Shown here piece after piece: positions 1 through 48,044 of a stretch of 48,044 bases of DNA. The stretch is from positions 186,001 to 234,044 of the forward strand of contig JAPEUD010000035.1 in NCBI GenBank assembly GCA_026026165.1, read 5' to 3'. Made by a program: the position numbers and the translations under genes. The notes under the pieces were generated by a model. It was not told the origin of the DNA and ran no database searches. It saw nothing but the letters and a program-made list of their open reading frames with translations. Every line of letters starts with the position of its first letter. The stretch's first letter is position 1. Source of the stretch: Sarea resinae. Taxonomy: Eukaryota.

Positions 1-182
1 GCGAGATAATCGTCTGGCTTGATGTCCGAGGTCAGCGTTAGCGCTTTCAGGTTCCGCGTCGTGTCCTCTGGAAAGGCCGGCAGCGTAAAGGACGGCAGCG
101 GGACCTGGGCTTGTTGGGGCAACAGCGGCGACGAGGGCGCTTGTTGCTTTTGTAACTGCTGTTGTTGGGCCGAGTCCGCCAT
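1..182 (-). CDS. 5' end of a gene truncated by the window edge; hypothetical protein (MADSAQQQQLQKQQAPSSPLLPQQAQVPLPSFTLPAFPEDTTRNLKALTLTSDIKPDDYL...)
   Basis: Open frame from ATG at 182 to the window edge. A CT-rich tract and possible 5'UTR intron acceptor lie just upstream. No family recognised. Confidence 0.6.
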   Translation of the reverse strand, partial: MADSAQQQQLQKQQAPSSPLLPQQAQVPLPSFTLPAFPEDTTRNLKALTLTSDIKPDDYL

Positions 183-424
183 TATGGAGCCACTGATCTG
201 TCTACCTTGGGTCCCAGAAGAGAAGAGAGAGAGATGTCAATGAAGAGCTAAGACGGCAGCGGAGTCGTAAAACATAATCGAAACTAAAGTGGTGATCGAG
301 GAGGGGCGGGGAGGGGAGATCTACGACTACTTATATACCACCATCAATTCTTGTTGACGTCCCTGCCGGCGTGCGGATCGCGATCGACGTGGCGTGGCGC
401 GGAACGACGGCGGCGGCCACGGCT

Positions 425-470
425 GCGATGCGATGCGATGCGATGCGATGCGATGCGATCCATGCGATGC
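425..470. repeat. (CGATG)n pentanucleotide microsatellite
   Basis: tgcgatgcgatgcgatgcgatg... seen directly. Confidence 0.9.
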
Positions 471-1106
471 GGGGGATGTGGGGTAGCTGGCCATTGTAGC
501 GAGGCGGATCCGCGTGCGGATTGTGGGGTAGTGTGTTCGCTACTTGATGAGGTGGGGTAGTGTAGGGGGGGATGTGTGAATGTATGGATTCCGTGCGAAC
601 AGGACGGTGTACGGAGTCAGTCAGGTAGATCGGCAAGCCACCGATACCAGGCAGGTGTCTAGCATCTTTGTGTGTACAGTATGCACGCATGTATGTATGG
701 ATCCATATCATCCGTAAGCCAGTCAGGCTTGAGATCCTGTGTACTCCGTAGGCAGACGATGCCCTGAGACCTGTGAAAACTTCAGACTCTCGATCAGTTA
801 CCATTCTCCGCTCGAGCTTCTTCGCGCCATCAATTCGCAATAATGACCGACTATTCTTTGGTACGGCTGTCGAGGACCATCTATTCATTCGCTCACAGAA
901 GAGTCTTGAGAATTTCTCAGGCGGCATCCAAGTCCTTTACCGCCATTCCACTCGGCCCAGCTGGAGGGACATTCTCTAAAATGCTCAGAGGGTCTGAAGA
1001 GGTGCCCAAATCACGACCAGCTCGTACTTCGTTTATACATCCGTCCATCTATCCAACGCCTAGCTATGTAATCGTATCCCTTATGCTATTATATCATATC
1101 AAAATC

Positions 1107-3014
1107 CTAAATCCGAATCGAATGCTTGATGCGCGCAAACTCCGTGACCACGGTGCCGTCGTGCAGAGTCGACTTTTTCTCCTCCAGCTCGTACCGGCCC
1201 AGCGCCGGCAAGACCTTGCGCCACAGCACCCAGTACAGCACGCCACACGTCAGCACGGCGATGCCGACGATCGGGTAGAGCCAGTACGGCAGCGACGTGT
1301 CGCCCTTGCCGCCGGGCGGCCGCAGGAACGGCGCCACCAGCAAAAAGGCCTGGCCGACCATGTAGAAGACGGCAATGGGCAGCCAGACCTTAAACGGCCG
1401 ATGAACGGCTGGCGCGTTCCAGCGCAGGATGAAGAGGCCCAGCACGACAAAGAAGTTGATGATCGAGCCCGGGTAGCCCTCGACGTCCAGGATGAAGTTG
1501 TACGCGTCGCCAAACGGGATCGCCACGATCACGATAAACGACGGGATGAAGTGCAGCAAGAGACCGGCCGACGGAGAGCCGAATGGCCATGCCGAGGCCC
1601 AGAAGCGCGGATACGGCAGCACGCCTTCCTTGGCCAGTTCCTGGTTGACCCGCGATTGGGCAAAGGTGATGGTCATGACATTCCCCAGGGAGGACAATGC
1701 TGCGAAGACGCTGGAGTCGGGATCATTAGCAGCTAAACTGAAACCCCACGAACATAGTCGGGCCATACCTCAGTACTCTCTCCGCCGTCGACCCAAAGAC
1801 CTTGCCCATAAAGTAGGCGGCGACAGTGACTCCACTATCAGCAATCTCCTGCGGAGTGGCAGCAGCGTAATATGACACATTGACGAGAATATACAGTAGA
1901 CCGCACGTCCCAAGCCCAAGAGGCCCGGCGATCTTCAGTGTTCGAACGGGTTTTTTCACCTCATTGAGCACGTAGGCGGCATTGGACCATCTGAACAGCA
2001 CAGCACCGCAGTCAGCACACACAAGAACAGTGGCCCCGGGACGACATGGCAAGCAACGTACCCGGCGTAAGAATTCAGGACCTTGAACAAGGCCGTCGCG
2101 TACGGATTACTCGACTTGGCCGAGCCGGCGAATGCATGCCGAAAGCTCGCATTCGGATCCGGGATCCGGTGGATTCTGCCGCTCAGCACGACCCAACCCG
2201 TCACGATGATGAAGACCAGAATGACGACTTTGATCATGCCGAGGATGTTCATGATCCGGACGCCGATGCGCGGAAGAAAGGTATGGACGAGCGTGACGGC
2301 GACTATCACGGCGATGGCGATGCCGCGCTTCTCCCATTCGCTTGCGGTGTGATGGGCCGCGAGCAGGATGTTTGATGCGAAGACGATGCACCCAGAGGCT
2401 GATTCATCAGCAAATCAGCGGATTCTTCCAGAGGACGTCACGTCGTCGCGAGGAGCAACACGTACCCGTGAAGCCCAGCAACACGGCCTGCACCGAAAAG
2501 ATGACAGTGGCCAGTAGCTTCGGCCGACGATATACCGCTTCCAGATAGACCTTCTCGCCGCCGCTCCGGGGGAACAGGCAGCCAAACTCGAGCCAGACGC
2601 ACAGCCCGGCCAGGGAGATGGCGAACCCAAGCACCCATAACAACAAGGCCGCCCCGACACTCCCCACGCTGTCGGTGACGGACGAGGGAGTCGAGAAGAT
2701 GCCGGTGCCGATGATGCGACCGATACTGTGGTATATGTTTAGTCTCCGCACCGTGACACCCGGCATAGCGTATGCAGCTCTCACATCAGGAAGGTCGTGG
2801 AATACAGCCCGAGATGTCGGCCCAGATCACCGGCGGTATCCTCATCCAGCGTCAACTCGCCAGGATGAAAGTATGCCTCTGCCCGGAGCACGTCCTGTGG
2901 GAAATCCGGGTTGGTCGACGCGGCAACCTGGCCGTCGTCGTCATCTTCGCGTCCGGAATGGTCCGTCCGGTCGGTCTGGGTGAAGACAGAACGATTCTTG
3001 AGCCAGGAAGACAT
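1107..3014 (-). CDS. MUP1: High-affinity methionine permease-like APC/LAT-family amino-acid transporter (~550 aa, 5 exons: 3014-2785, 2725-2466, 2398-2062, 1990-1769, 1710-1107)
   Basis: Motifs GRHLGLYSTTFL, GRIIGTGIFSTP, LEFGCLFPRSGGEKVYLE, YAGWSNAAYVLNEVKKP, QSRVNQELAKEGVLP and DAYNFILDVEGYP. Canonical GT-AG introns join in frame. Confidence 0.9.
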
Positions 3015-3056
3015 TTAATCTTAGCAGCGAGCGGGTAGGGGAACACGCTGCGCCAG

Positions 3057-3080
3057 GAGAGAGAGAGAGAGAGAGAGAGG
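3057..3080. repeat. (GA)n microsatellite in the permease 5' region
   Basis: gagagagaga run seen directly. Confidence 0.85.
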
Positions 3081-3428
3081 AAGAGAAGAAACATGATGAA
3101 GGAATGTAATGTATTTATTCGCGAGGGACCATGCAAGGTCGACGGCCTACTTTGGAGTACGACTGGGCCACGAGCGCAAGCACGCAAGACACGATGCTTG
3201 AACGTTGAACGCTGAGAAATCCAGTCGAGATGATCTCACCGAAGGTCGCAATCACGCAATGCCGCATCACCAGGCAGTACGCAGCAACACGACGGCAAGC
3301 CGCAGGGGGTCCGACGCAGAAGCAAGGCCAGCCGCCGATCTTGCCGGTGCCATGGGGATCCCCACGTCAGCAGGAACAAGTCTCGCCCTGATGTGACCGG
3401 ACCATGGGTCGTGGACGAACGAAGCATC

Positions 3429-3466
3429 AATCCATCGATCCATCGATCCATCGATCCATCGATCCA
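3429..3466. repeat. (ATCGATCC)n tandem repeat
   Basis: atccatcgatccatcgatccatcgatccatcgatcc. Confidence 0.85.
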
Positions 3467-3917
3467 AATACGGATGGAAGCTGAGTGGGGGTCGCGATAC
3501 TGCAGATACCACCATCACTACTACCACATGTACGTACAGAGTAAGTCGTGCGTCCGGTCGTGCTCTAATTGCCATCGCGACGCGACCGGCCGACCGACAA
3601 GCGACCGAGCGGACCCTTGGAAATCTGGCTACCGTACATACTGTACTCCGAGTAGATCAGGGACCATCTCGTGTATCTCGTGTATCAAATCAGTCCGCAT
3701 CGCGATACTATGTAAGGGACATTGCACTCGATCACAGAACTGGACGTATAGAGTATAATTACACTTGGACCGATAGACTATCCAATGGCAAGTATATTGA
3801 CTACCTTCAGAACACCTTCAGAACCTACTATGTAAGGTACACAAGCCATCTCAACGCCGTCCCGTCCCCGCCATACGCCTCTTTTCCCAACAGCTTCCCA
3901 CATCTTTCCCTCCGCGC

Positions 3918-4586
3918 CTAACCGCACAGATCCGTACTGGGCGGCGAACTGGCGCTCTCGCCGGACCCATACTCGACCTCGGGCCCCGGATCAGGATAGA
4001 CGACCTGCTGTCCCTCGACAGTCGTACAGTTGTTGATGCCGCCCAGATTCGCGACGAAGATCTCGGGCAAGGCATCGAACTCGTCCGCGCTGGCGTCCTC
4101 ACCGCCGATCACGTCCACCTGCGCACAGTTCATATAGTATTCCCTGTTGCCCTCGAGATTGACCCACGACCAGGCCAGCAGCGCTGTTCCGCTGGGCGCG
4201 TACGTCGGCACCGTGAAATCGTACGTCGTGACGAGTGGACACCCGCCGATCATGCTGTGGATGACCTTGAAGGTCGACGCATCATCGTATGAGAGGGAGA
4301 GCTGGCAGGAGCCACCGCCGTGCGTGGCGCTGCCTGCCAGCGTCATGTTGTAGACGTCCCCGGCCGTGTACGTGGCCGTCGTGTGTTTGGTGGCGTCGTT
4401 CTGGTAGCCTTTGCAGGGGAAGTTGGAGCCGTCGCTGTTCAGGGGCGAGGTCATGCTGTAGTCTATGTCTGTGTAGTTGTTCTGTGGATCGAAGGATGAC
4501 CTTATGGGGTATGGCCAGGACATTTGCATGTGCGCGAGGCTCGAGGTGGTGAGGGCGAGCGTGGTGAAGAGGATAGACGACCTCAT
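3918..4586 (-). CDS. Secreted AA11-family lytic polysaccharide monooxygenase (222 aa, single exon)
   Basis: An 18-aa signal peptide is followed directly by His (HMQM; codon 4532-4530). AA11-type motifs [38 protein letters not shown] and [19 protein letters not shown] are present. Confidence 0.88.
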
Positions 4587-6095
4587 TGTGTTGATAAAGA
4601 GTATGCTTGCTGGAGAGGGGTTTCGGTTGAAGCTGTAGGTGGATATGTGAGTAATCGTTGGTGATCAGAAGAGCTGTGTCTGTGAGGGTCAGGATGAAGT
4701 TTATATCATTTTTGTCTCTGCGTGTTATTAGCCGTGTGCTAATTAGAAGGGATGCTGCTCCAATCTCGAAATCACAGTGGTCAATTCTCAAACGCGAGTG
4801 ATACGGTAACGTTGTTCGCGCGGATTGTGTCTGGGCAGTGGAATTCCTCTGGAGCCAAGTCTCTTTGAAGCGGCAAGAGCAAAATTGGTGTTGCAGCATA
4901 GCAGGGTAGGTCTGGCCCTGCGCAGTCGGCATCAATCCTACCACGTGCACTCTGAAGCCGTTTGAACTCCCTCGATATTTACTATATTGACCATCCTGCT
5001 CAACGCCTAGATTTCTGATTTTAGTCGAGACACATTCTGTGCCGACTCAAGATCGCATGCCTGTCGAGGGGCACACCGGCGTCAAGGTCTAGATCTTGGC
5101 TCCTCGGCGCGTGGCTATCACATCCCCGGATAGATAGACCTTCACATCTGGCCAGCGCAAGGGCCAGCTAGGGTATCGCTAGGCTTTCGATAACGATTAG
5201 GTCTTTGGGAAGGTGACATGACGAAGACGAAGACCGACGGCAGTGTAGCGTTGTGAACGATTGCACTTCCAACTCTCAACGGCCAAAACCACGAGCGCAC
5301 GCATGGACATTGCTTCAGGCAACAATCTGAAGCATGGGCGGATGTTCGCGATGAAACAGAAGGGAAAGTGTCGTGTCATTCGATACATGACAGAGACCCT
5401 TGTACGGCGTAGCGCCGCGATTCAGGTCGGTGCTTGAACATGCACGGCCGCCCTTGTTACCCCAGCTCCGAAGGGTAAGGTACCTAAACCATATTCATAG
5501 ACCCGTGCGATCTGAACGTGAGCCTTGATCAGTCGCAATTCCGACCACTCCCCATATAAGAATGAAAGACCTCCATCTGCGCTTACGAAGCCTTTGATTA
5601 CTGCAGACTCTTGAACAGGAGGAGATATTCGAAGAATTAATGGCAATGCATGATGATGAATGGTACAATGAAACGAGGGGTAATTACATGGGAACGCTAG
5701 AGAGCTCTTCTTTTGCGACTAGAACAACGGGCTTATCTCATTTGAAAGGGTCTGCGCTGACAGATGAGCATAGCAGATGTTGGTATTCTTATTGGAACGA
5801 CACGGGATAATAATGAATTGTGGGTGTAACGTCTTGGTATGTATGGGTCGTGGACGAGGTGACATCTGGACCATGCTCGCCAAAGGATGCAACATCAAAC
5901 TATAGATCGGCTGTTTTGTCGTTGAGTTGGACACGAAGAATCACTAAATGAGCATCTGAGGGTGAAGGCGGAGGAAAGAAGCAATCATGAATTAAGATTG
6001 CTCGAATACACGAAGTACTGTATTCTGGATGAAGCTATTGTAGCAATCGTTCTACGAATCGCTATGAGATGCCAAGAACGTGACGAGAAAGCCCC

Positions 6096-8804
6096 TCACT
6101 CCCATTCGATGACAGCAGTGACGTGCGAATACTCGCTGGCCATAGCAGCAGGATCGCCTCCCGTGGGTGCAGTCCAGCTCAAGAGCATTTTCTTCCCACC
6201 ATTGATTATATCGTCCACTCCGAAATATCCTTGATGAACACCCCCAGCGTAGATGAATCTGCCAGTCGGCCCAGGCTCCGCCTCGTAGAGGACTTGCTCC
6301 TCGGACCAGCTGTACTTGACTAGATTCTCGACATAGTCGGATGACGGATCGCCACCGGGGGCGCTTGGGGGTAGAATCGCCGATTCCGCTTGAAGATATC
6401 GAAAGTAAAATGTGTTGTCAGCATTGCAGTTGAGATAGACAAAGATGAACGTGAGATGTGCAGGCGAATAAAAGATATCTCCGTCCATGAAGGAGCCGGC
6501 AACGAAGAAAGCCTCGGATGACGAAGTCTGCATTCCATTGGTCCAGTCCAATCCGTCCCAGTATTCATACTGTAGAAAGATTAGATACATATCGGGGAAC
6601 GGTGCCAATACTCACCGAGTCATGATCGGTAACTTTATCTGCATCCACCCTTGCCAGCAACATGCCTTTATCATCAATATTGCCGAACACGTAAACTCTG
6701 CCGTCATTACCCCCAACTCCTGACGGACCGTAGCTTCGTATGCCTCCAATCGAGCCCCAAGCCACTTCGTTTTCTTCGAACAACCTCTGCACAACGCGGT
6801 TCGCGACCGGACCGCCTTCACTGGGGACAGTGACTGACAAAAGAGTCATCCCGGTGTAAATGAAGACTGCTTGCTTTGTGGATTCGGTGACGTTATCGAA
6901 GATAATCGAAGCAAAGAGAAGGCCGTTGGTCGAATTAAAAGGAACGAGAGAGGACTCCGGCCATACGGCATAACGTTGGCCCTGACCTTGCATGACCAGA
7001 TTATAGTTCTCCTCTCCTGTGGTCATTGGAGAAAAGCCGCGCTGGCGTCCGAACTCATCAGCCCATTGTCCAATTCCGTCCACGAGAGTCAATGCCTGGC
7101 CAGAGGCAGCATTCATTCCGTCATCAACAGTCGCTGAACTTGAGACGAATCCGAGGAAGTTGCCGGGTGCATCTTCAGACGGAGGGGTGTAAGAGCCAGT
7201 GTCGCAGAAGATAAACAGCCTTTCTCCATTCAAATAACCGCCTTTGCCGCCATCCCGGGAGAGATGAGGGGTTCCGGTCAGATCCGAGAGGAGCGACTCG
7301 GTGGATTTATCCAACATGAGAACACCCGTGTCTGGACAGAGGCTATAATTCGTTGACAGGGCACCATTGATCTCGTCCACTAGCAAAGTCAGAGGTAATT
7401 TCGGTTCCGGAGGAAGACTTAAGTTGATGTACCGATTTGTCGGGCTGTTGGAACTGATACCGTTCAGATTGGTCCCGGCCAAGGCGGGAGCGATGATAGA
7501 GGGACCAGAGCCGTAATTGATCGTGGAGGATGAAAGCGCCGAGGCTTGGACGACCGAAGTCGTCGATGACGATGACGATTTGAGGCTTTGTATGCTGTAA
7601 GGCTCAGTCAAAGAAGAGATTGCCGAAGAGAGTGAGGAAGCCAATGCGGATGTGACAGTCGATGACGAACTAAGGACTGTAAGAGATGACAAGGTAGTCT
7701 CCGCTTGACTACTAGAGGAAGCCGGAGAGAGCACGGAGACGGGTAACAAGGTAGTGACCGAAAAGGTAGATGAAATGGAAGAGGATTGTGAAATGGAGAC
7801 TATCAACGATGAAGTCGAGGTTGAAGTCATAGAAGGCAGTGCGCCATATGACTCTAAATTGGAAGTCATCAAGGTGTTCACTGAGCTTACCGTTGAGGAA
7901 CCAGATCCATAGCTGTCACTTGCAGAGTTATCTGTAGTGCTTTTCGAGGAGGTAGTAACGGGGGAATTAGAGGAGCCGACAGCTGCAGGAATGGACGACA
8001 CGGCTTGAGCAAAAACGTCAGTCTAATCTGCTCCGAACCTTTCCGCAGGAGACAGCTCACAAAATGGTTCAACTGTAGTAAACACCGTGAAGGTCATTGT
8101 AAGATACACAGTAACAGTACTTGATTCATCAAGAGAATCAGCGCCCATACCAGATATTGCACTATCTATAAAAAGGAGACATCAGTTGAATATTCGGATT
8201 AGAAAATGATACCGTAAACCTTACCTCCTTCGCTCGTGGATAATGTGATCTTTGCCGCCGCCAAAGAGGATACGGCTGCAGAAATAGATTTGCTCTCCGC
8301 CGCAGGCTCCGTGGTAGACGTCGATGCTTGAATGGCTGTGCTAGTGCCGTAAGGGCTATAATGGTGAGGATGATATCGATACCAGTGGTTTTTAGGCCTG
8401 AATGGATGAGCAGGCTTTGTCGATGGCCCGACTGGGAAAAATCGAAGGTCAACTCGAGCTTCTGTGACACTGAGTGAGGCGCTTTGGGGGGATTTGGGAT
8501 CGTGTGCTGCCGACGGAGAAAATCCAGTGTCACTTGTCTGACCGAACATAAGGGCCGAGAGTTGATGAGTTTCCAGGTCACGGTCGTGCGTGGGATAGAG
8601 GCTCTGGTCATTGTCCGATCCATTGGGGAAGGTAGAGCCGGGGATGATATTATGAACGTGCCTTCCAGAAGCAGTTGAGATATTGTGCTTTTGTCCACGA
8701 TGTTTGTGATGATGCTTGTGAGGCGAAGCCATCGTCAAGGTGACGAACGCCAGAAGAACGAGTGTGGCCGACATCAAGCCGGAAAAAGAGAGACGTAAGT
8801 TCAT
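6096..8804 (-). CDS. Large secreted protein (~848 aa; exons 8804-8225, 8165-8061, 8003-6616, 6569-6096): signal peptide, His-rich N-terminus, long Ser/Thr-rich stalk and a C-terminal globular domain resembling DUF4185
   Basis: Hydrophobic leader followed by SPHKHHHKH. Four exons join in frame through GT-AG introns. The C-terminal domain carries LSRDGG..GYLNGERLFIFCDT, GRVYVFG...LLARV and YEYWDG, resembling fungal DUF4185-type proteins (inferred). Confidence 0.75.
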
Positions 8805-9986
8805 TCTAGGATCACGACCAGGTCAGTGAGCCGCCCAGAGAGGCATTCCTCTTGATGCCAACTCAGCCGCCAGATCGTCAGAACTCACGCGTGAGGCTTG
8901 AATAGCGCAATGGCTAATAAGCTGTGATAAGCACCTGAGCTAAGCAGGAGCTAAATGAGTGTGGCGATAGAGAAGAGAAACAGGTTAACGAGCGTGGGAG
9001 TGTAAAGATCGTGAGGTGTCGTTCGCGGATCGTCGTATGTATGGAGCGTGTGGGTGTTTGGGTAAGAACGAAGGGGGAAGGATGGAGATGAGTGGGTGAG
9101 TTGATGGGCTGGTGGGTTGGTCTTCGTGACCGCGTAGTTGGTAAGGTAAGGTATGCCACAAAAGCTCGATAGACATCCATAGCCAATGATTTGATGAATT
9201 GGACACCAGATCACGCTGATTCAACGAGGGCCAATCCAGCTAACAACAGCAGCCGAACATCAAACAAGTTCCTGCAATCGCCCGCCTCTGTCCAAAGCAT
9301 CCTCTCCGCTTCCGTCAATCCTGTCAAGAGGTAGCATTGAACCTCTTTCTTATAAGAGTCCGGTATATGCATATCGCTTTAGTGGAACTTTGGTGAAATG
9401 GTATTAGCATGCCTGCCATATATGTCACGAATGGTTCGTCTTTGATAGCAAGTCAATTCTTCACAAGGTCATTTTGGACTTATAATACCCCCAGAGCTTG
9501 TGTTGATAGATGCCTCCTGAGAGCAGTCGAGCCAAAGTCCCTGAATAACCCTTGCACTCTCGGGGAAGGTTCTTCCAGCAAGACTTCAGGTCATGAGCAT
9601 TAGTCGATCATCACTCGCATGCCTCTCAAACAACGCAAGCATGGGAATAGAAGATAGGTCTGACACGCCGTTCCACGATGTGATACGTCTAAGAACGTGC
9701 TTTTCAATACGCTGCAATGCTGACCGCGCAAGTAATGAGCTCGCTACGACGGCCGCAGACAAGCTGCGACTTTGCTAGGTCATGATCCTTCGATCGTGAA
9801 AGAATTCTCCATAGCAAGGCAACGCACAGTTGTCCCCACTACTGGTGATACAAACGAAACAGCCCAACATTTTTGTAATGAACCATTACCCCAGATACCG
9901 ATACCTTCCGGAACTCCGGCCTTGAACGCCTCTTGTCTCTTGTACTTGTTCGAGCGAGTATGGTTCATGGGTCGAGAATGCTAGAC

Positions 9987-11028
9987 CTATTCGGCTCTCT
10001 TCGCTTGCTCCCTGAGATGAGGAGCTGTGGTATTCTCTCGTTCAATATCAGCAGCCCATAGCGCCGCTCCGACAGTATTCGTGAAGGAGAAGAAGATTGA
10101 AGCAATTGGGATGAGCTCGAGAAGCACCGCTACGATCCCAAAGCTGAGCAAACAAGAAACGCAAGTCAGGTTTCCTTTTCTCATATTCGCAATTTTCGAT
10201 GTGACGTCAACGTACCTGGTATAAGCAGCTTGGCGTTGTTCAATGAACTGGCTTCTCTCGGACTTGGAATATTGTTTCAGCTGAAAGTAGCGGGAATGGG
10301 CATTCGGTCCCGCGCGTTTGCCTGAAATTGTGGTCAGAGATGTACTGAAAGTGCTGGAACTAGGATATACCTTGAAGAGTCAAGAAGATGACGGTTCCCA
10401 CGACGGGGATAAAGTTCAAAGGCAAGTACATCAAGTATCTGATAAGTCCCTTGGGTGTGAACTTTTCCAACGGTTGCTTGAATGTTTTACCGAGCCTCGC
10501 TATGGGATTGCCACCGGGTTTGATTTGGCGGCCTTCGGAAACGACCGTTGTCATGTTTTTCGAGACCATAACCTGAATTGTCAGCACCAGCGGGAAGAAT
10601 AGACACCGAGACCATACCCCATCGAATGTATCGACCAGTGCATCTTGAATGAGAAATGACTTGCTCAACATGGTGAAAAGGGTAGAGCTTTCATTCAAAA
10701 CCAAAAGTATTGTCGTGATGGCGGCGAATGGGCCATTGACAAGGGATAAGACGGCCGCTTGAGGGATGTATGTCGCCACGAACATGAACGCGGTGACACT
10801 GACACCTAGGCCGACGGACGGGGCCAATTTGGATACTAGAGGCTGCCATAGGCTACGGTGAGAGATGAAATATGCGATGCCCTGCGACCGTCAGAAGAAT
10901 TCTCAACAGAATGTCTGGCCACAGACCTTCAGAGGATAGAGGTATGCGCCTGAACGGGCTGCATCGGTGGCCAAGAGCTTGACCCGCTGGGCTTCCTCCG
11001 ACACGGTTTCTTTGACCTTTTCGGACAT
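9987..11028 (-). CDS. EI24-domain / RRT8-LDS-family membrane protein (~276 aa; exons 11028-10927, 10881-10618, 10572-10371, 10321-10216, 10143-9987)
   Basis: Motifs AYLYPLKGIAYF, LIQDALVDTFD, YLPLNFIPVVG, HSRYFQLK and FTNTVGAALWAADIE. Introns splice in frame. Confidence 0.85.
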
Positions 11029-11671
11029 CTTTTCGTTAATCTGGAAGGGAATGAATATGAAGGAGTACGCCACTGAAAGGTGGCTAAGATTTCAGGTCGC
11101 GAAGGTGATTGAATCCCTATGACATTGCGGATCAACAAGCGAAGTTGGCAGCACGCGCGCTACGTCATTACACATAAACACGATACTGAGATTAGCGAAA
11201 TCTTGAGATCTAACCTTGGAAATGTGTTCGACAAGCTTCGAGACAGGCGCTTGGCAAAGCATATTTATGTTATCAGGAACATTTAGTGTGTTCAGGGTGA
11301 CAGAATATGTGAACGGATTTATTGTTGTATTTATACTCTATAATTGATTATATTTGCTTTCCGCATCTTTCATTTTCCACATTCAAGGTTCCATCGTTTA
11401 TTCGACAGCCTTGTATAAGAACTCAAGTCAAGTAGTCTAAGAGCTACAAGTCGGTATTCACGATATAGAAAGATAGCGATTGTAGGTTGTAGATTGTATA
11501 TTCATCGATCCCATTCGTCGCGCCGATCGTTCTCATGTGATGTTACGTGATTGCCTGACCGCTTGCCGCTTGCTTTTGTACGCTTCCTGTTGCTTAAAAT
11601 ACTGACACAAAATCTGCTTCCTGTACACGGTGATATCCCAAGGCATTGAACGCTACTGGATAAAAAAGATT

Positions 11672-13053
11672 TCAGTACCGCCGGCCTCTTCCATCGGGGT
11701 AACTTGAACCTTGCCCATCAGGGTAGGCTTGAAATTGCCCTTCAGAATATCCCTGTCCTTCAGGGTATCCCTGAACTCGTCCATCAGGGTAGGCTTGGCC
11801 TCGTCCGTCCGGATAGCCCTGGCCTCGTCCAGCACTATAGCCGCCTTGGCTCCGTCCAGTAGGGTAGCCCGAGTGGCTTGTATGAGTGCCGTGTTGACTA
11901 TTCGGCCTACTACCTTTTGCGGACGATCTTTGGGAGCGAGAACGATCCCGCCGCCCATTTTCGATGGAGCTCCGTGACGGTGAAACCTTTCCATGACCAT
12001 CCGTAACATAATCGGGCTCGGCAGCAGAGACACTCGGCCGCTCGATGCTTTCATCGGGATTGAAGACCTGAGCCTCCTTGTCGTCCAGGTCTTGGCCCGG
12101 GTTCGCCGTCTCATATTCGACCATTTTGCAGAACTTATAGAACCCGGACGCAAGAAGGGCCCCAAGTATTGGGCCTACCCAATAAATCCAATGATAGCCA
12201 GGAAAGTTGCGATCGATGACCGCGGGACCAAAAGATCGAGTTGGGTTGAGAGACCCGCCCGTGAAATAAACACCTACGAAAGTCATCAGCTTGCAATTTG
12301 AGGCGAATGTTTGAAAACCTGAATACCTACCGGACAGCTCCGCAATGAAAAGCGAGAGACCAATTCCCATGGGGGCAAGAAAAGTGCTCTTGTGCTTCTC
12401 GGCTGCCAACATGAAGATGGTGAAAACAAGCTCAGCAGTCAGGAACATTTCAATAAAGAGACCTTGCACGACTGATGTGCTGCCTCCTAGAGTCGTCTGA
12501 ACGGCGAGTGGCCCAGGGAAAAGGCAGGAAACGACTCCGGCAGATGCAATTCCGCCGATGATCTGAGCGATGAAAACCCATAAACTTCTCCAGTATGGGA
12601 CTGCCCCGATCAGGGCCATACCTAGAGTAACCTGCACAAGTATTAGAAACCAGGGCAAGACTGCGTCTGATGTCCACTTACAGCCGGATTGAACATTCCG
12701 CCACTGATCCTGAAAAAGACCCAAACGTTGACGAGCAGTGAGAATCCGAAAGACACACTGACATAGAACAAAATCAGGGGATTGGGGACTTTCGAACTGT
12801 TGTTCGAGCTGTTAGGCTCTCCGTTGAAAGCCACCTGCGTACCAGAGAAGGCGAAGAAAAGAAATAGGAAGGTCCCAACGAACTCCCCCATCATGGCGAT
12901 CAGGTGGTTTCGCCAAGAGTCCGGCATCCAGTCAAGGAAGGGAACTCGATTCTGTGGCGGCTCCTCTTTCGACCTCGGACGTTCATTTCCTTTTTCGCTC
13001 TTGTAGAAGGGGATGGCGAATCCGCGAGGCAGAGAATTCTCGAGGTTGTCCAT
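11672..13053 (-). CDS. Aquaporin (MIP family, ~424 aa; exons 13053-12682, 12631-12331, 12273-11672) with a repetitive C-terminal tail
   Basis: GEFVGTFLFLFF, ISGGMFNPAVT, GLFIEMFLTAELVF and TGGSLNPTRSFGP..HWIYWVGP. Confidence 0.93.
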
Positions 13054-14058
13054 TGGCAAAGGCGTTGGAGTTTACGGAGTGATATAAGTCGTCTTCGGAG
13101 AGCAGAGGTATTGGCAGAAGTAGCAGTTATGGTTATTCAAGGCAAGGAGGTCGTTGATGACATCTGTATAAGGTAGGTAATTATGTACGAAGAGATGATG
13201 AAGTGATGAAGCGATGAGGTGATGCACCAAAGGAAGACTGGACGACGACAAATGAAGCTCGGTCAGAGTGGGAAAGGGAAGAAGCTGGCACTTATGGGAA
13301 AGCACGGGCTCGTCATCATTCGCCAACGATACAGGCGCTACCGTGGAGAACAAAGCTATGATTGGGGAAAGTAGGTGGTTTTTTCTGGCTTCCGTTGAAG
13401 GCACCCTGCATCATAACGCGCTCTCTCAGACATGCTCTCGACCTCCATGTCTAACCCAGTAGAGCATTAGTTCAGAGGAAGCGGTCTCATGGCTAGGCTG
13501 AGGACCAGCAGGATTGGGGTAGTCAGACCCTGGGCCAGCAGCAAGCCGCGCAGATCATACAGGGAAGACGAAGGGAGAGAGATACGTGATGGCAGCCACG
13601 GAGGTGGCAATTGTCGTATCACGAGCGTCCGTGGCTTCGATGTGGCGTCCATTCTGGGTCGGAACCAGCTACAACGAGATCTGACGTCGCCGAGAGCAGG
13701 CGAAGTGGATGGGATTATTGGGTGGGAGAAGACGGCATTTGAGTTGAAAGGGCCTAGACTGCCACACTTTCCCATCTGGCTCATTTCGATATGGGTAGGG
13801 AGGCGTCGTCGCTAAATGAAGCGAACAGCGACCACAGCGATCTCCGCACTGGCGGGATTCCCAGTTTTGATGCAAGCCACAGCACGTCGGGAGTACTTCT
13901 GCATCCATCGGACGGCATGGAAATGATGCACATAAGACAATATGACATGAATAGCACTCCGTGCACCCCAGCGCTGATGTATGAGTTTCGATCTGAATGT
14001 GAATCTTTCCACGAGAAGGCCTTTGAGAGACAGGACAGCGGCCCACAGTGGCTACCCT

Positions 14059-14100
14059 GGGAGTGCTGGGAGTGCTGGGAGTGCTAAGAGTGCTAGGAGT
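14059..14100. repeat. (GGGAGTGCT)n degenerate 9-mer tandem repeat
   Basis: gggagtgctgggagtgctgggagtgctaagagtgctaggagt. Confidence 0.8.
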
Positions 14101-14382
14101 AAGGTTCCGAGATTTGGGTGCGTGGGGAGGTGGTAGTGTCGTCGATCTGCTCTGGCTCGAAAGCACGGATCACAACGAGAGCCCATGCTGGAGCCTTACT
14201 CTTCGTGCTAAGGTACCTTTCGAGGTACCTCAGTACGGAGTAGATGGGAAAGATACTTGACGTTGGCGGGCAGCTACGTCACATCCGAAGTACTGTTAAG
14301 CCATCCATGATCTGGGCACTGCCCTCCAGGCTCTCGTTGGTAGTACTTCAGTCAGTACTACTCCGAAGTAGGTCATCGATAC

Positions 14383-14416
<34 letters not shown>
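14383..14416. repeat. (CTA)n trinucleotide microsatellite in the divergent intergenic region
   Basis: ctactactacta... seen directly. Confidence 0.9.
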
Positions 14417-15015
14417 CTGTACCTTATGTGGGATCAAACCGATAAGATCCACACTGCCGTACTAGAGTGAACTGCATCAATCTACTCATTTCAAGAGAAA
14501 CCCTCGTGTTGTGGCTTCAGCATTTCGCGTTAGTCGTTCCATTCCACGGCTGCGGCTCCTCTCCCGATGCGGATTGTGATTACCTAAGGTAGGTATTGTG
14601 ACTTTGAGACTTTGGCTTTGGTGACTTCAATGTTCCATTGCTGGAGTGAATTCGGTGTCGTTGCACGTGCACTTCCTCGATCGTGCACTCACCTCATGCA
14701 GTGACGGTACGGTACGGTACCTGCCGTGACCACTGTACCGCCAGATCATACCGCCAACTCAAGTCATGCTGCCAACCACGTCCTCCCCTGTGCATTTCCC
14801 CTACACCTATGTCAACACCCTTTCGATTTGAGCCTCAAGAGTCTGCCTTCCTAGATTGCACTTCACCTTCATCTGTATTATATCCTCTTGACCGACCCAA
14901 GCTCTCGTCACGGAATAGATGATACCCTTTGAAACGAAGCGGCAGCTTTGAAGCTGATCCGTCATACGCCTTCCAACCCTGTTCCATCCACCCTACCTGC
15001 TAGACACCATCAATC

Positions 15016-17913
15016 ATGCGACCCACGCGACTCCTCCTTGTCCTCCTCTGCCTCGTCGCTTTTCCCGTCATTTTGACCATCTCATCTCTACTATTTGCGC
15101 ATCCGCAGCAGCAGGGCTCGGTATCGACGACCTCTCGGAGTAAGCGGGGTGGCATAAGTCAAGCCTTCTCGTTTCATTTACCGGCCTCACTTTTTCCGCC
15201 TTCGGCCATCATAAGCTTGACCGACGATAATTCGACCTTCTTCCTCGCTCGTCCCGCCGAGTTTGGGCCTCTTCTACCATCCAAGGGTCTGAGCGGCCAA
15301 CTATGGATCGGTACGGGATTCGGAGATGACAGTTTAAGAAGAGGGGGTCTGGCAACCAGCGCCGAGGGGGAGTTGGGTTGCAGCGATGTGCCGGGCTGGA
15401 GTGAAGATCGAGAACAACCAGTCACCGATGTCGATGTTAAGAGCTCCAGCAGGAAGTCACTCGCCGTTCCAAAAAAAGAGACGACCGGGGAGCGTCCGAG
15501 GGGCGGCTCAACCAAGGGCGGTCGGAAACGAAGTATTAACGAGGCAGCCTCTGACGGTCTCATGGACCCACCATCGAAAAGAGACGGTACCGATGATTAC
15601 CTCCATCATCCCCTTCCTCGCTCCGAGATCTCGAAACCTTCCAAGCCAGGTCAGATTGCTCAGCACGAGGCCAATCGCGGCCGAGGGAAATTGGCCGGAC
15701 ACGCCGATATCCAGTCCTTACAAGAAGGCGCTGAGATTGCTGGCAAGGTTGTACTCTTGAGTCGGGGCGGCTGTGGCTTTTTGGAGAAAGTCAAGTGGGC
15801 CCAAAGGCGGGGCGCGATAGCAGTCATCGTGGGCGACGATACCCGTGGTGGTGCTCTCGTACCCATGTACGCCGCCGGGGACACCTCCAATATCAGTATC
15901 CCCTCGCTATTCACCTCACACACTACGGCCCACCTTCTCTCTTCCTTGATTCCACCGGGGGGCTACGAGGAGGGGAAGCTAGATCGTATTCGAAAGGGAG
16001 ATATGATCGGAGTAAAGGGGAGTGTTAAACAGCCTAGCGGACGAAAGTCTGCATTGAACATGGATGATCGGCCTACCTTCACCCAAAGGTCGTCAATGGC
16101 CAAACCTACCTCTGTGTCTCGCCATCACACGAAGCCTTCGGCGAAAGCTATCGATAATCTTGATCGTGAGGATAGTTCTTCAGAAGACTCGGATGAAGAG
16201 AGCTGGCTGTGGTCATTCTTTTCTTCATTAGGAATTGATCAGGGTGATGGTCAAGGTGCGGGAGAGGACAGCAGACGGCCGCCCAGTAGTGGACATCTTG
16301 ATTGGGTGCCCGCAGATGAATGGAGCGATGAAGATGTTCCCGAACCGCCGAGAGGCAGAATGCCTACGGAGAACGATGATGCTGCAGATAAGAGGAAGTC
16401 GAAATCGGCATCAGATGAGAGGACAAACTCGCATGCCGAGACACCTGGCGATGGTTTCGTCATTGGCGTCCAAGATTGGCGGGATCCTGATCTAGTCGGG
16501 CCTACCACCACGAGCACCGTTTTGCAGACAACTTCGACGAGAATAAACGCGAAGATTCAATCTACGGGACACGCACTCAAGCCGTCTTCTAAAGGCAAAC
16601 AATCGCCGCCAGGACAGCCGGCTGAAAATGGTGACCGATTAAAGGGTGGTAGCATTACGCCAGGAAGTGGTGAATATGAGAATCCAGGAGGGCATACTCA
16701 GGATGCTCCAGAATCGCATGCCGAAGGAGACTTTCAAAATGACTCTGAGCTCGAAGATCAGGCCGCAGATGACAACGATGGATGGTTCAGCCACTTGCCA
16801 TGGCACGACGACGACGAGGGCCAAGCTCCCGGAGCAGGGGATCCTGAAAGTGTCCGACAATCTCAGAATGCCGCTGGACATGGAGAAGAAGGTCGACCGA
16901 ATGTGAAAGCCAAGCCCGGTGAAAAAGGCAACAGTCCTATTGATGCACATGAAGGGCTTTGGGTCACACTGACTCCGACGAGTATGTCGACAAGCCCTTT
17001 CTTCGATACATTGTTGGTTCTGGTGGTCAGTCCACTGGTCACTTTGACTGTCGTGTATGCTTTGCTATTGCTACGATCTAGAATCCGCCGCCGGAGATGG
17101 CGTGCGCCAAAGGCGATTGTGGATCGACTCCCTGTGCGCACATATCATACTCTATCATCCTCTTCTAGCACAAGTGGATCTGCTGTAACCACCCCAAATA
17201 CGTCCTCGCCGACATCTCCTCTCCTTCAATCATCTAATCGTGCGACAATTTCTCACACACGACCGCGCTCCCGGACGGCATCTAGCGTGTCGGAGCAGCC
17301 CTCATCTCTGCGAATGAAGGACCCGGCGACAGAGCGCGAGAAGATCACCGGCGGATCAACTGAATGGAGGCGGCGGTATATCAGCAGACAGGTCGAGTGT
17401 GTGGTGTGTTTGGAGGAGTACGTCGACGGTCAGAGTCGAGTAATGAGTCTTCCCTGCGGGCACGAATTCCACGCGGAATGCATGTAAGATTTTCCCGTGC
17501 TTTTCGAATCACGCTCGCATTGCTGACATTGAAAACGTAGCACTCCCTGGTTGACAACTCGACGTCGGACTTGTCCTATTTGCAAAGGAGACGTTGTCCG
17601 CTCTCTTGCTCACGGCTCACCTTCTAGTAATCGTTATCCGGACTACCACGACAGCCCCAATGAAGACATCCAGATTCGCGCCGCCGAGACGATGGATGAG
17701 TCCCCATCATCCGCCATGCCGATTCCCTCAAGCAGTAACGAGGACATCGACCTCGAACGAGGAGATGACTCCGCCCGGACTCTCGTCAATGGCCGGTCGA
17801 TCAGTTTGCGAGGTATATGGAGGGGTTTGGCATCATCCTTACGGTCGGTTACCTCTGCCGGCGAGGCATCTTCTCGGCCACAATCTGAAGCCGAAACGGA
17901 CAGGGATCGGTAA
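15016..17913 (+). CDS. PA-domain, transmembrane, RING-H2 E3 ubiquitin ligase (RNF13/RMR-like; ~946 aa; exons 15016-17483, 17541-17913)
   Basis: N-terminal signal/anchor. PA motifs FFLARPAEFGP and VVLLSRGGCGFLEKVKWAQRRGA. TM helix LLVLVVSPLVTLTVVYALLLL. RING-H2 CVVC...LPCGHEFHAECI|TPWL....TCPICK is split by an intron. Confidence 0.92.
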
Positions 17914-18236
17914 GGGGCAAGCGAGTGAGATTCACGGCGCTGGGGGGGTGGGTGAATTTTGGTGTTTAGCATAAGGGTCACTTTCTTTCTTTCCTTCTTT
18001 CGGACGTATCTCTCAAGTAGAATAGGCAAGCGGCCGTGATTCTTGTTCAACCTTGCATCGGTGTCCTTCCTAGTGAACGGTGGGTGAACCCCTACACTGA
18101 TCGACCGATCGATTTCTTCTGCGTCACTCGCTCTCTCTCTCTTTCAATACCACTCTCAAGTCCTCTCTCTCCTCGGTGCTTCGTTCTGTCGAATATAAAC
18201 ACTACTACAATACTACCTTATGATATACCACAGAAG

Positions 18237-18256
18237 CACACACACACACACACACA
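18237..18256. repeat. (CA)n microsatellite in the 3' region of the RING gene
   Basis: cacacacacacacacacaca. Confidence 0.85.
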
Positions 18257-20552
18257 GGCACATGCGCGCGCGCAGCACCTTGGGCCCTGTTCTATATTGC
18301 AACTTTCTAAAACTCCCCTTCCCCCACCGCGTGCGTGCGTGTGCAACTTGTGTTACTCATCTTCAATGATTGGTACTGCCCTGCTCGCTCTCGCGCTCAT
18401 TGTTACCATGTCATAAGTGAGCTTTTGTGTGTACTAGATATGTAGATAGATAGAAGTACACAGTATGTATTTGCGCACTTTGTATATCTCTTGTCTGCTT
18501 TGCTGCCAAGGCCGTCTTCTATTTCGTTCTATGTTCGAAGTAACCTACCTTAGCAACGTTCTGGCCCCACTGTCTGCAGCATGACTGGAAACCGACATCT
18601 TCGGCAGTTGAGTGCGTGGATGCCCGCGCTCATCCCTGGGGAAGTGAGGCATGTTGCTCAATCATCGATCATAATCATCGATCGGGTATGAAAAGCAACT
18701 TAACAATTGTGACAGAGGCAATGAACATTGTGGCAGGGCCGGTCAGTCAGAGTCAAACTCGACCCAGGCCTCACAAGTGACGAAAGTAAAGACCGTCGGT
18801 CCGCTGGTCCGTTGGGAGGGAGCCTCGAAACTTTAAATCATAGTAAACAATGAACAGCAGGGTTGATATCATTTTCAGTGTCATTGTCCTGCGGCGCGTG
18901 GAAGGTCAAGACGAAAAGGCGACTAGAGTCAAAGGCGGAGAGGAGCTGCCATGAGCTGTCTTGCCGTCCGTTCAATCGCTCGATACCTCTTTGTAGCGCT
19001 TGCTGGGAAGAGAATGAAGAAGCATCACTCAGCTTTGATTGGGAATTTGTAACTCAGTGTCGATCCTTTCCAAGCATCTAGTGTGGTCGATCATCCAGCC
19101 TTCTAATGATATTCTAAGACCGTGAATCAAATAAGCAATAATGTTTCAATGATTGCGAATGATGAGTCGCTTACTCCCTTGGTCATCAGCGGGCTGCGGG
19201 ATCCCATCTGCCGACGTCAGCGACGGTTCAGAGCTCCAGCCGCTTGGCAAGTGAATCTGCATTGGCCTTAGCACCTTGTGTCGATCAGCCCGGCATCATC
19301 TGTCGGGATTGACAGTCACTGCGCATCTCCTCCAGAGCCCTATCTACAGAGGACAGAGGAGAGAATGATGAAGCGAAATTAATCGCGTTGCCTTCGCTGC
19401 TACTACTCTTCTAGCGCGTGAGTCGTTGCTCTGACGGAATGAGACTGTTCCCCAAGTAGATCCTCCCCCGCGGTGGTAGCGATCATGCCCGCTAGAAAGC
19501 TTCGTTTCCTAAGCTAATGGCGACGAGCCGAGCAGAGGCGAGAAGAATCATCATGGATGGCGACGTGGGAGGCCCGAGGGCCCCAAAGGACCCCAAAATC
19601 TCACACACATCCTCGAGCCTAGGTAGTGAACGGCCAACGTCAAACGTCAGGCACCAGGGGCACAACCAAGCCTAGCCCCGAGTCTCTCTTTGGCCAGACA
19701 CCGCCACGACGGCCCCTTCACGCTTCCAGATTCCGGGGCAATCTCGAAGACGGCAACGACTATCACCAGAGCTGCGTAGCAGGTCCAGGGTAATCGAATG
19801 CGAACACTGATCCGAGACTAATGATCCCACACTACCTCATCTATCGATCTTTCCATGATCCTCTGCTAGTACGAGTAAGCTGATGCTGAAGCCTCTTCAG
19901 AGATCCGGCACCCTGTTCTCTCGAAGGATCATGCTCCACTCCTAGCCGAGATGCTCTTCCACGGCACAACCAACCAAGACCTCGGAAGAGAATCAAGTCT
20001 AGTCCTGTAACGTGAAAGTCATCAGAGATCAACGGGCTTGAGCACATTAAATTCGAGGGTCTCACTGAACTCCGTACGCCGGCAGTCCCAAATCTGCTCG
20101 GATCACCCTTTCGTTCAGCTATTCGCCCAAGAGGCCAGCTCCCACCCCGCATCAAGCGAAAGCCTCATTCTTCATCCACGTCTCCATGCAGGTGGAAACA
20201 AGGGTCTATGCAAGCATCGGCGGAGAACTCGCGCACCCTAGCCATGCCAGCCATATCTTACCCCATCCTCCCTGTCCATGTGGAAACTCGTGCTGTGGTT
20301 GATCTGGGCTGATATAATATAGCGGTCGTCTGTGCGCTTCTATATTATGGGGAAGGCACACCTATCAGATCGTGATCTGCGCTGCAGCAGTTTTCATTAC
20401 TACCCGACGCTGGTGATTTTCTATTTCATGCGGTTCGGTCCTCACCTGTTAAGCTCCGCTTTCTGCCCCCCTACGAGAGTTCCTCGCTGAGAGTGACCCT
20501 TTTTCTTCATTTCCTCGCTCTCGTTTTTGAGTGCCGCTCTACTAAATCTACC

Positions 20553-21861
20553 ATGAAACCTCGAATATCCAAGGCACCTGGCTCGAATTACTTTCCTTCT
20601 CCTTATAGTCTCGATCCACTTCCTCCTGATCTCCACCGTGGCCTGATCCCGCTCGGCATCTTTGCCCTTATATCATTCCTTGCAACCTTTGGGTTATTGC
20701 TGTTTATCACTTGGCGTTTGATATCGTGGAGAAAACACTACAGAACCTACCTCGGATACAATCAATGTGTCCTCCTCATTTACAATCTACTCTTTGCCGA
20801 CCTGCAGCAAGCGCTTTCCCTGATCATCAGTTTCCATTGGCTACAGGAAGACAGAATTGTTGCTCCGACTTCGGCATGTTTCGCGCAAGGCTGGCTCATC
20901 CAAGTCGGAGATGTTTCCAGCGGACTTTTCGTCTTGACCATCGCACTGCACACCTTTTACTCAGTCGCGGTCGGCAAAAAGATGGGCTATATACCATTTT
21001 GTTTGGTGGTGGGAGGAATCTGGATCTTGACTCTTGTGCTTTCCATTATCGGGCCAACGACGCACAAAAATGATTACTTTACACGTGCGGGGGCTTGGGT
21101 ATGCGAATCCTGATCTGACCGCACTTCGTCCCGCGCTAATGAGACCTAGTGCTGGGTCTCCCAAGCTTACGAGGACGAACGGCTCTGGCTGCATTATCTG
21201 TGGATTTTCATTTCCGAGTTTGGTACAGTCGTCGTCTATGCTGGTGTGTCTTATCCTCGCAGGAATTGGCTTTTCCCATCTGACATCGCATACAGCTCTT
21301 TTTCTGGTTCTACGGAAACACATGAAACATGTCAGCCCCCACAGCGGTAGTCCGTCATCAGCCGACAAGGTCCAACAAGCGGCCCGATATATGATTGCGT
21401 ATCCGATTGTCTACGTCCTCACGACCCTGCCGCTGGCCGCCGGACGCATGGCTACTATGACGGGCGCAGACCTCCCGAATGCCTACTATTGCGTCGCCGG
21501 GTCGCTCATCGCCTCGTGTGGCTGGATCGATGTGCTGCTCTACACCCTGACGCGAAGGGTCTTGGTCAGTGGTGAGCTACGACAGGGCGGGGGATACCGC
21601 AGGAACAGCACGGGCGATGGAATCGGGGCTGTACCTAATGTGACATTTGGATCATCGGGAATCAATAAGAGGACACGGCGGGGCGGAGAGACGTTGATCA
21701 CTTCGACGCGAGATGGCAGTCCGGATGGAAGCATGGAGGGGATCATGATGGGGGTCAAGACCGAGACGACGATCGAAGTGACGAGCGAGCCAGCATCTCG
21801 GGGACGCGCCAGTGAAGAGGGCTCAGATTGCCTCGGCAGGGAAAGATCGTGGCTAGCTTAA
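20553..21861 (+). CDS. Git3/Gpr1-like (GprC/D-type) fungal G-protein-coupled receptor (~401 aa; exons 20553-21098, 21150-21243, 21296-21861)
   Basis: Seven hydrophobic segments. Motifs NQCVLLIYNLLFADLQQA, CFAQGWLIQVGDVSS, RAGAW|CW, RLWLHYLWIF, MIAYPIVYVLTTLPLAAGR and GWIDVLLYTLTR. Confidence 0.88.
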
Positions 21862-22878
21862 GCCGGGCGTTTTAGTTTGCTGGTACCGGAATTGCGTCTC
21901 GGAAAGGAGTTGGGTGTCGTTCTGGAATTCTAATCCTCTCATTGGCAAATGAAGTCGTTGATTCTTGTTCCGCACCGCTTGCGAAATCTTCCACGTGCAT
22001 GTCGTCTTTGTGCCGCGGTGGCGCTTTGACTTCCCCATAACATCCGATTCCGTCTCGCCTCATGCCATGTTGCACCTGTACGTACTCTACACTCCTATCG
22101 CACATCCACGTCCATAGCAGTCTGAGACTCAACGACAATCGATGATGTTCCCCTGTGCCACCCTCTATCAGACCATGGATCTTATCTCGTCCTCTTCACT
22201 CGCGCTCCCTGTGTTTCTGTCTCTACCGGCCCACCCTTGGCCCTGATGTTGAGATGGTCTCGTGCCTGCATGACTCGTGCCCCTTTGCGCGTCTTACACG
22301 CGCATGGCATGCATGAACCGAGGCTCGCGTACGATGGGTGAGGTGGGTGCCTAACGTCTGTATCTCGTACTTTGTGGAGTCAGGGGTATCTTCGGTGTTG
22401 GATTGTTTACCGATGCACTCAACATATGGGATTTTGACTGGAGTGTACCACATACTACGTAGTAACTGGCGAGGTTCCTGATGTCTGGCGTGCCTGGCAT
22501 TGGCGGCGTGCAATGGACCGCTAACAATAGCATAGAAGGATTCCACGATTCCGTTCTGCGTTAAACCATAACAACTACTCCGGAGTAGAACCCAAGGTAG
22601 GTACCTTTGTGCCAATGCAGTCAAGTACTCCGAGTACGTGCGATAGGGCAAGATCGCCAAGGCTCCGGAACAACGATGTCTCTCGGACGTGCCCCAGGCA
22701 GCAGTAGCAGCCTAGCCAGAATCTCTTCTCGACTTTCAAATCAATTCGTCTTTTAAACCATCATGATGGACCTTTTCGTGCTCCTTCACCTTCATCTTCA
22801 TCTTCATCCTCATCATCCCCATCCTCATCATCTGCCTTTCTACGAGAGAACCAGACTCAAGATCCAATCTATACCGAA

Positions 22879-25499
22879 ATGATGAGAATCCCCGGATTGC
22901 GCCCGTCGGTTCCTCCATCAACACCTTTGTGTCTGGGGAACCTTCAAGATGGCGAGACGGTGTATCAGGTAGGCAATGCTTCAGTTCTGATCCGAAAGTC
23001 GTCATCTTCTCATGACCTCCACTACAGCGCTGCGTCCTCATTCACGGCCAATGCTCCTCATTCGAAGGAGATTCGGACTTCCTCTCCATCACCACCTGTG
23101 ATGCGGCTGGCGCCCCTACCTTCCCCAAACAGAGCTGGCCGATCTCCGAAGGACGATTCAAGGCCTTGATCATGCTCGCCCCCGGCAGCAACGTCTTGAC
23201 CCTCCAGAATCATCATAATGGTCAAGCCCAACAATCCATCGCTCTCTCGCTCACATATATTCCGCTGCTGCAGGTCCCGCCTGTCCACTTAGCCATCATG
23301 GTTGCCAAGGACTCCCCGCTTTTGATCGACTGTCCGTTTCACAAGAGAGCAGGCTTATCCTCAGCCCATGCCGATCTAGATGCCGCCATTGCCAAGTTCC
23401 GAGTGACGGCCTACATGTGGCAGGCGCTCACCGCTGAAGATATGCGTTCCAAGGGTCTCGGACGGCGCTCTTTCCGCATTGAAGAGGAATGGACCAACGA
23501 TACTCTCAGTCGAGATTTTCTTCACGCGGCATATGAGCCGTCTCAATACGGAAACGAAGCAATGCGTTCGACTGCCAAAGTGCATCTCATCCGCTCAGAT
23601 AAGACCGTCGCCGAGCTGAGGAAACCGGATCTTGCTCAGCAAAACTCGCACGCTCGTCAACCGGACAAACTCCACGAATACTTCCTGGCGGCGTTGAAAA
23701 AGCACGGTGCCCCGTTCACCTCCTTTGCTCGTCCCATCGTCGCTGGTCTCATCTTGGACTCGACCTACTCACAGAGCCAGGATCTCATCTTGGCACATGC
23801 CGCTCTCGGCAGCTCGAATCCGGGCGGAATCTCGCTCGGTATGTTTGGAAGCCACCTGACATACTCTTGGCCTCGCTTTCTCGAGGAAATCCCAGCTTGT
23901 CTCCTTGACATTACTCCTCCAGGGGATGACGTGGGTAATGATAATGGCGAATGCGGCACGAGCTGGGAAGCTTGCGCTATTGGACAAGGCGCTTTCTTGC
24001 ACGAGCTCGGTCATGCGTTTGGCTCGCCGCACAGCAAGGGTATTATGGAGAGAGGGTACGCACAGCACTGGCCCATGAACTTTCTGACGCATACGGCATA
24101 CTGCTCTCATACAAAGACCCACGGTAGCATGGTCCTTGACGGAATAACGCACAATGAGGCTCGCTGGGACATCAGCGATGCTTTACGCTTCAAAACACTT
24201 CCTCACTTCAAGCTTCCCACTGACTCGATTCTTAAACGTGAAATCCTTGACGCTTCCCCAAGGGTAAGATCGATGGGCGAGGACGATGAAAAGCAAGGTT
24301 TGGTGATTGAGTCTTCGGTCGGAATTGCTCGAGTCCAATTCGGAGACGTTTCGGAAGGCCAGCCGTCTATCTATGCGCCCGCGGACTCCGTGGTCTACTC
24401 CAAGGCTGAACTTGAGCGTCGGTTCGACCGGTCTCAACCGTTGAGCATCAACGTCCTCGGAATGAACGGAAAGGAAATCTCGGTCCACAACGCGTGGAGA
24501 ATTATGTCTAGTTCAACGTCGCTTCGTGTTCCAGGGTCATCAGTCGTACTCCGAAAACGGTCCGCCTGTCAGGATGATACCGAAAATTTCGGCCACCAGG
24601 CGATATGGCATTGGGGGGTTCTTCTGAAGCAGCTTGGGAATAACGGCGAGCGTAGGTCTTCTAGTTGTCATCGAACAATGGCCCCCTGGCTGACTGATAC
24701 TGGACAGTTATCCCGGCTACGGCGATTGATCTCCGAGTTGGCTGTGCCCTGGATGGTGCGATTGTCTTCTTTGCAGATGGTCGAAACGTTCCTTGCGGAC
24801 CGCGTTGGGAGCCTAACGGACAGCACCACCATTTTGGTACGTTGACATTCAAGCCTCATTGTGGGACAGATTCTTATCAGTAAACGTGTATAGGAGGACA
24901 TGCATCTAAGAGATTTGCCCTGCCACCCGGAGTTGAGATCGAAAAGGTAGAAGTGGCAGGTCAAGGGCACAATCTGCAGGGTATCAGGATGCATCTGTCG
25001 AATGGGCGTGCATATGGCGAATTGAACAACTATAATCACAGCGACGAGAATCTCACTGTCTTGGGTATGCACCATCTGCCAAACATCGACATTTTGGCCG
25101 TTGGCTATTCGATACTGATTGACGACTAGAACCGGCCAAAGACTCCAAGATCGTTGGCTTTTACGGCAGGAGCTCTTGGAATGGAGGATTCTGTGCTACC
25201 CTCGATTTTGGCATCATCACAGCACCGAGAGATGTTGATCTGCCGCTGGAGGCTTATAAGCTCCCAGAGTTGATCAACACTGATGGTGATACCGGTCCCG
25301 TAAGCCCTCATTCCGAATCCTTTCGAGACACAAACTAAGAGAGATATTTCAGAGGCCTGGCCGAGCACAACACAACCGTAACATTCGCTCGAACCCGGTG
25401 AGGGTGGGGGAGGATCCGGATGAGGATGAGGATGAGGATGAGGATGAGGATGAAGGTAATGACCCTTGGGACAGTTACGACACCATGGAGGATGATTAG
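22879..25499 (+). CDS. Putative zinc metallopeptidase (Metallopep-like) with a C-terminal jacalin-like lectin domain (~776 aa; exons 22879-22968, 23028-24651, 24708-24836, 24894-25064, 25130-25299, 25353-25499)
   Basis: GETVYQ|RCVLIHG, PPVHLAIMVAKDSP, AYMWQALTAEDM, GSHLTYSWP and the zinc motif GAFLHELGHAFGSPH. The C-terminus has DLRVGCALDG, FGG and KIVGFYGRS. The last intron is inferred. Confidence 0.87.
25419..25453 (+). repeat. (GATGAG)n hexamer repeat, probably coding a poly-Asp/Glu tail
   Basis: gatgaggatgaggatgag... lies in frame in the inferred last exon. Confidence 0.85.
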
Positions 25500-25917
25500 A
25501 TAGTCCAACGCAATCCATGACGAGAGCAGTCAACGAATTTCCTATGTACTGGAAGGCAACAGGGTTTTATTCACTTTAATCATGTATTTGGGACTATCTC
25601 GCATCACTCATGGTCGACCTTGTAATTGTCCCCGCAAACCAAGCAGATGATGATCGTGCATTCGATCTAGAGTTGTTGACTTTGACAAAGTGAATGCTGG
25701 TCTATAGAAGACCTCCACTGCTACCTCACTCTTCCGGCACTTGCATCCTCTCATCACACACTTCAGCTTTCTTCCGTTACTCGTACACGAGACCTCGAGC
25801 TCTCTTTCATCCCTGCATTCGTTCTATCATATTATTTCACTCATCTCGACTCTTTTTCCACTAAATCTAACGCTATTCCCTAATTCAGGTCACTACCATC
25901 CATCAGCCGCATCAATC

Positions 25918-27186
25918 ATGCCAATCATTACGCTTCAGCCACCCCAGAAGCGCACGGCCCAGCAGCTCAGCGAATACGCTGAGCATATACGAGCCAATCG
26001 CACATTAAACAAAGAATGTGAGGGCTATACTTTGAAAGGTGACAAGAAAGACATAATAAGCGCAGTTCAAAGATGGGAGCACGCCCAGGAGAACATGGAC
26101 CTTCGTCAGATCAGCGGACACTGTATGGCTTGGTTCAACGATTGCAAAATTCCGCAGCAAATCGAGCGCTACAACAACGATGCCGTCACGAAGTCGAAGC
26201 CTCAACACTTCACCTACATCCCGAGCTACGCAGACCGTCGGCACCTGTGCATTCAAGACGAGAGGGGAATGATCCTCGCATATCGAGTCCGGCTGCTCCC
26301 TTCGGAGCTGGAAATGCTCGTCACGGCCGACAGCTGGAACCCCTCTGCAGAATTCGCAGATCCTTTCACTCCAACACCGCCCGAAACGCCCGTCGTCCGG
26401 CACTGGGCTCTTCTATCGACTTCACGGAGAGACTTTCCGCATTACTCGACAGACTACAATCAAGACGCACTGAATGGGGCCAGGTGGTGGCTCGATAGGC
26501 TCGACGAACTATTCGACTCGTTGCCCAACGTACTGTGGAATGTGGCGCCGGAGATCTATGGTCGATTCGTCGGCCTCAAGGTTTGGGATCTTCTAGACGA
26601 ATCCAAATCCGGTCGTCGCCCTCTATGCGGCGCGTGGCACGGCTGCACTCTCACCCAAGGACAAACTTCAGACGGCGTGCCTCGTCTCAACGCGAACGAT
26701 CACCATATTGGCTACAATTGCCTCACGGGCTGGGGCTCCTTTGAATCTTCCCGCCTTCGCCTATGGCAGTTAGGTGTAGATATCGAGGTACAACCGGGCG
26801 ATGCGGTCTTATACCTTGGCCGGATTATCACTCACAACATCGTCGCTATAGGGCCTCGAGGGTCCCAGGGGAACTTTTTAGAATGCGGTACATATGACAG
26901 CAACATTCTATGGGCAAATGACCACAAGAAGGACATCATCGTGGAGTCGAAGTGGGTAGAGAAGGCTAGTCGAGACGAGGATGGGCCGGCCTCTAAACGT
27001 GGAAAGCTTACGGAGGAGCCTGCCACGGAGCATACCCCATCCAGTTCGATGGATTGGCCCACGGAAAATATGGAGGTAGACACCGAGGAAGAAGACATCA
27101 GTGGCCATCTGAAGACCGAATTCAGTTTTGACGACGATGCTGCAGACTACGACTACGGCCACGGGCCAAAGAGAAAGAGAACTTGA
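25918..27186 (+). CDS. Intronless 422-aa protein with a TET/JBP-like 2OG-Fe(II) dioxygenase fold, apparently lacking the HxD motif; acidic tail and basic C-terminal NLS-like end
   Basis: The segment GAWHGCTL..GQ...GVPRLNANDHHIGYNCLTGWGSFESSRLRLWQLGVDIEVQPGDAVLYLGRIITHN follows the fungal TET/JBP-like pattern (PHxD..D..G..C....G.F.GG.L.LW.L....E..PG......H.). The protein ends GPKRKRT. Confidence 0.7.
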   Translation: MPIITLQPPQKRTAQQLSEYAEHIRANRTLNKECEGYTLKGDKKDIISAVQRWEHAQENMDLRQISGHCMAWFNDCKIPQQIERYNNDAVTKSKPQHFTYIPSYADRRHLCIQDERGMILAYRVRLLPSELEMLVTADSWNPSAEFADPFTPTPPETPVVRHWALLSTSRRDFPHYSTDYNQDALNGARWWLDRLDELFDSLPNVLWNVAPEIYGRFVGLKVWDLLDESKSGRRPLCGAWHGCTLTQGQTSDGVPRLNANDHHIGYNCLTGWGSFESSRLRLWQLGVDIEVQPGDAVLYLGRIITHNIVAIGPRGSQGNFLECGTYDSNILWANDHKKDIIVESKWVEKASRDEDGPASKRGKLTEEPATEHTPSSSMDWPTENMEVDTEEEDISGHLKTEFSFDDDAADYDYGHGPKRKRT

Positions 27187-28391
27187 CGACATAGGACCGC
27201 CCGAATTGTGTTTAGCTCAAACAGGAACTGATCAAGAGCTCGTAATTTGTACTAACATTCATGGCGTGGAATCTGCCCGTTCAGGCAGGACGCTTGGCGA
27301 TCGTTCCATGTTGCCGGTCAAGTCGCTTAAGTTTGGGTCTAAGAGAACGACCTGGAGCTAAGGATTAGGAATAGGGGGAAAGGACAAGATCGCGAGTAGC
27401 GAGAACGTCACATTGCTTCTTATGGCTCTTAGTGGTTGTTGTCGCACTGGCTTGTTAGAGCATGCGCGCGACTGCGGCACGCCTATCAAAGGTCTGATAT
27501 CACTTTCCTGTCTTCAACATGCTCCGTCTTACTCTTCTTCAATGGCAGGGTGGGCAAATGTTCGCCCGATATCGTCGGGCGCAGTAACAAGGAGTTTGAG
27601 AGGCATCAAGTGGACGTTTGCTCGCTTTTATTGGCCAGAGCGATAGCTATCTGCTGGGGTCAGGGCTAGAAGATGGAAGGGTCTCCCCCACGCCGAAGAC
27701 GAAAGTGACATGGGATCTTCTCCTACCGCTTCTACGGTACTACGGTCGACGCCGACCGTTCTGATGGCGCAACAGGGATCAATCCCGTGGCGGCGGGATT
27801 GCTCCCACATCCTTATCTCTAGCCGTGATGGGCCATCGAGCACGAAGTACGCCTTCGGATGCCTCTCGCTATGCCTCACGCTATGCCTTTGGCTGTGCAT
27901 CAGGTATCTGCCTGTGTAACAGAAGCGATGTCTCAGGGTATGTGCTCACAGGCTCTCTCTCGATGAATTTCCTTAGGCCGAGGCCATCCCTTGTCGGAAC
28001 ACTTCTGTGAGCGGTTGCAATGCGCAGTACACGCAGCACCCCATTGCTTGAAGCCTGCCCTCAACCCCGCCTCCAGGACAATGATAAGGAGTCGGCAAGT
28101 AACTTGCGGATTGAGGTCTCTACTGCGGTACCCTGCCGCCGCTGCTGCGACCGGGTTGGACATGTAACTCTATCGCGGATCAACAGGATTCCTTGGCTCG
28201 TAATCGAATCGCCATACATATCCAGCACAGCCTATTGATCCCGGACAGTTGGACAGTGCACCCTGCGTCCCAGAACTATGAAAGCCATCCATGTCCACCA
28301 CATGAAGACCGTTCTTGACAATCAAAAGTGATCATCGTACCCAGTCGTTATCACTTTTCCCCGTCATCGTGAGAGCGTACTCATTGCAGTC

Positions 28392-30277
28392 ATGGCTTTG
28401 GAGATGGAACCACCAGCAGAGAAGATGTCCGGCGAAGACCTGTCCGCCCGGGACAAGAAGACTTTCAATGCATCTCCAGACGACACAGAGCTCGAGCTCG
28501 GCGAGATGGAAGACCACGGCGGCGATTCCGGGCTCCATCGTAGTCTCAGCACGCGTCATCTGGTCATGGTCGCCATCGGCTCATCGATTGGAATGGGTCT
28601 CTGGCTCGGGTCGGGAACCTCATTGATTGAAGGTGGTCCCGCCAGCATCTTCCTCGGATACTTTCTCTCTGGCACGATTGTCTGGGCCGTCAACCAATCC
28701 ATTGGTGAATTGGCCGTCTTGTATCCAGTTCCCTCTGCCTTTGTAAGGTGGACCGGCATGTTTGTCGATCCTTCTATGGCGTTTGCCCTGGGATGGGCTT
28801 ATTGGTTCAGCTATCCGATCACTCTGGCCAACGAACTCCAGGTATGATCATCACGATTTTTGAAGTTGTGGAATACTGAAAATGCAACGCGAATCGATAG
28901 GGAGTGTGCACCGTTCTGTCCTTTTGGACGGACAAAGTCCCGATTGCAGGGTGGATCAGCATCTTTGTTGTGGTCATCATTTGCATCAACATCGGAGCCG
29001 TCACGCTGTTTGGTGAATTTGAAGTCGTCGCTTCGTCGATCAAATTCTTCTGGATCATCGTCGTCATCATCTCGGGCATAGGTTGGTGGTCCTCGTTTTG
29101 TCTAGGAAACAGCACTAACACTATCATTACTTGGCACCAGTCATCTCGGCAGGGGGTGCTCCGAAGGGAGGCGCGATCGGCTTCCGCTACTGGAACCAAG
29201 AGCCCTTCCTCCACGGCTTTAAGGGCTTCCTGCGCGTGATGCCGACGTGCATCTTCGCGATGAGTGGCTCCGAAGCCTGCGGCCTGGTCGCGGCCGAGAC
29301 GGCCAACCCACTAAAATCCGTGCCGCGGGCCGTCAAGTCAATCTGGCTCCGCCTGTCGCTCTTCTATCTTCTAGGCGGTCTCATTGTCACCATCACCGTC
29401 TCGCCCAAGGACCCTAACCTTTTCGGTGGTTCCGGCGTCAATGCGTCACCCTTTGTGATTGCCTACCGTAACGCCGGCCTCGAGCCAATGGCGCACATCA
29501 TGAACGCCGTCATTTTCATCTCCGTGCTCTCGTCGGGCTCCGTCTCCGGATACGCGGGGTCGCGCACGATCATGGGTCTTGCCAATCTCAGAATGGCTCC
29601 CGAAGTGGGTCTTTCCTCTCCTCGCCATGCTTGATAGAGCCATCCAACTCCATTCCACTTTATCCCATTTGCATTCACTAACCGCAACTAAGGTGTTCAC
29701 CCGATGCGACAAAACTGGACGACCCTGGTACGGCCTCGTATCCGTCTTCGTCATCGGCGGCGGCCTTGCCTACCTGAACGTCGACCATTCCGGGGCCACT
29801 GTCTTCGGCTGGTTCAGCAACCTGACCTCGCTCTTCACCCTCTTTGGCTGGGGTTGCATCTGCTTGGCCCACATCCGCTTCCGCTGGGCCTGGGCCGCGC
29901 ACGGCCACACACCCGCCGACTTGCCGTGGAAAACGTGGTCCTACCCCTTTGCCGCCTACTGGGGCCTCTTCTGGTGTATCTTGCTGATCATCGTCGAATT
30001 CTACCTCGCCGTCTGGCCACTGGGCGAAAAATCCTCGGCCGAGAACTTCTTCGCCAATTTCGTCTCCGTGCCCGCCATCCTGGTGCTGTACATTGCCGCG
30101 CGCATCTACTATCGCGGCGCCTGGTGGATCAAGGCCGAGAAGGTCGACCTGGTGACCGGAAGGCGGTTCTATTCCCAGAAGAGTATCGAGCAGGCCCGTG
30201 GCGGCGGCCATGGTGGCGGCATCAAGGGGTTCTTCAGGGGCGTGCTGGGCGTTTTCACTAGTGAGTCGAGTTATTAA
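28392..30277 (+). CDS. Amino-acid permease, APC superfamily YAT family (~559 aa; exons 28392-28841, 28901-29081, 29141-29604, 29693-30277)
   Basis: LHRSLSTRHLVMVAIGSSIGMGLWLGSG, IGELAVLYP, FGEFE, IGFRYW, AAETANP, SPFVIA and GRPW. Introns are in frame. Confidence 0.93.
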
Positions 30278-30479
30278 GAGGGAGGGAAGGCAAGGAAAGG
30301 ACGGCGGCTAAGGCGGCGCGGTCACGACGAGAGGAGAAGTTCTAAACGGCTGGTTTTTTTGGCATCTATGTATGTAGTCATACGTTACATAATCTATCTC
30401 GGTCTGAAATGCACGAAGAAGAGGAAGATATAAGTTGCCTAGAGAGAGAGAGAGAAGAGAGAGAGAAAGCACGGGCCCT

Positions 30480-31000
30480 AAATGATGAGACGACTGCTTT
30501 TTATATGTGAAAACATTTCTAAGTGCCTATCTACTTTACTAAGCAAGAAATTCTTTCAAGAGAGAAAATTATACATAAGAAGCACTACTCTATAGTACGC
30601 AGATAGGTAGAGACTACCTAGACAAGCCGGGTTATAGTAGTCTTTTTAGCGCCTGTGGAAAACGGATTTAGTGTAACTATTTACTAGCTCTTACACAATA
30701 TTCACAGATTTAGGTGATTTAAAGTGTAAAAGTTAAGTATTCCAGAGAGAAAGAAATAGAGAGAACAGAAAAGTATAGGTAGAAAGGCAAATTGAACAAG
30801 AGAAGTATCAGCGGGAGATAAGTGTAGAGAGAAAGAGAGAAAGAGCTTTCCAAGGAGCGCTGCTAGATAACAGGCAAATAGGCATAGCCCGGACCAGCTG
30901 GGTTATGACGATATTTTTGGCGCACGTAGGAACAGACTTGCCTATTGACTAGAACTCACAAGCTTTTTTATCTACGTTGAAGAATCTAACACTTATGACT
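30480..31000. mobile_element. Small AT-rich, TpA-enriched island; possible RIP-degraded repeat remnant
   Basis: Abrupt drop in GC between two GC-rich convergent genes, with many TA/TAG/CTA words. No recognisable coding remnant or TSD. Confidence 0.35.
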
Positions 31001-31172
31001 GTTTCATCTGTTGTTCGCCATTTTTAGCTCTTTCTCGCGATCAATCACAAAGGTTGCTTTCTTAAGCGACGAGCTATCAAGCCATTGAATCTAAAAGAAA
31101 AAAGCAACAGGCAGAAGCTGACAGAACACCAGGTATAGTCTTGCTTGCCAAACTCTCCGAAAGAAAAAAAAA

Positions 31173-32480
31173 TCAACCGACGAGATACTCCCACCAGCCT
31201 TTCTTCCACGTCCGTCCGAAGCGATGATTGATACAGGCCTGGGAACTGTTGAACCCCTCGGCGCCACTGTGCCGCTGCCCGTTTCCCCACACGCTGATCG
31301 GTAAGACGAGTAAGCCTCCCATCCCTTGAGCTGCTGCTGCGTTCTCGTCGATCCATAAAGGCTCTCGGAGCGTGTGGAAGGGAGCCCATGTCAGTCGTCG
31401 CTGCGTCGTCGTCGTCGATGTCGTCCCATCTGGAGGCGACAGCGGCAGGGACCCAGGACCGAGAAAGGAGGATTCGGCTCGGATGGAGTGGTTGATCAAG
31501 GGATGGAACGGATCGAGATGCTCCGAAAGAACGTCCAGGACCGCGTCCGTAAAGACGCCCGGACCCGTGACCTCAAGAATCTCCTCCTCGTCGTACCCAT
31601 GTGTGAAGACGCCCGCCTGGTGGCGTCTGGTGTGCGCCAGGACCCTCACGATGGCCCGCCGCAAGATCGGACTGAACCGCCGCGGCGCGAACATGGTGTA
31701 TTGAATGAAACCATAGGTCCGGCTCCAATGCCATTGATGCATCAATCGTGGAGACGCGTACGGCTCGTCGATCTCGATGCCGAGGACAAGGGACGGAAGG
31801 TCTGGCCGCGACCGCAGATCGGGGTCGAATAGCGGGGACAGCGGCGGACACGAAGTTATGGGGACCACGGGAGCGACGTCCGTGTCGGCGTAGTAGCCTC
31901 CATAGTACCACAGAAGCAGGTACCGCAGGAGATCGGCGCGAAGGACGTTGTATGGGTAGGAATTGTAGATGGCCAATAGGTTCGGGATGGCTGAGAGGGT
32001 TTCGGCGAGGAACGTCTGCGCCCAGACATCCGTCACTAACTACAAGGGAATCAGCACGCAGCATTTTGGGTCGAGTATCAAAAAACTCACCGTATACGCC
32101 CAGTCTTTGTTCTGCTCTTCAAACGCGATCGAGTCGGGGCCTCTCGCGTCTTCAGTCCGTTGGATCTGCCAGAGCTGCTTGACTATCCCATCGGTGGCAG
32201 CAGCAGGCGCATTGCTCTCGATCGAGCGTAATGCGTCTTCGAGCTTCGCCTCATAATCGAGATTCGGATCTTGTCGGAATTGCGAATGGTGCAGGAAGTG
32301 AGGGATGAGCTGAACTTCGTGTTCTGGGGCTGGCCTGTCGGCTCTGTCGTTGTTCGCGGTCGGTGGAGGTGAGGGCAGATGATGGTACAGCAGGTAGCCG
32401 AGGGCGGCTAGAATTGTTATTTTCAAGAGGCCTCGTCTTGACACGACGCCAAGGAGCCGCCGATGCTTCAGCGCTCGCAT
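31173..32480 (-). CDS. Glycosyltransferase family 32 (OCH1/HOC1-like, DxD sugar-binding) type II membrane protein (~418 aa; exons 32480-32091, 32039-31173)
   Basis: N-terminal TM anchor, then KQLWQI, VLRADLLRYLLLWYYGGYYADTD, LVLGIEID, FIQYT, ILEVTGPGVFTDAV and CINHRFGRTWK. Confidence 0.9.
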
Positions 32481-35400
32481 CTTGCTCGATGTGTAGCTGG
32501 TGATGATGACTCGGAAAGTCCGAAAGTCAGCGTGAGTGACGAGTCATCATGGCTCCCGATGATCGACGGCTAACGTGCTGACATCCTATCCTGACATGGA
32601 CTCGTATTCCCAGTGACAGGGAGACAGGGCGGAATGAAGGATTTGCACTCTGCCATTATTCGCAAGGATGAGCGCTACGGGAGACTCGAAATATCACAAC
32701 CAAATAGTGCCACGACGGGGTGTTAGTAGCCCGCGTTCCTGCATCCTTTGCTCTTCAAATGAGATACCTTAGTCCTCGGTCGCTACTGTTGGCTGGACGG
32801 TAAGTGCCTTGCAAGAGCTGAATTCTAAATTTGCTCGCTCTACTCCCACGCAACGTTATACTGCTTTCTCTTAGCCCGTTCGCCGCTTTCTGTCCAACAT
32901 GAACCAAACAACTGTATAAGAAAACTATATGCGATGAAGATCTATTTAGGGTTGCTAGACTTCTGCCCGTAAGGCGTGACTGCGAGATACTCAGTCCTAG
33001 CCCTAAGTCGGTCCATTCATATATCTGCCAAGCCCTAGTAATCCTGTCAACATCGGCGTGACTTCGATCCTTGAGAATCAATCTCACAGCTCTATCGACA
33101 ATGGCCACGAAGATGGCAGCGATGCGGGTGTCAACAACATAAGTCGATCGGGCAGATCCGATCGTTTGTGCTGCAGACATTGATATCGCCTCCAGGTTTC
33201 TTGGGGGTCATTCCAGTAGTCCATAGAGAAAATATCATGAGAAACAGATAGTAGATAGTATATAGAAAGTACGCACGCCGACCATGAGGGGTCAATAGCA
33301 ACGGTGGTACTCCGGACCGAAAAGGTACGATCCTTTTGCGATTGGCTGGACGACTTTCAGGCCCAGGATGAATTTCAAGCCCCCGACGTAAGATTTTAGC
33401 GGCAGGAGCAGCGAACGGGTAGGCACGACGTTCTTAAAGTCACGCTGGTCAATTGTAGGATCGGCAAGATCGACAGTCATCAAACGTTATCTCAACGCGC
33501 GACAGAAGTATACCATCTTGACTTTTTCGGGCTGCCCTCGTAGCGCATTCATATATACCGCGGACTTTCTGGAGGTATGCTGCAGCAGGGTATCAGCGTA
33601 GAAGGTGTTCCAGTCCCTGTTATGAGTCAAAGGTCCAGCTGTAAGAACCTCGGTGATATTGTAAGAGGTCTGCAAGGCCGTGGTCTGGTTTCTTTTTTCT
33701 GGCATTCTAACTTCAGAGGTCTCCAACGATATCGATAGAGTGGTATGCTGTGATCAAACTCCTGAATCCAGATGCCAGATGCCAGATGCTAGTGAAGTCG
33801 CGTTAGCTCAATATTAAGACTCTAGCTAGTCACCTAATTGCCTATTTCCTCGTTCTGCTATTGATGTTCGTGCTGAATGACAACAGTAGTGTCTTTGGTC
33901 GAGCTGTGAGATCTGCAAACACGTCTTCTTTGCAGAAATACGATGGACAACAATATGACGATTGGCGGTGCTTGCACACTGCATTCGATATTCGATGTCT
34001 ACATTTCCCTTTGGATTCCACGCTCCGAAATCTCGAGAAATCTGCTCTTTGTGGTTGTTTGTCGAGAGCTTCGTCTGGTGTTGGCAACGAGATCATGCTG
34101 TAAGCAGTCGTGCATGTCGGCAGCGCGATAGTTCTCTTTTCACATAGGAGGATGACGTGGTGATAGTCTGGACGTCGTCTCTGTTCAGCCAACCCGGCGT
34201 GTGATTGATGATCCCATGAGGTCTGGAGGCAGCGGCTAAGTATCGGCGAGCCTCCCTTGGATGTCTAGCTTTGGGAATTGGGGATCTTTCTCGTTGGGTA
34301 GTCCTTCCGTCCTAACCCTTCTTTGGTCGGCCCCTTCTCACCTGAGTGATCGAAAAGGCGGAAAGATTATGTGCAGATCTTAGAGCGAATCTTGGTCTAT
34401 CTACGAGACGAGAAAAAGATCGAAATCTCAAGGTGAAGGTCTCTCAACACATGGGAATTGCTTTCTCCTTACCACCAAGGTTTAGTGATTAGGCGCGAGA
34501 TCCGACTCGAGCCCGGTTTAAAGGATCAATTAGCAAGGATGACATGAACGAGTGGAGATCTGAAAAAGCAAACCTGGAAGGACCTGATCAAGCATCGGAC
34601 ATGACTAGGTATGCTTTGATCTGGCAATCCGCTTTCACGAGTCTACAATGAAAATAACTTATCCACCAGTCATTTCACTGATATCACGATTCTCGGGCTA
34701 GACAGATTCGGGCAGGGAGATAGAGGGTTACATGTCGGAAAGGCCGAGGGTTGGTGTTCTAGAAGGCAACATCTCTTCTACAGCAGTGATTTCGCGTGGG
34801 CGCGGGCCGATATCCGTGGGCAGCCGTGGGCTGGAGGTAGTAATTTTTCTGGGCGGCACAGATCCATGGAAACGGCAGAGATCCAATCCTTGTCGAAGAA
34901 GCAAAGGGACGATTGGGACACCCGAATGCACCTGATCCCCGTCCTTGAACCTCAACCTTGCGAACATCCAAACCACTCAGAGTGCGCGTGTGGGAAGGGC
35001 TGCGTGTTGGCCGTCGGGCTGGCCTGAACTCGATATCAAAGCTGAGGTCTCGAATACGCAGGTGGGTGTGTGTGTGCAGACGATCCGGGTGATGATGATC
35101 CGGGATCTGGAGCTGAGCAGTGCAGAACATCAATGCTATCGGCTAGAATGATGTCGAAGCAATCCATCCTTCCAAGGACGACGACGCTAGGGATCGAGTG
35201 CGATAAGAGGAATGCCCGTTGGACGAGAGAAGACGACCGGGTTGGTTACAGGTGAGATGGCGAACCGAAAGATGTGGGGGGAAAAGGGAAAAGGGAAAAG
35301 AGGGAAAAGCCACTCGGCGCAGGATGTCGTATCGTATCGGCATCTTACCGAGTCCGGTCCAAGTCCCCGTCCGGTCATTGCAGGTGGCTATCGCAGCCAC

Positions 35401-36194
35401 GAGGTACCCGAAGAGTACTGCGCCGTAGCGTTGCATGTCAGATGGACGCCTCTAGGGCTGTCAGAACCATACCAATCCTACCTACCTTAGGTACTGGATT
35501 CATTGGTTGGTGGGATCGTTGATACCCCTGGCCATCAACACACGGCTCGAAGTTTCCTATTTATGTAGTACTCCTGCAAGCTATGGACTGATCTGGCTTG
35601 GAGGAGGTACTGCGCAGTGCGAGGGAAGATATCAGATATATCAGATATCTACTACGGAGTAGGTACCTACTGCTCTGGCGCGCGATTGCGCTGGTGGCGG
35701 TGGCAACCCAGCGAGAAGGTACGCCCCAGTCCATCCGTCGGACAAGAAGGACAAAAGAGGAAGGTTGTCTCCCCCCCCTCCCAAGCATCTTGGCCTCCAG
35801 CTGTCTGGACCCTGTGGTTATCCTGCCTCCTGCCCTTTATCCTATTAGCCCCCCGTGGCCCGTCTCTTCGTAGTACGGACGGTGGAAGCTTGTTCCACGA
35901 TAAGCCTTTTAGTGCTGCGGCACGGCGAGTCAAGGCGACGCCGCACTTGGGCTGGGTTGGTGCTATGTGTAGCTCAGGCAGCTTCCTCTTCCCTTGCCCG
36001 TCTTTGTCCTCGACTCGACCACACGCACACCCTTATCTCTGCTCTTATCTGGAGGCAGCCAACTGGACATGGCCCGAAGGAATGCCACCGACGACCCTGC
36101 TGGATGGGTTCATAAAGGGCCGGGGCCTCCAGATGTGTTGATGCACCCACCACTCGACACATTCCGCCCTTTCGTGTGACCTCCATCATTCACA

Positions 36195-38838
36195 ATGGCG
36201 ACCAAAAGGCCTGGGTTTGCGCGCGTTGACACGGACAGAGGCATTGCCATGGACGACATGGATCATAAGTCCTCTTCCGTCGACATTGGGAAGCCCGGCT
36301 TCATCGATACGGGTGCTAAAGATGGCCTCAAGGTTTCCGAGTCCGCGAGACCGGACTCGTCCGAGGGAGGAGACGAGGTTCAGACGGGGGAGACGATGAT
36401 TGTCTCGACGGCGGAGGATCTGGTGACAAACGTCATCCACGTCGACGATGATCCTTCAATCAACCCATGGACATTTCGCATGTTCTTTCTGGGTACGTTT
36501 TGATCTTCGAACGCTACACAGCAGCTGGTGGTCTAAGAACCGTTTGAATAGGAATCGGCTTCGCGATTTTCGGCTCGGTCTTGCAAGAAATCTTCTACTT
36601 CAAGCCGCAGGTTATCTACGTCTCCGTCGTCTTCTTGACTGTCCTCGCATACATTGCTGGTGAAGCATGGGCCTTTATCATCCCCCGCAAAGGTGCGGTG
36701 GGGAGATTTCTCAATCCGGGTCCCTTCAATGCGAAAGAACATGCTGCGATTGCGCTCATGGCGTCGGCCGGCTCCCAGTCTGCTCTTTCCACTGAAGCAT
36801 TGGCCGCCCAGCAGCTGTTCTATGGGGGATATCCCAGTCATGCCGCCGGTATCTTCATCACACTGTCGTCACAGTTAATTGGATATGGAATCGCTGGGTT
36901 GCTACGAGAAGTTCTCGTCTATCCGACCAAGATGTTGTGGCCCATGAATTTGCCGATTACCTCTCTCCTGGAAACGCTACATAGAGACAAGGTGGAGACG
37001 AAGAAGAGCCTGAAATTCTTCTACATTGTCTTCTTCACTCTGTTCGTCTGGGAGCTTTTCCCGCAGTACATCTTCACCGTCTTGGAAGGTGTATCGATCT
37101 TTTGTCTGGCGAAGCAGAATTCTCTGGTCTTCACGAACCTCTTCGGTGGCGCCTCCGGAAATGAGGGGCTCGGTTTCCTGTCTATCTGCTTCGATTGGAA
37201 TTACGTTGCCGGTCTCGGCTCCCCTCTCTGGTTGCCTCTCTATGCGCTCACGAATAGCTTCATCGGCTACCTCGCATGCATCGTTCTCTTCATGGGTATC
37301 TTCTACGGCAACATTTGGAGATCGCAGGACTTCCCGTTTCTCTCTCAGTTCCTCTTCGACGGCAGCTCGAACTCCACAAACTACGTGGTCTACAATCAGA
37401 CTTCTATCCTCAACTCCAAATTCGAAATCGACCATTCCCTACTGAAAGCCCAGGGGATTCCCTGGCTCACCGGCACCTATGTTGGGTACCTCATCACTAC
37501 GAACATGGGACTTACCGCAACCATCTCGCATATGCTTCTCTGGAACATGGATGACATCAAGGCCGGCTGGAAGTGGGCTCATCCGTCGAACCTGAAGAAG
37601 ATGCTGCGACCAGAATTCTGGACCTTCTGGAAGAATCAAGAGACTCCCGAGGAGCGCTTGGACCGAATTTACAAGGACCCTAGCCTCGATCCCCATTACA
37701 AGCTTATACTTAGGAATTTGTACCCCGAAGTGCCGCGATGGTGGTGGGGTGCCATCCTCCTCGCCTGCTTCATCACCGGTATGACCTGTCTGTATGTGAT
37801 GAAGTCAACCCTGCCCTGGTGGGGATTCATTCTCTCGATTGTCTTGACGACTCTGTTCATGCTATTCTTCGGCGCCCAGTATGGTATCACGGGCTTCCAA
37901 TTCAACGTTCAGCCAGTCTGTCAGATGTTGGCTGGTTATATGTTCCCCGGGAGGCCTTTGGCTAGTAGGTCCTCCATCTCCTCTGTTTTGAGCTCTGACT
38001 GATTAAGCTAGATCTCTATTTCACTTGCTTCACGTACAACGCCCTTCAGATGGGCCAGGTGCTTGCCAAAGATCTGAAGATGGCCCAATACGTCCATCTG
38101 TCGCCACGATGCACATTCACCATTCAAGTCATGGGCTGCACCATCGGCGCCATCTTCAATTGGGTTATGATGAAGACGATTGTCCAAAACCAAGGCCCGA
38201 TCCTCAAGTCGATCCAAGGTACCAACATCTGGTCCGGGCAGAACGTGCAACAGTTCAACACGCTCGCCATCGCCTGGTCCATGGCCAAGGACATGTTCTC
38301 GGTCGGCTCACGCTATCAGTGGGTCACGCTTGCCTACCTCGTCGGCTTCGCCGCGCCGTTCCCATTCTACATCGCGTCCAAGATCTGGCCAAAACGCCGC
38401 ATCTTCAGCTACCTCAATACATCCATCATCTTGTGGTACATGGGCGAACTCTTTGTCGGCATCAACGCGTCCATATTTTGCTATTATATCATCGGGTTCC
38501 TTGCGCAATTCTGGCTCCGACGCTACAAGCCGCAGCTTTTCGTCAAGTATAATTATCTGCTGTCCGCGGCCATGGACGGTGGCACCCAGGTGCTTGTATT
38601 CATCTTGACCTTTGCCGTCTTTGGTGGAAGTGGTAAAGAGAGGCCATTCCCGTAAGTTTCTTCTCTGTCGTCTTTCTACCTACTTGCTGTACTTGTCCGC
38701 TTTCCTCTCGAAAATCGTTCTCGTTATCTCATCAGCCACTAACCTTTATTTCGCGCTTCTAGGACTTGGGCAGGCAATCCCGATGCCGACGTCCACAACA
38801 TCGACTACTGCATGGTCAATCCGGCTAACGGAGGCTGA
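36195..38838 (+). CDS. OPT-family oligopeptide transporter (~808 aa; exons 36195-36492, 36552-37964, 38012-38651, 38763-38838)
   Basis: DDDPSINPWTFRMFFLG, LNPGPFNAKEH, SSQLIGYGIAGLLR, WELFPQYIF, DPHYKL..YPEVPRWW, PGRPLANLYF, DLKMAQYVHLSPR and KYNYLLSAAMDGG. Confidence 0.95.

Positions 38839-48044: not shown

Follow-up and report, generated by a model that had tools for sequence, protein, structure and literature searches.

RESULTS AND DISCUSSION

An intronless gene for a TET/JBP homologue

Whether a protein that has the fold of a TET/JBP dioxygenase, but not the residues for its chemistry, is still maintained by its host or is a decaying copy is the question raised by a gene (P0001) of Sarea resinae, which lies in the window analysed in the present study, a stretch of 48,044 nucleotides. 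The ORF at 25918–27186 on the forward strand is intronless and uninterrupted, and its 422 codons plus a stop codon specify a protein of 422 amino acids, as described in the first-pass annotation, which had been made from the sequence alone. Relatives align collinearly with the query from approximately residue 20 to approximately residue 350, and no intron is therefore required within 25918–27186. In the full-length alignment this collinearity extends over the N-terminal extension and the tail. The features of the gene are as follows.

25918..27186, forward strand: gene for the TET/JBP-homologous protein (ORF reading, 131 relatives, collinear alignment)
25918..26202, forward strand: N-terminal helical extension, residues 1–95 (common to full-length relatives in the alignment; helices in the model)
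26203..26922, forward strand: TET/JBP double-stranded beta-helix core, approximately residues 96–335 (model, VIA, family profile)
26680..26691, forward strand: degenerate metal-binding motif P255-R256-L257-N258, codons cct cgt ctc aac, where the (P)-H-x-D of the family is expected
26698..26700, forward strand: retained D261, in the column of NgTet1 Asp234, hTET2 Asn1387 and CcTet Gly331 (5mC N4 contact)
26833..26835, forward strand: retained distal His, H306, aligned with CcTet His376
26869..26871, forward strand: G318 at the column of the 2OG-binding Arg (CcTet Arg385; alignment)
26887..26895, forward strand: G324 and Y326 at base-holding columns (alignment, mapping on to CcTet)
26896..26979, forward strand: long C-terminal helix after the core, residues 327–354 (secondary structure of the model)
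26995..27006, forward strand: basic patch K360-R361-G362-K363, a putative localization signal (sequence)
27007..27162, forward strand: acidic low-confidence tail (charge, pLDDT, alignment)
27163..27183, forward strand: C-terminal GPKRKRT, of presumed function (sequence)

The P-R-L-N motif and H306 lie exactly at the positions given for them in the first-pass annotation. In the model, the N-terminal extension forms helices at residues 14–30, 43–57, 68–75 and 79–91. The C-terminal region (residues 351–422) has a pI of 4.44 and a net charge of −11, bearing out the earlier reading of an acidic tail that ends in GPKRKRT; pLDDT is below 50 over residues 371–422, and similar acidic tails are seen in several relatives. 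Residues K418–R421 match K-K/R-x-K/R, which we take to be the classical monopartite nuclear-localization pattern, and the C-terminal basic KRKR motif would thus fit a nuclear protein.

An exhaustive homology search returned 131 relatives at E≤1e-3, the nearest at E 4e-41; a word-indexed search had found the query alone and, with a profile, three proteins. When compared with Pfam Tet_JBP (PF12851), the query scored 14.7 bits (E 0.018), below the gathering cut-off of 34.9, whereas 17 of the 30 aligned family members matched at E≤0.01 (best 1.3e-8). A single-sequence phmmer search of the query against the PDB gave no match; the family profile (A2) matched CcTet at E 1e-7 and NgTet1 at E 1.4e-7, with the motifs in register.

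The alignment-based AlphaFold model (pLDDT 76.7, pTM 0.76) was used instead of the single-sequence model, which had a pLDDT of 34.4. From residue 151 onwards the block-mean pLDDT of the core is approximately 75–96, with lower values (50–91) before that residue. CcTet was the best Foldseek match of the model (E 3.8e-13, probability 1.00). The VIA Z values were 20.4 for CcTet, 18.3 for NgTET1, approximately 17 for TET2 and 14.8 for CMD1, compared with approximately 11 for FTO/AlkB, placing the modelled fold nearer to the TETs than to other 2OG oxygenases. The structural match to CcTet and NgTET1 anticipated in the first-pass annotation was thus obtained, and the TET/JBP-like fold that it had named is borne out by homology, family profile, Foldseek and VIA alike. 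Since the nearest relative is matched at E 4e-41 and CcTet at a Z of 20.4, the resemblance is beyond chance: the gene product is genuinely homologous to the TET/JBP nucleic-acid dioxygenases and has kept their fold.

The named relatives come from metagenome-assembled genomes of Chaenotheca, Lichina, Geoglossum and Candelina, which are non-Pezizomycete Pezizomycotina. In the accessible text of a 2025 survey (PMC12730594) and of a 2026 review, Basidiomycota and Pezizomycetes are the only fungi to which TET/JBP genes are assigned. Our results indicate the family in Pezizomycotina classes outside that reported distribution.

Replacement of the catalytic and base-pocket residues

The columns of CcTet His326, Asp328, His376 and Arg385 read R256, N258, H306 and G318 in the query; the CcTet numbering derived from the family-profile alignment agrees with the published one. 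Among the 131 aligned rows, the R256 column holds H in 107 of 123 relatives, the N258 column D in 113 of 122, the H306 column H in 107 of 116 and the G318 column R in 103 of 114. The first-pass description of a lost HxD and 2OG Arg with a retained distal His is thus confirmed column by column. It had also noted that the stretch GSQGNFLE contains no Arg, which is correct: G318 occupies the Arg column, and Q317 directly before it is an inserted residue.

The base-holding residues have changed as well. G324 stands at the column of the base-stacking Phe (CcTet F391; F in 92 of 114 relatives), and Y326 at the 5mC-O2 contact column (CcTet R393/NgTet1 H297), which is H in 76 of 115. D261 agrees with the family (D in 89 of 120 relatives), and the column of CcTet D337 holds N267. 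Most other conserved family positions are retained. The core domain is acidic, with a net charge of −9 and a pI of 5.3, compared with net charges of 0 to +8 in the clade relatives with a full core.

With the HxD, the 2OG Arg and the base-pocket residues replaced, the canonical Fe(II)/2OG site is absent. According to the accessible part of the CcTet paper, no activity is left when His326, Asp328 or His376 is mutated to alanine, and R385A likewise abolishes it fully. In the window protein two Fe(II) ligands out of three (His to Arg256 and Asp to Asn258) and the 2OG salt-bridging Arg are replaced, and it is probably no longer capable of catalysis. Of the 108 relatives without a gap at the four columns, 28 have at least one catalytic substitution, showing that catalytic decay is common in the family.

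Comparison with known TET/JBP proteins

CcTet of Coprinopsis cinerea (PDB 7VPN, 7W5P and 8JKK) is the best structural match, its Z of 20.4 extending over 265 aligned residues at approximately 12% identity. Both proteins are fungal, of approximately 400 amino acids and with a single TET/JBP domain. As far as the accessible text goes, CcTet oxidises 5mC and 6mA; its His326, Asp328, His376 and Arg385 correspond to R, N, H and G of the window protein. Among the TET genes of Agaricomycetes that of CcTet is of the Kyakuja-linked AG type, whereas no transposase lies near the window gene. For NgTet1 of Naegleria (PDB 4LT5, 5CG8 and 5CG9; Z 18.3), the H-K-D, K-H-V and W-R-I motifs align with the H, D, H and R columns of the family. 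The family and the query both keep the Asp equivalent to NgTet1 D234 (D261 in the query). NgTet1 is active, whereas the query has neither the HxD nor the Arg, and the residues corresponding to the F and to H297 are missing as well.

Dead TET/JBP copies have already been reported from Coprinopsis. The inactive paralogues of C. cinerea are likewise fungal copies with degraded catalytic residues, but they are basidiomycete, multi-copy and Kyakuja-linked, whereas the window gene is single within 48 kb and lies amid cellular genes.

The same R-x-N in place of HxD was found in P0051 and P0052, two proteins from Logan assemblies that belong to another clade of the same family. Both read R-N-Y-R at the four catalytic columns, and they are 76% identical with each other in the dead core and 44% in the tail. 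They are only approximately 27% identical with the query and differ from it in having Tyr for the distal His, the Arg kept, lengths of 634 and 749 amino acids and long basic tails. A shared dead subfamily of P0051, P0052 and the query was considered and rejected, as the pair falls in a different well-supported clade. Judged from the tree, the R-x-N loss in P0051/P0052 is independent of that in the query. Such convergence is possibly a coincidence, since each of the two replacements, His to Arg and Asp to Asn, takes only one transition.

Genomic context

The ORF is surrounded by ordinary cellular genes, in agreement with the housekeeping setting noted at first pass, and is placed between the genes for a PF12044 metallopeptidase and an amino-acid permease. 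No second TET-like piece was found within the 48-kb window, and the gene is single-copy there. None of the 89 stop-to-stop ORFs of at least 110 amino acids in the window showed a transposase domain, of KDZ or any other kind, at E≤1e-5, so the KDZ transposase is indeed missing from the vicinity, as had been stated. Neither inverted nor long direct repeats flank the gene in the region 24846–28391, which has only short repeats at chance level. A GAGGAT microsatellite is present at 25410–25457.

The first-pass annotation had further mentioned signs of RIP. RIP-like composition is present at 45–47 kb of the window (composite index +0.93 and +1.76, GC 0.31), but that DNA is 19 kb off, and the ORF itself, with a composite index of −0.53, carries no RIP signature. 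Its GC3 is 0.61, with 0.52–0.69 for the neighbours. RIP as the origin of the catalytic changes was rejected, as the indices of the ORF match those of the neighbouring genes.

Evolution of the lineage

In a tree of 63 of the 131 rows, the query falls within a 13-row clade (SH-aLRT 97), in which H-D-H-R is found in most members without a gap at the four columns. On this alignment, the catalytic loss is specific to the lineage of the query. The path from the clade polytomy is longest in the query (1.57, compared with 0.54–1.31 in the others), and its match to conserved columns (19 of 27) is the 13th lowest of 80. The query keeps 18 of 23 non-catalytic conserved columns compared with one of four catalytic columns (one-sided Fisher p=0.065), and losses are only marginally enriched at the catalytic or pocket columns (p=0.065 and 0.088).

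We simulated neutral evolution at eight divergences with 20,000 replicates each, using substitutions only. At every divergence, an open frame combined with changes in at least three of the four catalytic codons had a joint probability of ≤5.5e-4; this value applies to one pre-chosen copy, yet the ORF was picked for being intact. The simulation is conservative in that indels were ignored. Neutral drift with an open frame is, on this estimate, improbable.

The databases searched contained no orthologue above approximately 36–54% identity, and a metagenome scan with a 10-row alignment returned three short contigs with 33–36% identity. As the best match of a conserved neighbour gene is only 64% identical, the lineage is poorly sampled and the missing orthologues are little informative either way.

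Retained protein, relic, reader or enzyme

A decaying relic would be a gene whose function has been lost, perhaps after the loss of its substrate or transposon partner, and whose frame is still open by recency or luck. The longest branch of the clade fits relaxed constraint, and the low conserved-column match, the simultaneous loss of five pocket residues and the acidity of the core point the same way, but the other conserved columns have largely survived and the alignment is collinear over the full length, N-terminal extension and tail included. Many family members have catalytic substitutions, and in the accessible text of Kojima 2025 (PMC12730594) only 32 of 46 C. cinerea copies are classed as likely active. 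The databases searched yielded no close orthologue. A relic must, however, have met the low simulated probability of keeping 422 codons open while at least three of four catalytic codons were replaced, and must have stayed free of a RIP signature with RIP-like DNA at 19 kb. We regard such a relic as a distinct possibility, although a less probable one than retention. The first-pass preference for a pseudoenzyme over a pseudogene is favoured indirectly, through the neutral simulation and the precedent of P0051/P0052.

The first-pass annotation had also proposed domestication from a KDZ transposon, the product binding modified bases (5mC, 5hmC or 6mA) or acting as a decoy. The retained 5mC-N4 contact column (D261), the N267 at the CcTet D337 column, the retained H306 and the nuclear-type basic motif would suit a reader, and in other fungi transposons often carry TET/JBP genes, as the accessible text of the 2025 survey (PMC12730594) has it. 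Both parts of the proposal nevertheless fared badly. Gly324 and Tyr326 replace the stacking and O2-contact residues, and the acidity of the core sets it apart from its full-core clade relatives. The window has no transposase, the gene has no flanking repeats and the clade has no tie to KDZ; in the one relative whose surroundings were recovered (L001), the upstream ORF, tried as a MULE/SWIM-type transposase, gave a weak lead from an Atlas feature without Pfam support. We therefore consider a KDZ-derived reader or decoy quite unlikely. Less probable still is an enzyme with a different chemistry or with an unconventional metal/co-substrate site made from D261, H262, H263 and R314. H306 is kept, Asp261, His262 and His263 come after the degenerate motif and R314 lies four residues ahead of the lost Arg column, but R314 is part of a query-specific insertion (54 of 130 relatives gapped, G in most others) and the D261 column has another known role in the 5mC N4 contact. 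As two metal ligands out of three have gone together with the 2OG Arg, each of them individually indispensable in CcTet as far as the accessible text goes, a surviving enzyme seems very improbable.

On balance, and with modest confidence, we favour from sequence and model a retained pseudoenzyme over a decaying relic. According to this proposal, a TET/JBP homologue that has kept its fold and lost its chemistry would still be produced and held by selection as a non-catalytic protein, which may enter the nucleus via the C-terminal KRKR motif. With an acidic core and a degraded base pocket, it would be more likely to act by protein–protein contacts than by reading modified DNA; it might, for instance, regulate, partner or compete with chromatin factors or an active paralogue. 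General decay could equally account for the acidity of the core and for the lost base-contacting residues. DNMT3L, JARID2 and Epe1 are non-catalytic paralogues of chromatin enzymes in which the fold is used as a regulator or scaffold, and DNMT3L, which serves DNMT3A as a non-catalytic partner, could provide a model for such a role; the concept is the same, but the families are others.

Implications

If the gene is a decaying copy, it would be an ordinary by-product of its family, given that catalytic substitutions are present in approximately one-quarter of the members sampled. In our literature search, a retained non-catalytic TET/JBP paralogue was nowhere treated as a functional class. A broader idea is that TET/JBP dioxygenases have repeatedly been converted in fungi into nuclear proteins without catalysis through the same changes at the metal site, His to Arg with Asp to Asn, the guanidinium of the Arg perhaps replacing the iron, and that they serve as chromatin regulators. 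The two replacements occur in the query and, independently, in the clade of P0051/P0052 with its conserved dead core. We think the idea unlikely; if true, these ‘pseudo-TETs’ would be a new, DNMT3L-like class of chromatin regulator in Pezizomycotina lineages without described TET/JBP genes. If the window gene itself is kept by selection, the TET fold would be useful beyond oxidation in fungi, and the protein would offer a natural, fully ‘dead’ TET with which to separate catalytic from structural roles, a matter debated for the animal TETs.

Homology and fold of the TET/JBP-like protein

The ORF starts at the first in-frame ATG past the upstream stop (25918; the stop-to-stop frame starts at 25708), and the following features were read from it.

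25918–27186, +, TET/JBP-like ORF, ATG to stop, 422 codons, uninterrupted
26680–26691, +, P255-R256-L257-N258 (cct cgt ctc aac)
26833–26835, +, H306
26860–26883, +, G315-S-Q-G318-N-F-L-E

The translation places P-R-L-N and the His of ITHN exactly where the first-pass annotation had put them, and the acidic tail that it described (residues 351–422, net charge −11, pI 4.44) is present, as is the C-terminal GPKRKRT.

As a single sequence, the protein had no match in the PDB, and a word-indexed protein search recovered nothing beyond the query itself. An exhaustive HMMER search, however, yielded 131 proteins at E≤1e-3, 51 at E≤1e-10 and 9 at E≤1e-30 (all counts including the query), the nearest relatives being 36–54% identical. 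Although the query alone stayed below the Pfam Tet_JBP threshold (14.7 bits, E 0.018; cut-off 34.9), 17 of 30 aligned family members matched Tet_JBP at E≤0.01 (best 1.3e-8). The profile of all 131 rows matched the Coprinopsis cinerea enzyme CcTet (1e-7) and the Naegleria enzyme NgTet1 (1.4e-7) in the PDB. The AlphaFold model built with the family alignment (pLDDT 76.7, pTM 0.76; pLDDT 90–96 in most 10-residue blocks of residues 161–350) had CcTet as its top Foldseek match (3.8e-13), followed by NgTET1, CMD1 and TET2; VIA-align Z scores were 20.4 for CcTet, 18.3 for NgTET1, ~17 for TET2, 14.8 for CMD1 and about 11 for FTO/AlkB. In the ESM Atlas, the protein had a feature score of 0.95 to an ascomycete cluster, 17% of which carries Tet_JBP. 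Since these lines of evidence agree, we regard the proposed TET/JBP homology and fold as settled.

Active-site residues

When the family profile was aligned to CcTet with HMMER, the residue numbers of the CcTet structure paper (PMC11040006) were recovered, and query residues were assigned to CcTet positions through the family alignment. According to the parts of that paper available, the metal ligands are His326, Asp328 and His376, with activity eliminated by an alanine mutation of any of them; Arg385 forms a salt bridge to a 2OG analogue, and R385A fully abolishes activity. The 5mC N4 contact is Gly331 (NgTet1 Asp234, hTET2 Asn1387) and the O2 contact is Arg393 (NgTet1 His297); Phe391, which helps to stabilize the base, we read as the stacking residue.

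Active-site columns in the query and in the family alignment
CcTet His326 (metal): query R256; family H in 107/123
CcTet Asp328 (metal): query N258; family D in 113/122
CcTet His376 (metal): query H306; family H in 107/116
CcTet Arg385 (2OG): query G318; family R in 103/114
CcTet Phe391 (stack): query G324; family F in 92/114
CcTet Arg393 (O2 contact): query Y326; family H in 76/115
CcTet Gly331 (N4 contact): query D261, kept; family D in 89/120
CcTet Asp337: query N267, kept; family N in 87/120

The loss of HxD and of the Arg, with the distal His retained, was thus confirmed (R256, N258 and G318, against H306), and on the alignment the observation extends to two base-holding columns, which are also replaced (G324 and Y326). 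These residues rule out a canonical Fe(II)/2OG site. An unconventional site, which we consider very unlikely, might draw on the neighbouring residues D261, H262, H263 and R314.

Among the 108 relatives that have a residue in each of the four catalytic columns, 80 read H-D-H-R and 28 differ in at least one, but only three have lost three catalytic residues: P0051 and P0052 (both R-N-Y-R) and P0119 (L-E-Y-R). The commonest replacement of the first metal His is Tyr (7/123), which also replaces the distal His in 4/116. A His-to-Tyr substitution turns CAY into TAY at a CpA, the preferred target of RIP; therefore some family members may have been inactivated by RIP.

Family tree

Of the 131 rows, the 63 filling at least 75% of core columns went into a maximum-likelihood tree. 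The query fell within a clade of 13 rows (SH-aLRT 97) and a subclade of 10 (93). Most members of both that have all four columns occupied read H-D-H-R, so the catalytic loss is, as far as the tree goes, specific to the query's lineage. Relatives with a named source are MAG-derived hypothetical proteins of Chaenotheca gracillima, Lichina confinis, Geoglossum simile and Candelina submexicana. The closest match of a well-conserved neighbour, the PF12044 metallopeptidase (23016–24842), is only 64% identical; therefore the lineage of this genome is poorly sampled, and a missing close TET orthologue says little.

Retention or decay

We lean towards retention of the protein as a pseudoenzyme. A decaying relic, caught while its frame is still open, seems rather unlikely to us, although several observations suit it: no other subclade member has as long a path from the polytomy (1.57 changes per column for the query, 0.54–1.31 for the rest), by number of conserved columns matched the query is 13th from the bottom of 80, relatives often carry catalytic substitutions, and picking this ORF for its intactness introduced a selection effect. 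Against drift, a neutral, substitution-only simulation (eight divergences of 0.01–0.3, 20000 replicates each) never gave a joint probability above 5.5e-4 for an open frame with at least three of four catalytic codons changed, and it is conservative because indels are ignored.

The losses also lean towards the active site, as one of four catalytic columns is kept compared with 18 of 23 non-catalytic columns at least 70% conserved (one-sided Fisher p 0.065; 0.088 with a 7-column pocket set). A precedent comes from P0051 (634 aa) and P0052 (749 aa), from Logan assemblies; sharing 76% identity in the TET-like core but 44% in the tail, they apparently represent an independent dead lineage that has been maintained. 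Taken together, this indirect evidence favours retention.

Genomic surroundings and possible transposon link

The query gene lies among ordinary genes, encoding amino-acid permeases, an aquaporin, a PA-RING protein, a Gpr1-like receptor, the metallopeptidase, a glycosyltransferase and an OPT transporter, and resembles its neighbours in RIP indices (composite −0.53) and GC3 (0.61). As first noted, no KDZ transposase is nearby: no transposase domain turned up in the window among 89 stop-to-stop ORFs of at least 110 aa (E≤1e-5). No repeats flanking the gene and no second TET-like piece were found within the window.

Other features were also observed. The metallopeptidase gene (+) continues into a frame ending at 24845, and it is missing the jacalin-type lectin part listed for many 700–750-aa orthologues; a further exon is probable, or else the gene is truncated. 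A GAGGAT hexamer microsatellite (25410–25457) lies upstream of the query gene, and its minus-strand reading is a His-Pro repeat inside a 130-aa ORF (25126–25518). A short ORF at 42249–42590 (−) matches the PD-(D/E)XK nuclease family PDDEXK_12 (E 2.7e-7); a mobile or decayed gene may have left it as a fragment. Other ORFs at 39–45 kb have no Pfam matches. The AT-rich block at 45001–47000 (partly 47001–48000) is strongly RIP-like (TpA/ApT 1.9–2.2, composite +0.93 and +1.76; GC 0.31 at 46–47 kb) and is probably either a repeat mutated by RIP or the remains of a transposon.

Domestication from a KDZ element found no support in the window, and the only flank lead, on a contig carrying another relative (L001), is MULE/SWIM-like.

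L001:1–1086, +, 5′-open ORF, 361 aa, about 650 bp upstream of the TET/JBP relative
L001:1735–2934, H-D-H-R family member, downstream of the 361-aa ORF

The Atlas likened the 361-aa ORF to MULE/SWIM transposase clusters (score 0.95); it has no Pfam match, so Pfam gives no confirmation. If real, the link would be a Mutator-type tie for this ascomycete TET clade; Mutator is absent from the superfamilies named in the abstract of Kojima 2025 (PMC12730594).

Possible role and significance

While the first-pass observation held, its interpretation did so only in part. The proposed reader or decoy of modified DNA loses ground, because two positions that hold the base are lost and the core (residues 96–335) is acidic (pI 5.3, net −9); clade relatives covering the whole core have net 0 to +8 and pI 7.1–9.5. 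The only hints of a nuclear role are the C-terminal KRKR motif and a KRGK patch, and basic motifs are common in the relatives' tails too. Our best guess is that the protein would be nuclear and non-catalytic, working by protein contacts.

TET/JBP genes carried by transposons are described for Pucciniomycetes, Agaricomycetes and Pezizomycetes in the accessible text of Kojima 2025 (PMC12730594), which considers 32 of the 46 C. cinerea copies likely active; dead copies are thus on record in that fungus, although as multi-copy, transposon-linked genes. The part available of a 2026 review (PMC13297926) names only Basidiomycota and Pezizomycetes for TET/JBP. In the literature searched, we found no paper that treats TET/JBP paralogues retained without catalytic activity as a class of their own. 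The Sarea resinae protein is a lineage-specific, apparently single-copy TET/JBP homologue with no transposon link and a thoroughly dismantled active site.
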